From NCBI GenBank assembly GCA_963842945.1, contig CAWJIM010000016.1, forward strand, positions 96,001 through 160,000: a stretch of DNA of 64,000 bases. Reading direction: 5' to 3'. This stretch comes from an uncultured Gemmatimonadales bacterium. GTDB lineage: Bacteria > Gemmatimonadota > Gemmatimonadetes > Gemmatimonadales > GWC2-71-9. Both the position numbers and the translations under genes were made by a program. This document shows, one piece after another, positions 1 through 64,000 of this stretch. Position 1 is the stretch's first letter, and every line of letters begins with the position of its first letter. The notes under the pieces were generated by a model, which had not been told where the DNA came from, searched no databases, and was given only the letters and a program-made list of their open reading frames with translations.

Positions 1-853
1 ACTCCTTCGAGCATCTCGTGCACCAACGTCCGCTCCGACGCACGCTCATACTCCTCGCGTACTGCCAGCGTAGTGTCGTGTACGGCCGACAGCGTCAGGT
101 TTTTAGGGTTGAGCCGGGCGGTGCCGATCAGCCGCTCGGCGAGATAGGTATGAAGAAACGGCTTCACCGCTCCGGCTTCGGGGCCGGGTCCGGCCAGCAC
201 GATGCCGTGGGCCGGCTGGCGGCGATCGATGGTAAACAACTTGCGGGCGATGGCCTCGTAATGCCGCTGTTTCTCCTGGCGGATCCGGTTGTGGTAAGTG
301 TGCTCACCCCAACCGCCGGAGCCGTCCTGATCGCCGTGAAACCGCTTGCCGCGGGTGCTATTGGACCGGAGTCCCGGCAGCTCCTGCGTATTGTAGGCCG
401 TGACCTCGAAGAAGCGCGCACTCGCCCGGTCCACCACTACCGTCAGCAGCCGGCCGAACTCGTCCTCGACGGAGGCCAGCTCGCGGACCAACGGACTCCC
501 GTCGATGGCAAGGCGAGACCGGTGAACCACGGGTAAAGGCACCGCCTCAAACAGCTCGATTCCTTCGCAGGCGAACACCGCAACCCCTTGAGTTGACGGG
601 AGATTCCCCTGCGTCCTGAGAAACTGCTGGATTCGGTCCAAGTCGCGCAGTACCGGTTCAGATATGTCGCGCTCCAAGCCCAGTCGGGGCAGCCCCAGCA
701 CCGCAGCCTTGACCCGGTTCTTCAGCTTGATCAGGTACTTTCCGCGGCTCCGGTCCCTCGGCTCCAGCTTCAGATAACAGCTGACGACCCGGTGGTGATC
801 GGGCTGAATCCTGGTGAGTCGCTCCAACAGTTGACCCGGACCCCGTCCGTCAT
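1..853 (-). CDS. aeRF1-like bacterial release-factor/hibernation-factor family protein (baeRF), truncated by window start
   Basis: Not in the ORF track because it runs off the edge. Manual translation: ..LLERLTRIQPDHHRVVSCYLKLEPRDRSRGKYLIKLKNRVK..QGVAVFACEGIELFEAVPLPVVHRSRLAIDGSPLVRELASVEDEFGRLLTVVVDRASARFFEV..GGWGEHTYHNRIRQEKQRHYEAIA..GIVLAGPG.. Start uncertain: the ATG at 853 needs a frameshift. Confidence 0.75.
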
Positions 854-907
854 ACTCCAGCCGGGCCCCGTTTCCTCTGGAGAATTGATCGGTTCCGACC
901 TTTTCAC

Positions 908-939
908 GCCCTTCCCGTCTTTCCCGTCTTTCCCGTCCT

Positions 940-940
<1 letters not shown>
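908..940. repeat. 9-bp tandem repeat (TTCCCGTCT)x~3, intergenic
   Basis: cttcccgtctttcccgtctttcccgtcctt immediately after the mutase stop codon. Confidence 0.8.
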
Positions 941-2648
<1,708 letters not shown>

Positions 2649-2652
<4 letters not shown>

Positions 2653-3728
2653 ATCTTCTCTCCTTGCTTCAGCTCCTCGAGCACGTCCTGGGCCAGCTCA
2701 TAGGGACTCACCTGCCCTTGCGCCACCTCGTCCAACCTCTCATTGATCAGCTGCTCCGCCCGGGTCTCCTCCCACACCCACTTCCGGGTGGCCCGGTCCA
2801 CCACTTCGCGGGTCCGCTCCAGCAATCTGCGCCGCCGCCGTTGCTCCAGCGCGCCGCTCTGCTCCAACCACTGATGATGCCGGTCCAGCGCGCCGATCAG
2901 ATCAGGCAGCCTTCATCCTTCACTGCGCTGGTCAGTATCACTGGCTGGGCCCAGGGTGCGGGAGAGTCGGGGACGTTCGGCCGCTGGCCACGATACCGGT
3001 CCGCATGACCCGACTGCCCCGCCGGCCCGCCTGCCCCCTGACCTCCGCCGCCCATGATGTGCCGGCACGTTCCGAAAGGCATTGCCCCGCCGGATCCCGA
3101 GGGTGACCTCGATTTCCTGTCGCAGCTTATCCGCCCCACTTCGATCTGCCTTATTCACCACGAAAATGTCCGCGATCTCCATCACACCGGACTTGAGTGT
3201 CTGGATGCCGTCGCCCGACTCCGGCACCAATACCAGCACGGTAGAGTCGGCCATCCGTCCCACGTCCAGCTCCGACTGACCCACGCCCACGGTCTCCACC
3301 AAAATGCGGTCGAACCCGGCCGCATCGAGCAGGTCGCAGACCTCGCGCGTGGTGGTTGCGAGCCCCCCGAGCGAGCCACGGCTAGCCATCGAGCGGATGT
3401 AGACCCCCTGATCGAGCGCGATGGATTCCATGCGAATCCGGTCACCCAGGAGGGCGCCACCGGTGAACGGACTGGTCGGATCGACCGCTACGACGGCCAC
3501 CTTGAGCCCGGCCGAGCGATACTGCGCCACCAGGCGTTCGACCAGCGTAGATTTGCCGGCGCCGGGGGGACCGGTGACCCCGATGCGACGAGCCCGGCCG
3601 AGCGATCGGTGAACTTCACCGAGGAGACGCTCGAAGCCGGGCCTTGTGTTCTCGACCACCGAGATCGCCCGAGCCAGTGCGGCAGTCTTGCCCGCCACCA
3701 GCTCGGCGATAAGAAGGTCGAGATCCAT
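2649..3728 (-). CDS. meaB: MeaB/ArgK G-protein chaperone of acyl-CoA mutase (frameshifted near 2900-3040)
   Basis: [46 protein letters not shown]. The C-terminus continues in ORFs 2897..3139 and 2649..2867. Confidence 0.92.
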
Positions 3729-3822
3729 GCTGAAAGGTCGCCACAGGCACGGGGTCAGGCAAGTTGTCGGAATGCTGCAAGATTTTACAGCGGAGGCTCT
3801 GCGGCGGAGTAAATTCGACAGC

Positions 3823-4566
3823 ATGACTGGGAGCTTGCCGCAGAAAGTGGAGACGAGCACAGTGCTCGGGGAGCAGCTCGACTACTATCGGGCACGCGCG
3901 GCTGAGTACGACCAGTGGTGGCTCAGGCAAGGGCGATACGACCGTGGCCCTGCCCTGACGGCGCAGTGGTTTGCCGAAGCTCCGGAGGTGCAGGCGGCGC
4001 TGGTCGCCTTTCGGCCCGCAGGGCGCATCCTGGAGCTGGCCTGTGGCACCGGCATCTGGACCGAGCAGCTGCTGCCCTTTGCCACTGAGCTGACCGCCGT
4101 TGACGGATCCCGGGAGATGCTGGCGATCAATGCCGTGCGACTCGGCTCACCCATGGTGCGATACGTCGAGGCCGATCTGTTCCGCTGGCGCCCGGCGGCG
4201 AAGGAGCGCTACGATACCATCTTCTTCGGGTTCTGGCTCTCCCACGTGCCTCCGGAGCGGTTCGCCCAGTTCTGGACTCTCGTCGCTTCCTGCCTGGCCC
4301 CCGGAGGTCGAGTCTTCTTCGTGGACTCTCGCTACCACGAGACCTCAACAGCGGTGGACCACATCCTGCCCGATCGCTCCGCAACTGTGCTGCAGCGGCG
4401 GCTCAACGACGGACGGGAATTCCGGGTCTATAAGGTTTTCTACGAGCGAGACGAGCTCACCCGGCACCTTATGGAATTGGGGTGGACCTTCGAGATCGAG
4501 GAGACCACGAACTATTTCATGTACGGCGCGGGATGCCGTATGAGCCGGGAATCTGGGAATGGCTGA
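3823..4566 (+). CDS. class I SAM-dependent methyltransferase
   Basis: YYRARAAEYD, ILELACGTGIWT, VDGS, EADLF, FWLSHVP motifs. Confidence 0.88.
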   Translation: MTGSLPQKVETSTVLGEQLDYYRARAAEYDQWWLRQGRYDRGPALTAQWFAEAPEVQAALVAFRPAGRILELACGTGIWTEQLLPFATELTAVDGSREMLAINAVRLGSPMVRYVEADLFRWRPAAKERYDTIFFGFWLSHVPPERFAQFWTLVASCLAPGGRVFFVDSRYHETSTAVDHILPDRSATVLQRRLNDGREFRVYKVFYERDELTRHLMELGWTFEIEETTNYFMYGAGCRMSRESGNG

Positions 4567-4922
4567 ACCGCTGCCCGACCCAAGAGTCTATTTCGCGGCG
4601 GAGCGCACCATGCTGGCCTGGCTCCGCACCGGGATCGGCATCATGGCCTTCGGCTTCGTCGTGGCGCGGTTCGGGTTGTTCCTCCGGCTGCTCCGAGAGT
4701 ACGGGCGGAACCGCGACGCACGGGATCTCGCCCTATCTGGGCGCCGCCCTGGTAGGAATCGGCGTGGTTACTACCGCTGCCGGCGCCATCCAGTATCGCC
4801 GCTTCTGTCGCACCCTGCCTCCCGACGCCACACCGAGTACGGCCAACCCCGCCTTTCTCCTGAGCGTGAGTTGGGGTCTGGTGCTGATCGGCGTGGTGTT
4901 GGGCCTGGTGTTGATTCTGTGA
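4559..4922 (+). CDS. YidH/DUF202 inner membrane protein (frameshift ~4715)
   Basis: DPRVYFAAERTMLAWLRTGIGIMAFGFVVARFGLFL, continuing in another frame as PYLGAALVGIGV..SWGLVLIGVVLGLVLIL. Confidence 0.85.
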
Positions 4923-5060
4923 GTGTCAGCACCGGTTTCCGCGATTTTGTTCTGGGGCAGCTCGGCCGGGTGGCCGGCGGCATTCGGGGACGCAGCATGT
5001 TCGGCGGGGTGGGGATCTACAGCGGCGATCGGTTCCCCCTCGCCGTTGATCCAACCAGCC
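4919..5060 (+). pseudogene. TfoX/Sxy N-terminal domain remnant
   Basis: VSVSTGFRDFVLGQLGRVAGGIRGRSMFGGVGIYSGDRF resembles the TfoX_N start (R.MFGG.G.Y). Similarity is lost after ~40 aa. Confidence 0.6.
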
Positions 5061-5071
5061 TCGGAGTCTGC

Positions 5072-6139
5072 ATGCGTGTCATGATTGCCCTCCTGCTCGG
5101 GCTCACACTCCCAGGTCCGACCACCGCCCAGGTGGCCGAGCAGCCTGATACAAGCATTGATGCTGCGACTCGCAATCGGGTTATCGAAGGGGTCTTGCAA
5201 CGGCTCAATGAAGGGTACGTATTCCCCGACAAGGCGGCAGAGATGGCGCGGGCAATACGGGCACAGGTGAAGCGCGGCGCCTACAATCATCTAGCCAGCG
5301 CTCGGGGCTTCGCCGATACGCTCACCCGAGACCTTCGGGCGGTGAGCCATGACCTGCATCTCGAGGTCGTCTACCAGCGCGAAGTGCGCGACGAGGTGCC
5401 CGACGCGGAGCCCTCGCCCGCGGAACGGCGGGAGCGCGCCGCTTTTGGCCGGCGAGTCAACTTCGGCCTGGAGCGGGTCGAACGGATGAGCGGCAACGTT
5501 GGCTATCTGGAGATTCGCAGCTTCAATTTTGACGCGGCGGACGTCGACTCGACCCTCACCGCCGCAATGAACTTCCTGGCTCACACCGATGCACTGATCG
5601 TGGACGTCCGCCGCAATGGCGGCGGTGAGCCGGCCATGGTGGCCGCGGTCTGCAGTTATCTCATGCCAGCCAATACGCTGATCAACAAGTTTTACTGGCG
5701 ACCGCAGCGCCGCTGGGATGAGTTTCGGACCGGTCCAGTCCGCGGACGACACTATGGGCTGACACGTCCCCTGTACGTGCTCACCAGCGACCAGACCTTC
5801 TCCGGCGCCGAGGAATTTGCCTACGATGTGCAGACCCAGAAGCGCGGCGAGGTGGTGGGTGACACCACGGGTGGAGGGGCTCACCCGGGCGGGCTCCGGC
5901 GCGTCACCGATCATTTCGGGGTCTGGATTCCTTCCGGACGAGCCGTGAATCCCGTCACCGGCACCAACTGGGAGGGAACTGGCGTTCGCCCGGACGTCCC
6001 GGTGCCGGCCGAGGCAGCACTTCGGACCGCGCATCTCCGCGCGCTGGAGCGCCTCATGCGGAGCGAATCGGATGAGGACCGAAAAGCGGCACTGCAGCAG
6101 ATCAGCGACCAGGTACGGGACTCGTCCCGCGTGCCGTAA
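5072..6139 (+). CDS. secreted S41 family peptidase (IRBP-like)
   Basis: Signal peptide, GNVGYLEI, LIVDVRRNGGG, TFSGAEEFAY, GDTTGGGAHP, NWEGTGVRPD. Confidence 0.9.
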   Translation: MRVMIALLLGLTLPGPTTAQVAEQPDTSIDAATRNRVIEGVLQRLNEGYVFPDKAAEMARAIRAQVKRGAYNHLASARGFADTLTRDLRAVSHDLHLEVVYQREVRDEVPDAEPSPAERRERAAFGRRVNFGLERVERMSGNVGYLEIRSFNFDAADVDSTLTAAMNFLAHTDALIVDVRRNGGGEPAMVAAVCSYLMPANTLINKFYWRPQRRWDEFRTGPVRGRHYGLTRPLYVLTSDQTFSGAEEFAYDVQTQKRGEVVGDTTGGGAHPGGLRRVTDHFGVWIPSGRAVNPVTGTNWEGTGVRPDVPVPAEAALRTAHLRALERLMRSESDEDRKAALQQISDQVRDSSRVP

Positions 6140-6179
6140 GTCAAACTTGTGCTCGAGCCGCCGTCGATTACCCTGAGGC

Positions 6180-7469
6180 ATGGCTCAACCTACGCGAATC
6201 CTCGTGCTTGGCGGCGGGTTCGGAGGAGTGGCCACCGTCCGCCGTCTCGAGCGGCTCTGCCGGGGCCGGGTCCCGGTGGACATCACGCTGGTAAGCCGGA
6301 ACAACTTCTTCGTGCTCACCCCGCTTCTGTTCGAGGCGTGTTCGGGCCGGCTGGAGCTACGGCACTGCGCCCAGCCCATCCGGCCCGCCTTGAAACGCGC
6401 CCGATTCCTGGAGGCGAGGGTGGAGGGAGTGGATGTCGAGCGGCGGCAGGTCCGGGCAGTGGCCGGCGACGGGACCGTCTACGATTTGCCCTACGATCAC
6501 CTTGTCGTCGCACTTGGCGCCGATACCAATGAGGCACTGATACCGGGCTCCGCCACCTCGCTCACCTTCAAGACCATGTCCGATGCTCTTCTGCTGCGGA
6601 ATCACCTAATCGAACAGCTCGAGCGCGCCGACGCCACCGCAGATGCAGCGAACCGGCGCCGGTGTCTCACCGTGATCATCATCGGAGGCGGTCTGGTGGG
6701 CATGGAGCTCCTGGGCGAGCTCACCGCCTTTGCCGACGACGTGCTACGCTACTATCCCCGGATTTCCCGAAACGAGCTTCGGTTTCATCTCTTCGAGGCA
6801 GGTCCGCGCACCTTGCCGGAGATCGATCACAAGCTCGCGCAGGTGGCCTCACGGGTGCTGATCAAGCGTGGCGCCGACATTCGCGTGTCCGCCCCGGTGC
6901 GCTCGATCGAGCCGGGACGAGTCCACCTTCCCGACCAGACATTCGAGGCCGCGACGGTTGTGGTCGCCACCGGTATCGTGCCCAGTGCCGCGACTTCGGC
7001 GATCCCGGTGGAGCACGATCAACGAGGAAGAATCGTGGTCGACGCCGAGATGCGGAGCCGCAGTCACCCGCAGGTATGGGCACTGGGTGACTGCGCTGCA
7101 ATCCCCGATCCACAGGGCCGGCCTTATCCGGCACTGGCGCAGCACGCCATTCGGGAGGCTCGACGCCTGGCGGAGAACGTGGCTGCGGTGCTCCAGGGCA
7201 AGAATCCGAAGCCGTTCGTCTTTCGATCGTTGGGGACGATGGCGTCGCTGGGGCATTCCCGGGCGGTGGCCCAGGTGTTTGGGATGCGGTTGAAGGGGTT
7301 TCCGGCCTGGTGGCTCCGGCGAACGTACTATCTGATGCAGATGCCGCGCTGGGATCGCCGGCTTCGCATCGTGCTCGACTGGACCGTCGCACTCTTCTTC
7401 CGACCCGACATCACCAAGGTGGACATCACCAGCGAGCGGCCACTGCCTCAACTCTCCCGGGAGACCTGA
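6180..7469 (+). CDS. ndh: type II NADH dehydrogenase-family FAD oxidoreductase
   Basis: LVLGGGFGG, YDHLVVALG, IIGGGLVGMELLGEL, WALGDCA, LAQHA, GTMASLG. Confidence 0.85.
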   Translation: MAQPTRILVLGGGFGGVATVRRLERLCRGRVPVDITLVSRNNFFVLTPLLFEACSGRLELRHCAQPIRPALKRARFLEARVEGVDVERRQVRAVAGDGTVYDLPYDHLVVALGADTNEALIPGSATSLTFKTMSDALLLRNHLIEQLERADATADAANRRRCLTVIIIGGGLVGMELLGELTAFADDVLRYYPRISRNELRFHLFEAGPRTLPEIDHKLAQVASRVLIKRGADIRVSAPVRSIEPGRVHLPDQTFEAATVVVATGIVPSAATSAIPVEHDQRGRIVVDAEMRSRSHPQVWALGDCAAIPDPQGRPYPALAQHAIREARRLAENVAAVLQGKNPKPFVFRSLGTMASLGHSRAVAQVFGMRLKGFPAWWLRRTYYLMQMPRWDRRLRIVLDWTVALFFRPDITKVDITSERPLPQLSRET

Positions 7470-7470
7470 C

Positions 7471-8112
7471 GTGTCCAAGCTGCGCCTTCGCATTTCCCTA
7501 TCGCTGGACGGCTACGTCGCCGGCCCCCACCAGAGCGTTGACGAACCGCTGGGCCAAGGCGGGGAGGAGCTCCACCAGTGGATCTTTCCGCTGGCTGCCT
7601 GGCGAAAGCCGCATGGTCTGGAGGGCGGGAAGACCGACGAGAGCACGCCGGTGGTGGAGGAGGAGCTGAGCAACATCGGGGCGACCATCATGGGCCGAAA
7701 CATGTTCGGCGGCCACCCCGGCCCCTGGAACCCGGCTGAGCCATGGAACGGCTGGTGGGGAACCAAACCGCCGTTCCATCATCCGGTGTTCGTGCTGACC
7801 CACCACACCCGGGCTCCCCTCACTCTGGAGGGTGGGACCGTGTTCACCTTCGTCACCGAGGGCATCGAGCAGGCCTATGACCTGGCCCGGCGCGCCGCCA
7901 AGGGGAAGGACGTGGCTCTGGCGGGAGGGGCCAACATCGCCCAGCAGTATCTCAATGCCGGCCTGGTGGACGAGATGCAGCTGCACATCGCGCCCATCTT
8001 GCTGGGCTCCGGAGAGCGGCTGTTCGACGGGGTGCAGGATCTGCATGGCCTGACGCTGGTGAAGACGGTAGGCGCGCCGAACGTCACCCACCTCAAGTTC
8101 GTCCGAGCGTGA
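7471..8112 (+). CDS. dihydrofolate reductase/RibD C-terminal family protein
   Basis: SLSLDGYVAGP, IMGRNMF, VFVLTH, GGANIAQQYLNAGLVDEMQLHIAPILLGSGERLF. Confidence 0.9.
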   Translation: MSKLRLRISLSLDGYVAGPHQSVDEPLGQGGEELHQWIFPLAAWRKPHGLEGGKTDESTPVVEEELSNIGATIMGRNMFGGHPGPWNPAEPWNGWWGTKPPFHHPVFVLTHHTRAPLTLEGGTVFTFVTEGIEQAYDLARRAAKGKDVALAGGANIAQQYLNAGLVDEMQLHIAPILLGSGERLFDGVQDLHGLTLVKTVGAPNVTHLKFVRA

Positions 8113-8639
8113 AGGCCTCCGTTTTCATCGGCATCAGCCTCGACGGCTTCATCGCTCGAGCCGACGGTGGCCTGGATTGGCTCCCGGCGGATGGCGGCGA
8201 GGAACACGGCTACGAAACCTTCATAGCGACGGTGGACGCGCTGGTCATCGGCCGGAAAACGTATGAAACGGTCCTCGCCTTCGATGCCTGGCCCTACGGC
8301 GAGAAGCCGGTCTACGTGCTGAGCAGTGGATCCCTGGAGCCTCCGCCTTCTGGCGCCAGAATGGAACAGCTCTCGGGCGACCCCCAAAGCATCGTTCGCC
8401 AGCTTGAACAACGCGGCGTCGGCCATATTTACGTGGATGGGGGGATCACCATTCAAGGTTTTCTCCGGGCCGGCCTGATTCAGCGGCTGATCATAACCCG
8501 GGTCCCTGTGCTGTTGGGGGAGGGCATTCCACTCTTTGGACCGCTGCCGCACGATGTTCGGTTGGAGCACGTCGCCACTCGGCAATACCGAACCGGCCTG
8601 GTACAAAGTGAATACCTAGTCTTGCCGTCCCCGCGCTAA
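8109..8639 (+). CDS. dihydrofolate reductase/RibD C-terminal family protein
   Basis: GISLDGFIARADGGLDWL, IGRKTYE, YVDGG, PVLLGEGIPLF. Confidence 0.9.
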   Translation: MKASVFIGISLDGFIARADGGLDWLPADGGEEHGYETFIATVDALVIGRKTYETVLAFDAWPYGEKPVYVLSSGSLEPPPSGARMEQLSGDPQSIVRQLEQRGVGHIYVDGGITIQGFLRAGLIQRLIITRVPVLLGEGIPLFGPLPHDVRLEHVATRQYRTGLVQSEYLVLPSPR

Positions 8640-8650
8640 ATTCACACTAT
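8622..8650 (+). promoter_or_regulatory. candidate sigma70 promoter TTGCCG-N17-CACTAT
   Basis: Hexamers at 8622-8627 and 8645-8650 with 17-bp spacing, directly ahead of the structured leader. Confidence 0.45.
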
Positions 8651-8656
8651 AGACCT

Positions 8657-8800
8657 CGGCGGATGATCCGCGCCCAACCTCGCCGGCCCGGCCCCAGCCC
8701 GGGCCCTCGTGAGGCAAAGGGGGGCACACTCCCGGATCCGTTCTGATCGAGCCTTTGGCGAGCCACTGGCGTCGCCGCTGGGGGGCAGCGCCCGTGGCCT
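8657..8800 (+). ncRNA. candidate structured RNA leader (unnamed multi-stem motif)
   Basis: Nested helices read by eye: CGGCG 8657-61/CGCCG 8773-77; CTCGCC 8679-84/GGCGAG 8757-62; GGCCCGG 8685-91/CCGGGCC 8699-705; AAAGG 8716-20/CCTTT 8752-56; loop CCCCAGC complementary to GCTGGGG 8777-83. Confidence 0.55.
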
Positions 8801-8817
8801 GACCAGAGGACCACGCC

Positions 8818-9492
8818 GTGCCTACCGATAAAGACTTCAAGCGCCTGGTTCGCGGGCGCATGCGGAAAACGGGCGAATCCTACACCGCGGCCCGCGCTCA
8901 ACTCCGGAAACAAAAGCCAGTCAGTTCAGCGGCACCGCGGCCGGCACAGTATGCGGCCATCGCGGGCAAGAGCGACGCACTCATCAAGGAGAGAACCGGG
9001 TGCACCTGGGAGCGCTGGGTCAAGGCGCTCGACCGGGCCAAGGCGCACAGCTGGCCGCACCGGGATATCGCCAGGTATGTCATGGAGAAGTACAAGATCC
9101 CCGGCTGGTGGGCCCAGACGGTGACGGTGGGCTACGAGCGGATCAAAGGGTTACGCGCCGTGGGCCAGCGCCGGGACGGCACTTTCGAGGCTAATAAGAG
9201 CAAGACATTCCCGGTACCGTTGAATCGGTTGTATCAGGCGTTCGCGGATCAGCGCACCCGGGCCCGCTGGCTTTCCGGGATTGACCTGACGGTCCGCACC
9301 GCCACTCGGGACAAGTCGATGCGGATCACCTGGCCGGACCGGACGTCGCTCGAGGTCGGTTTCATGAGCAAGGGAGCAAAGAAGAGCCAGGTCGCGCTGC
9401 AACACGGGAAGCTGGCGGACCGAGAGGCGGCAGCGCGGATGAAGGAGTACTGGGCGGAGCGGCTTGCTGTGCTGGAGCAAGTCATCGGCTGA
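8818..9492 (+). CDS. hypothetical protein: basic N-terminal 'KRLVRGRMRKTGESYTAAR' module + DUF4287-like region + SRPBCC/AHSA1-like C-terminus
   Basis: 224 aa. ERTGCTWERWVKALD..PHRDIARYV..GWWAQTVTVGYE, then FEANKSKTFPVPLNRLYQAF..KSQVALQHGKL..MKEYWAERL. SD-like AGAGGA upstream. Confidence 0.7.
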   Translation: MPTDKDFKRLVRGRMRKTGESYTAARAQLRKQKPVSSAAPRPAQYAAIAGKSDALIKERTGCTWERWVKALDRAKAHSWPHRDIARYVMEKYKIPGWWAQTVTVGYERIKGLRAVGQRRDGTFEANKSKTFPVPLNRLYQAFADQRTRARWLSGIDLTVRTATRDKSMRITWPDRTSLEVGFMSKGAKKSQVALQHGKLADREAAARMKEYWAERLAVLEQVIG

Positions 9493-9508
9493 CGAGGTTC
9501 AACACGTC

Positions 9509-9542
9509 GAGATGGGGGTGGGCCAATGGCCCACCCCATCTC
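9509..9542. terminator. strong hairpin between convergent genes (probable bidirectional terminator)
   Basis: GAGATGGGG(G)TGGGCC-AAT-GGCCCACCCCATCTC inverted repeat. No U-tract. Confidence 0.6.
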
Positions 9543-9550
9543 ATCTCCTG

Positions 9551-10300
9551 CTACTTCTGCTTAATCCACGCCGGCGTGTGATACGTCAGCGGGTCGTACA
9601 GATCCGGTTGAAGCTTCACGTCGGCCTGAATGTCCCGGTACTTCTCCCGCTGTAGCTCCTTCCCGTCGACCTTGATCACGCAGGTCGGCGCGATCCATCC
9701 CTTGCCCAACGGCTGGTAGTCCTCGAAGGTGATGTCGAGAATGGCAGGCTTCTCGGTGGGCTTCTTCGGGTTCTTGTGCTCCTCGAACAGCCGCACGAAG
9801 AGCAGCCGGTCCTGCTCGATCCAGAACTGATCGGTAGCCGTGTCGCCCTTCTCCGCCCCGACGACCCACACCTTGGTCCCTCTCCAGCTGTCCTCCCGGA
9901 TCTTGCTCAGGTCCACATGAGCGGCCTTGAGCTGAGCGATCGTGGTCTGCGGTGGCTGGCCGTACACATCGAAGCCGAGGGTCATGAGGAGGTTCCGGTC
10001 CTCTCTGGCTCCCACCCGCTTGCCTCCCTTGAACACAATGGCGGAGTCGCCCAGGTACATGAACGCGTTCATGCTGTCGAGTGGCGCGATGTCTATGCGA
10101 AGTTTCCCGGGAATTTCCCCCGCCTCATACCAGGTTTCCGCGGGCCTATCAGGAAAAGTGGTAGTCTGGATGAAAGTCAGGTTGTGGTACCACTTGCCGG
10201 CGTAGCGCTCATGCATCTGGCGGACCAGCTCCTCACCGGATTTGGGCGCGGGATGGTTGCCAAGCAACACGAGGGGGACCAGCAGGGCGAACAGTCGCAC
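9551..10300 (-). CDS. secreted hypothetical protein, LolA-like/lipoprotein-sorting fold likely
   Basis: Signal peptide VRLFALLVPLVLLG, MHERYAGKWYHNLTFIQTT, GKLRIDI, QFWIEQDRLLFVR, FEDYQPLGKGWIAP. Confidence 0.6.
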   Translation of the reverse strand: MRLFALLVPLVLLGNHPAPKSGEELVRQMHERYAGKWYHNLTFIQTTTFPDRPAETWYEAGEIPGKLRIDIAPLDSMNAFMYLGDSAIVFKGGKRVGAREDRNLLMTLGFDVYGQPPQTTIAQLKAAHVDLSKIREDSWRGTKVWVVGAEKGDTATDQFWIEQDRLLFVRLFEEHKNPKKPTEKPAILDITFEDYQPLGKGWIAPTCVIKVDGKELQREKYRDIQADVKLQPDLYDPLTYHTPAWIKQK

Positions 10301-10387
10301 GCAGCCTCCTAAGAGTTGTGTCGTTTCAAGGGCGAACAATGGCCCTACGCCGCCGGATAGTTGAGAGTTTCCGCGGGTTTGCCCACC

Positions 10388-12577
10388 CTAGTTCTGCGCC
10401 GCAGCGCCCCCCGGGTGATACGACCGTTCCGTGTGGCCCTGGAACTGCCCGGGATAGAAGTAGACCTCGCGCAGGTTGCCGCCGGCGTACCGTTCCGCCT
10501 GGTCATTGAAATGCCGCGAGCGAGGATCGCCGCTCTCACCTCCCGGGCTTACCGCCCTGGCCCGGACGCTGTCCTTTCCGAATTCCACCACCGCAACGAA
10601 CGTGTTGCCGAAGGTTCCGTATCGGCGCTTGGTTCCGGGGTACGTCTTGGCGCCGTAGGCCGCCAGGGACCCCCACTGCGCCGACGTGAACGGCACAGGG
10701 GTGCTCGGCGCCGAGTCGCGGAACGTCTGCTCGACATCACCAGTGAGCCGTTGGAAACGATTGATCTCGCCCCAAGGAGTCTTCCAGCTTCCGAAATCAC
10801 GGGTAAGGCGATCCTGCGCTGCCTGAAGAGCAGCCAGAGCCTGCGGAGGGCGGACCCGTGCCGTCATGTACTCATAGGTAGTCATGCCCGCATCCGCCGC
10901 GTATGCCTGTACCGACTGGGCCAGCGCCTCACCCCAGTAGACCGCCAGCGCCGTCGTCACCGAAGCTGCGCTCCAGCGATAGTTCCACTTCCTGAGAGAG
11001 TCTATCGGCTCCGCCAGCCGCCGCTTGAGCGTGTCCCCGGCTGCCGGGATCGAGTCGTAAGCCGCAATCAGTGCCGGCACCAGCCGGGCAAATGCCGGGA
11101 GGTAGCTGTCGAATGCCGCATCCTGCAGCCGATCGAGGCTGAAGTCCTTCTTTCCATCCAGCACCATGATGGCGTGGAGGCCCCGAGGGCTCTCTCCGGC
11201 GTTGTCCATGTAGGCGGGGAACTTCTTCTGCTCCGGGCTGTAGCGGCCCGCGGCTGAATAGGGCCAGTTGTTCACATTCTGAATCCAGCCGTTGGGCGGG
11301 TCGATGACGTGCGGACTGTCCTCGACGCCGTGCACTCCCTTCCATTCAGTAGCCGGATTGCTTCCGTCCACCGGCAGATCCCAATTGAACCGAACGTCCC
11401 GCCGGGGCACAAACTGGGGATGGAAATATGCGATGTGCCCGTCTGCGTCGGCGTAGACCGTGTTGTTGGACGAGTTCGCGTGCAACTCCATAACCTTGCG
11501 GTACTCGGCGAGCGAGCGGGCCTTGGTGCGTAGATACGACTGGCTCAGCGCCTCGATCGGCTTCTGCATCAGCCGCACACTGATCCACGCATCCTCTGCC
11601 GCTCGAACAATCGGGCCGTGATGGCTTCGGTAGACCGTGAACGAGCGTGACTGCATGCCTCCTGGTGTGCGGTAGGGTACCGTGATCCGCTGGCTCACCA
11701 GCGGGAGCTCCTTCCCACCATACCGATAAAAGAGCCGATCCCCCCGGCGTATCACCGTCTCGGCGTACTCATCAATAGCGTCAGCGCCGGTGGATGTATG
11801 CATCCAGCCCAGCCGGTCGTTGAAGCCCTGATAGATGAAGAACTGGCCCCAGGTTGCCGCCCCATAGGCGTTGAGCCCCTCATCGCTGGTCATCTGCAGC
11901 TCGGAGCGAAAGAAGAACGTGGTGTGGGGGTTGATCAGCAGGAGGGCCCTGTGATTCACCGTGTTGGCGGGGGCGATCGCGAAGCCGTTCGACTCGGATT
12001 TCAGGGTGGCCCGGCGGGTCGAATCCAGCGGAGAAGGGCGGCTCGCGGTGTCGCCGTAGAACTTTCGCAAGTCATCGAGGTCTATGCTCTCGATGTCGCC
12101 GCCGATGCTCCCCTCGGTGAAGCTGAGCGCCATCCAGGGCTCGAACCGCTCGATCACCCTGGGTTTTACCGCCGGGTGAGTGTGCAGGTAGAAATTCAGC
12201 CCGTCGGCCCAGGCGTTCATCAGGCGCTGAAGCCATTCAGGACTTCGGGTGTAGGTCGCCCGCAGGCTGTCGGGATCGATGAACAGCTTCATCCGTAGGT
12301 CCTGCCAGACCGCACTCTCGCCGGCGGCTTCGCCCAGCCTTCCGAGTGCGTTCAGATAATTGATCTCGACCCGATTGAAGTCGTCCTCCGCCTGGGCGTA
12401 GATCATCCCGAACACGGCCTCGGCGTCGGTCTTCCCGCGGATATGGGCAATGCCCCACTCGTCCCGGGTGATGCTGACTGCCCTGGCCTCTGCTACCCAG
12501 CGCGCCAGCGAGGAATCGCCCTGGGCGGGCGCCTGGATCAGGGAAATTGCGGACAACACAACTGGAAAGATTTGCAT
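10388..12577 (-). CDS. penicillin acylase family (Ntn-hydrolase) amidase
   Basis: ITRDEWGIAHIRG, YAQAEDDF, beta-chain start SNGFAIAP..LLINPH, GGESGDP.SRHFNDQA. Confidence 0.92.
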   Translation of the reverse strand: MQIFPVVLSAISLIQAPAQGDSSLARWVAEARAVSITRDEWGIAHIRGKTDAEAVFGMIYAQAEDDFNRVEINYLNALGRLGEAAGESAVWQDLRMKLFIDPDSLRATYTRSPEWLQRLMNAWADGLNFYLHTHPAVKPRVIERFEPWMALSFTEGSIGGDIESIDLDDLRKFYGDTASRPSPLDSTRRATLKSESNGFAIAPANTVNHRALLLINPHTTFFFRSELQMTSDEGLNAYGAATWGQFFIYQGFNDRLGWMHTSTGADAIDEYAETVIRRGDRLFYRYGGKELPLVSQRITVPYRTPGGMQSRSFTVYRSHHGPIVRAAEDAWISVRLMQKPIEALSQSYLRTKARSLAEYRKVMELHANSSNNTVYADADGHIAYFHPQFVPRRDVRFNWDLPVDGSNPATEWKGVHGVEDSPHVIDPPNGWIQNVNNWPYSAAGRYSPEQKKFPAYMDNAGESPRGLHAIMVLDGKKDFSLDRLQDAAFDSYLPAFARLVPALIAAYDSIPAAGDTLKRRLAEPIDSLRKWNYRWSAASVTTALAVYWGEALAQSVQAYAADAGMTTYEYMTARVRPPQALAALQAAQDRLTRDFGSWKTPWGEINRFQRLTGDVEQTFRDSAPSTPVPFTSAQWGSLAAYGAKTYPGTKRRYGTFGNTFVAVVEFGKDSVRARAVSPGGESGDPRSRHFNDQAERYAGGNLREVYFYPGQFQGHTERSYHPGGAAAQN

Positions 12578-12737
12578 GGCTATGAAGTACTCACCGGAGC
12601 GAGAGAGAGCACGAAGACAGGGAGGTTATACGCGACTTTCGCGTTGCACCACTGGCCGGCGGAGAGCTCGCGTCCCATTATCAAGTGATCTCCTTGGGCA
12701 GGTCCGCTTGGTCCGCGGACACATTCTGGAGGCAGAT

Positions 12738-13097
12738 GTGCCAAGGCTCCCACGTGATGGTGCGCGACTTCGCAAGCTGGCGCTCTCCTATCCCGGCGCG
12801 CACGAGGACATGCCCTGGGGCCATCACGCCATCAAGGTCAAAGGAAAGTCCTTCGTCTTCCTGGCCGCGGATGAAGACACCTTCTCCCTTTCGGCGAAGC
12901 TGCCCTCCTCCGCCGGGGTTGCAGTGAAACTCCCCTTTGCCTCCCCCACGGAATACGGACTGGGCAAGAGCGGCTGGGTCACCGCCCGGTTTCCGCGCTC
13001 GGCCAAGGTTCCGGTAAAGCTGCTCCAGCTCTGGATCGACGAGAGCTATCGTGCGATTGCGCCCAGGAAGCTCGTGGCCCAGCTACCCGACGAGTGA
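12738..13097 (+). CDS. MmcQ/YjbR family protein
   Basis: LALSYPGAHEDMPWGHHAIKVKGKSFVFL..PTEYGLGKSGWV..WIDESYRAIAPRKL. Confidence 0.85.
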   Translation: MPRLPRDGARLRKLALSYPGAHEDMPWGHHAIKVKGKSFVFLAADEDTFSLSAKLPSSAGVAVKLPFASPTEYGLGKSGWVTARFPRSAKVPVKLLQLWIDESYRAIAPRKLVAQLPDE

Positions 13098-13500
13098 GGA
13101 CGACGCGGCTTCAAGCCCCATTCGCTGGGCTGATCCTGGCCCAGACCGCCCATTCGATCGAGGAGTATGCCGGCCGGCTTTGGGAATCGTTCCCGCCGGC
13201 CCGTTTCATGTCCGGCCTGATTTCATCCGACCTCGAGCGGTAACTTCCTGCTCCTGAACGGCGCCCTCATCGCCTTCGGAGTGTGGTGCCTTTTCTGGCC
13301 CGTTCGCCGGGGCTGGCCGGTGGCTCGGACCCTGGCCTGGATCTGGGTAACGATCGAGGTGGTCAACGGTGTGGGCCACACGTTGTGGAGCCTCCTCCGG
13401 GGCGGGTACACGCCTGGGGTTGCGACGGCCCCCGTGCTGCTGCTGCTGGCCGGGTACCTTGGATACCGGTTGGGGCAGGAGGACGCGGTATTCGGCATGA
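13094..13500 (+). CDS. HXXEE domain membrane protein (frameshift ~13240; 3' end uncertain)
   Basis: GLILAQTAHSIEEYAGRLWESFPPARF, then LNGALIAFGVWCLFW..EVVNGVGH..GYTPGVATAP. Confidence 0.7.
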
Positions 13501-13596
13501 ACCTCCCGGCATGGTTCTGGCGAATGTCGACAATTTCGGGTATAAGCAGCACAGCGAGCGCGCACGAAGAACTTCAACCCGCCCGGCAGGACGACC

Positions 13597-14103
13597 ATGC
13601 CAGATCCGGAATACGAACGCCCGGCGGTTTCCGTCTGGCATATCCTGCTCGGGCCGCTCCCGCCCGATGCCACGCCAGTCCGGAAACCGGTTGTGCCACC
13701 CGGTATGATTCCCGAGCCCGAAGCCTCGGCCGTGGCCGGCTGGGAACAGCTCATCCTGCATCTCTCGGCGGGCGACGCGGGCTCCCGCACGATACAGGTG
13801 GTGCTCGACGGCAACGGTGCCCTGCTCAGCGCGGGTGACGGCGTGCTGTACCGCAGCGGTCTCCAGAATCCCGCTCCGCCACCCATCGAGGAACCAGCCC
13901 TGATTCAGCAGGAGAATCTGGGGGGTCGCTTCGAGCCGGACGGCAGCTTTCATGGAACCCGGTGGCGCTCAGTAGCCATCGACAGGGGAGAGGAGGAGCT
14001 GGATTGGGAGATGGCCCGGAGCGAGCCCAGTGCCGAGGATGTCGCCGGTCTACGAGCCGTCGTGGATGAAGTAATCCGGCGTCAGTCGCCCAAATCTCAG
14101 TGA
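13597..14103 (+). CDS. hypothetical protein
   Basis: 168-aa ORF with SD-like AGGA, co-oriented with neighbours. Confidence 0.6.
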   Translation: MPDPEYERPAVSVWHILLGPLPPDATPVRKPVVPPGMIPEPEASAVAGWEQLILHLSAGDAGSRTIQVVLDGNGALLSAGDGVLYRSGLQNPAPPPIEEPALIQQENLGGRFEPDGSFHGTRWRSVAIDRGEEELDWEMARSEPSAEDVAGLRAVVDEVIRRQSPKSQ

Positions 14104-14112
14104 GGTGAACCC

Positions 14113-14415
14113 ATGCTCGGTGGCCGTCCCTGGAGCGAGTGGATCACCCGATACTCCCATAGTCATCAGCACCCGATCAATCGGTTCTGTCACACGCTCG
14201 GCATACCCCTGATCGCGCTCTCGATTCCGTTGGCGGTAGTCGGCATCTTCGTGTCCGGGCTCTGGCCCGTTGCACTCGCGATGTTCGTGGCGGGCTGGAT
14301 CTTCCAGTTTGTCGGACATGCCTTCGAGGGCAAGCCGCCGGAGTTCTTCCACGACTGGCGCTTCCTCTTTGTGGGCCTGCGCTGGTGGATTGCGAAGATG
14401 CGGGGGCGGGCCTGA
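14113..14415 (+). CDS. DUF962/Mpo1-like membrane protein
   Basis: YSHSHQHPINRFCHTLGIP..GWIFQFVGHAFEGKPPEFF. Confidence 0.88.
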   Translation: MLGGRPWSEWITRYSHSHQHPINRFCHTLGIPLIALSIPLAVVGIFVSGLWPVALAMFVAGWIFQFVGHAFEGKPPEFFHDWRFLFVGLRWWIAKMRGRA

Positions 14416-14429
14416 ATTCTGGCTTTACC

Positions 14430-15125
14430 ATGATTCCAGTCGCCCTGGCCTGGAGTGGGGGAAAGGATTCGAGCCTCGCGCTCGCGGCACTGCAGACCGA
14501 TCCAGCCTTCCAGCCTGTCGCCCTGCTCACGACCGTTACCGGCGGCTACGACCGGATCAGCATGCACGGCGTCAGGCGCAGCCTTCTCGATGCCCAAGTC
14601 AGAGAGCTCGGCCTTCCTTTGGTCGAGGCCACGATCCCGCCCGCAGCCAGCAACGCGATCTACGAGGAGGCCTTTGCGGCCGCGCTGGACGTTGTCCACT
14701 TGCAGCGTCCCGACCTCTGCCACCTCGCCTTCGGCGACCTCTTTCTCACCGACGTTCGCGCTTATCGCGAGCGACTGCTGAGCCGGCTGGGCTGGACCCC
14801 GGTGTTTCCGCTGTGGGGGCGGGATACGACACGGCTCGCGCGGCAGTTCATCCGTCAGGGCTTCCGCGCCGTCCTCACCTGCGTGGATACGACGCAGCTC
14901 GGCGCGGAGTTCGTCGGACGGGAGTTCGATGAGGAGCTGCTAGCCGACTTTCCCGAGCCGGTGGATCCCTGCGGGGAAAGGGGCGAGTTCCACACCTTCG
15001 TGTATGATGGGCCCATTTTCCAGCACCCCATTCACCTCGAGCGGGGCGAACGGGTGCGTCGTGACGACCGATTCGAGTATTGCGATCTGGTCCTCCCCGT
15101 CGTTCGGCCGGTTGCCGGAGGTTAG
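14430..15125 (+). CDS. PP-loop ATPase, diphthamide synthase (Dph6/DUF71)-like
   Basis: AWSGGKDS, RISMHGVR, AFGDLFL, PLWG, VDPCGERGEFHTFVYDGPIF. Confidence 0.88.
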   Translation: MIPVALAWSGGKDSSLALAALQTDPAFQPVALLTTVTGGYDRISMHGVRRSLLDAQVRELGLPLVEATIPPAASNAIYEEAFAAALDVVHLQRPDLCHLAFGDLFLTDVRAYRERLLSRLGWTPVFPLWGRDTTRLARQFIRQGFRAVLTCVDTTQLGAEFVGREFDEELLADFPEPVDPCGERGEFHTFVYDGPIFQHPIHLERGERVRRDDRFEYCDLVLPVVRPVAGG

Positions 15126-15129
15126 CAAC

Positions 15130-15534
15130 ATGAGAACACAGCGATTCCTGATCGCCCTCTCTTTCCTGAACCTGCTCCTTCTCTCGTTCCTCCTGCTTTC
15201 GAGGACCAGGTCCGCATTGGCGAGCTCAGAATCCCCTGTGCTGCGGGGACGCGCGCTGGAGATCATCGATGATCAGGGACGAGTCCGAGCCAGCATCAAG
15301 CTGCACGAGGCCGGGACCTTCAAGCAGACCGGCAAGAAGATGCCGGAGACTGTGATGCTGCGGTTGATCGATCCTGCGGGTCGACCCGAGGTCAAGATCG
15401 GAGCCTCGGTCGAAGGTGGTGGACTGTCTCTGGTGGGAGAGTCAGACGCAACCCAGCTGCTTCTTCTGGCGGACAGCGGAAGCTCACTGCGATTGAAGAA
15501 TCAAACCGGCCAAGAGCGGGTGATCCAACCCTGA
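15130..15534 (+). CDS. exported hypothetical protein
   Basis: N-terminal hydrophobic helix, VLRGRALEIIDDQGRVRASI, LRLIDPAGRPEVKI. Confidence 0.7.
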   Translation: MRTQRFLIALSFLNLLLLSFLLLSRTRSALASSESPVLRGRALEIIDDQGRVRASIKLHEAGTFKQTGKKMPETVMLRLIDPAGRPEVKIGASVEGGGLSLVGESDATQLLLLADSGSSLRLKNQTGQERVIQP

Positions 15535-15692
15535 CCAAACTGCTGGGCTTCGTCGGCGCCACCGCCGGTGGCTATGTGGGCTGGTGGGTCGGAGCGCCGG
15601 TTGGGACCATGACGGCGTTCATGCTTAGCATGCTCGGCACCGGTGCCGGACTCTACTACGGACGAAAGCTGGGTGACTACTACTCTCCCTGA
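15531..15692 (+). CDS. small Gly-rich two-helix membrane protein (53 aa, CTG start)
   Basis: LTKLLGFVGATAGGYVGWWVGAPVGTMTAFMLSMLGTGAGLYYGRKLGDYYSP*. Start overlaps the upstream stop (CTGA). Below the ORF-track size cutoff. Confidence 0.65.
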   Translation: MTKLLGFVGATAGGYVGWWVGAPVGTMTAFMLSMLGTGAGLYYGRKLGDYYSP

Positions 15693-15699
15693 TACTGAG

Positions 15700-16143
15700 A
15701 GTCGCCCTCAGCTTCGAGGGAGGCACGTCCTGGTCGCGCGCCGCAGTTCTCCTGCTGGCCGGCTGCGGCCCGAATCCCTCACCGGCTCCCTCCCCCACCC
15801 TGAGCTGTGCCGTCGGCGACACAGCACTGGTCCGGGAGACGCTCTACTTCGGCCGCAACCGGCCGGGCGGCACGGTGTCGGACAGCGAATGGAACAGCTT
15901 CCTTGCCGATGTGGTGACGCCGCGCTTTCCCCAGGGACTGACGGTCACGGAGGGCGTGGGCCAGTGGAGAGGTGCGGACACCGGCGCGGTAGAGCAGGAG
16001 CGATCTGAAGTGGTCACCCTGTTCCATCCGGACAATGAAGCGGCCCGCCAATCGGTGCAGGAGATCGCCCGGAATACAAGCGACGGTTCCAACAGGAGGC
16101 GGTTCTCCGGGAGCGCACTCCGAGCTGTGTCCGGCTGGAGTAA
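15700..16143 (+). CDS. DUF3574 family lipoprotein (frameshift ~16070; start uncertain)
   Basis: Lipobox LLLAGC, TLYFGRNRPGGTVSDSEWNSFLADVVTPRFPQGLTV..GQWR, YKRRFQQEAVLR. Confidence 0.8.
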
Positions 16144-16208
16144 GAGGCGGAAACCCCTCCCACCCTCTGGCCTCCGGCTCTCCGCCCCTCCGTCCGATAC
16201 TCAGAGGC

Positions 16209-16849
16209 ATGATCTCGAGCATCGATCAGGCCGACTGGCACTACGCCGGCGACTTCCCCCGCGAGCTCCCTCCCGAGGCCGGGGGTACCCACATCGGGAT
16301 GTACCTCGCCTGGATCATCCAGCGGGATCTGGGGAGCGCCACGCTCCGGAAGTACGCCCGCGATTCCCTGCCCCTCCTGCGCCAGCGGAAGCTTACCGGC
16401 CGCGAGCTGTTGTTCACCGAGCTGGACGAGAAGTTCTACCAGACCCTGCTGACCAAGGTGGGCCGGGAATTTACCCGGGACTACTACGAGACCGGCTGCT
16501 ATATCGACGATTACGATGAGGTCCTGGGCGGCTCCTTGGCAACCATCTATCACGTGATGGACTCCTGGAGCAACTACGATCGGCTTGCGCCCGATCATCG
16601 ACAACCGCTATTGCCCAGTGGAAGGAAGGAAACGCCCCCCTTCCCGGTACGCTGCAAACCCAGCTGAAGTTGCTGGAGGAGGAATATCTGGACACCATCC
16701 TGGCGGTCGCCGGTAAGCTCCCGGCTGACCCCCACGCGGCCCTGGCGATCTTCCAGGAGTATCTGGCTCGGGAGCCATTACCAGCCTTTCGAACCCGGGT
16801 AGTCCGTGAGATCGAACGACTCCGCCTCAAGTACCAGCTCGACGACTGA
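16209..16849 (+). CDS. conserved hypothetical protein (frameshift ~16595)
   Basis: DQADWHYAGDFPRELPPEAGGTHIGMYLAWII..TGRELL..LDEK..FTRDYY..YIDDY..DSWSNYDRLAP, continuing IIDNRYCQWK..LKYQLDD*. Confidence 0.7.
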
Positions 16850-16920
16850 AGCCCGCCGAGAGCCGAACTTTTTCTCCGGACATTCCGTAGATTTTCCCAT
16901 ACCTCATCCGGAGGTTCGGC

Positions 16921-17392
16921 ATGGTACGTCCGTTCATCCTGGTATCGATATTCCTGCTCTGTCTCTCAGTGCCAGCAACAGCGCAAACGTCTCCCTCCGC
17001 CGAAAAGGCCTCGGTTAAACGCGCCATCGATGCCGGGAAACGCCGCCTACATCGCGGCCTTCAAGCAGGCAGACGCAAAGGCGCTGTCTCAGGTTTATGA
17101 CCCGCAGGGCTCCCGTCTCAACGAAGGTGGGATCGTGGTCCGCGGCCGAAGCGCCATTGCCGACGATGTCGGGAAGTTCGTCAGCCAGGTGGGGCCGGTG
17201 AAGGTGCAGCTCGACAGCAAAGAGGTCTGGCTCATCGACGACAAGGCGTACGAGACCGGGATCTGGTCCTACACCTTCCAGCCCAAAGGCAAAGCCGAGC
17301 AGCACATCGGCGGACACTACGTGACGGTGTGGAAGAGGCAGCCCGACAGCGGGTGGAAGATCTGGGCGGACATGGGTGTACCGGGGACATAG
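16921..17392 (+). CDS. secreted NTF2/SnoaL-like (DUF4440/YybH) protein (frameshift ~17030)
   Basis: Signal peptide MVRPFILVSIFLLCLSVPATAQ, VRGRSAI, AYETGIWSYT, GHYVTVWKRQPDSGWKIWAD. Confidence 0.85.
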
Positions 17393-17399
17393 TGGAGAG

Positions 17400-17480
17400 T
17401 CGGAGGGGCGGAGGCTCGGAGGTCGAGAGTCGGACCGCCTGGCCGTCCGACCGCCCGATCGTCTGACCGACTCCGACCCA
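17400..17480. repeat. degenerate ~8-bp tandem repeats in inverted arrangement (TCGGAGG-type / CCGTCCGA-type)
   Basis: tcggaggggcggaggctcggaggtcgagagtcgga..ccgtccgaccgcccgatcgtctgaccgactccga. Confidence 0.65.
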
Positions 17481-17504
17481 TTTGACCCGTATCTTCCCCT
17501 CTCA

Positions 17505-20183
17505 ATGGACCAAATCTTCGAGGAGCTCAAGTCGGCCCTCGCCGAGCGCTACCTGCTGGAGCGCGAGCTCGGCGCGGGCGGGATGGCCACTGTGTTCCTG
17601 GCTCACGACCCGCGCCACAACCGGAAGGTCGCGATCAAGGTCATGCATCCAGACCTCGCGCTGCTGTTCGGTCCCCATCGCTTCCTGAAGGAGATCGAGA
17701 CCACCGCCAACCTGCAGCACCGCATATTCTGCCGCTGTTCGACTCGGGCCAGGTCGCCAATACCGTCTTCTACGTGATGCCCTACCTCCAGGGCGAATCG
17801 CTCCGGGCCCGCGTCACTCGGGAGAAACAGCTCCCGGTGGCCGACGCACTCCGCATCGCGAGCGAGATCGCATCCGGGCTGGACTACGCTCACCGCCACG
17901 GCGTGGTCCACCGCGACATCAAGCCCGACAACGTGCTGTTCCATGACGGCCGGGCGCATGATCGCCGACTTCGGCATCGCGCTGATCCGAAGCGGCGGCG
18001 ATACCGGCATTCGCCTTACCAAGGCCGGGGTGAGTCTGGGCACGCCGCAGTACATGAGCCCCGAGCAGGCGTCCGGCGTCGCACGATCTCGACCCGCGGA
18101 CCGACATCTACTCGCTCGGCGCGGTGCTCTACGAAATGCTGAGCGGCCAGCCGCCGTTCGTGGGTCCGTCGGTGCAGACGATCGTGGCCTCGATCCTGGC
18201 GGATGAGCCGGTGCCGCTGGAGCAGAAGCGGAGATCGGTCCCGCACCACGTCGAGCGCCGCCGTCGAGCGCGCGCTGGAGAAGCTCCCCGCCGACCGGTG
18301 GCAGACCGCCGCTGAGTTTGCAGACGCGCTTGACAGGCAGACCCGGCCGTCACGGAGACGGCTGGCTCCGCTCGGTCGGCCGGACGTCGCACCTGGATTC
18401 TCTGGGCCGGCGCAGCTGCGGCGGCCGCGCTGGCTCTCGGACTCGGTGCGCTTCGGGTGCGCCCATGGCGGGGCCCGGCCTCACCGCCGTCCGCCGGGCC
18501 GGTACGCTTCGAAGTGGAGTTCGATTCCGGGGTCACGCCGACGGTCACCCCGGTGATTCGACTCAGCCCCGATGGCCGGCAGCTCTTCGTCACCGGCATG
18601 GTGGGCCGCCAGGAAGAGGTGCTCCGCCGAAGACTCGATCAATCGCAGATGCAGGTCGTCGCCGGCGCGGGACAGGGAGACCAGGGGACCGGCAACAGCC
18701 GCCCGTTCGTCTCCCCGGACGGTCGTTGGATCGCCTCCTTCAAGCAGGGAAAGCTGAGGAAGATTCCGGTAGAGGGAGGGCCCGCCATCGACCTGGCTGC
18801 GTCCGACTGGGCCGGCGGGAGCTGGGGCCGGAACGGGAAGCTGGTGTACGGCCGCTCCTATAACACCGGGCTCTGGATGGTGAGCGAAGCCGGCGGCGAC
18901 GAGCGGATGATCAGCCGGCCGGATACGTCCAAGGGAGAGCTGGGCCACTGGTGGCCCCAGATCCTGCCCGACGGCGATCACGTGATCTTTACCGCCTACC
19001 GCACCCCGATCGACCGGTCCACCATCGAGGTGCTCTCGATCAGGACGGGACAGCGCAAGGTGCTGTTCACCGGCGGCGTGTTCGGGCTTCTACGTGCCGG
19101 CGGGTTATCTGATCTATGCGGCGGGTGAAGCGATCCGGGCGGTGCCGTTCGACCTCAAGCGGCTGGCTGTTACCGGGACTGCGCTTGCGGTGGTCGACAG
19201 CGTCGCGATGAACCCCACCGATGGCGCCGTCGCCTTCGACGTCTCGGAGAACGGCACCCTCGCCTACATGCCGCTGAGCTCATACGTCACCGAGAGCGAT
19301 GTCGTCTTCGTGGACCGGCGCGGCAAGGAGACCAGGGCGATTCCGGCGAGCGACCGCTACGATCATCCGCGGCTCTCGCCCGACGGCCGACGCATTGCGG
19401 TGGACATTCGCTCGGCCAATTCCGCAGGAGACGTCTGGGTGTTTCAGGTGGGGCGCGCGGGCGGGACCAGGGTCACCGCGGAGGGCGGGCGCGACTTCGG
19501 CAGCGAATGGACGGCCGATGGGCGCGACCTGATCTACAGCAGCGAGCACCCCTTCTACGATCTGTACCGCCGCGCGGCTGACGCAAGCCGGCCGCCTCAG
19601 CCGGTGGTGACCGGCGGCTTCGACCGCTACACCGGCAGCGTCTCCGCCGATGGCAAGCTGCTCGCCTTCATGCTCAGCGCTCCCACCAGCGGCTCGGAGC
19701 TCTGGACCGTACCGCTGGACGATCCCCACCGCGCTGCCCGGTATCTGGCGAACGGCTTCGATCTGGCGCACCCGTCGATTTCGCCCGACGGCCAATGGAT
19801 GGCGTACGACTCCAACGAGGGAGGGCGGGTCGAGGTGTACGTCCAGTCGTTTCCCGACCCAAAGCGGCAGCGCTACAAGATTTCCCCCAGCTACGGCTCG
19901 GAGCCGCTGCTGGACTCGTGGAGGCCGCGAGCTGGTGTATCGCAAGGGCGACAGCGTCATGGCGGTAAGCCTGGATCTCGCGAGCGGCCAGATCGGCCAG
20001 CCGGTCGCCCTGTTCGGGGGCCCCTACCCCGACAATCCCGGCTGGACCCGGCCCCGGAGCTATGACGTCACCACCGATGGCGAGCGGTTTCTCATGACCA
20101 AGCTTCCGGCCAACCGCCTTCGACCGCGTATTGCGGTGGTGCTCAATTGGTTCGACGAGCTGAGGGCGCGAGTCGGCCGATAA
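17505..20183 (+). CDS. Hanks-type Ser/Thr protein kinase with C-terminal TolB-like (PD40) beta-propellers (several frameshifts)
   Basis: ELGAGGMATVFLA, VAIKV, HRDIKPDNVL, ADFGIA, GTPQYMSPEQ; repeated SPDG units; ends VVLNWFDEL. Confidence 0.9.
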
Positions 20184-20515
20184 GTTACCGCCCAACCGCC
20201 ACCTTCCCTCGAACGCTCTCCTGAGCGCGGCGACATCCAACTCTTCATCGATCGCTTCCGTCGCATTGCTCCGCTTTTCCTTGTCCCCATCGCTCACATC
20301 TGGATCATCGGCACCGGTGAATGATCTTAATGCTATGCGATAAATTACTTCACGTTTAGGTCGTAATGCCTAGCTAATGTTATGTGCTTTCGAATAAACG
20401 CTATAGTGATTTAAGGTCGCTGGCATCCAAACATCTGCACTTGAGTTTCGCTTGACCTGGGTGTCTTACCCTGAGCCACATGAAAGCACACCGTATCCCG
20501 CTTTAGAGGTTCCCA

Positions 20516-21615
20516 ATGGCCACCCGACGTCTTCGTGCCCTGCCGCTTTGGATAGCATCGTTCGCCTTGATGAACTGGGGTTGCTCCTCGGACGACCGTC
20601 GCCCGTTGGCCCGAATGCCCGCCGAGCTGAGCGCACCGCAACCGCCACTATACACATTCGACACCTTGGACTCTTCCGGGAGAGGCCTTCGGCATCAACA
20701 ACGCCGGCGTAGTGGTCGGCGCAGCACCCTGAGTGCCTACCGCATCCGAAGCCAGCTTCATGTGGAAGGCCGGAGTCTTCAAGGACCTGGGGACCATAGT
20801 GGGCGGCAATGAAAGTGCCGGGCGAACGACATCAATAACGATGGCGTCATCGTCGGCTGGAGCCGCAACAGCGCGGGCGACATGCGCGCCCTGCGCTGGG
20901 CGCGCCGACGGAAAGAAGCGAAGTCTGGGAACACTGGGCGGGCGCAACAGCGAGGCCCGGGCAATCAACGACTTCGGCGTCATCGTCGGCTGGAGCGAGA
21001 CCCTCGAGCGGGCGGCGGCACGCCTTCCGCTGGGAGAACGGCGTCATGACCGATCTCGGCACCATGGGGGGAGCCAGCTCGGAGGCGTATGACATCAATC
21101 GGGGCGGCGCCATCGTGGGTCGAGCCGGATGGCCTCGGGTGAGCTCCACGCCTTCAAGTGGAAGAGCCGGCGTCGTTCAAGGACCTCGGCACCAAGTCCG
21201 GGGGGGCGCAGGATGCGGTTCAGCTGTCGCCACTGCAGTCAACACCAAGGGTCAGATCGCCGGGATCCTGGGTCCATCGCTCGATGCCCAGGGCGAGGAG
21301 GTGGATCTCCCGGGGGGTTCCTGTTCTACCAGGACGTGATGACTACCTGCTGCCGGTTCCGCCGTCCCACCACGGAGGTGAAGGACATCAACCCCAACGG
21401 GATCATCGTCGGCTGGGAGGAGGATGTGCGGGGGGCGGAGGACCGACGATAACGAGGACGCCTGGGTCTATGAGGCAGGGACGACCAGCTCGCCTTCCCG
21501 AGCTTTCGGAGGGACACAGTGGGGCCGAGGGCATCAATCTCGGCGGCGACATCGTGGGCTACAGCCAGCCTTCGCTCGTCGGACCATTCACGCGGTGCTC
21601 TGGCGGCGGCAGTAA
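20516..21615 (+). CDS. HAF-repeat extracellular (lipo)protein, heavily frameshifted
   Basis: Repeats such as DLGT(L/M)GG..SEA(R/Y)(A/D)IN..G.IVG(W)S and [15 protein letters not shown], spread over several frames. N-terminal signal with Cys. Confidence 0.75.
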
Positions 21616-21725
21616 CCTGCACAGGGAAAACGGGGGCAGTACGCCCGGGGCTATCTTCTCCCCTCGCCGGGTGAATGGAACGGCCACGAGCTCCGTGATG
21701 GAATCTCGCGTCCGTACGCATTGCC

Positions 21726-23825
21726 ATGACCATATCTCAGGACGGCACATGACTCCCCCTCGCACGACTTCCGCCTCCTTGCCGCGCGGCGGCGCTGGCG
21801 GCAGCTCCCTCGCTCAGCGTGCTCAGGGCCCAGACCGGGCAACAGTCTTCCGGCGCTGGCATCGATGTCTCCGGCATGGATCGCTCGGTCAAGCCGGGAG
21901 ACGACTTCTTCGACTACGCCAACGGCACCTGGCTCAAGAACACCGAGATCCCGCCCGACAAGTCCAACTACGGCGCGGGCGCCATCCTGAACGATCAGAC
22001 CGATAAGCGGGTGGCCGATCTCATCCAGCAGGTAGCAAAGGGATCGGCACCGGCCAACTCCGAGCGGAGCAAGATCGGGCTCTACTACACCACCTTCATG
22101 GATACCGTGGCTATCGACAAGGCCGGCCTCAAGCCGCTCAAGGCCGCGCTCGATTCCATAGCCGCAATCAGGGATCGGCGTCAGCTGGCACAGTTTCTCG
22201 GCTCGACTCTGCGAGCCGACGTTGACGCGCTCAACAGCACGAACTTTTACACCGAGAACCTGCTGGGCCTCTGGGTGGCTCAGGATCTGGATGATCCGAC
22301 CCAGTACTCGCCCTTCCTGCTCCAGGGTGGCCTGGGCTTGCCCGACCGCAGCTACTACGTGGATACCTCCGCGGGGATGGGCGAGATCCGCGCCAAGTAT
22401 CAGCAACACGTCGCCGCTCTTCTGGGGCTGGCCGGCGTAGCCGACAGCGCCCGAAAGGCCGAGACGATCGTGCAGCTGGAGAACAAGATTGCCCAGGCCC
22501 ATTGGACCCGAGAGGCCTCGGGCGATGTCAGCAAGGCGAACAACCACTGGACCCGGGCGGAATTCAGCAGCAAGGCGCCGGGACTCGATTGGGGCGCCTA
22601 CTTCGCCGGAGCAGGCCTGGACCAGGCGGCTCGATTCAGCGTGTGGCAGCCCAGCGCGGTCACCGGCATATCGGCGCTCACGGCAAGCGAGCCGATCGAG
22701 ACCTGGAAGGACTATCTGACCTTCCACGCCATTCAGTCGAGGGTCGCCGTCCTTCCAGCGGCCTTTTATCGCCAGACATTCTCGTTCTTCGGTCCGGTAC
22801 TGAGCGGCGCCCAGAAGCCGCGCGACCGTTGGAAGCGGGCGGTCAGCGCCACCAACGCCGCGCTGGGCTACGCGATCGGGCGGATGTATGTAGCGCGCTA
22901 CTTCCCGCCGGCGTCCAAGGCGAGAGCGCAGGAGATGGTCAGCAATATCATCGCCGCGTTCCGCGACCGGATCGACAGCCTCGACTGGATGGCGCCCGCC
23001 ACCAAGCAGGAAGCGAAGGCCAAGCTCACGGTCCTCAAGGTCGGCGTCGGTTACCCCGACAAGTGGCCGAGCTACTCCGGTCTGCAGATCGTCAAGGGAG
23101 ACGCTTACGGCAACCTCGAGCGGGCCCGGTTGTACGAGTACCGCCGCTCGCTGGAGAAGCTGGGCAAGCCGGTGGACCGGGACGAGTGGGTGATGACGCC
23201 GCAGACGGTCAACGCGGTGAACCTGCCCGCCATGAATGGACTCAACTTTCCCGCCGCCATCCTGCAGCCGCCGTTCTTCGATGCCAAACGCCCGGTGGCC
23301 ATGGATTACGGGGCGATCGGCTCGGTGATCGGCCACGAGGTGAGTCACAGCTTCGACAACCAGGGCGCGCTGTTCGATTCCAAGGGACGCTTGCACAACT
23401 GGTGGACGGCGGAGGACTTCAAGCATTTTCAGGCTTCATCGCAACAACTGGTGGCTCAGTACAATCAGTACCGTCCTTTCCCCGACCTCGCGGTCAACGG
23501 CCAGCAGACTCTGGGAGAGAACATTGCCGACGTGGCCGGCCTGGCCGCCGCGTATGACGCCTTTCATCGCTCGCTCAAGGGCAAGCCCGCACCCGCGGTG
23601 CAGAAGTTCACCGGCGACCAGCAGTTCTTCATCAGCTTTGCCCAGGCTTGGCGGGGGAAGGCCAGAGAGCCGGCGCTGCGCAACCAGATCCTGACCGATG
23701 GCCACGCTCCGGCCAGGTACCGGGCCAGCACCGTGCGCAATTTGGATCAGTGGTATCAGGCCTTTGACCTAAAGCCGGGGGAGAAGCTGTACCTGGCGGA
23801 GAAGGACCGTGTAAGGGTCTGGTAA
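21726..23825 (+). CDS. M13 family zinc metallopeptidase (neprilysin/PepO-like); N-terminus frameshifted
   Basis: VKPGDDFFDYANGTW, GGLGLPDRSYY, TVNA, FPAAILQPPFF, IGHEVSHSFD, GENIADVAG, DGHAP. Confidence 0.93.
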
Positions 23826-23858
23826 GCGGGGAGGCTGGAAAGCGGGGAGGCGGGGAGG
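23826..23858. repeat. short GCGGGGAG-type tandem repeat after stop codon
   Basis: gcggggaggctggaaagcggggaggcggggagg. Confidence 0.6.
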
Positions 23859-23992
23859 ATCAGCTGAGCGGCAGCTGCGAAATTCGTGGGTACCACCTAC
23901 ACCTGGAAGTTTTGCCGTTAGGCAGGCGCCCTACCGCATCCGGGGCATCCCGCCGTATCCTTCTGGGGTGCCCCCGCAGCAACGAGGCCGGT

Positions 23993-24367
23993 ATGCCCGC
24001 CAAGTATCTTGCGCTCCTTTTGCTCCTCCCCCTGGCCCCAGCCTGTGAGAGCTCCAGCGCGCCAGCTGAGGACGAGTTCACTATTCAGACCACCGGAGAA
24101 GAGATCGTCCTGAGCAACGCCGCCGACAAACCCACGTTCTACTTCATCGTGGAGCGGCAGACGGCGGCGTTGCTCGACTTTGCCACCTGCGTTCAGGGCC
24201 GCGACTGCAAGAGCGTCGCCCCGGGGAAGACGGTTCGAATTCCTTACCGCCAAATCGCCGGGTACAAGCCCGAGCGCAAGGAAGCCATTGTGTACTGGTG
24301 GAGGACTGTGCTCGCCGCTACCGGTCCTCGGGTGGACAAGCTGCGGAGCCAGGTGGTGGAGCTATAG
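23993..24367 (+). CDS. hypothetical lipoprotein
   Basis: MPAKYLALLLLLPLAPAC signal/lipobox-like; SD GAGG upstream. Confidence 0.7.
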   Translation: MPAKYLALLLLLPLAPACESSSAPAEDEFTIQTTGEEIVLSNAADKPTFYFIVERQTAALLDFATCVQGRDCKSVAPGKTVRIPYRQIAGYKPERKEAIVYWWRTVLAATGPRVDKLRSQVVEL

Positions 24368-24372
24368 TGAAA

Positions 24373-24492
24373 ATGATGAGAGTGCCTCAGCCGGAGCCGC
24401 ACCCACAGCCGTATCCCAACCCGACCAACCCGTCTCGTCGGCCGGAGCCGCCACCCCGTCCGGAGCCTCAGCCCGACGGCGAGCCGGACTAA
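24373..24492 (+). CDS. possible small proline-rich peptide (39 aa)
   Basis: MMRVPQPEPHPQPYPNPTNPSRRPEPPPRPEPQPDGEPD* fills the gap between convergent genes. Confidence 0.4.
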   Translation: MMRVPQPEPHPQPYPNPTNPSRRPEPPPRPEPQPDGEPD

Positions 24493-25082
24493 CCGATCTG
24501 GTCCCCCGCGCTCTCGCTGTCGTCGAGGTGAAGCTCGTGCCGGGCGGTCCGATGGATGATGAACACGATCACTGCGCCCACCAGGAGCACACCCAGCAAC
24601 CAGAGCTCCACCCGTTTCACCTTCCCCAGTATCGCGATGGCACTCCCACTCACGAGGTAACCGAGTCCGGTAAACACCAGCGTGCCCATAGTACAGCCGA
24701 TAGCGTCGATCAGCAGAAACCGGCCGACGCGAAGACCATGCAGTCCCCAGAACAGCATGCTGGCCGCCTTCGTGCCGTAGACGAAGCGTGCCGCCAGCAG
24801 TTCCCACGGGCCTAATCGGTAAGCCAGTCGCTCGATGGTGGGACCTACTCGGCGATACAGCTTTCCCTGCCGGAATCTCGGCCCGCGCAGCCGGCCAAAC
24901 CCGAACCAGATCGAGTCACCCACAAGGCTCCCCAGCACGCCCGCGGCTATGGCGTGAGGAAATGGGAAAATGCCGAGGTGGGATACAACGCCCGCCAGGA
25001 TCAGACTGAAGTCCCCTTCGAACGCCGCTCCCAGTACTACCGCCAGCAATCCGTAGCGGATCAGCAGCTCCTGCAGGTGCAT
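24489..25082 (-). CDS. DedA family membrane protein
   Basis: YGLLAVVLGAAFEGD, GSLVGDSIWFGFGR, ARFVYG, RFLLIDAIG. Confidence 0.88.
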   Translation of the reverse strand: MHLQELLIRYGLLAVVLGAAFEGDFSLILAGVVSHLGIFPFPHAIAAGVLGSLVGDSIWFGFGRLRGPRFRQGKLYRRVGPTIERLAYRLGPWELLAARFVYGTKAASMLFWGLHGLRVGRFLLIDAIGCTMGTLVFTGLGYLVSGSAIAILGKVKRVELWLLGVLLVGAVIVFIIHRTARHELHLDDSESAGDQIG

Positions 25083-25086
25083 CGGA

Positions 25087-26781
25087 TCAGGCGCTGCTTT
25101 GAGGGGTTGGGGACGGCTGCTCCGGGGACAGGCCCAAGTGCTTTCGGGCCAGCGCCAGCGCGTCGTCGATGTTGGCGCACAGAAACTCCTCGCCGATCTC
25201 GTCCAGCAGCTCCGACCGGCCCAACGCGATGAGGGGCTGAGCATGAACGTCGGACAGCAGCACCAGGGTGCCATCCTTCCGAGTGCGCCGCACTAGATCT
25301 CTCAGCGCATGCATTGCAGTGGAATCGATGGCCGGCACGTTTCGCATGCGGACAATGAGGACCTTGGGCTTCTTGGAGACCTCCGAGAGAGTGTCCTTGA
25401 ACTTCTCCGCGGCCCCGAAGAAAAACGGGCCGTTGATCTCGTACACCTCGACGCCCTTGGGGACCTGCCGGCGATAGATGGCTCCGGAGACATCCCGGCT
25501 GGTCTTCGGGTCCTGGAACTCCTGGGACACCATGGTGACGTTGGTGACCTCCGCCATCCGTTTCATGAACAGGAAGGACGCCAGCACCATCCCTACCCCG
25601 ATGCCGGTGGTCAGGTCCACCAGTACGGTGAGGAGAAAGGTGGTTAGCATCACGATGGCATCACTCTTGGGTGCGCTGAGCTCGCTCTTGAAGACCTGCC
25701 ACTCCGCCATCCGGTAAGCCACCCAGAGCACGATCGCCGCGAGGGTCGCCAGCGGGATCAGTCCGGCGAGCCGGCCGAAGAACAGGGTAACGATCAGGAG
25801 CGTAAGCGCGTGAACGATGCCGGCCACCGGCGTGCGCCCGCCGCTCTTCACGTTTGTGGCGGTTCGGGCGATCGCGCCGGTGGCGGGGATTCCCCCGAAG
25901 AGCGGGGTCACCACGTTGGCCACTCCCTGGGCCACCAGCTCCATGTTCGAGCGGTGGCGCCCGCCGATCATGCCGTCCGCCACGACGGCCGAGAGGAGCG
26001 ACTCCACCGCGCCCAGCGCCGCGATCGCCAGAGCGGGCACCACCAGCTGACGCCCTTCGGCCAGTGAAACGCTCGGCAGCGAGATCCGGGGAAACCCGGC
26101 GCTGATCTCCCCAAATCGAGTTCCGATAGTCTCCACCGGAAGATGCAGCAGATGGCTCAGGACGGTCGTCAGGATCAGCGCCACGAAGGGCGCCGGCACT
26201 CGGTGGCTCACCCGGGGCCAGAACCGGAGTACCAGGAGCGTAACGAGAGAGATCCCGACCGCATAGGCATTCACCGTCCGGATGCTGGAAAGGTAGAGGC
26301 CCAGCCGCTCGATGACTTCCGGGGGCGCTGACGTCATCCGCACCCCCAGCACGTCCCGCAGCTGCTGAACGATGAGAATGACGCCGATGCCGGAGGTGAA
26401 GCCGGTGACCACCGGAAAGGGGATGAACTTGATGGCCGCTCCCAGACGGGCCAGCCCGAACCCGATGAGGATCAGCCCGGCGAAGATGGTAGCCACCGTG
26501 AGTCCGTCCAGGCCGTATCTTTGGACGATGCCGTAAACCACCACCACGAAAGCTCCGGTGGGTCCGCCGATCTGCACCCGCGATCCGCCCAGCGCCGAGA
26601 TCAGAAAGCCAGCGATCACGGCGGTGTAGAGGCCGCGCTCGGGGGTCACTCCGCTGGCGATGGCAAAGGCTATCGCCAGAGGCAGCGCCACTATCCCGAC
26701 GATCACCCCCGCAGTGAGGTCGGCCAGGAACTGGGCCCGGGTGTAGGTTTGGAGGGTGGTGACGAGCTTAGGAAGGAGCAA
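25087..26781 (-). CDS. SulP/SLC26 anion permease with STAS domain
   Basis: DLTAGVIVGIVALPLAIAFAIASG, QIGGPTGAF, PATGAIARTATN, YEINGPFFFGAA. Confidence 0.95.
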   Translation of the reverse strand: MLLPKLVTTLQTYTRAQFLADLTAGVIVGIVALPLAIAFAIASGVTPERGLYTAVIAGFLISALGGSRVQIGGPTGAFVVVVYGIVQRYGLDGLTVATIFAGLILIGFGLARLGAAIKFIPFPVVTGFTSGIGVILIVQQLRDVLGVRMTSAPPEVIERLGLYLSSIRTVNAYAVGISLVTLLVLRFWPRVSHRVPAPFVALILTTVLSHLLHLPVETIGTRFGEISAGFPRISLPSVSLAEGRQLVVPALAIAALGAVESLLSAVVADGMIGGRHRSNMELVAQGVANVVTPLFGGIPATGAIARTATNVKSGGRTPVAGIVHALTLLIVTLFFGRLAGLIPLATLAAIVLWVAYRMAEWQVFKSELSAPKSDAIVMLTTFLLTVLVDLTTGIGVGMVLASFLFMKRMAEVTNVTMVSQEFQDPKTSRDVSGAIYRRQVPKGVEVYEINGPFFFGAAEKFKDTLSEVSKKPKVLIVRMRNVPAIDSTAMHALRDLVRRTRKDGTLVLLSDVHAQPLIALGRSELLDEIGEEFLCANIDDALALARKHLGLSPEQPSPTPQSSA

Positions 26782-26823
26782 GTCAGCGGGGTCGGGTGAT
26801 AAGCTGGTACCAGAGTGGTCGGT

Positions 26824-28155
26824 TCACAGCAGCAGCGTCCCTGCCAGACCCAGCAACAGGAGGAACCCGCATACATCGGTGAACGTGGTCACGAAGATCG
26901 AGGAGGCCACGGCGGGATCGGCACCGAGGCGCTCAAGCAGGATGGGGATGAACGCGCCGGCAAAGCCGGCCACCATCAGGTTTCCGCTCATGGCCAGGAA
27001 GACCACTACACCGAGCTTGGGCCCTTCGCCGACCAGTGCAGCGACGGTTCCCACGGCGAGACCCATGACAATCCCGTTGGTGACACCGACCAGGATCTCC
27101 TTGCCTACCACCCGTGCGAACAGGTGCACCGGAATCAGACCCAAGGCCAGCCGGCGAACGGTGACGGCGAGCGCCTGAGTACCCGCATTCCCGCCCATTC
27201 CAGCGATGATCGGCATCCAAATCGCGAGTGCAACGGTGTGCTGGATGGTGTGCTGGAACAGGTACACCACGCCGCCGGCCAGGAACGCGGTCAGCAGATT
27301 CACCGACAGCCAGGGCAACCGGCTTCGCACCGCCGTCTCCCAGCCTGCGCCGAGATCCTCGTCGGCGGACACACCGCCGAAACGGAGCATGTCTTCCGTA
27401 GTTTCCGCTTCGACCACGTCAATGACATCGTCGAAGGTGACCCGTCCGAGCAGCTGCCGCTGCTCGTTCACCACGGGGATGCTCGGCAGGTTGTATCGCG
27501 CCATCAACCGAGCCACCTCTTCCTGGTCCAGCTCGGGGGTGACGAAGATGTCGGCGTCTTCCATGAAAGACCGGACCGGCCGGTCGGGCCGGCTGATCAC
27601 CAGGTCTTTGAACGGCAGGATTCCGACCAGCCTCCGGTCGGCGTCGACCACGAACACCTGGTAGAAGTCCTCGACTTCTTCGGACTGGCGACGGATCTCC
27701 TCCAGAGCCTCCCCCGCGGTCGCCGTGACCGGAACGGTGACCATGTGGGTGGTCATCAATCCACCCGCGCTCTCCTCGTCGTAGCGAAGGAGCTGTTCTA
27801 CCTCGGAGCGGTCTTCGACCGCAGCGAGGATCTGCTCCTGCCGGGAGGGATCGAGGTTTCCCAGGATGTCGGCCGCGTCATCGTCATCGAGCTCGTCGAC
27901 GATCTCCGCGGCAAGATCCGGATCGAGGGCCGCCAGCGTTTCGCCCGCGTGGGCCTCTTCCGGCATCTCGGCCAGGGCTTGGCTGGAGAGCTCGGGCGGC
28001 AGCGCCTGCACCGCCGAAACCCGCTGTTTCACGTCCAGAGCGGTGAGGACTTCTGCCAGGTCGGCCGGCTCGAAATCATGGGCGCGGCGGGTAAACAGGC
28101 CAAGCTCACCCTTCCGGACCAGGTCCACCATCCGGTCGAGGAGCTTTCGCATCAT
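26824..28155 (-). CDS. mgtE: magnesium transporter MgtE
   Basis: [14 protein letters not shown] pair, [34 protein letters not shown]. Confidence 0.95.
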
Positions 28156-29342
28156 GGCGCGGGTGTGAGAGGAGTGGGCGGTAGCTGGTCCGGAGCGGAT
28201 CAGCAGCCGCTCGATCCGGGTAGGTGAGGCCTGTACGACATCAAACTCCAGTCCCTGTACCAGGAACCGTTCGCCGGCATTGGGGATTCGCCCGGCCCAC
28301 TCGACCAGCAAGCCTCCCACGGTCGTGGAGCGTCCCGAGGGAAGCGACACCCCGAACCGCTCCTCAATGGCCTGGGTGGAGACGTTCCCATCGGTCTCGA
28401 ACAACGTGGGCACTGGCGAGAGCGTCGATGCGACCTCTTCGTCGTGCTCGTCGAAGATCTCGCCCACCAGCTCCTCGAGCAGATCTTCCAGCGTCGCGAT
28501 GCCGAGGGTTCCGCCAAACTCATCGAGCACCACCGAGAGGTGGCGCCGCTCCCGCTGCATGTCGAGAAGGAGGTCGCCGCAGCTCCGGCTGGCCGGGGTC
28601 ATCGCAACAGGGCGGACCGGCAGCGGATCGCCCGGCCTCGAGCTTGAACAGGTCGAAGGCGTGCAGCATCCCGATGATGTCATCCAGCGTTCTCCGGATC
28701 ACCGGGATTCGGCTGTAGCCGCTGCCGGCAAAGACCAGCCGGATCTCCTCCAGCGGAGCATTCTCCTCGATGGCGACGATGTCGGTGCGTGGCGTCATCA
28801 CTTCACGGACGGGCCGGGAGGTGAACGCCATCACCCCGCCGACCATCATCAGCTCGTCGTCGCCCTGACCGCCGACCGCCGCTCCCTCCCGCCAGATCGA
28901 TCGAAGATCGGTGGGCCGGGTTGCGGTTCGGGCCGGCAGCAGGAGGCCCAGCGCCCTGGACCACGGCCGCAGGATGGGCGTGACCCGGGCCGCCACACTC
29001 TCGGCCCGCGGGCTGGGTCAACCAGCGGGGCACCAGATAGGCGGCAAAGAGGACCAGCGGCACCGCAACCAGCACCAGCGCCACGAGCGACCTGGGAGCA
29101 CTGCCCGCCAGCAGGCCGGGCACGGAGGCGCCGAGCAGCAGAACCCCGAGCGACGTTGTGGCCGAGGCGGCGGTTAGGTAGCGGTCGATTTGCGCCAGTC
29201 CGGCCAGCGAGGCCGCGGCCCCCCGCAGTCTCCGGCCAACCGCCCGCGTGAGCTCGGCCCGGCTTACGGTGATAAGCGCTGACCCCGCCGTGGCGCCGAA
29301 GACGGTGAGCACAACGCCGAGAGCGACCGCGAGCCAGATCAT
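28152..29342 (-). CDS. CNNM/CBS/CorC-HlyC (hemolysin-family) protein, frameshifted
   Basis: N-terminal TM region, [59 protein letters not shown]. Confidence 0.88.
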
Positions 29343-30532
29343 CGAGCCGCGCGCTCCTGCTCGACGGGAACGTCGACCGGAGTGCGGTACACTCCGATCC
29401 GTCTCACCCGCCGGCGCACCACATGCTCCACCACCAGCCGGAAGCCTTCGACATCGATGGACTCGCCCGACCTCGGTACCCGTCCAAACTCCGCCAGAAC
29501 CAGGCCGCCCACGGTACTGACGTCGTCCCGGTCGAAGCTGTGTCCCAGCGCCGCTTCAAGCTCGGACAAGGCCACGCCGCCTTCGACTCGCCACTGATCT
29601 TCGCTGACCACCTGAATGGGGGCGACCTCGTCGGTATCGTACTCGTCCTGGATCTCTCCGACGATCTGCTCCAGGATGTCTTCCAGGGTGACGATTCCAG
29701 CGGTACCGCCGAACTCATCCACGACCACCGCCAGATGGCTGGGGCCCCGCTGAAAGTCACGCACCTGCCGGTCGAGCGTCTTCCCCTCGGGCACGAACGC
29801 CGCCGGACGGATCAAGGCGTGCCAGGGCCGGGGATCGTCCTGGCCGATCGCCAGAATGTCCTTGGCATAGATGACGCCGATTACGGCATCCGGATTGCCG
29901 TCGTAGACCAACAGACGGGCGTGCTCCGAGCTTCGGAGCGTCTTGATGACCTCGTCCGGCTCGGCCGAGAGGTCTACCGAAACGATATCCATCCGCGGCG
30001 TCATCACCTCGGCGACCGTGGTATCTGCCAGGGAGAATACCCCAAGCAGCATGTCGCGTTGGGCCTCTCCCGATTGCCGGCTGATATTGGCCGGCGCTCG
30101 GGCGCGGGCCCGGGCATCGGCCCATGCGGCCAGCCGGAGCAAGGGACGGAACGGCACGAGGGTCGGGATTGCGGCCCGGCGGACCGGCACCGTGATGTCA
30201 GGAGCGACGGCCGCAAGCAACCGGGGCACCAGGTCGCCCAGGACCCAGACCAGCAGTACCGCCAGGAACAGCCGCACGAGACCGAGCGCAGGCGACCAGG
30301 CCCACCAGGCAACGGCACCCCCGGCCGCAGCGCCGGCCAGCATGAGCAAGGCAAGGTGGGCGATGTGAAGGTTGCGCGACACCGTGCCCGCTCCGCTGTC
30401 GCTGCCGATCTGACCGCTCAAGGCACGGGGCAGATCGGCGTCCGATTCGGCGGCGAGCGCCAGCCAGGCCGCCCAGAGGGTGAGCAGGGCCGCGAGCAGA
30501 GGCGCGATGAACAGCTGCAGCATCGCGATCAT
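29339..30532 (-). CDS. CNNM/CBS/CorC-HlyC (hemolysin-family) protein
   Basis: VAEVMTPRMDIV, VVVDEFGGTAGIVTLEDILEQIVGEIQDEYD, STVGGLV. Confidence 0.9.
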   Translation of the reverse strand: MIAMLQLFIAPLLAALLTLWAAWLALAAESDADLPRALSGQIGSDSGAGTVSRNLHIAHLALLMLAGAAAGGAVAWWAWSPALGLVRLFLAVLLVWVLGDLVPRLLAAVAPDITVPVRRAAIPTLVPFRPLLRLAAWADARARARAPANISRQSGEAQRDMLLGVFSLADTTVAEVMTPRMDIVSVDLSAEPDEVIKTLRSSEHARLLVYDGNPDAVIGVIYAKDILAIGQDDPRPWHALIRPAAFVPEGKTLDRQVRDFQRGPSHLAVVVDEFGGTAGIVTLEDILEQIVGEIQDEYDTDEVAPIQVVSEDQWRVEGGVALSELEAALGHSFDRDDVSTVGGLVLAEFGRVPRSGESIDVEGFRLVVEHVVRRRVRRIGVYRTPVDVPVEQERAAR

Positions 30533-30944
30533 GCCAGTGCCTCGACGTAGCGCTCCTGCCGGCGCCACATGGTGGAGCGGGTGCGCTCCGGACCTTCGGG
30601 GTGGTCCCGGCCGAGCGCGTGCAGCGTGCCGTGAACGATCAGCCGGATCAACTCTTCCCGAAACGAGATGCCTCGGGCCCGGGCTTCCTGCCGGGCCACC
30701 CAGGGGCAGATGTACACGTCTCCCACGATTCGGCCCGCGGGACCGGTCAACGCGAAGGTGAGCACATCGGTAGGGCGGTCGTGTCCCTTATGCTCGGCAT
30801 TGAGCCGGCGCATGGAGTCGCGGCCAAGGAACGTAACGGAGATCAGGGCGTTGCGGCGCTCCCGGCGAAGCACGGTCTGGACCACCCGCTGACCAGCGGA
30901 CGGGAGATCGGCAAGCGGCGTCCGCTCACCGCGACTTCACTCAC
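30529..30944 (-). CDS. ybeY: rRNA maturation endoribonuclease YbeY (frameshift ~30890)
   Basis: MRRLN..HKGHDRPTDVLTF, GDVYIC, RLIVHGTLHALGRDH. Confidence 0.92.
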
Positions 30945-33148
30945 GCTCGGCCGGCTGGAATTCCGGGGTGACACTGCCACTGGGCCGAGGATAGCCGATG
31001 CGCTTGTGGTAGGTGCCCGACATGACCCGGGCGAACTCGCGCTTGATCCGATCCAGATCGCGCAGGGTCAGCGGCGCATCATCCAGCTGACCCGAGCCCA
31101 TCTTCTGTTGAACCAGATGTTCGATGGCGCTGCGCACCGCTTCGGGTGTCGGGTTACCCAGCACCCGCACGGCTGCTTCGGCCGAATCGGCCAGCATGGC
31201 CACCGCCGTCTCGGCGGACTGCGGGCGCGGTCCCGGATAGCGGAAGTCAGCAGGATTTATCCGGCCTTCGGGATCGTTGCCTCGAGCCCGGCTCAGGAAG
31301 TAGGTGATGTACGTCGTTCCATGGTGTTCCGGAATGAAGGCCTTCACCACCTCCGGCAGCGCGGCAGCCTCAGCCAGCGCCAGTCCATCGAGCACGTGAC
31401 TCCGAATGAGTTTGGCCGACTCCAGCGGGGTCATCTGGTCATGCGGATTGGGCGCGGTGCCCTGGTTCTCCATGAAGTGGCCGGGGCTGGCCAGCTTGCC
31501 GATGTCGTGATAGTAGCAGCCGACGCGCGCGAGAAGTCCGTTTGCACCGATGATGTTGCAGGCCGATTCACAGAGGCTCGCCATGGCCAGACTGTGGGCC
31601 CAGGTGCCCGGGGCCTCGAGAGCCAGGCGCCGAAGCAGCGGTCGTCCCAGATCGGACAGCTCGACCAAGGTGAGGTCGGTGGTGATCCTGGTAGCCGACT
31701 CGGCCAGCGGCATTACGATCATGGCCAATGCGGCGCTGGCCAGCGCGATCACCAGGTCGAGCAGGCAGCTGCCCACAATGGTGCTGGTGGCCCAACCTTG
31801 TTCCAGCCCAACGGCAATGGTGGCGAGTATGCCCGCTCCAGCCACCACGCCGATGGTCAGGTAGAGATGCCGCCGGCGACGCACTACCCGAATACCCACC
31901 GCTCCGGCGACGCCGCTCACCAGGCCAAAGAACAGGACATAACTCTCCCGCAGGGCCCACTGGCCATCGAGCAGAATGGCGAGAGTCACGGCCGCGAACA
32001 CTCCGACCCAGCCCGTTGTACAGCATGGTCATGAGGATGGCCACGAACGGAATGGGCACCAGCTCGGGCCGACCCGGGAAGAAGCTGGACAGCGCCGCCG
32101 TCAGCAGTACCACCAAGGCAAACAGCGCGCCCAGGAAAATCATTTCCCGCAGGTGGGCGTAGCTCTCCCGCCGGTAGACTGCGATCAGGAGCCAGAAGCC
32201 GCTCAGGACCAGGCCATTGAAGAGCAGCGCTCCCGCCGCGCTCCGAACGGCGAGGCCGCCGCTGCCCCTCCGGCGATGCTCTTCGAGCATGGTGACCAGC
32301 TTGGCGTGCGCCTCCTCGGTGATCGGCTCGCCGGCGCGGACGATGCGCTCGCCGGTTCGAACCGAGTACTTGATCGGATTGACGCTGCCCCGCAGCTGGG
32401 ACCGGCGGGCCACGGTGACGAGGGGATCGAGCACGATGGTCGGCTGATAGAATGCGCCCACCAGACGGCGCAAGGTGCGCTGGCCCACCGCGGTGGGCAG
32501 GTTGAGTCCCGCCGCCTCGGCCTGCTCCATGAGGTCGGCAAAGGTGAGAATGGAATCTCGCGGGATGATCCGTTCGGTCTCGCCCCGGCGCAGTGCGATG
32601 GTCGGGCTGACCTCGCCTCGTATCGCCCCGGCATCGGCCACGCCGCGGGAAAGCGCCTCTGCCAGGAAATGGGTGCTCAGCTCCTGGATCTGCCGCCGAT
32701 TGGTAGAGTCGGTAAGAAATCGGGTTTCCTCGGGACCCAAACGGAGCCGAGCAGCCACAGCCTGGGCCACGGAGTCGGGTCCACCCCTCTCGGCGGCCTT
32801 GGCGAGATCGGCAAAGAAGCCGCGGGCGGCGGCGAGCGAGGAATCGTAGGCGGTGGGGCTGAAGCGGTAGACCGGTTGCGCGGTGAGCGCGCGGGACTCA
32901 CCTTCCCGTGCGATTTCCTCGGGTGACTTGCGCACCTCATACGCAAAGGGCGCCACCACTGATTGCTTGGAGATCTGGCCCACAGCCGGAACCGGAGTCC
33001 CAATGCCGATGAGCGGCGGAAAGGCGAGATAGGTAAGAAAGGCTACGGCCAGCAGCGGAGCCCAGCGCGCCAGGTGGTACCGGGCGCGTTCCCGGAGCGT
33101 TGCACCGCCCAGATTGACCCAGACTCGCGCGCTGGAGCGTCGAGCCAT
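30937..33148 (-). CDS. 7TM-HD phosphohydrolase (PgpH-like cyclic-dinucleotide phosphodiesterase), frameshift ~32005
   Basis: Extracellular domain plus TM helices, EAPGTWAHS, YYHDIGK, F.ENQ, EHHGT, FRYPGPRPQSAE, MLADS. Confidence 0.9.
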
Positions 33149-34102
33149 CAGCCGCTCTGATCCTCCGCGTAAGCCTTGATGATCTCGCGCACGAGCCGGT
33201 GTCGCACCACGTCGGTCTCGTGCAGGTAACAAAACGCGATCCCCTCGATGCCGGGGAGCACCCGCTCCACCTGGATCAGCCCGGAGTCCTCCCGCTGCGG
33301 CAGATCGATCTGGGTCTTGTCGCCGGTGACGACGGTCTTGCTATTCACGCCTAATCGGGTGAGGAACATCTTCATCTGGGCGCCGGTGGCGTTCTGCGCC
33401 TCGTCGAGGATGATGAACGCGTCGGCCAGAGTACGCCCACGCATGTAGGCCAGCGGAGCGATCTCGATCGTACGGGTCTCCAGCGCCCGCTGCACCCGAT
33501 CGTGCGGCATCATGTCTTCGAGGGCGTCATACAGCGGACGCAGATAAGGATCCACTTTGGCCTGCAGGTCGCCCTGGCAGGAAACCGAGCGACTCGCCGG
33601 CCTCCACCGCGGGGCGAGCGAGGATGATTCGCTTGACCCGCTTCCGGGCCAGTGCTTCGACCGCCTTGGCCACCGCGAGATATGTCTTGCCGGTGCCGGC
33701 GGGCCCGATCCCGACTACGATGTCGTGGTTGCTGATGGCCTGGAGGTAGTCGCGCTGGCCCTGGGTCTTGGGCACGATAGCGCGGCGCAGCCCAGGAAGG
33801 ACGATCTTCCCGTCGGCCGTCTGGGCGGGGAGCTCGCCGGAGGTGCCCTCGGCGGCCAGGCGGGACACGTCGTCCGGGGTGACCGGCTCACCCATCCGGG
33901 CCAGGTCGAGCAACCCCTGGATGACAGGTCCCGCGCGCTCCACCTGGTCCGGCGTGCCCGACAAGGTCACTGCGTCACCCCGAAGGGAGACTCGCACGCC
34001 TAGGGCGCGCTGGAGCTCGAGCAGGTTGCTGTCATTGACGCCGGCGAACAGGAGGGGATCGGCCCCCTCGGCGGACATTCTGGTCTGGATGTCGTCAGCC
34101 AT
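33148..34102 (-). CDS. phoH: PhoH-like ATPase (YbeZ), frameshift ~33575
   Basis: [62 protein letters not shown]. Confidence 0.93.
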
Positions 34103-34109
34103 ATTTCCA

Positions 34110-34172
34110 AGGTAAGCGGTAAGCGGGGAGCCGTAAGCGGTAGCCGCTCACTGCTCACCCTCACCGCTCACG
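34110..34172. repeat. heptamer tandem arrays in inverted arrangement (GGTAAGC-type then CGCTCAC-type)
   Basis: ggtaagc ggtaagc ggggagc cgtaagc ggtagc | cgctcac tgctcac cctcac cgctcac. Confidence 0.75.
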
Positions 34173-35935
34173 CTTCGCCTCCAGGTGTAGGGCCTTCAGG
34201 TCCGCGGCATCAACCGGGCTCGGGGCTCCTTCGAACAGAGCTCGTTGCGCCGTCGTTTTGGGAAACGCAATGACATCGCGCAGCGATTCGGCCTGCGCCA
34301 GGAGCATGACGATCCGATCAAGACCAAAAGCAAACCCGCCGTGGGGGGGAGCCCCTGCCCTGAGTCCCTCCAGCAGAAATCCGAACCGCTGCTCCGCCTG
34401 TTGCTCGGGAATGCCGAGCAGGGAAAAGACCCGCCGCTGGAGAGAAGGATCGGCGATTCTGAGACTGCCCCCACCCAGCTCGGTGCCATTCAATACCATG
34501 TCGTAGGCCAGCGCGCGCACCCGTTCCGGGGCTGACTCGAGCAGCGGCAGATCGTCCGGATCCGGAGCGGTGAATGGATGGTTCACCGAATTCAACGCTC
34601 CGGTTTTCGGATCGCGCTCGAACAGCGGGAAGTCGATGATCCAGACGAATCGGTTCTGGCCCTCATCGATGAGGTTGAGCCTGGTGGCCACTTCGCTCCT
34701 CACCCGGTCCAGCGCCGGGCTGGAGACGTGGTCCGGCCCGGCCACCAGGAGCGCCAGGTCTCCATCGTGAAGCCCGAGACGACCGGACGCCTCGGTGGGG
34801 AGAAACTTGGCGGCAGGCCCCTCGAGGGCCCCCCCGGTAGCCTTGAGCCGCAATAGCCCCGCTGCTCCCGAGCGCCTTGGCAGCGGCTTCGACCTCGTCG
34901 AGCTGCTTACGACTGAGGGACGCCCCACCACTGACCCGGATTCCCCGCACCCGCCCGCCGGCTTCGATCGCTTTGCGGGTGACGGTAAAGTCGGACCCAC
35001 GGAAGGCCGTCCGTAGCATCGAAAATCTCCAGACCGTAGCGCAGATCCGGTTTATCGGTGCCGTATTTCTCCATCGCATCGGCGTGGCGGAGGCGTGGGA
35101 TGGGCAGCGACAGCTGGTGCCCCCCCTCGGACCAGAGCGTCTGCACCAGACCTTCACCGAACGCCAGCACGTCTTCCAGGCCGATGAAAGACGCCTCGAT
35201 GTCGATCTGGGTGAACTCAGGCTGACGGTCTGCCCGTAGATCCTCGTCCCGAAAGCAGCGGGCGATCTGAAAGTATCGGTCGAGTCCGGCCATCATCAGG
35301 AGCTGTTTGTATAGCTGAGGAGACTGGGGCAGCGCGAAGAACTCACCGGGGTGCACCCGGCTGGGCACCAGATAGTCGCGGGCACCTTCCGGCGTCGGCT
35401 TGGTGAGGATGGGTGTCTCGATCTCGAGAAACCCGTGCTGGTCGAAATACCGGCGGGTGGCCTGCATCAACCGATGGCGCAGGATCAGGTTCTGATGCAG
35501 CTCGGGACGGCGGAGATCGAGAACCCGGTGGCGGAGCCGGAGCTCCTCGGCGGGGAGCTCCTCCTTCTCCTTGCGAGCCACCGGAATGATGGGGGTCTGG
35601 GCTGGCCCGACGATCTCGAGTGCCGTGGCATGGACCTCGACCTCGCGGGAGCCGAGACGCTGGTCGCGCGACGGCTCGGGCCGCAGCGCCACAGTGCCGG
35701 TCACCAGCACCACCGTTTCCGCGCCCAGGCCGGCGGCGCGCTCTATCACCTCGGGCGACGTCCACTCCGGATTGAAGGAGAGCTGCACCAGCCCGGCCCG
35801 GTCGCGGAGATCGACGAACACGAGTCCGCCCAGATCACGCCGGCGGTGCACCCACCCGCCTAGGCGGACCTGCTGGCCCAGCTGCTCTCGGGTGAGCGCA
35901 CCGCCCCGATGGGTCCTGAGTGCGGTAGCCCCCAT
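34161..35935 (-). CDS. aspS: aspartate--tRNA ligase (frameshifts ~35010 and ~34870)
   Basis: GWVHRRRDLGGLVFVDLRD, TPEGARDYLVPSR, QIARCFRDEDLRADRQPEFTQ, GTELGGGSLRI, PPHGGFAFGLDR. Confidence 0.96.
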
Positions 35936-36393
35936 CAGACGCGGGTTTCCGCCTCGGCGACGACGGCGCAAAACTCCTGAGCCGTGGCGGAGGCGCATAA
36001 CTGCTGGCGGAGGTCCTCTCGCCGCACGAGCCGGGCTATCCGACTCAGGACTTTCACGTGCTGACCGGCGGAAGACTCAGGGCCCACGATGAGGAAGAAG
36101 AGGCGGACGGGCTCTCCATCGATTGAGTCATAGGGAACCGGCAGTGCGCTTACCCCGCACACGACTGTGAGCTCCCGAACCGCGGCCGAGCGGGCGTGCG
36201 GAATGGCTACTCCGAAGCCAATTCCGGTGCTCTGAACGGCTTCACGCTCCTCGACGGCTCCGAGTACTTCGGCGAAGGCTCCGCCGGAATGATCGGTCAG
36301 GTGGTGAATGAGCTCGGCGATGACACCAGCCTTGTCGCGGGCGGCCAGGGGGATCACTATCCGCTCTGGCGTAAGAAACTCAGTCAGGAGCAC
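35935..36393 (-). CDS. PTS IIA domain protein (PtsN/fructose-type)
   Basis: EREAVQSTGIGFGVAIPHAR, YDSIDGEPVRLFFL, HVKVLSRIARL. Confidence 0.9.
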   Translation of the reverse strand: MLLTEFLTPERIVIPLAARDKAGVIAELIHHLTDHSGGAFAEVLGAVEEREAVQSTGIGFGVAIPHARSAAVRELTVVCGVSALPVPYDSIDGEPVRLFFLIVGPESSAGQHVKVLSRIARLVRREDLRQQLCASATAQEFCAVVAEAETRV

Positions 36394-36536
36394 AGGCGAC
36401 CCTAGGCGGCATGCGGTCAAACCTAAACCGCGTGGTAAAGAGGGGCAATGCGTTATTGCTGTTGAGCTTAGACGTATAATCCGGAACCATGACAATCCGG
36501 CAACTCACGGCAGAGGCGCGCGATTAAGTTTCGCCG

Positions 36537-37615
36537 ATGGCAGCAGCTTCGCTCGATCGATCACGCCCTGATAGCCTGCTGGATCTCTCCCCAGCCACCA
36601 CCCGCACCACTCTGGCGCGTTGGGTCGGAGATCGCGGACTTCCGGCCTACCGGGCTCGCCAGATCCACCGACGTCTCTGGCAAGTGCCAATCACGTCGTG
36701 GGCGGAGCGACGGACCTGCCCGCGCAGCTCCGAGCCGAGCTGGATCGAGATTTTCCGTTGCCCAGGCTGACATCCGACACCATTCAGCAGTCCGCCGATG
36801 GAACTCGCAAATATCTCTGGCGCCTGACCGACGGCGAGGCCATCGAGTCGGTCCTGATCCCAACAGGCAGCCGTCGCACGCTCTGTATTTCTTCGCAGGC
36901 AGGCTGTGCCCTGGGCTGTACCTTCTGCGCCACCGGGCGCATGGGATTCCGGCGCAACCTCACTCCCTTCGAGATCGCCGGCCAGGTTCGGGAAATTGTG
37001 CTGGCCAATCCGGACGAGAAGCCAACCAATATTGTCTTCATGGGCATGGGCGAGCCGCTGCTGAACTGGCCCTCGGTGGACACTGCGCTCAGCATCTTCA
37101 ACAGTCCTGAGGGCTTCGAGATCGGAGCCCGGCACATCACCGTCTCCACTGTGGGGATCATTCCCGGAATGGTCGAATTCGCCAAGCGGCCGGAGCAGTT
37201 CCGTCTGGCGATCTCGCTCCATGCTCCGACATCGCAGCAGCGCCGGGGCATCATGCCGATCGAGAAGAAGTACGATCTCGAGGCGGTGCTCAAAGCAGCG
37301 GAAGTATTCCGCAAGCGGATCACTTTTGAGTACGTGATGATCGGAGGATTCAATGACACCGATCAGGATGCGGACGAGCTGGCCAGGCTGGCGCGTCGCA
37401 TGGGTGCGCTGGTGAACATCCTGCCACTGCACCCTGGCGGCGCGCCGGACCTGACGCCGACCACCGCGTCGCGAATTCGCATATTTGCCGATCGGCTGCG
37501 GAATCAGGGAATCGAGGCGGTGGTACGCCGAAGTCGTGGACTGGACATCAATGCGGCCTGCGGGCAGCTGAGAGTCGAGATCGAAAGGAAGAGGAGACGT
37601 GAGCTACAACCGTGA
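36537..37615 (+). CDS. rlmN: dual-specificity RNA methyltransferase RlmN (radical SAM), frameshift ~36700
   Basis: DGTRKYL, CISSQAGCALGCTFCATG, FMGMGEPL, ISLHAP, FEYVMI, SRGLDINAACGQL. Confidence 0.95.
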
Positions 37616-37678
37616 GCGGGACTAGGAAAGCGTGAGCGGTAAGCGGGCTCGCCCTCATTCCGCTTACCTCGCCTGAGC

Positions 37679-38103
37679 ATGCCGAGGACTAGCTTCTACT
37701 CATGCGATTTCGGCAAAGGAGGTGCACGCCGACCGCATTAGGGATAACTCCGGCATCGAGTGCAGATTCTCCTGGTAGCTCCTCCGTTTCGAGCTGCTGA
37801 TCCATAAGCGATTGCGAGATGTCTCATAATGTCGGCGTTTCTCAGTGTATCAACTCAGCGATATCGAGCTGGACAGAAGGATACTCATTTGGAGCTCGCC
37901 AACTTTCACAGAGCATCTCGGGATCGCGTATGGTTCCGCGGTCGAGGCCAGGTTGATCACTCCTAAGACTACCGCTCTAGCTTCTCCACGAATAAGGAGA
38001 GGTACTCCGGCCAGACGTAGTCCATCCTATTCTGAAACACGCTCAGCGCACTGAACGATTCTCTAGGTATGCTGAAACTGAGGAGGGGCATTTTACCATC
38101 TTA
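37679..38103 (+). pseudogene. degraded or badly polished four-helix-bundle protein gene
   Basis: Readable core SPTFTEHLGIAYGSAVE; upstream SVQLNIAEG-like text is disrupted by indels; lower GC; flanked by heptamer repeats. Confidence 0.5.
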
Positions 38104-38152
38104 GCCGCTCCAGCTCACGGTCCACCCGTTCACGTTTACCCTTCACCCCATC

Positions 38153-40921
38153 TCATCCCGTCGCCCCGAATCCCGCGGCAATCGTATTGATCGACAACAG
38201 CAGCGCGGACAGTTGTTCTTCCTGAGACTTGTCGCCGCCCGATTCCCGAAACCGCCGCAATAACTCGATCTGTTGCCGACTCACCTGGTTGATGGTGGGC
38301 AGCCGCCGCGCCAGTCGCCGCCGGAACCTGGGATAGCGCTCGACCAGCTCGCTTGCACCGCTGATCTTGAGCACCGCCTCGACCGTCCGCTGGTACTCCT
38401 CCTCAACCAGCGTCAGGATGGTGTTTCGCACCCCGGCATCGGGCACCAGCTCGGCATACTCCCGGGCGATCTCGAGATCCACATACGTCAGCGTCTTCTC
38501 CACTTCATCGACGACCAGCCGAAATAGCCGTGACTCGGTGAACATCCGATCCAGCAGCGCGGCCCCGCGTTGGCCGCGCACCTGGAGGAAGGTGAGAATA
38601 CCGCTTCCCACGCCGTACCAGCCGGGTACAAAGTGCCGGTTCTGCGACCAGGCAAACACCCAGGGGATGGCTCTGAGATCGCTCAGGGATCGGGCTCCGA
38701 ACCTCCGGGCCGGCCGGGAGCCCAGGTTGAGCATGGACAGCTCTTCCAGCGGACTGGCGGCCTGATAATAGGCCAGCAGATCCGGATGGTCGATCAGACC
38801 GCGATACGATGCCTGCGCCGCTCCCGAGAGCGCCTCCATGGCTTCGTCGAACTCCGCCGTGGGCGCCAGGGCCTTCTCGCGTTCCGACTTGACCGAGTGT
38901 TCCACCACACTCGCGGCCAACAGTTCGATCTGATATTGGGCTGTCCCCCGGTTGGCGTACTTGAAGGACACCACTTCGCCCTGTTCGGTGATCCGCATCC
39001 GCCCCTGGATCGAGCCGGCCGGTTGCGCCGCGATGGCCCGGCCGGTGGGCGCTCCCCCCCGGCTGACCGATCCCCCGCGCCCATGAAAGAAGGCAATGGG
39101 AATTCCGGCTTCCTGACCGAGGCGAGTGAGCTTGATCTGCGCCTTGCTCAGCTCCCAATTGGACGTGAGAAAGCCGCCGTCCTTGTTGGAGTCGGAGTAG
39201 CCGATCATCACTTCCTGCACCCCGCCTTGCGTCCGAACGCTCCGGCGAACCAGAGGCACGGAGAGCAGCTCGCGCATGATGGCGGGAGCCCGCTGAAGAT
39301 CCTCGATGGTCTCGAACAGCGGCACGATCGGAAGGGTGCAGCTCTCGGTTCCTGAGGTATCGGCAAAGAGGCCGGCGTGTTTCGCCAGAAGGTAGGCACC
39401 CAGCACGTCGCTCACACTTCGGGTCATACTGAGCACGAAGCTCCCAAAAGCCTCGCGGTCGATCTCCTCCCGAAGCTGCCGGACCAGTTGAAACATGCCC
39501 AGGGTCTCGGCCGACTCCGGCGGGAGTTCCGGTGCCTGCGCGTTCCGCGGCAGCGGACGGCCCAGCTCGGTCGTGATCCAGCGCCTCCACGCGTCAGAGT
39601 CTTCATCGGGAGGATCGCCTGCATTTGACTGGCGCCAAAGGTCGGCCAGGGCAGCGCGGAGCTTGGTCGTGTTCTCCCGCACGTCGAGACGCACGGTACT
39701 GAAGCGGAACGACTCGACTTCCCGCCGAACCGGCCGCACCAGTGTCGCGGCCAGCGAAACGCTCCCGGCCGAGCTGAGTGCGTCTTCGATTCGGCGCAGG
39801 TCACTGGCAAGAGCGTCGGCGGAGGAATAGCCTTGCGGACTGGTGACGATCTCGCCCCGCTCGGCGCCGGTCACCATCACATCCAGTCGCCCCAGCATGC
39901 AGGCGAGATACTGGCGGAACACTTCGCCCGGGTTGCGGGCCGCGATCTCGTCGCCCTCTCCGCTTGCCGCCAGCTCCTTCTCCAGCGCCGCCCGAAAGCT
40001 CTCGGGCACCGGCATGGCGCGCTCGGTGATGCTGAGCGCCCTGACCAGCTCTCCCAGACGGCGGCGGTAGCGGCGGAGTCCGGTGAGCCGATTCTCCAGC
40101 AGAGTACCCCGGGTCACCGCGTTGGTGACGAACGGATTGCCGTCGCGATCGCCACCGACCCAGGAGCCGAACTGAAAGAAGGGGGGCACCTGAAACGACT
40201 CTCCGGGATACGCCTGTGCCAGGGCCCGCTCCAGCTTTTCCAGCAGATCGGGCACGGACTCGAAGAGGGTCTCGTTGAAGAAGTGAAGCGCCCAGAACAC
40301 CTCCTGGGGCACCGTCGGCTTGACCAGGCGCAGCTCACCGGTGTTCCAGAGCAGCTCGATCTCGTTCTGTAATCCTGCTACCAGTGCCTGACGCTCGCGC
40401 GGGGTCCACCGGGGCGACTCCAGATCCACCAGGCGGCGATAGATGCGGCGGTGTTTTTCGAGAACGGTGACCCGTTTGGCTTCGGTGGGATGGGCGGTGA
40501 TCACGGGGCGAACCCTAAGGATCTCCAGCAGCTTCCGCAGCTCGTCGGCGGAGATCTTTGCGGCGGCCGCGCTGGAGATCACCTGGGCAAAGGTGCCCCG
40601 CACCTGGTCATACCCCCGGTCGACTTCCGTCTGCCGCCGCCGGCGCATGCCCGCATTCTGCTCGGCGATGCTCAGCAGCTGGAACCAGAGGCCCTGCACC
40701 TGAAGAGTTCGGGCCAGCAGATCGGGGCTGAGCTCGGAGGCGGGGCGTTCGCCGCGCAGTGCCGACTCCAACTCCGGTTGCCGCTCCCGTACCAGGCCGA
40801 GGAGCAAGCCGGAGAGAAGCTCGACAACCTCGTTGGCGTATGCGGCCGCGCTGGCGGCCGCCGGATCGGCCGACTCGGGAAGACCGACGGCGGAGAAGGG
40901 ATCGAGCAGGGTCTGGGTCAC
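38153..40921 (-). CDS. ppc: phosphoenolpyruvate carboxylase
   Basis: PVITAHPTEAKR, GSWVGGDRDGNP, PLFET, MIGYSDSNKDGG, FHGRGGSVSRGG, TEQGE, LRAIPWVFAW. Confidence 0.97.
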   Translation of the reverse strand: MTQTLLDPFSAVGLPESADPAAASAAAYANEVVELLSGLLLGLVRERQPELESALRGERPASELSPDLLARTLQVQGLWFQLLSIAEQNAGMRRRRQTEVDRGYDQVRGTFAQVISSAAAAKISADELRKLLEILRVRPVITAHPTEAKRVTVLEKHRRIYRRLVDLESPRWTPRERQALVAGLQNEIELLWNTGELRLVKPTVPQEVFWALHFFNETLFESVPDLLEKLERALAQAYPGESFQVPPFFQFGSWVGGDRDGNPFVTNAVTRGTLLENRLTGLRRYRRRLGELVRALSITERAMPVPESFRAALEKELAASGEGDEIAARNPGEVFRQYLACMLGRLDVMVTGAERGEIVTSPQGYSSADALASDLRRIEDALSSAGSVSLAATLVRPVRREVESFRFSTVRLDVRENTTKLRAALADLWRQSNAGDPPDEDSDAWRRWITTELGRPLPRNAQAPELPPESAETLGMFQLVRQLREEIDREAFGSFVLSMTRSVSDVLGAYLLAKHAGLFADTSGTESCTLPIVPLFETIEDLQRAPAIMRELLSVPLVRRSVRTQGGVQEVMIGYSDSNKDGGFLTSNWELSKAQIKLTRLGQEAGIPIAFFHGRGGSVSRGGAPTGRAIAAQPAGSIQGRMRITEQGEVVSFKYANRGTAQYQIELLAASVVEHSVKSEREKALAPTAEFDEAMEALSGAAQASYRGLIDHPDLLAYYQAASPLEELSMLNLGSRPARRFGARSLSDLRAIPWVFAWSQNRHFVPGWYGVGSGILTFLQVRGQRGAALLDRMFTESRLFRLVVDEVEKTLTYVDLEIAREYAELVPDAGVRNTILTLVEEEYQRTVEAVLKISGASELVERYPRFRRRLARRLPTINQVSRQQIELLRRFRESGGDKSQEEQLSALLLSINTIAAGFGATG

Positions 40922-41894
40922 ACGACGGGATCGCGCAGCGGCGCACCACCGAAAAATTGCCGCAGGTTTTCGACCGCTCGCTGACCCATGGCCACCCGAG
41001 TTTCGTGGGTCGCGCTACCCAGGTGGGGAAGCAGGACCACGTTCTCCATGGTGAGGAGCTCGGGCGCGATTTGCGGCTCGTGCTCATAGACGTCGAGGCC
41101 GGCCCCGGCAATCGTCCCGTCGGCAAGAGCATCTACCAAGGCGGCCTCGTCTACCACGTCACCCCGCGCGGTATTGATGAGAAAGGCGCTCCGCCGCATC
41201 CGGGCCAGGCGCTCCCGGTTCATGAGATGGCGCGTCTCCGGCGTGGCTGGGCAGTGGAGCGAAACGAAGTCCGACTCTTCCAGAACCTCTTCCGGGCTCT
41301 GCCGTGAGCTCCGCCCCGAGCGCGGCCGCTTCCGGCGCCGAGGGTGGGTATGGGTCGTGAAACAGGATCGTCATGCCGAACCCCATGTGGGCTCGACGGG
41401 CCACAGCGCGGGCGATGCGGCCCATGCCGATCAAGCCGAGAGTCTTCCCGCTGATTTGGGAACCGAGCATGTGGGTGGGACGCCATCCGGTCCAGGCTCC
41501 AGAACGCACGTGGCGCTCCCCTTCCCCAGCTCGGCGACCCACCATGAGCAGCAGGGTCATGGCGATATCGGCGGTGGCTTCGGTCAACACGTCGGGAGTG
41601 TTCGACACTGAGAGCCCGCGTGACTTGGCGGCATTGATGTCGATGTGATTGTAGCCGACGCCGAAGTTAGCCAGCATGCGGGCGCGCAGCGGCTCGGCAC
41701 TGAGGACCTCGGCGGTGAGCTTGTCCGTCACGGTGCAGAGAAGCGCGTCGGCGGTGCGCAACGCGTCCTGCAAGTCCGGCCGCTCCGAGTGGTCGATCGT
41801 CGCGGTTGAGTCTGGCGTCGAAGTCGCGGGTCAGCTCCTCCTCGACAACCAACGGCAGCCGGCGCGTCACCACCACCGTGGCGCGGCTGGTCAC
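40918..41894 (-). CDS. D-glycerate dehydrogenase/hydroxypyruvate reductase (GyaR-like 2-hydroxyacid dehydrogenase), two frameshifts
   Basis: [66 protein letters not shown]. Confidence 0.9.
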
Positions 41895-42805
41895 TTCACG
41901 GCGACCGTGGTGCGCTGGGATCGCCTGGCCAGCGCCGCGGCCACTGTGATGCCGAGCTCCGCCGGACTGGGTGCCACGGTGAGTCCTGCAGTGCGCATGA
42001 TCTCGGCCTTTTCCGCCGCGGTGTCGCCGAAAGCGGAGATGATGGCCCCTGCATGGCCCATGCGGCGGCCCTTGGGCGCGGTCAGACCGGCGACATACCC
42101 GATCACCGGCTTGCTCATGCTCTCCTTCACGAAGAGCGAGCCTTCCGCTTCCTGGGGGCCGCCGATCTCGCCAATCATCATCACGGCCTCGGTCTCGGGA
42201 TCTTCCTCGAACAGCTTGAGCATGTCGACAAAGGAGCTGCCGTTGATCGGATCGCCGCCGATGCCCACACTGGTGCTCTGACCGATGCCGAGCGCGTTCA
42301 TCTGCGCCGCGGCCTCGTAACCCAGGGTTCCGCTTCGGGTCACCAGCCCGACATGGCCGCGGGAATAGATGTGGCCCGGCATGATGCCCAGCATTGCCTT
42401 TCCGGCGCTGATGATGCCGGCACAGTTGGGCCCGATCAGCGTAGTGCGCCGCTCCTTGGGAAAGCGCAGCAGGTAGCGCTTCACCATCATCATGTCCTGC
42501 GCCGGTATGCCATCGGTGATGGTACAGATGAGGCGGATGCCGGCGTTGGCCGCTTCCATGATGGAGTCGGCACAGAACGCGGCGGGCACAAAGATGATGC
42601 TGGCGGTGGCGCCGGTGGCCCGCACGGCTTCTCGAACGGTGTTGAAGACGGGGCGTTCCAGGTGCCGGGTGCCGCCCTTTCCGGGCGTCACCCCGCCCAC
42701 GATCTTGGTGCCGTACGCCATCATCTCTTTGGCGTGGAACGTGGCCTTGTCGCCGGTGAAGCCCTGCACCAGCACCCGGGTAGTTTCATCGATGAGGATG
42801 CTCAT
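41891..42805 (-). CDS. mtkB: malate--CoA ligase (malate thiokinase) alpha subunit
   Basis: SucD-family motifs plus Mtk-type [11 protein letters not shown] and [15 protein letters not shown]; serine-cycle context. Confidence 0.88.
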
Positions 42806-44031
42806 GACTGTCCATTTCCTCCGGCAAGACCGCTGGTGGCACGGCCGCGGGATGAAGCCTGAGACCGGGAGGCGTTGAAGGCTTGAACCACCCGCTCCGC
42901 CGCCTCGGAGAGACTATGCGCCGTGATGATTGGCAGACCACTGTCCTTCAAAATCCTCCGGCCTTCCTCGACGTTGGTGCCGGCCAGCCGAACGACGAGC
43001 GGTATGGTCAGTTGAGTTTCCCGAGCCGCTTGCACCACGCCTTGAGCGACCCAGTCGCAGCGGTTGATGCCGGCAAAGATGTTCACCAGGATGGCGCCGA
43101 TCTTCTCGTCTGACAGGACCAGACGAAAGGCCGCCGCCACCCGGTCAGGTGAAGCCCCCCCGCCCACATCGAGAAAGTTTGCCGGGTGTCCACCGGCGTG
43201 CTTGATCATGTCCATGGTGGCCATGGCCAGGCCGGCACCGTTGATGATGCAGCCGATGTCGCCCTCGAGCGCGACATAATTGAGCCCGTACTCGGCCGCC
43301 TGAGATTCCCGGGGATCCTCCTCGGCGTAGTCTCGCAGCTCGCTCACGTTGGGCCGGCGGAACATGGCGTTGTCGTCAAAGGTCATCTTGCAGTCGAGAG
43401 CCAGAACCTGGCCGTCCTTGGTCACCACCAGTGGATTGATCTCGACCATGGTAGCGTCGAGATCGCGGAACGCCCGGTACGCGCCCAGGAGGGTGGTGAC
43501 GGCGCGGCTCACCTGCGCAGGCGCGAGGCCGAGACCATACGCGATCTCCCGGGCCTGAAAGGCGCTCATCCCGATCGCCGGCTCCACAACTTCCCGGAGG
43601 ATCGAGTCGGGCGCGCTCTGCGCAATCTCCTCGATCTCCATGCCCCCTTGGGGGTGAGCCACGATCATGATGCGCTCGCTCTTGCGGTCGAGCACCAGGC
43701 CGAGATAGAGCTCCCGATCAATGGGCACGGCTGCCTCGATATAGAGCCGGTGCACCACTCTTCCCTCCGGTCCCGTCTGATGGGTAACCAGCCGCTTCCC
43801 CAGTAGGCCCTTTGCCGCCTGGCGCACCTCATCTTCATTGGAGCAGAGCTTGATGCCTCCGGCCTTGCCCCGGGCCCCGGAATGGATCTGCGCCTTGACT
43901 ACCCAGCGCGATCCTCCGATCTCCGAGGCGCGGTACACCGCCTGTTCCGGACTATACGCGACGCCACCTCGGGGAATGGCGACGCCGAAGCCGGCAAGGA
44001 GCTCTTTGGCCTGGTACTCGTGGATGTCCAT
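42802..44031 (-). CDS. mtkA: malate--CoA ligase (malate thiokinase) beta subunit
   Basis: [24 protein letters not shown] and Mtk-type [13 protein letters not shown] (SucC has FGGI.RCD). Confidence 0.9.
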
Positions 44032-44046
44032 GGTTGCTTCGCAGCT

Positions 44047-44150
44047 AGGAGTCGTGAGTCAGGAGTCGAGAGTTACGTGAAGAGCAGAAGCGCCAGCCGG
44101 AACGTTAGGAGACGGGAACTCCCGACTCGCGGCCCCTGACTCCCGACTTG
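44047..44150. repeat. inverted heptamer arrays (GGAGTCG-type / GACTCCC-type) at the mcl-mtkA junction
   Basis: ggagtcg tgagtca ggagtcg agagtta .. aactccc gactcgc ggcccct gactccc gacttgc. Confidence 0.7.
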
Positions 44151-45082
44151 CTGTTAATAGCCTGGTCCGTATCGACCACGTTCTGAGCCATGCGGGCCGA
44201 CGCCGCATCGATCATCCGTCCATCGAGCTGGGCCGCCCCCCGGCCTTCGCGGGCCGCCTGCTCCAGTGCGTCCAGGATTCGCCGGGCCCGCTCCACCTCC
44301 TTGGCAGGCGGGGTGAATACCTCATTGGCCAGCGCAATCTGGGATGGGTGAATGGCCCACTTTCCTTCGATGCCGAGGGCGGCTCCGCGCCGGGCAGCAA
44401 GGGTATAGCCGTCCGGATCCTTGAAGTCTCCGAAAGGACCATCGATCGCGCGGAGCCCGTAGGCCCGGCAGGCCACCACCATTCGGGACAGCGCCGCGTG
44501 CCACTGGTCCCCCGGGTAATCGGGGTTCAAACCGCCGATGTTTACCGTTCGGGCCCGGCAGCTGGCGGCGTAGTCGGCGACGCCGAAGTGCATGGCCTCG
44601 AGCCGCCGGCTCGACTGGGCGATGGCCTCGACGTTGGCCATGCCCAGAGCAGTCTCGATCAACACATCGATCCCAATGCGCTGTTCGATGCCTTTCGCCT
44701 CTTCGATCTGGGTCAGCAGTGCGTCCACCAGGTAAACGTCGGCCGGCACACCAACTTTGGGAATCAGCACGATATCCAGCCGGTCGCCCGCCTGCTCCAC
44801 GACATCCACCACGTCCCGGTACATATAATGTGTATCGATGCCGTTGATCCGCACCGCAATCGTTTTGCCCCGCTCCCGCCAGTCGTGGTCGTGCAGCGCG
44901 GCTATGACGTTGAGCCGGGCCTGAGCCTTGTCGGCCGGCGCCACAGCGTCTTCCAGATCGAGGAAGATGCAGTCCGCCTCGCTCTCCAGGGCCTTCCGAA
45001 ACATTCCCGGCTGGGAGCCTGGAACCGCCAGCTCACTGCGCTGAAGCCGCGCCCGCGCCGGCTCGTAGCGGGTATGGCTCAT
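44105..45082 (-). CDS. mcl: malyl-CoA lyase
   Basis: RLQRSELAVPGS, FLDLEDAVAP, RINGIDTHYMYRDVVDVVE, IETALGMANVE, FGVADYAAS, GKWAIHPSQ. Confidence 0.93.
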   Translation of the reverse strand: MSHTRYEPARARLQRSELAVPGSQPGMFRKALESEADCIFLDLEDAVAPADKAQARLNVIAALHDHDWRERGKTIAVRINGIDTHYMYRDVVDVVEQAGDRLDIVLIPKVGVPADVYLVDALLTQIEEAKGIEQRIGIDVLIETALGMANVEAIAQSSRRLEAMHFGVADYAASCRARTVNIGGLNPDYPGDQWHAALSRMVVACRAYGLRAIDGPFGDFKDPDGYTLAARRGAALGIEGKWAIHPSQIALANEVFTPPAKEVERARRILDALEQAAREGRGAAQLDGRMIDAASARMAQNVVDTDQAINSKSGVRGRESGVPVS

Positions 45083-46338
45083 CGCCCGGCGCCGACCGTG
45101 ACCTTCTTGGCTCCGCCGGAGGCGGGCTGCGCCTCGGGAGCCCGGGGTGGGAGATCTCGCTTGGATAAGGGAGCCGACGTGCTCCGCCAGTATTCCTGCG
45201 CCGCGGCCACGCCGCTGCCGAGAGTCACCTTCATGCCCACGTCCCGCATGGCCATCTCTGCCCCGGCGAGGGCGCCGAGCAACATCAGCTCGTTGAGATC
45301 ACCCAGATGACCGATCCGGAAAAGTTTGCCGGCCATGCGGGCGAGTCCGGCACCAAGGGCCAGATTGTAGCGCCGATACGCTACATCGATCACTTCGGCG
45401 CCGTTGATCCCCGGCGGAACCATGATCGCGGTGACCGTGTCGGAGTTCCACTTGGGCGCGCGGGCACAGAGCTCCAGGCCCCACGCCTTCACGGCCAGGC
45501 GGGTTCCTTCCGCCAGACGATGGTGGCGGGCAAAGACATTCTCCAGCCCCTCCTCCAGCAGCATGGCAATGGATTCCTTCAGGCCGTAGAGCATGGGAAT
45601 CGACGGCGTATAGGGGAAGTAGCCGGTGGCATTGGCCTTCCTCATATCACCAAAATCGAAGAACACCCGGGGCAGCCTGGCCTGGTCGTAGAGACCGAGC
45701 GCCTTCTGGCTCGCGCAGACGATGCCAAGTCCGGCGGGTAGCATGAAGCCCTTCTGGGATCCGGTAACGGCCAGATCCACACCCCACTCATCCATTCTGA
45801 AGTCGATGCTCGCGATGGAGCTCACCCCGTCCACCATGAGCAGGGCCGGGTGACGGGTCTCGCTCAGGGCACGACGGATTCCCGCCACATCGCTGGTGAC
45901 CCCGGTGGCAGTCTCGTTGTGGGTAAACAGCACCGCCTTGATCCGATGTGCGCTGTCAGCCGCCAGCGCCTCCTGGTACCGCTCGATGGGCGCGCCCTCT
46001 CCCCACTCCGCATCCAGCACCTCGACATCCAGGCCCAGTCGCTGCGCCATGTCGATCCAGAGATGGCTGAACATCCCGAACCGGCCGGCGAGCACCCGGT
46101 CGCCCGGGGATAGAGTGTTCGAAAGCGATGCCTCCCAGGCTCCGGTCCCACTCGCCGGAAAGAGGAATGGCTGGCCGGAAGTGGTTTTGAAGACTTTCTT
46201 CAGGTCCTCGAAGATCGGCGCCACGAAAGCTGGAAAATCAGAAGAGCGGTGATCTTCCATGGTGCGGTGCATGGCCCGGAGAACGCGGTCGGGCACGTTG
46301 GTGGGCCCGGGAACGAAAAGAAAGTTGCGGCCGGCCAT
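45079..46338 (-). CDS. sgaA: serine--glyoxylate aminotransferase
   Basis: GRNFLFVPGPTNVPDRV, EDHRS, FSHLWIDMAQRLGL, HNETATGV, TGSQKG, GYFPYTP, FRIGHLGDLNE. Confidence 0.94.
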   Translation of the reverse strand: MAGRNFLFVPGPTNVPDRVLRAMHRTMEDHRSSDFPAFVAPIFEDLKKVFKTTSGQPFLFPASGTGAWEASLSNTLSPGDRVLAGRFGMFSHLWIDMAQRLGLDVEVLDAEWGEGAPIERYQEALAADSAHRIKAVLFTHNETATGVTSDVAGIRRALSETRHPALLMVDGVSSIASIDFRMDEWGVDLAVTGSQKGFMLPAGLGIVCASQKALGLYDQARLPRVFFDFGDMRKANATGYFPYTPSIPMLYGLKESIAMLLEEGLENVFARHHRLAEGTRLAVKAWGLELCARAPKWNSDTVTAIMVPPGINGAEVIDVAYRRYNLALGAGLARMAGKLFRIGHLGDLNELMLLGALAGAEMAMRDVGMKVTLGSGVAAAQEYWRSTSAPLSKRDLPPRAPEAQPASGGAKKVTVGAGR

Positions 46339-46402
46339 GGGGACCTCTTGGAAAGATGGCAGACTAGAGATGGCAGACTGAGGGTACGTCAGATTCTTCC
46401 CG

Positions 46403-46431
46403 ACCATAACACTTTGTGAACTTTTTCACAA
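46403..46431 (-). promoter_or_regulatory. sgaA-operon promoter (TTGTGA-N17-TATGGT) overlapped by palindrome TTGTGAA-N4-TTCACAA (Rex box; also fits CRP TGTGA-N6-TCACA)
   Basis: Palindrome at 46414-46431. Minus-strand -35 at 46431-46426 and -10 at 46408-46403 with a TG extension. Confidence 0.7.
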
Positions 46432-46441
46432 GAGCGCAACG

Positions 46442-47765
46442 CTGAGCCCAGCCCACCCACTCCAGCCCCGGGAATTGCTGGGAAACCTTTACTCTGCTGC
46501 CACCGACGCGGTTGCGCCAGGACCGGCTCTGGCGCGACGGCTGGAGGCTGCCCCCGAGAGTGGCCGGCCGGTCTGGATTCTGGCTCTCGGCAAAGCCGCG
46601 TTCCCCATGGCGACCGCTGCACTGGACGTACTTCGCCGGCGCGGAACCTCCCCTGCCGGTGGACTGATCGTGGGCCCGGCCGAGGCGACCAGCCCGGATT
46701 CTTCTCTCGAGTGCACCGCCGGAGACCACCCGGAGCCGGGACAGCGGTCCCTGGCGGCAGCGGCCGCGCTGGAACGAACGGTAGGGCGGGTTCCGAGAAC
46801 CGATGAAGTCTGGCTTCTGCTTTCGGGTGGAACCAGCAGCCTGATTGCCGCTCCGGAGCCCGGACTGACGCCGGCGGAGCTGACATCGATCTATTCCCTG
46901 CTTCTGGGCTCAGGACTCGACATCACCGCGATGAACCGGATTCGCAAGCGGTTCTCCCGCTGGGGTGGTGGGAAGCTGGCTCGAGCCCTGGCGCCGGCCA
47001 AAGTCCGCGGATACGTGATCTCGGATGTGATAGGGGACGACCTCGCCTCCATCGGATCGGGTCCGTGTGTTCCGGACCCAACCACCGCGCGAGAAGTTCG
47101 CGAGCAATTGGAGCAAGCCGGCATTTGGCGTCGACTACCCGAAGCAGGGCGGTCCCTGGTGCTTTCGGTGGAAGCGGGAGAACGACCCGAGACTCCGAAA
47201 CCCGGAGACCATGCATTTGCCGGAGTGAGCCTCGAGGTGATCGCCAGTAACCGGCTGGCCTTGGAGGCAGCAGCCGGAAGAGCTCGCGAGCTTGGTCTCA
47301 CGCCGGTGGTAGTGGGATAGGCCGATATCGGGCGAAGCAGCACCTGCCGGGGCGCTGCTGGCCCGCAGTCTACTCGATCGCTGCGCGCAATCGGATATCG
47401 AAACAGACACTCGGGTGTGCTTGATCTGGGGCGGCGAAACGACGGTGAGTCTGGGCGAGCAACCGGCTGGGCTCGGTGGCCGCTGCCAGGAGCTGGCGCT
47501 CGCCGCCGCGAGAGCCTTGAGCGGTACATCCGAGAGAGTTGCCCTGCTGGCGGCGGGTACCGATGGTCGAGACGGTCCTACCGATGCGGCCGGAGCCATA
47601 GTGGACGGCCGGACTTGGCAGGCCATCGAGAGCTCGGGGCGCAATCCTGCTCAGGATCTGGCCGACCACAATTCCTATCCGGCGCTCGACGCCGCTGGAG
47701 CTCTACTCCGAACCGGACTGACCGGAACCAATGTGATGGATGTAGTGATAGGCTGCTGCCTCTAG
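46442..47765 (+). CDS. glycerate 2-kinase (DUF4147/MOFRL, class II), frameshift ~47320; start uncertain
   Basis: ALGKAA, GDHPEP, LLSGGTSSL, ISDVIGDD..IGSGP, WGGETTV, GGRCQE, GTDGRDGPTDAAGA, TGTNVMD. Confidence 0.9.
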
Positions 47766-48193
47766 GGATGCACCTCCAGCCTGGGGAGGAAGTCTTCTCC
47801 GAGGATCACGCTCACATCAACTCGGCGAAACGTGTCGATCTCGACCGTCACCGCGCCGGCGCCAAGAGCAGCGGCAACGTATCCCGCCTGAACCGAGTCC
47901 CCCCGGCGGGCCAGAACGCGGGTCAGAGGCGCGGTGGAATCGGCATTGCCGAGGAATACCACGTCCAGTCCTCGGCGGCGCAGCATTCGAGTGGCGGTTC
48001 TGGCCGCGCCCTGCCGCCGAGTCCCATTGAGCACCTCAACGGTTATTCGTTCTTTCGGCGTGATCACAGCAGAGGCGGCAGAGGTGCGCTCCGGCCTGGC
48101 ACGCGGCCAAAGCCAGAGTCCCACTCCCAGCACCAGCAGCAGCAAGCCTGCGCCTAGCGCGAGCTCCCGCCAGTGCCGACGATACTGTTCCAG
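47762..48193 (-). CDS. LytR C-terminal domain membrane protein
   Basis: TM helix then ITVEVLNGTRRQGAA..GNAD..DVSVILGEDF. Confidence 0.82.
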   Translation of the reverse strand: MEQYRRHWRELALGAGLLLLVLGVGLWLWPRARPERTSAASAVITPKERITVEVLNGTRRQGAARTATRMLRRRGLDVVFLGNADSTAPLTRVLARRGDSVQAGYVAAALGAGAVTVEIDTFRRVDVSVILGEDFLPRLEVHP

Positions 48194-48723
48194 AATCGGT
48201 ATGTAGGCTCGAGAACGGGCCATCCAGATTCGATGATGTGGGACAGTCGAGCGCGTGCGACTTCGCGGAGGACACCTTGCGGATCGTCAGGCAACCGTTG
48301 AGCCAATTCGGCTCGTTGCTTCCGCTGGAACGGCCGCCCGGGATCGAGGTAATCCGCGCAATATAGAATGCGGCCGACCATATCCCATTCGGCCAGTCCC
48401 AGTGAGTGGTACCGCACCGCATCCAGCACGCCGCGGTCGTCCTCTCCTTCGGCCCGGGCCCGACCCGCGCTGGCCGGGCCGTGGCGTAGCTCGGGCGGGC
48501 CCGGAGAGTCGGCGGCCCACCTCTCCAGCTCCTCCGGCGAAGCGTCGCGCAGAGCGTCGTGCAGCCATACTGCGCGAAGCCACCGGTGTTTTTCCGAATC
48601 GGGGACGCCGATCTGTTCCGCCCAGACAGCGGCCAGCCGGGCTACTCGCTGAATGTGTTCCAGCCGCTTGGGAGTGACCACCGCCCATTGGGGCAGGGTT
48701 GGCCGGAGCCCGGCATCAACCAA
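48154..48723 (-). CDS. HD-domain hydrolase, YqeK-like
   Basis: KRLEHIQRV, WLHDA, HGPASA, AVRYHSLG, LYCADYLDPGR. Confidence 0.82.
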   Translation of the reverse strand: MVDAGLRPTLPQWAVVTPKRLEHIQRVARLAAVWAEQIGVPDSEKHRWLRAVWLHDALRDASPEELERWAADSPGPPELRHGPASAGRARAEGEDDRGVLDAVRYHSLGLAEWDMVGRILYCADYLDPGRPFQRKQRAELAQRLPDDPQGVLREVARARLSHIIESGWPVLEPTYRFWNSIVGTGGSSR

Positions 48724-49570
48724 GGCCTTGAGCCAGGTGGATGTTGTCGATCAGACGAGTACTGCCGACCCGGGCAGCGACGGCGATAATAGTTCGGGCA
48801 TCCGCGGTTGAAACCGGACTGAGGCCTTCTGGCTCGACGATGGCAACGTACTCTATCCGCACACCGGGTTCGGCGTTGAGTTCCCGGCGCATCCGATCTT
48901 CCAGCCTCGCAGCCTGGCGTTCCCCTTCGCAAAAGCTGCGGTGCGCCGCGACGAGCGCCCGGCTGAGGGCCCGGGCCTGCCGGCGCTCGTCCTCATTCAG
49001 GTAGGCGTTCCGGCTGCTCAGCGCGAGCCCGTCGGGCTCGCGAATCGTCGGCACGGCGGCAAGCTCGATGGGCCAGTCGAGATCCCGTACCATTCGTCTG
49101 ATCAGCGTCAACTGCTGGATGTCTTTTTGCCCGAAGCAGGCCAGGTCCGGCTGGACCAGATGAAACAGCTTGGCCACCACCGTGAGCACACCGGTAAAGT
49201 GCCCCGGCCGGGCTTCGCCTTCCCACCGTTCCGCCGTTGCACCCGGGGTCACCCGGACCTCGGAACCGGCCGGGTACATCGTCTCGACTGAGGGCACAAA
49301 GAGGGCGTCCACACCACGGCCCTGTGCAAGGCTGCGGTCCCGAGGCAAATCTCTGGGGTAACGGGCCAGATCTTCTCGGGGACCGAATTGCAGCGGATTC
49401 ACGAAGATGCTGAGCACAACCGCATCGGTCCGCCGCTTTGCCTCATCCACCAGCGCGAGATGGCCCTCGTGGAGATATCCCATCGTAGGCACCAGACCGA
49501 TGCGGCGCCCCGCACTGCGTTGGGCCCGGGTCCAAGCACGCATATCGGGAATGGTGGTCAGCTCAGTCAA
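48716..49570 (-). CDS. panC: pantoate--beta-alanine ligase
   Basis: VPTMGYLHEGH, SIFVNPLQF, RPGHFTGV, FGQKD, GLALSSRN, RLIDN. Confidence 0.96.
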   Translation of the reverse strand: MTELTTIPDMRAWTRAQRSAGRRIGLVPTMGYLHEGHLALVDEAKRRTDAVVLSIFVNPLQFGPREDLARYPRDLPRDRSLAQGRGVDALFVPSVETMYPAGSEVRVTPGATAERWEGEARPGHFTGVLTVVAKLFHLVQPDLACFGQKDIQQLTLIRRMVRDLDWPIELAAVPTIREPDGLALSSRNAYLNEDERRQARALSRALVAAHRSFCEGERQAARLEDRMRRELNAEPGVRIEYVAIVEPEGLSPVSTADARTIIAVAARVGSTRLIDNIHLAQGLG

Positions 49571-50375
49571 AGCTGTGCTCTCGCCCCGGATACTTTCCGT
49601 CACGCACATCCGCGGCAAAGGCCCGCACCGAATCCCGCACCGATTGCCCCAGCTTGCCGTAATGCTTGAGAAACTTCGGGGCAAACTGCTCATTGAGCCC
49701 GAGCATGTCGTGCAGCACCAGAACTTGGCCGTCGCAGTGAAGTCCGGCTCCAATACCAATGGTTGGAATGGTCAGTGACTGCGAAATGCGGCCGGCAACG
49801 GCAGCGGGGATCAGCTCGAGAACAACGGCGCACGCTCCGGCAGACTGCAGGAGCTTGGCATCTCTGACCAGGCGCTCGGCGGCTTCCTCGTCCCTCCCCT
49901 GCACCCGATAGCCGCCGAGAGCATGCACCGATTGCGGGGTGAGACCGAGATGCCCCATCACCGGAATCCCCCGCTCGACCAGCGCCGCCACGGTATCCAC
50001 CATGTGGCCTCCGCCCTCGAGCTTCACTCCATGGGCGCCGGTCTCCTGCAGCACTCTTCCCGCATTCCGGATGGCCTCGGGGATCGAGATCTGATAGGTG
50101 AGGAATGGCAGGTCCACGAAGACCAGCGCGCGGCGGGAGCCCCGCCGGACGGCGGCGGCATGATAGATCATCTGGTCGAGAGTGGCGCTAAGGGTGGTCT
50201 CGTGACCGGCTATCACCTGGTTCAGCGAGTCGCCCACCAGCAGGACATCTACGCCTGCGTCTTCCAGCAGGCGAGCAAAGATGGCGTCGTAGCAGGTGAG
50301 CATGACGACGCGTTTGCCTGCTGCTTTCATCGTCAGCAGGTCGGTGACCGTGAGCGGCCGCGGGTCAGCGTTCAT
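49563..50375 (-). CDS. panB: 3-methyl-2-oxobutanoate hydroxymethyltransferase
   Basis: LTCYD, LLVGDS, VKLEGG, HLGLTPQS, IGIGAG..CDGQVLV. Confidence 0.96.
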   Translation of the reverse strand: MNADPRPLTVTDLLTMKAAGKRVVMLTCYDAIFARLLEDAGVDVLLVGDSLNQVIAGHETTLSATLDQMIYHAAAVRRGSRRALVFVDLPFLTYQISIPEAIRNAGRVLQETGAHGVKLEGGGHMVDTVAALVERGIPVMGHLGLTPQSVHALGGYRVQGRDEEAAERLVRDAKLLQSAGACAVVLELIPAAVAGRISQSLTIPTIGIGAGLHCDGQVLVLHDMLGLNEQFAPKFLKHYGKLGQSVRDSVRAFAADVRDGKYPGREHSFD

Positions 50376-50778
50376 CGGGCTTCAACTCCGCCAGCTCTCG
50401 GCGCCAAAAGTCGCGGTTGGACAGCTCGGGATGAGGAATGATAAGGTCAGGCTCGGCTACCCGCCTCTCTCCGAAGCGAACGATATCCAGATCCAGGGTG
50501 CGCGAGCCCCAACGCTCGGTTCGCTTTCGGTCCTGCGCCTGTTCAATGGCCTGCAGGGCCTGGAGCAGCTGCCGGGGCTCGAGGCGAGTTTCCAGGAGAA
50601 CCATCTGATTGAGATAGGGAGGTTGTTGCTTGCCACCCAGCGGCGCGGTTTCCTCGATGCTGGAGGCGGAAACCAGAGTGGTATCCGGCAGAGCCGCTAA
50701 GGCCGCACGCGCTGCCCGTAGATGGCCCTCCCGGTCGCCCAGGTTGCTGCCCAGCGCCACGTAGGCCTTCTCCGGCAG
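50365..50778 (-). CDS. folK: 2-amino-4-hydroxy-6-hydroxymethyldihydropteridine diphosphokinase
   Basis: AYVALGSNLGDR, YLNQ, RWGSRTLDLDI, LIIPHP. Confidence 0.95.
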   Translation of the reverse strand: MPEKAYVALGSNLGDREGHLRAARAALAALPDTTLVSASSIEETAPLGGKQQPPYLNQMVLLETRLEPRQLLQALQAIEQAQDRKRTERWGSRTLDLDIVRFGERRVAEPDLIIPHPELSNRDFWRRELAELKPDER

Positions 50779-50785
50779 TCTTCGC

Positions 50786-52867
50786 TCAGACCTCGACAAC
50801 AAAGTGACTCGCGATCCGCTGGAGATCGGAAGCGAGGTCGCCGAGCTCGCGGATGGACCGCTCCAGCTCAGCCTGTCCGGCCGAGGCTTCTCCCGCCCGT
50901 TTGGCAAGTGTATCGGTATCGGCCCGGCTCTTGGCCGAACTGGCGGCAACCTGCTCGATCTGACCGGTGAGGGAGTTCACCGCGTCACGCTGTTGTGCTG
51001 CAGTGGCAGCAATGGCCTTGGCGTGGCCGCCAGCCTCGCCAGTGGTCCCCACGATAGCATCCAGCGCCTTGGCGGCATCGGCGCTCAGCTCTTCTACTCC
51101 GGCCACAACATCTCGGCCACGCTCCATCTGGCTGGACACGGACGATACCTGATCGGCGATTTCGCCGAGCAACCCGCCGGCTTCCTGAGCAGCGTGCAGG
51201 CTTTGCGCGGCGAGCTCCCGGACCTCGGAGGCAACGACGGCAAAGCCCCTGCCCTCCCGACCGGCTCGCGCGGCTTCGATCGCGGCGTTCAGGGCGATGA
51301 GATTGGTCAGATCGGCGATCTCACGGATGGTGCCAATGAAACCGGTGATGCGCTGAGTCAGCGCGCCGAGGGAAGCAACCCGATCGGCGCCGCCGGCGAC
51401 AAAGCCCTTGAGCTCGACCAGCCGGGCGATGGCGTCGCCGATGACGTCGCGGTTGCGGGCCGCAACCTCGGCGGCCGTGCCGCTTGCCGCCGCGGCCTGG
51501 GCTCCCTGATTCATCATTTCCTGCGAGGCGTTCGCCAGCGATCCGGTTGCGCGGAGCCCGCCGGTAGCGAACCGCTCCAGCTCCATGGCACCCTGACGCA
51601 TGCCCAGCGAAACATCGGCCAGCGCGCTCGCGGAGGTTCGCAGCGAGTCTGCGACCCGAGCCAGCGAGGTGACCTGCTCACCGATCTGCCCCACGGTCAG
51701 CACCAGCGGCCGCCGGAGCTCGGCAATATGAATGGCCGTGGCCATTTGGCCAGCCAGTGTGCTCATGGCCAACAGATCTTTGGAGCGATAGACGTGACGC
51801 TTCTGGTGTTCCACCTCGAGCAGGCCCAGGATGTCATCACCGAACCGAATGGGATGGATGACCAGAGACAGGGCGTGGCGCAGCACTCCGGCCACGCGGT
51901 CGTCCTTGCGGCTATCCCGGATCACGAGCGCCTCTCGAGTTTCCAGCACTGCCTGTCTGAGGGCCGCCACTTCCGAAGGCGGCTCGCCACGATTGGGCCG
52001 GCCCATCGAGCTGCGGAAGACCAGGGAAATCTGCGATCCGTTCACCCGGTATACTCGAAAGTCGCTCCAGTCGAGCAGACGATAGCCGAGCCGCTCGATT
52101 TGGGTGAAGGAGCCCTGAAGGGTGGCATTACTCGCGATAGCCCCCTCCATCAAGTGGACCTTGTTCAGGTCCTCGGCGCCTATCGCCTCATCCAGAATCT
52201 GACGGGCGAGCAAGCCCACGACACCAAGGGCAAGTGCGACGGCTACCCAGGCGCCGGGCTCCAGTTTGGCCAGGGTGGCAATCACGATCGTAGTGGCGAT
52301 GAGAGTCAGCAGGTACGAGCTGACCTCCCAACGCAGGATCAGGATCTTCTCGGCACTCTCCAGCTTGTTGCGGACCAGCAGGCTGAAGTAGAAGAGAGCC
52401 CGACTCAGGAAGAAGTAGAGGGCGACAAGGATGGCAGCGGCTGGTAGAAAATCCAGGGTCACCTCGTTGGTCCCACCCATCGCGAGAATCGCGGCGTAGG
52501 CACCATAGGCCGCCACAAAGCTGATTACCTCCCGGCCGGCGTTGATCACGCCGGATCGCGGGGGCTTCCGGAGACCGAAGACGTCTGCGGCCGCTACCCC
52601 GACCCACAGCGCGGCGGCAACCGGCGACGGCCCAACGCATACCGCTCCGACGAGTGTGGGTATGGCCGATTGGGTCAGGTAGGAATACTTGCTCAACCGG
52701 ACCGGCACGGCCCGAAGGGCAAAGATGGTGAGCATCAATACACTGGTGGAGATGGGGCTGGCCATCCACCGGGAATCGACCGCCAGCACTCCTGCCAGGA
52801 GTGCGAGCCCGCCCAGCCAAAGCATTCTGCTGTAGCCGTTCAGCAGCCCCTGGACCTTGATGGTCAT
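50786..52867 (-). CDS. methyl-accepting chemotaxis protein with multi-TM sensor and GAF domain
   Basis: ~7 hydrophobic helices, GAF-like [16 protein letters not shown], signalling tip [37 protein letters not shown]. Confidence 0.88.
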
Positions 52868-53655
52868 CCGTCTACCCCACTGTCCAGGCCTGCGCGAAGC
52901 CGGCGAAGAAAGCGGGCCGCTTCGCGGACGCCATCGCGGCCCAGAACATCCACCAGGGCGCTCCCGACCACGACACCATCAGCCATTTGCCCCACGGCGT
53001 GCGCTTGCTCGGGCGTTGAAATGCCAAATCCGACCGCTACCGGCAGTGGGGTGGCCCGCCGCACTTGCCCGATCGACTCCGCCAGGTTCCCTGACAACGA
53101 CGCGGTAGCACCGGTCACACCGAGTCGGGCAACCAGATACACAAATCCCTGAGCCCCTGCGACAGCGACTTTCAATCGAGCCGCCTGCGTGGTAGGGGCG
53201 ATCAGCCGGATGAGATCGAGACTGCTGGCCTGAACCGCGGACTCCACCGCAGGATCGGATCCGGCCGGCAGATCGGTCAGGATCAAGCCGGCCACGCCCA
53301 GAGCCCCGGCATCGGCAAGGAAGCGGTCCATGCCGTAACGCAGAATCGGATTCAGGTAACTGAATAACACAACGGGTCGGTTGAGCTCGAGCTCCGCAAT
53401 GAGCTGGATAGTCCCGGGCAGGGTCATGCCCTGTTGCAAGGCCTGGAAAGTGGAGCGCTGGATAGTGGGGCCGTCGGCCAGCGGATCGCTGAATGGAACA
53501 CCCACTTCGATGATGTCCGCCACCTCCGCTGCCGCCCGAATCGCCGCGCCACTCGTGTCCCGGGTGGGATAGCCCGCCGTGAGATAGGGGATCAGGGCTC
53601 GCCGTCCGTCGGATCGGAGGGCAGCCCAGGTCCGCGTTAGCGGCGAATCAGACAA
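52864..53655 (-). CDS. trpA: tryptophan synthase alpha chain
   Basis: [47 protein letters not shown]. Confidence 0.96.
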
Positions 53656-55105
53656 AGTAATCGCCAACCGTGATCCCATAGCGCGATGGATTAGTGACTT
53701 TGATGATCGATCGCCGATAAGCCCCGCTCTGATCCTTCTCGCTCAAATCAACCCCGAGCCCGGGCGCTGGAACCGGTCCGCCGTCGGCATCCACCGCAAT
53801 CCGCACCAGGGGCCGCTTGAGCTGTTCGCCATCAGGATTTGGAGCGGACACGACGGCCACCTCGAAGCTGTCGAGAATGACGCAGGTGCCAACCGGGTAG
53901 ACGCCGATCAGATTGATCAACGCCTTCACCAGAACCCGGTCGTAGCCCCGGTTTGGGTTCTCCCACATTTCCCGGAGCACCTGGTCAGGCTCGATCGGCA
54001 CGGTCTGGTACACCCGGCGCGTGGTGGCGGCATCGAAGCCGTCGGCCACGGCGACGATGCGCGAGAAAATGCCGAGGGTCCGAGGCCGGACGACCTTGGG
54101 GTAGCCGGTCAGGTCCGATTTCATATGGTGCTCGTGGGCCACCAGGATCGACCGGTACGGGATCTCCTCGTACCCGCGCATGCTGAAGAGGGTCAGAGCG
54201 CCATACCATGGGTGCGACTGGATCACCTTCCACTCGTGCTCGTCGAGCTTTCCAGCCTTGTTCAAAATTTCCGGCGGGATCCTCGCTTTGCCCACATCAT
54301 GCAGCAGGGCGGCCATGCCCAGATCGCAGAGCTGGGGTTTGGAGAGTCCCAGCTTCTTGCCCAGTGCGACCGAGAAGATGCAGACATTGACGGAGTGGGT
54401 GAAGGTGTATTCGTCGTAATCGCGAATGGTGGTCAGGCCCACCATCGAGATCTCGTTGTTGAGCACCTGGTCCACCACCATCTGGACGGCGCGCTTTACC
54501 CGTTTGAGGCCGGTGGCGCGGCCCAGGCGTACCCCGGCGATCACATCCTTGGTCACCGCCACGCCCTGGGCGTACACCTGCTTCGAGGCCTGCCGGGCTT
54601 CGGCCGAGCTGCTGCCCTCCGTGGGCAGACCGCGCTCGATCTCCAGGTCGGCGACCTTGGCGGTATCGAGCCTTTCGTGCAGTTCCTTGAGCCGTTCTTC
54701 CGCCGAGCCCCGTCCCGCCAGGCTGAGCAGGAGGCTGAGGAAGATCTGCCACTGCCGGCGGTCGGTGCCGGTCTTCACTCGAAGAGCCCCGATCTCGTAT
54801 CCCCGAAAGATCGCGAGGATGTGGCTGAACGAGGCGTAATTGTCGAGCTCGAGCCGGAGGCGGGTAGAGTTTACGAAGATGAAATCTCCGGCCAGCCGGA
54901 TCTCCAGTTCGATCTCACTCTTGAGCAACGCCCGCGTGGTGTTGTCCAGGTCGCTGAGCGACTTCTGGACGGTAGCGTTCTCCAGGGGATACAGCTTGAG
55001 GCTGCGAAGCGCGGTGTACAGCGCGAGCAGCAGTGAGCGGCCGCCCTGACGAAGCTGTCCGTCATCGCCGGGAGCGCCGGTAGCCAGCTCGATCGGGCTG
55101 CTCAC
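53648..55105 (-). CDS. HD-GYP domain cyclic-dinucleotide phosphodiesterase
   Basis: YDEYTFTHSVNV, LLHDVGK, HEHH..GYP, RIVAVADGFDA. Confidence 0.9.
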   Translation of the reverse strand: MSSPIELATGAPGDDGQLRQGGRSLLLALYTALRSLKLYPLENATVQKSLSDLDNTTRALLKSEIELEIRLAGDFIFVNSTRLRLELDNYASFSHILAIFRGYEIGALRVKTGTDRRQWQIFLSLLLSLAGRGSAEERLKELHERLDTAKVADLEIERGLPTEGSSSAEARQASKQVYAQGVAVTKDVIAGVRLGRATGLKRVKRAVQMVVDQVLNNEISMVGLTTIRDYDEYTFTHSVNVCIFSVALGKKLGLSKPQLCDLGMAALLHDVGKARIPPEILNKAGKLDEHEWKVIQSHPWYGALTLFSMRGYEEIPYRSILVAHEHHMKSDLTGYPKVVRPRTLGIFSRIVAVADGFDAATTRRVYQTVPIEPDQVLREMWENPNRGYDRVLVKALINLIGVYPVGTCVILDSFEVAVVSAPNPDGEQLKRPLVRIAVDADGGPVPAPGLGVDLSEKDQSGAYRRSIIKVTNPSRYGITVGDYFV

Positions 55106-56796
55106 CGGGCGGCCTCACGCAGCGCGCGGCTGACGGCGTTCCGAACCACCAGCTCCTTGTCGTCCTGGGCCCGCTGCAGCACCTCCCGGGCTTCGGGAGT
55201 CTTCAGTCGCCCCAGCGCCATTGCGGCGCATGCGCGGATCTCCGGAGGTTCCTTCATCCGCAGCAAGCCACGCTCAAGCAGAAGCGCGCCGAGCGGCTTC
55301 AGCGCATTGGCTCCGGCAATGGAACCATAGGCTTCGAAGAAGGCCATCTTCTCGGTCAGGTCCACGTCCTTGAGCGCTTTGCCCAGGACGACGGCTTCGA
55401 TTCGCCGGAGGGCGCCCTTATAGCCGCGAGAACCGGCAGACCGTACGGCAGCGAGCCGGACGTTTCGATCGCTGTCCTCGATGGCTCTGTCCACCACCGT
55501 CATTGCGCCGGGGGTACCGAGCAGGCCCAGCGTTTGGACCACGGCAAGGCGGATGGCGGGATCGGGATGATTGATGGTCTCTCCCAGCCCCTGAACGGCC
55601 TGATGCAGACCCAAGCGGCCACACAGGGTGACCATTCCGAGCAAGGACGGGGAGTCGGGCAGCTTGAGAATTCGCTGGACCTCCGCCGGATAGGCATGCG
55701 CCAGCCGATCGACGACCTCCTCCAGCATCTTTCGCAGCGGTTCGGAGGTGAGATTGGGCAACCAGCCCACCAACGGCTCCAGCGCAGTTGCCCGAAGCTC
55801 GCGCAACACTTCGGCGGCATAGGTTTCCACGCCAAGATGGCTCGCCTCGTCGAGGGACTGCAGCAGCTGTCCCACGATAGCGGGCTCGCTCAACTTGAGG
55901 ACAAAAACCTCGAGCCGTTCGGTAAGCTCCGGCTGCAGTTGTGCCGCTTTTTCTCGCAGCACCTTGGATTCGCGGAGCACCGCGGCGGCGCTCCGGAAGT
56001 CGCGGGCGTTGAGAAGATTGGGGAACAGCCGCTCCAGAGCCCGGAGAATCTCCTGCCGGACGTTCAGGTCCGGATTGATCTCGAACAGGTCGAACAAAAT
56101 GTTGAACGCGCTGCCTCGAACGTCTCGCTGATATTCCTCCTCCAGCTCCCGAGCCAGGTAGCCGATCTCGGCTTCATCCAGGAAGTAGAGAGTGGAGTCA
56201 ACATCATCGATATCAATCAGACTCTTGGCTCGAGCGGGTGCTTCCTCCGCGACTTGCGCCTTTCGGTCAGCGGGAGTCTGCCCTTGGCCTAGCGGCTGAC
56301 CCGTGGCTTGCGGCATGGCCGTGCCGCCACCCTCGCCGGTGAAGAAATCGATGAAGCGATACTCGATGAATTCGAATTCCTGTTCCCACAGGAGGGTCGG
56401 CAAATCGTCGCCGGCATCGGGTGGCAGAAAGCGCGCCCGGTTGATCGTGGCCAGAAGGAGCGGCAGCTCTTTCCCCTCGGCTCCGCGGCGGATGGTCACG
56501 GCACGCATGCCGTCCTTGAACAGACTCCAGCTCAGACTCTCGTTCTTGTTGTTCTGCCGGTAGACGACCTGTTCTTCCCAGGTGAACTCAGACTCCGAGA
56601 TGTTCAGCACCAGCTCGTCGGTCCCCGACCAGATCGGAGCACAAGCTGCCTGGACGTTCTGAACGGCCCGCTGATGAATCGGGTTGTTGGGCAGGTAGAT
56701 CTGGAACGCCCGAAGCGCCTTGACCATCGCCGCGACCAGCTCGACCACCTGAGCTGTGGGAACAGCCGTGGGCTGGACCTCGGGCTGGGCCGTCAC
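55102..56796 (-). CDS. HEAT-repeat protein
   Basis: C-terminal HEAT units ([39 protein letters not shown]); N-terminal YLPNNP motif parallels the HD-GYP N-terminus (YPLENA). Confidence 0.8.
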
Positions 56797-57994
56797 AGCC
56801 GGATGCCCAGAGTAGCTGCGACGTGAGCCACATCTTTGTCGCCCCGGCCGCTCAGGCAGACCAGGACGAGGGCCTCTGCCGGAAAAGTTCCTGCCGCCCG
56901 GCGAATCCAGGCCAGGGCATGCGCAGTCTCGAGCGCGGGGATGATACCCTCCAGCCGACAGAGGTCCTGAAATGCGGTGAGGGCCTCGGCATCGGTGGCG
57001 GTCTCATAGCTCACCCGCCCCGTATCGCGCAGGTAGCTGTGCTCAGGGCCAACCCCCGGGTAATCCAAACCAGCCGAGATCGAATGGGCGGGTGTGACCT
57101 GTCCGTCGGCGTCCTGCAGCAGATAGCTCAGACTTCCATGCAACACGCCCGGGCTTCCCGGCGCTCAGGGTCGCACTGTGATGGCCCGAGCCGAGACCCT
57201 CGCCCGCCGCCTCGACCCCTACGAGCCGCACATCTGGATCATCGAGAAACCCGCTGAAGATGCCCATGGCATTGGAGCCGCCCCCAACGCAGGCAACCAC
57301 CGTGTGCGGCAGCCCGTGAAAGCGGGCGAGCATCTGCTCCCGTGCCTCCTGCCCAATCACAGACTGGAAGTCGCGGACCATCCGGGGAAAGGGATCGGGC
57401 CCAACCACCGACCCGATGATGTAATGCGTGCTCGGCACGTTGGTGACCCAGTCGCGCAGCGCTTCGTTGGTTGCGTCTTTCAGGGTCCGGGTGCCGGATT
57501 CCGACCGGGACCACTGTGGCCCCGAGCAGCTGCATCCGGTACACGTTCAGGCGTTGGCGCTCGACGTCCTCGGCGCCCATGTAGACGACGCATTCCAGGT
57601 CGAAGTGGGCGCACACCGTGGCCGTGGCAACGCCATGCTGTCCTGCGCCGGTTTCCGCAATGATGCGCCGCTTGCCCATCCGTCTGGCCAGCAGGGCCTG
57701 TCCTATGGTGTTGTTGATCTTGTGGGCCCCCGTGTGATTCAAGTCCTCCCGTTTGAGGACGACGCGAGCACCGACACTGCGGCTGAACCGGGGGGCCTCG
57801 GTCAAAGGCGAAGGGCGGCCGACAAAATCGTGAAGCAGGCTCTCCAGTTCGCTCCAAAATGCCGGGTCGGAGCGGGCGCTGTCATAGACTGCCGACAACT
57901 CATCGAGCGCAGCGACGAGGGTCTCGGGTACGTAGCGGCCACCATAGGGGCCAAATCGGCCTGAGATCTCAGGTGATCGGGCTATGAGCAACAA
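56793..57994 (-). CDS. trpB: tryptophan synthase beta chain (frameshifts ~57500, ~57430, ~57150)
   Basis: [69 protein letters not shown]. Confidence 0.96.
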
Positions 57995-58613
57995 CAGCCT
58001 CCACGAAATTCAGAATCTTGTCGGGGTCCTTCTTGCCGGGGCGGCACTCCACTCCGGAGCTCACGTCCACGATCTCAGGGCGGACCAGGGCTAGAGCCTC
58101 GGAGACGGATTCGGGGGTAAGTCCTCCGGCCAGCACCATGGCATGGCCGCTCAGCCGATCTCGAGCTTGCCGGGCAATTGCCAGATCGAGGGAGATTCCC
58201 GTCCCACCCAAGGCTCGGGAGACCCGCGGCTCAACCAGTACTGCGTCGGAATCGGGGATGGCGGCGGCCACAAGATCCAGATGCGCCGGCGCCGCGATTC
58301 GCACGACCCGCCAAACCTCGAGTCCTTCGCTCCGGAGCCGGTGTGCGTCAGGCTGAGAATAGGAGCCATGCAGCTGAGCGCCGCTAAGGTCCGCGTACGC
58401 ACAGATCTGGAGAATTTCCTCGACCGGCTCTTCGCCAAAGACACCGATGACCGGCACGCCAGCCGCTGCGGCAACCAACTCGCGGGCTTGGCTGCGGGTG
58501 ACAGTTCTCTCCCCCGCAGCAAAAACAGCGCCCAGATATGACGCGCCGGCTCGAGCCGCCGTGGCCGCATCCTCTGCTCGCATCAGCCCACAGATCTTGA
58601 CCTTAGCGGTCAT
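57969..58613 (-). CDS. trpF: phosphoribosylanthranilate isomerase
   Basis: [35 protein letters not shown]. Confidence 0.94.
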
Positions 58614-59394
58614 GTCGCCTGACCTCTGACAGCTCGCGCAGGAGTTGGTCCGGGGCTTGGCTTTCAGAGAGCGCAGTCCCCACTAGGACCGCGTCAGCCC
58701 CGGCCGTCGCAGCGCGGGTCACGTCGGTCCGATGGGCAATGCCACTCTCCGCCACGGCAATCGGCTCCCTGGGCACCTGCGCCATGAGCGCCCAGGCAGC
58801 CTCCAGATCGATCCTGAAGGTATCCAGATCTCTGCTGTTGATCCCCACGATCTGGGCCTCACTTTCCAGAGCGATCTCCAGCTCGGACCGGGTATGCACC
58901 TCGACCAGAGCATCGAGCCCGAGCTCCCCGCAGTATCGAAGGAGCGATCTCAGCCGCGCCCTATCCAGGACCCTCACGATCAAGAGAACGGCCGACGCAC
59001 CCGCCGCTCTGGCTTCGAGCACCTGGACCTCATCCAGGATGAAGTCCTTGCGCAGGATCGGCAAAGAACAGTTATCGGCGGCGGTACGCAGATCCTCCAT
59101 CGAACCCCCGAAAAATGGGCCGTCGGTGAGGACGGAGATGGCTGCGGCACCATGCTGGCCGTAGAGCGCCGCCCGATGAGCAGGATCCAGATCTTCCCGG
59201 ATGCTCCCCGCCGACGGCGATCGGCGCTTCAACTCGGCAATGACGGCCACAGTGGGACGCCGGAGGGCTGAGCGAAACGAAGGAGGGGCTGCCCCAGCCC
59301 GCTCCAAGTCCCGTTCCAGAGCGCCTCTCCGCCTCTGTAAGGCGGGAAGGCTTTGGCGGGTTGCATTGACGATCTCGTCCAGGCGTCCGGCCAT
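58603..59394 (-). CDS. trpC: indole-3-glycerol phosphate synthase
   Basis: IAELKRRSPSAG, ISVLTD, LRKDFI, LVEVH, GINSRDL, AESGI. Confidence 0.96.
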   Translation of the reverse strand: MAGRLDEIVNATRQSLPALQRRRGALERDLERAGAAPPSFRSALRRPTVAVIAELKRRSPSAGSIREDLDPAHRAALYGQHGAAAISVLTDGPFFGGSMEDLRTAADNCSLPILRKDFILDEVQVLEARAAGASAVLLIVRVLDRARLRSLLRYCGELGLDALVEVHTRSELEIALESEAQIVGINSRDLDTFRIDLEAAWALMAQVPREPIAVAESGIAHRTDVTRAATAGADAVLVGTALSESQAPDQLLRELSEVRRHDR

Positions 59395-59395
59395 C

Positions 59396-59442
59396 TTGTC
59401 CTTCGGCGGGTATTCGGGTAGGTTTTTTCGGGCTCTATTCGG
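59396..59442 (+). promoter_or_regulatory. lexA promoter (TTGTCC-N17-TAGGTT) with two TTCGG-N4-TATTCGG direct-repeat boxes
   Basis: TTCGG at 59402, 59413, 59427 and 59438, i.e. two 11-bp-period pairs. Confidence 0.6.
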
Positions 59443-59481
59443 TCAACCTGTCTGTCGCAATCACCTCATGGAGGAGTCCTG

Positions 59482-60091
59482 ATGCCGCTGACCAAGCGCC
59501 AGAGTGAAATCCTCAGCTATCTGCAGACCCACATCAACGGGCAGGGATACGCGCCAAGCTTCGAGGAAATCGCTGAGAAATTCGGCTTTCAGTCGCTGGC
59601 CACCGTACACGAGCACCTCACGAACCTGGAGCGGAAGGGGTACATCCGGCGCTCCTACAATGAGAGCCGGTCGATTGAAGTGCTCCCTCCCCGGGGTACC
59701 TCCTCCGCCAGCGAAATCCCCCTCCTGGGAAAGGTTGCCGCCGGCACTCCGATCGAATCGCTCATGCAGGAGGAGAGCATTGCCGTGCCCGGAGCACATG
59801 CTGCCGCGGCGCGGGCCGAACTACGCGCTCAAGGTCGAGGGCTCCTCGATGGTCGACGACCACATCGTCGATGGTGACATCGTCGTGGTCCACGGCAAGC
59901 AAACCGCCGAGAACGGCGAAATGGTCATCGCTCTGGTCAATGGCAGCGAAGCCACCGTCAAGAAGTTCTACCGTGAGCCGGGTGGATGGATCCGGCTTCA
60001 GCCGGCCAACGCCACCATGCAGCCGATGAGGTTTCAGGAGCGGGACGTGCTCATCCAAGGCGTAGTGGTCGGCGTCATCCGCAAGTATTAG
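59482..60091 (+). CDS. lexA: SOS repressor LexA (frameshift ~59790)
   Basis: LTKRQ..GYAPSFEEI..SLATVHEHLTNLERKGYI, GKVAAG cleavage site, VEGSSM, EATVKK. Confidence 0.95.
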
Positions 60092-60095
60092 GGGC

Positions 60096-61178
60096 CTATG
60101 CCTGAGCCAGGGGCTTTGGTGCCGCCGCCCGCAAGCGCTGGAGCGCCGAAGCCGCGGCACCGCTGTCCAGCGCGGCCCGGGCACGCTCTACCGATTCTTC
60201 CAGCGACCAGCCGTTGCCCGAGACGTAGAGCGCCGCGGCCGCGTTCAGCACCGCCGCGCAGAGCCGAGCCCCGCTTTCCTCTCCAGCCAGGAGACGGGTG
60301 ATCAGGTCGGCGTTTTGTTGCGGGTCACCCCCTGCCAAACCATCCAGGTCATTGCACTCCAATCCCAGGCTGGCGGGATTCAGCTCCCAGGTTCGGGTGC
60401 TCCCCTCCACCACCTCCCACACGTAGGTGCATCCGGAGGGACTGATCTCGTCCATCCCCACGGCGGCATGCAGCACCAGCGCGTGCCTGGCGCCGAGCTC
60501 CGCCAGCGCCTCCGCTAAGACTGGCGCACGGGAGCCATCCGAGACGCCCACCACCTGACGAGTTACGCCGGCCGGGTTAGCCAGTGGGCCGAGAAGATTC
60601 ATGATCGTGGGGACTCCGAGCTCTTTGCGCACCGGCGCGAGATGACGCATGGCCGGGTGGTAGCTCGGCGCGTACATGAATACCACACCGCTGGAGCGAA
60701 GCACCCGCCCCACCTCCCGAGGATCCATTACGATGTCGATGCCCAACGCCTCCAGAACATCCGCGGATCCACACCGGGAGGTGTAGCTCCGGTTGCCGTG
60801 TTTGGCGACGGGAATGCCGGCCCCAGCGACGATAAAAGCGGCAGCGGTTGAGATGTTGAACGTGCCGATCCGGCCTCCACCAGTTCCGCAGGTATCCACC
60901 AAAACATCCCGCTCACCCAGGTCGGCCTGAAGCATGGCCCGTCTTAAAGCCTCAGCTGCTCCGGCCACCTCCTGGGGTGTCTCGCCTTTGATCCTTAGTC
61001 CAATGAGCAACGCGGCCGCCTGGGCGGGGGCAAACCGGCCTTCCATCAGCGCGTCGAAGGCGGCCCCCGCCTCCTCCCGTTCCAGAGAGAGCCGCTGGGA
61101 CAGCTTCTGCACAGCAGACCGGAGGGCGGAGTCGTCTGTCACCGGTGTGACCTGTGGGGCCGGGTTGGGGTAGCTCAC
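60096..61178 (-). CDS. trpD: anthranilate phosphoribosyltransferase (start uncertain)
   Basis: KGET, DTCGTGG, FNIST, AKHGNRS..GSADVLEALG, NLLGPLANP, GMDEIS. Confidence 0.95.
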   Translation of the reverse strand: MSYPNPAPQVTPVTDDSALRSAVQKLSQRLSLEREEAGAAFDALMEGRFAPAQAAALLIGLRIKGETPQEVAGAAEALRRAMLQADLGERDVLVDTCGTGGGRIGTFNISTAAAFIVAGAGIPVAKHGNRSYTSRCGSADVLEALGIDIVMDPREVGRVLRSSGVVFMYAPSYHPAMRHLAPVRKELGVPTIMNLLGPLANPAGVTRQVVGVSDGSRAPVLAEALAELGARHALVLHAAVGMDEISPSGCTYVWEVVEGSTRTWELNPASLGLECNDLDGLAGGDPQQNADLITRLLAGEESGARLCAAVLNAAAALYVSGNGWSLEESVERARAALDSGAAASALQRLRAAAPKPLAQA

Positions 61179-61285
61179 GGGGAGAGGCGAAGGAGGGAAA
61201 GTGTATCCGCCGAAGAGGCCTTTTGTCAATTCTGACAAGCAGTTGCAGCCTTGCTCCGAGTTTGGGGCTCGGCTAAATTCCGGCG

Positions 61286-62086
61286 GTGAGCCGGACCTTC
61301 CTCGCCACGCTTCACTACGACGGCACCGGCTTTGTCGGATGGCAACGTCAGCCGGCCGGCCGTTCGGTTCAAGCTGAATTCGAGCGGGTCCTCGAACGCA
61401 TCTTCGGCCGTCACGTGGCAGCCCATGCCGCCGGTCGCACCGATGCCGGTGTGCACTCGGTGGGTCAGGGTGTCAGCTTTACCGCTCCGGCCGGCTGGAC
61501 CGAAGAATCCCTTCATCGCGCGCTGAACGCCTTGCTTCCCGGTGACTGCTGGGCCGCATCCGTTCATCCCATGCTCTCAGGATTCCACGCCAGAAAGTCG
61601 GCCCTTTCCCGGCGCTACCGCTACGACATCGGAACCGACGAGGCCTCGGCTTCACCGTTTCGCCGCCGATTCGAATGGGCGCTGAAGCGGTCGCTGGATT
61701 TTGCCCTGCTCCAGTCCTCTGCTGAGCGGCTCCGCGGCGAGCACGACTTCAAGGCCTTTGCTGCCAAGGGCGATAAGCCGCACCACCATTGCCGGCTGCT
61801 GCTCTCCTACTGGGAGCACCGGCCTGGTGAGCGGGGCGTGAGCTATCACGTGGAGGCAGACCGCTTCCTCCATCACATGGTCCGGATGCTGGTAGGCACC
61901 ATGGTCGATGTCGGATTGGGCCGGCGTCCGATTGACGACATAGACGCGCTGCTCGTGCGGCAGGATAACAGCGAGACCAGTCCTCCGGCTCCGCCGCAGG
62001 GGCTGTACTTCACCAGCGTGACGTATTTGCCGGAGTTGTTCCAGTCGTCAGTGGAGGCAACTCATGCCGCTGCGCCGGTCAGCTAG
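61286..62086 (+). CDS. truA: tRNA pseudouridine(38-40) synthase
   Basis: YDGTGFVGWQRQ, AGRTDAGVH, FHAR, HDFKAF, FLHHMVR, PPQGLY. Confidence 0.96.
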   Translation: MSRTFLATLHYDGTGFVGWQRQPAGRSVQAEFERVLERIFGRHVAAHAAGRTDAGVHSVGQGVSFTAPAGWTEESLHRALNALLPGDCWAASVHPMLSGFHARKSALSRRYRYDIGTDEASASPFRRRFEWALKRSLDFALLQSSAERLRGEHDFKAFAAKGDKPHHHCRLLLSYWEHRPGERGVSYHVEADRFLHHMVRMLVGTMVDVGLGRRPIDDIDALLVRQDNSETSPPAPPQGLYFTSVTYLPELFQSSVEATHAAAPVS

Positions 62087-63482
62087 CTTTTTGCTGGCGG
62101 CGGGGGTCGCCGGCATCGGCTGCCGTGATGCGCCAGAGCGCGAGCTCAGGGTGGCCACGGCAGGAGCCCAGACATCATCTCGAGTCGCGTCGACCCAAAA
62201 GTCCGTCGATGTCTCCCGCCGGACCGCGCTGGTCACGGCCGCAGATCGGGTCTCCCGGTCGGTCGTCTCGATCAACGTCTCGTCGCGCCAGCAAGTAACG
62301 CCCCGGTCGCCCTGGGATTTCTTTTTCGTGCCGGAGGGAGCTCGCGTCGTCCAGGGCTACGGGACCGGTTTCATCCTCCGGCCGAGCGGTATCATCGTCA
62401 CCAATCAACACGTCGTGGCCGGTGCCGAGCGGGTGGTGGTCACCCTGCCCGACGGCAGCGACCTGCCCGCCACCGTGCTGGGCGAAGACCCGGTCACCGA
62501 CATCGCGGTATTGCGGGTCAAGCGGGACGGACTGCCGACCGTGGTGGTAGGCCGCAGTACGGACCTGATGATCGGCGAATGGGTCGTCGCCCTGGGCAAT
62601 CCATATGCGTACCTCCTGGGCAACGCGGAGCCGACCGTCACCGTTGGGGTGGTGAGCGCCACCGGCCGCAACATTCTTCCGGGAGGCGACCAGACCGGAC
62701 TGTACCTGGACATGATTCAGACCGACGCCGCGATCAACCCGGGGAATTCGGGCGGACCGCTGACCAACGCGCTGGGTGAGGTCGTGGGAGTCAACTCCTC
62801 CATTTTCAGTAATAGCGGCGGCTCGGTCGGCCTGGGATTCGCCATACCGATCGAACGGGCGGTCCGGGTGGCCGATGAGATCATCAAGAGTGGCACGGTG
62901 CGGCGGGCCTGGGTCGGGCTCGAAGTCGAAGGAGCGAGTGCCATGCGTGAATGGAAGAGTCAGGGAGGCGTAGCGCTCGCCAGTGTAGCGCCTGGTGGGC
63001 CGGCCGCGCGTGCCGGCCTCCAACCAGGCGATGTTCTGGTCGAGGCCAACGGCCGGCGGCTACGGAACTACCTCGACTGGGAAGCAGTCAAGCTCGATCT
63101 CCACGTGGGCGACACGGTGTCGGTGGTCCAGCGGAGCGGGAGCAGCACGGCACGGCGCCGGATCGTTACCGGCGACCTCCCGACGGTCACTGCCGAAAAG
63201 ATCACGGTGCTCCAGGACCTGCAGCTGATCAACGTCACCCCGGCCATTCAGGCGGAGCGCGGTATCCGGAGCGAGCGTGGCGCCCTGATCTTTCGGATCT
63301 CGCCTCAGGTGGGTCGCGCGACCGGGCTGCAGGCAGGAGACGTAATCCTGGCGATCAATCGCTCACCGGTTCGCAATGCCGCGGATGTATCCGACCTGAT
63401 GAACGTGCGGCCGGGACAGGTGATTCGAATCTACGTCGAGCGCGAGGCGCAGGTCACCTTTACCGATCTGATCTTCCGATGA
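62064..63482 (+). CDS. HtrA/DegP-family serine protease with two PDZ domains
   Basis: GTGFI..VTNQHV, DIAVL, IQTDAAINPGNSGGPL, GFAIP, two PDZ-like regions. Confidence 0.94.
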   Translation: MPLRRSASFLLAAGVAGIGCRDAPERELRVATAGAQTSSRVASTQKSVDVSRRTALVTAADRVSRSVVSINVSSRQQVTPRSPWDFFFVPEGARVVQGYGTGFILRPSGIIVTNQHVVAGAERVVVTLPDGSDLPATVLGEDPVTDIAVLRVKRDGLPTVVVGRSTDLMIGEWVVALGNPYAYLLGNAEPTVTVGVVSATGRNILPGGDQTGLYLDMIQTDAAINPGNSGGPLTNALGEVVGVNSSIFSNSGGSVGLGFAIPIERAVRVADEIIKSGTVRRAWVGLEVEGASAMREWKSQGGVALASVAPGGPAARAGLQPGDVLVEANGRRLRNYLDWEAVKLDLHVGDTVSVVQRSGSSTARRRIVTGDLPTVTAEKITVLQDLQLINVTPAIQAERGIRSERGALIFRISPQVGRATGLQAGDVILAINRSPVRNAADVSDLMNVRPGQVIRIYVEREAQVTFTDLIFR

Positions 63483-64000
63483 CAGACGACCGCTGGCGTT
63501 CTCCGCTGAGCACGCGCTACGCCTCGCCCGCCATGCAGACGCTCTGGGGCGAGGCGCGCCGGATTTCCCTCTGGCGCAGGCTCTGGCTGGCCCTGGCCGA
63601 ATCAGAGCGGGAGTTGGGCCTGGATATCCCCGATTCGGCCATCTCGCAGATGCGAGCCCACCTCGACGATGCCGATCTGGCGGCGGCTGCACGCTACGAG
63701 CGCCGATTCCGACATGATGTCATGGCTCACATTCACGCCTTTGCCGACCAGGCCCCCGCGGCTCGGCCGTTCCTCCATCTGGGCGCCACCAGCGCGTTTG
63801 TTACCGACAATGCGGACCTGATCGTCATGCGGGACGGTCTGCGGCTTCTGTTGGGCCGCCTGATTGCCGTGTTGCGCGCGCTGGAGCGGTTCGCCACTCG
63901 GTATGCCGGGCTGCCCTGCCTGGCTTACACTCACTTCCAGCCGGCCCAGCTTACCACGGTTGGAAAGCGGGCCACGCTATGGATGCAGGACTTTTCCCTC
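63479..64000 (+). CDS. purB: adenylosuccinate lyase, 5' part (truncated by window end)
   Basis: WRSPLSTRYAS, RRLWLALAE, RHDVMAH, HLGATSAFVTDNAD, YTHFQPAQLTTVGKR. Confidence 0.93.
   Translation, partial: MTDDRWRSPLSTRYASPAMQTLWGEARRISLWRRLWLALAESERELGLDIPDSAISQMRAHLDDADLAAAARYERRFRHDVMAHIHAFADQAPAARPFLHLGATSAFVTDNADLIVMRDGLRLLLGRLIAVLRALERFATRYAGLPCLAYTHFQPAQLTTVGKRATLWMQDFSL

Follow-up and report, generated by a model that had tools for sequence, protein, structure and literature searches.

Arginine-rich-motif peptides bind RNA hairpins, as lambda N does with boxB and HIV Tat with TAR, and the SAM-II and preQ1-II riboswitches are pseudoknots that sequester the Shine-Dalgarno (SD) sequence. 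Ribosomal protein S15 has an autogenous operator with a pseudoknot, and so has L20, whose operator is reported to be a pseudoknot in the rpmI-rplT leader (PMC1888825). The leader RNA described here is, like the L20 and S15 leaders, pseudoknotted, contains or abuts the ribosome-binding site, precedes the gene of a basic putative binder and would act on initiation. A helix between an anti-SD strand and the SD gives it the ribosomal-protein-leader trait of a structured leader overlapping the gene's own ribosome-binding site. Unlike in those leaders, the putative binder is a 30-residue module carried by unrelated proteins, the RNA moves together with the module as a cassette, the leader has no known primary target, rRNA or otherwise, to mimic, and no ribosomal leader in Rfam matches. 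With SAM-II and preQ1-II it shares a compact, knotted, aptamer-like fold with the SD inside conserved structure, but at ~165 nt it is larger, with long-range pairings and a kissing loop, an incoherent regulon and an obligate peptide module. As with lambda N and Tat, a short, basic, helical N-terminal peptide is the putative RNA-recognising part. Those peptides serve transcription antitermination or activation on small hairpins, whereas the partner here would be the gene's own large mRNA leader and the peptide forms a conserved pair of helices with an invariant T-G-E-S-Y.

The window, meaning the whole 64,000-nucleotide stretch of Gemmatimonadales DNA that was analysed, carries this RNA at 8656-8820 (contig coordinates 104656-104820 by covariance model R1). 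It is the 5' untranslated leader of a 224-amino-acid gene and one member of an RNA family that is compact, widespread and uncatalogued, with a conserved length of ~165 nt and a spread over at least eight phyla. The 4.3-Mb Gemmatimonadales assembly has no second copy, as R1 matches it once. The features of the locus are as follows.

8622-8627, + strand: -35-like hexamer TTGCCG of a candidate promoter
8645-8653, + strand: A/T-rich, -10-like stretch of the same candidate promoter (131 upstream sequences favour A/T at offsets -24 to -19)
8656-8820, + strand: leader RNA, beginning at the base of P1 and ending with the start codon (R1, 145 bits, E 1.2e-31)
8658-8674, + strand: hairpin P1, GGCG 8658-8661 with CGCC 8671-8674, loop 8662-8670
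8665-8738, + strand: long-range pairing PKa, P1 loop GAUCC 8665-8669 with GGAUC 8734-8738
8675-8677, + strand: unpaired CAA, which with CAAAG is a candidate binding surface
8678-8714, + strand: P2, outer helix CCUC 8678-8681 with GAGG 8711-8714, inner helix GGCCCGG 8685-8691 with CCGGGCC 8699-8705
8692-8698, + strand: P2 loop, CCCCAGC
8692-8783, + strand: kissing loop PKb, P2 loop CCCCAGC 8692-8698 with GCUGGGG 8777-8783 in the P5 loop
8715-8719, + strand: unpaired, highly conserved junction CAAAG between P2 and P3
8720-8733, + strand: hairpin P3, GGGGG 8720-8724 with CUCCC 8729-8733, loop CACA
8752-8809, + strand: 3' domain, P4 (anti-SD:SD) enclosing P5
8752-8809, + strand: P4, anti-SD CCUUUGG 8752-8758 with SD strand CCAGAGG 8803-8809
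8762-8798, + strand: P5, GCCAC 8762-8766 with GUGGC 8794-8798 and GGCG 8768-8771 with CGCC 8789-8792
8805-8810, + strand: Shine-Dalgarno sequence AGAGGA
8818-8820, + strand: start codon GTG
8818-9492, + strand: whole gene, 224 amino acids (module, linker, DUF4287-like helical domain 42-109, SRPBCC/AHSA1-like domain 123-223)
8818-8910, + strand: N-terminal module, residues 1-31, helices 4-18 and 22-31 with the turn T-G-E-S between them
8911-8940, + strand: low-complexity linker, residues 32-41, devoid of secondary structure (block pLDDT 66)

As the preliminary description had it, the DNA from a promoter-like site up to the GTG at 8818 is non-coding, and the SD region, too, is present as described. 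Of 131 distinct upstream sequences, 84 have the motif TTG[AC]C at one of five neighbouring offsets (-47 to -51, counted from the P1 3' strand), a -35-like element is visible in 25 orthologous upstream regions, and we infer a transcript start at ~8657-8660, the foot of P1. A strict sigma-70 promoter scan and a terminator scan of the locus returned nothing. Rhizosphere and soil metatranscriptome contigs cover 8768-8977, 8789-8991, 8819-9065 and 8904-9103, and one identical 210-nt contig spans the 3' part of the leader together with coding region; start, strand and level are not readable from such contigs, DNA carry-over is possible, and the uncovered parts are uninformative.

The evidence that the leader fold exceeds GC content is comparative. 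Folded alone, the window's copy does not stand out from its shuffles (MFE -87.7 kcal/mol, shuffle mean -82.1; z -1.16, 24 of 200 shuffles as good), a result that is uninformative at 74% G+C. It would suit a reading in which the pairing is a high-G+C artefact and a functional RNA is absent. Against this, 42 of 48 pairs show compensatory change across eight phyla. In alignment A5, made of 99 leaders realigned to covariance model R2, 91.7% of cells pair and 895 cells are compensatory against a shuffled mean of 323; none of 500 shuffles matches this, and slid controls are far lower at 39-52% paired. Alignment A1 (128 leaders) has 88.8% of cells paired and 31 of 48 pairs covarying, again with 0 of 500 shuffles matching and slid controls at 39-57%. 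The covariation counts have already refuted the artefact reading, to which we give practically no chance, and the conserved, covarying structure that the preliminary description looked for upstream of homologues exists.

The fold has three hairpins in the 5' part, a pair of long-range contacts made by loops, and a stable helix in which the Shine-Dalgarno sequence is paired. Unless otherwise stated, the following figures are those of A5. P1 is a near-invariant helix, with 98.2% of cells paired and compensatory change in two of its four pairs, and its loop in the window's copy has one base more than in most copies. A P1 register read from the window's copy was tried on the other sequences and rejected, pairing only 41.5% and 38.4% of cells against 98.2% for the register of R2 and A5. 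All five pairs of PKa are compensatory, with 90.2% paired (for example AU 37, UA 29 and GC 9 at one pair, CG 44 and UA 37 at another). The alignment was not fitted to PKa, because PKa is not a pair in either covariance model, and RNAalifold recovered it independently. In P2, the outer helix covaries in three of four pairs (99.7% paired) and the inner 7-bp helix in seven of seven (90.0%). P3 covaries in three of five pairs in this broad alignment (96.1% paired); its invariance in A1 is a consequence of the search pattern.

The second long-range pairing, PKb, is likewise not a pair in the covariance models, and 98.3% of its cells pair with six of seven pairs covarying (CG 59 and AU 31; AU 48, CG 33 and GC 12). 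For each of the P2 loop variants CUCACGC, CCCGCGC, CCCACGC, CCCCGAC and CCUCAGC, the partner strand matches. Since P5 shows GCUGGGG in its own loop, the contact between P2 and P5 is a kissing loop, and through its 7 bp the 5' domain (P1, P2, P3 and PKa) docks on the 3' domain. Within that domain, the anti-SD:SD helix P4 covaries in seven of seven pairs (84.8% paired) and P5 in nine of nine (90.7% and 75.6% for its two helices). On its own, the 3' domain has a folding energy of -36.8 kcal/mol (z -3.43), which 1 of 200 shuffles equals. There is no covariation for any SD-open alternative; the sole structure that covariation supports pairs the SD, and the ribosome-binding site is therefore buried in it. 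The conserved core varies less than the helices. Its CAAAG junction is invariant in the 128 rows of A1, 103 of which were selected by a pattern containing CAAAG; it is also present in 25 of 25 protein-selected rows, and some actinobacterial copies have CGAAG in its place.

The preliminary description had drawn a multibranch secondary structure, about half of which proved wrong. The 7-bp hairpin GGCCCGG/CCGGGCC at 8685-8705 was rightly seen, as was the complementarity of its loop CCCCAGC to GCTGGGG at 8777-8783. The hairpin GCCAC.GGCG/CGCC.GTGGC at 8762-8798 exists too, but it is not the competitor it was taken for, as it carries the PKb partner in its loop. What falls away are three long-range stems: the closing stem CGGCG/CGCCG and the stem CTCGCC/GGCGAG each pair in 45% of cells and CGCC(C)A/TGGCG in 71%, which together gives 52.2%, within slid controls (34-53%). 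The proposed AAAGG/CCTTT helix can form in 91.5% of sequences but shows zero compensatory change; 38 of 128 sequences break it, exactly where its 3' side goes from U to C, and that change is compensated in the Shine-Dalgarno strand instead (UA 78, CG 24). We retain it solely as a candidate for a short-lived, SD-open pairing. The P1 hairpin, PKa and the anti-SD:SD helix were absent from that description, whose observation is thus partly confirmed and whose interpretation is partly supported.

Its expectation that no named Rfam family would match holds. A scan of 8400-9100 against Rfam 15 gave best scores of 13.8-15.2 bits (E 0.9-9.5), all far under gathering, and across 13 loci, canonical and actinobacterial variants alike, Rfam had zero matches on the leader. 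A plasmid collection contained no match. We found no publication on the RNA or the module, and a description in a subscription journal or a supplementary table may exist; broader literature searches led only to general RNA motif surveys and ribosomal-protein leaders. A doubly knotted RNA absent from Rfam and a 30-residue module absent from Pfam and NCBIfam stand as observations without any mechanism.

The Arg/Lys-rich N-terminal module followed by a linker, which the preliminary description had read from the protein, is there. The module sequence at the protein start is MPTDKDFKRLVRGRMRKTGESYTAAR, and in alignment A2 (42 sequences) positions M1, D6, K8, R12, R14, M15, T18, G19, E20, Y22 and A25 are invariant. 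An AlphaFold2 model places its helices at 4-18 and 22-31 (block pLDDT 88 and 87), and the linker behind them differs in length and sequence among relatives. Pfam and NCBIfam have no match covering residues 1-40, a profile search of PDB sequences with the module gave a best match of E 1.7, and a search of the Atlas gave no usable match; by these searches the module lies outside all known RNA-binding families. A supposed likeness to ribosomal protein bL35 was dropped, no bL35 chain appearing at E <= 10 in the PDB profile search.

The C-terminal half of the window's protein has a START-like fold, with 52 Foldseek PDB matches at E <= 0.001 (best E 1.4e-5; model pLDDT 92.6) led by AHSA1/START-like proteins, and the Pfam AHSA1 match scores E 0.0016 and 19.1 bits against a cut-off of 22.1. 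DUF4287 (PF14117) does not match this protein at E <= 0.1, and it does match three module-bearing representatives, P0267, P0286 and P0322 (E 1.1e-4 to 3.6e-8, one above cut-off). There are 5644 relatives at E <= 0.001. In a region-restricted homologue search the best 120 were orthologues only, the other architectures surfacing in the representative search. The module is at the N-terminus in 121 of 150 listed representatives; where it starts later, the residues in front of it were, in all six cases inspected, leader sequence that gene calling had translated. Such false N-terminal extensions are frequent in these proteins and pose a practical annotation problem. Among the module genes found in relatives, 222 of 242 start with ATG.

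RNA and module are coupled from whichever side one begins. Starting from the RNA, a 23-nt core pattern searched in contigs of one genome per species gave 120 matches, 117 of which precede a module lying 92-127 nt downstream; the three exceptions are one match at a contig end and two decayed copies. In 151 Actinomycetota genomes, 29 of 31 covariance-model matches precede a module and the other two are remnants. Starting from the peptide, the leader is found at 25 of 25 module genes in Gemmatimonadota, at nine of nine in five genomes with 1-3 copies each, and at 61 of 62 in Actinomycetota; it is absent from one atypical module gene, L218. Five homologous loci that lack the module gave no RNA match better than E 0.33.

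What follows the module varies widely. Behind verified leaders we count at least 13 unrelated architectures: DUF4287-like plus SRPBCC, BtrH_N plus DUF4872, Clp_N, TPR, WD40, APH kinase, BFN nuclease, CN hydrolase, SAICAR synthetase, glyoxalase, sigma-70, DUF1835 and DUF2087. Module-bearing proteins as a whole show more architectures still, and their domain content bears out the preliminary description's statement that the module heads diverse unrelated proteins. As judged from these sequences, the leader and the first ~30 codons form one cassette, conserved as a unit before unrelated proteins, and the portable RNA-plus-peptide unit that had been suggested holds, linkage following the module and not the rest of the protein in both directions of search. 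Because the RNA is nearly restricted to module genes whatever cargo follows, leader and peptide probably work together as a single transferable unit of control, bearing in mind that the two adjoin on the DNA and that co-transfer alone would yield some coupling.

We propose a model where the module binds its own folded leader and sets translation initiation. It is the best explanation of the comparative data, and we think the chances that it is right are about even. Contact would likely be made at the conserved unpaired CAA and CAAAG junctions beside the knots, and binding would control initiation, most likely through a locked or faster-forming SD-sequestered fold, so that any protein would gain negative feedback along with the cassette. 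Such feedback might operate in cis while translation proceeds, because the module leaves the ribosome first and only ~200 nt from the leader. It is conceivable, if somewhat doubtful, that the cassette is a transferable co-translational feedback device of an undescribed kind, in which the nascent peptide closes or holds open its own ribosome-binding site. At a predicted -36.8 kcal/mol the SD helix may stay closed with or without a partner, in which case there is no evident need for a repressor and an activator is equally conceivable.

Alternatively, the leader could sense a small molecule, an ion or another cellular factor, with the module travelling along for a separate reason, perhaps answering the same signal at the protein level. 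Conserved junctions, pseudoknots and an SD within the fold resemble translational riboswitches, and a core more constant than the helices is in keeping with such a sensor. The coherent downstream gene set expected of a metabolite riboswitch is, however, not what is found behind the leader, where at least 13 unrelated architectures occur; this cargo has no common pathway and therefore suggests no metabolite, and the module is the only common feature. Members of the same protein family without the module are also without the leader, and no Rfam riboswitch model matches. We consider sensing of this kind unlikely.

The strict one-to-one cassette and the flexible linker between module and cargo would suit a lasting ribonucleoprotein of RNA and module with a purpose other than feedback, be it a tether to the mRNA, the ribosome or a cell site, or an RNA that serves the cargo as scaffold or chaperone. 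Many cargos are interaction or quality-control domains (Clp_N, TPR, WD40, HEAT, DnaJ), but others are ordinary enzymes and a sigma factor, and the SD lies within the conserved fold, which points to initiation control. The metatranscriptome contigs gave no sign of a processed or stable leader fragment, although contigs are not the kind of data that could reveal one. Such a particle seems decidedly unlikely. Finally, the module might exert its effect on the ribosome while still a nascent peptide, or act as a cis-activator that holds the leader open, the stable SD hairpin making the gene off by default until a first, rare round of translation switches it on. The very stable SD helix and the N-terminal position of the module in every case examined fit this idea. 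Yet no SD-open structure is conserved, the sole candidate, CAAAGG with CCUUUG, being broken in 38 of 128 sequences, and known arrest peptides lie in short leader ORFs and are not known to be fused to the protein they regulate. We hold this to be very unlikely.

For the model in which the module binds its own leader, one lead on the contact comes from covariation between RNA and peptide. Of 80 copies with the unpaired A at 8677, 79 have K or R at peptide position 17, and the 11 copies with G at 8677 have E, A, T, S, M or D there; by inspection, most of these also have the CGAAG junction and R at position 21. These 'type 2' cassettes have G for A at 8677 and 8716, a non-basic position 17 and arginine at 21, and if feedback acts on each mRNA, their paired change would mark the contact between RNA and peptide. 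Allowing for kinship, the association between 8677 and position 17 is non-significant, with 1-2 independent contrasts on supported branches and 6-8 on all, in a mutual-information scan and contrast analysis of low power.

If the peptide does bind the leader, the cassette would amount to a modular 'autoregulation tag' made by nature, a piece of ~260 nt that could serve as a built-in translational governor for any protein. It would also be a ready-made synthetic-biology part for high-G+C bacteria. In a broader context, proteins that gain the cassette by recombination would gain co-translational control of their output, mRNA by mRNA, which, if true, would establish a new principle by which domain shuffling spreads regulation.

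The leader RNA (8656-8820, +) and the Arg/Lys-rich N-terminal peptide of about 30 residues that follows it (the module) form an obligate cassette, and the protein parts behind the module, here called cargos, are unrelated. The genome from which the window derives carries a single cassette, in a 224-aa ORF whose N-terminal sequence is MPTDKDFKRLVRGRMRKTGESYTAARAQLRKQK.

The cassette gene and its neighbours
6180-7469, +, NDH-2-type pyridine-nucleotide oxidoreductase, neighbour
8109-8639, RibD_C-type gene upstream of the leader, its stop the left border of the finding
8818-9492, cassette ORF of 224 aa, start GTG at 8818 (the right border of the finding), stop at 9492
9551-10339, -, 262-aa protein, no Pfam family, neighbour
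10388-12577, -, penicillin-amidase family protein, E 3.6e-120, neighbour

None of the oxidoreductase, the penicillin amidase and the 262-aa protein has an evident functional link to the cassette. Directly 5' of it, two tandem RibD_C-domain paralogues (7471-8112 and 8109-8639; E 3.9e-19 and 3.8e-18) overlap by 4 nt. A near-perfect, G+C-rich inverted repeat (9509-9542; arms of 16 and 15 nt, loop of 3 nt) lies in the gap that separates the cassette gene, whose stop is at 9492, from the convergent 262-aa gene, whose stop is at 9551. It probably serves both genes as a terminator, though it has no T-run, and a terminator scan did not flag it.

At E <= 0.001 the relatives of the 224-aa protein number 5644, those with names being Gemmatimonadales MAGs, and 35 of 201 sampled genomes of the window's phylum contain a match. 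When 260 nt were excised upstream of 25 homologues that start with the module, long blocks of the window's leader proved common to all 25, and the stems between these blocks vary compensatorily. A 23-nt core pattern, run on one-genome-per-species contigs independently of any protein, found at least 120 stretches, among them 70 in Gemmatimonadota, 35 in Acidobacteriota, 4 in Planctomycetota, 3 in Krumholzibacteriota, 2 each in Actinomycetota, Dormiibacterota and Chloroflexota, 1 in Cyanobacteriota and 1 unplaced. About 200 nt 5' of one orthologous leader (L010), the short sequence GATAGCT is repeated in tandem at least three times.

The coupling of RNA and peptide holds from either side. Starting from the RNA, and using a profile built from the module alignment A2, we found that at 117 of the 120 loci the module follows the start of the pattern by 92-127 nt (median 105); the exceptions are a locus cut by a contig end (L056), a fragment (L070) and a decayed cassette that has an internal duplication and lacks the module (L069, 1445-1609). 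Starting from the peptide, all nine module genes in five genomes of other phyla (one to three per genome) had a model match ending at the start codon. In the Actinomycetota sample the module occurs in 42 of 301 genomes, at 63 places, one of them at a contig edge; the leader is present at 61 of the other 62, and the sole exception (L218) has the weakest, most atypical module. The covariance model R1 detects the leader in L155, in 29 of 29 and in 27 of 32 actinobacterial module loci, and the broader R2 adds four. Run RNA-first on 151 of the sampled Actinomycetota genomes, R2 gave 31 matches, 29 of which precede independently found modules. The other two are remnants, one lacking both the 3' half and the module (L246, G287:C202:3734-3919, an unpublished genome) and one a 5' half fused directly into a BtrH_N reading frame (L250, G327:C186:70349-70422). 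The decayed cassettes L069, L246 and L250 show that loss by deletion occurs besides gain. Five loci encoding module-less homologues of the window's protein (L023, L026, L027, L028, L029) gave no RNA match better than E 0.33. The counts include unpublished genomes (G057 with L016, G206 with L204, G223 with L180, G253 with L185, G287 with L184 and L246, G325 with L182, G379 with L183, G444 with L179); with these removed, the peptide-first figures are 54 of 55 for actinobacteria and 24 of 24 for Gemmatimonadota. Some actinobacterial genomes hold several cassettes (three modules each in G313, G341, G420, G433 and G498, four in G381), and the displayed copies of G341, G498 and G433 differ from one another in kissing-loop sequence and peptide variant.

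A phmmer search of 1.84 billion representatives with the 35-residue module returned 363 proteins of 35-443 aa at E <= 0.001. Pfam was run on 62 of these (at least 130 aa) and on 26 complete ORFs that follow a verified leader, and the cargo architectures comprise BtrH_N+DUF4872, Clp_N, APH kinase, HEAT, DnaJ, DnaA C-terminal HTH, TPR, WD40, bifunctional-nuclease domain, CN hydrolase, SAICAR synthetase, glyoxalase, sigma-70, DUF1835 and DUF2087. Of the 151 distinct complete ORFs in the loci, 115 are of the window's own type, DUF4287-like+SRPBCC, but the way in which loci were collected biases the sample toward this type. The module begins at residue 2-4 in 121 of the best 150 of the 363 representatives; in all six later-starting proteins inspected, the extra residues are leader translated in frame by the gene caller. 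Public gene calls often begin far upstream, with false N-terminal extensions of 50-210 residues and the recurring strings STPNL and RQRGA (P0185, P0224, P0233, P0272, P0284, P0318).

An AlphaFold2 model of the 224-aa protein (94 homologues, pLDDT 92.6, pTM 0.71) gives the following architecture.

Predicted architecture of the 224-aa protein
Module, helix 4-18, turn T-G-E-S, helix 22-31
Linker, residues 32-41, disordered
Helical domain, residues 42-109
Alpha/beta domain, residues 123-223, matching AHSA1/START-like structures

Pfam, NCBIfam and the PDB sequences yielded no relative of the module.

Folding the leader as one sequence is uninformative (-87.7 kcal/mol vs a shuffle mean of -82.1, z -1.16), and the structure comes from comparison. 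In A1, an alignment of 128 distinct leaders (ten pattern loci at which the peptide regex had failed were excluded and examined separately), 88.8% of cells are paired and, in 31 of 48 pairs, both sides change (408 cells); of 500 shuffles none does as well, and controls with displaced strands reach 39-57%. Part of the invariance of the core and P3 in A1 was built in, since a pattern containing them was used to pick 103 rows; the same core is seen in 25 protein-selected rows, and peptide-selected actinobacterial rows reveal its variation. After R1 had been built, divergent actinobacterial copies were collected for R2, which has a corrected P1 register, and 99 matches were realigned as A5 (two rows are not intact leaders, one being decayed and one reverse-strand). 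Here 91.7% of cells are paired and 42 of 48 pairs covary; compensatory cells number 895, where shuffles average 323; again 0 of 500 shuffles is as good, and the slid controls give 39-52%.

Leader helices in A5 (share of cells paired; covarying pairs)
P1, a nearly invariant helix, 98.2%; 2 of 4
P1 loop and the strand that follows P3, 90.2%; 5 of 5
P2 outer, 99.7%; 3 of 4
P2 inner, 90.0%; 7 of 7
Kissing loop, 98.3%; 6 of 7
P3, 96.1%; 3 of 5
Anti-SD:SD, 84.8%; 7 of 7
P5, 90.7% and 75.6%; 9 of 9

Neither long-range pairing was ever entered as pairs in the models, and the alignment therefore could not have been fitted to either. In some lineages their loops are replaced wholesale (CUCACGC, CCCGCGC, CCCACGC, CCCCGAC, CCUCAGC), and the partners match.

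The motifs quoted in the preliminary description all occur where it had placed them, and much of its structure survives: the 7-bp hairpin is the inner part of P2, CCCCAGC does pair with GCUGGGG, the hairpin at 8762-8798 is P5 and lies close to the Shine-Dalgarno sequence (SD), as described, the module and its linker are present, and a search of 8400-9100 against Rfam 15 at permissive thresholds gave chance-level matches only, in keeping with the claim of a family outside Rfam. The proposed closing stem, CGCC(C)A/TGGCG and CTCGCC/GGCGAG are not borne out, being 45-71% paired per helix and 52.2% jointly, like slid controls (34-53%). Nor is the 3' hairpin a rival of the pseudoknot; instead its loop displays the strand with which the pseudoknot pairs. 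Most copies are able to form AAAGG/CCTTT, but it never covaries: where CCUUUG has changed to CCUUCG, it is the SD strand that compensates (CGAAGG), and the upstream CAAAGG stays invariant.

All covarying elements are mutually compatible, and the conserved state is thus the SD-closed one: the conserved knotted leader buries the SD. Folded by itself, the 3' domain (8752-8809) reaches -36.8 kcal/mol (z -3.43) with the SD inside its closing helix. In 84 of 131 distinct leaders, TTG[AC]C occurs upstream at a constant distance and an A/T-rich patch comes after it, which would put the start of the transcript at the foot of P1. Contigs derived from RNA in rhizosphere and soil runs hold one identical 210-nt piece over 8768-8977, as expected if leader and gene are co-transcribed; it proves no more.

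We infer that the module binds its own leader and sets translation initiation, because it is the only thing the regulated genes have in common, is basic, helical and on a floppy linker, leaves the ribosome first, near the leader, and because the leader goes when the module goes. By stabilising the closed SD fold the module would repress its own synthesis, a reading to which we give roughly even chances. It competes with activation of the module's own mRNA in cis, with a third-party ligand acting on the leader, and with a leader and module that make up a non-regulatory RNP. An RNA-peptide covariation scan bears on the putative contact. Where the unpaired junction base at 8677 is A, peptide position 17 is K or R (79 of 80 copies); where its equivalent is G, the residue there is non-basic (11 copies). 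All of these 'type 2' cassettes (L170, L173, L175, L181, L184, L159, L187, L194, L219, L220, L120/L156) share the two changes and bear diverse cargos, and most, in rows read by eye, have the junction CGAAG and R at position 21. This resembles a compensating shift of an RNA-peptide contact; independent contrasts on supported branches number one or two, and the association is therefore a lead, not evidence.

In looks the leader resembles an SD-sequestering pseudoknot riboswitch. Autogenous translational operators of the ribosomal-protein kind include that of S15. In its supposed working the leader would be like such an operator, for which L20 offers a further comparison (PMC1888825). It belongs to neither class, because no model matches, the regulon is incoherent and no mimicry target is known. 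A literature search of articles found no paper on the leader RNA/module cassette. There is a substantial chance that this portable, possibly co-translational feedback represents a new principle.
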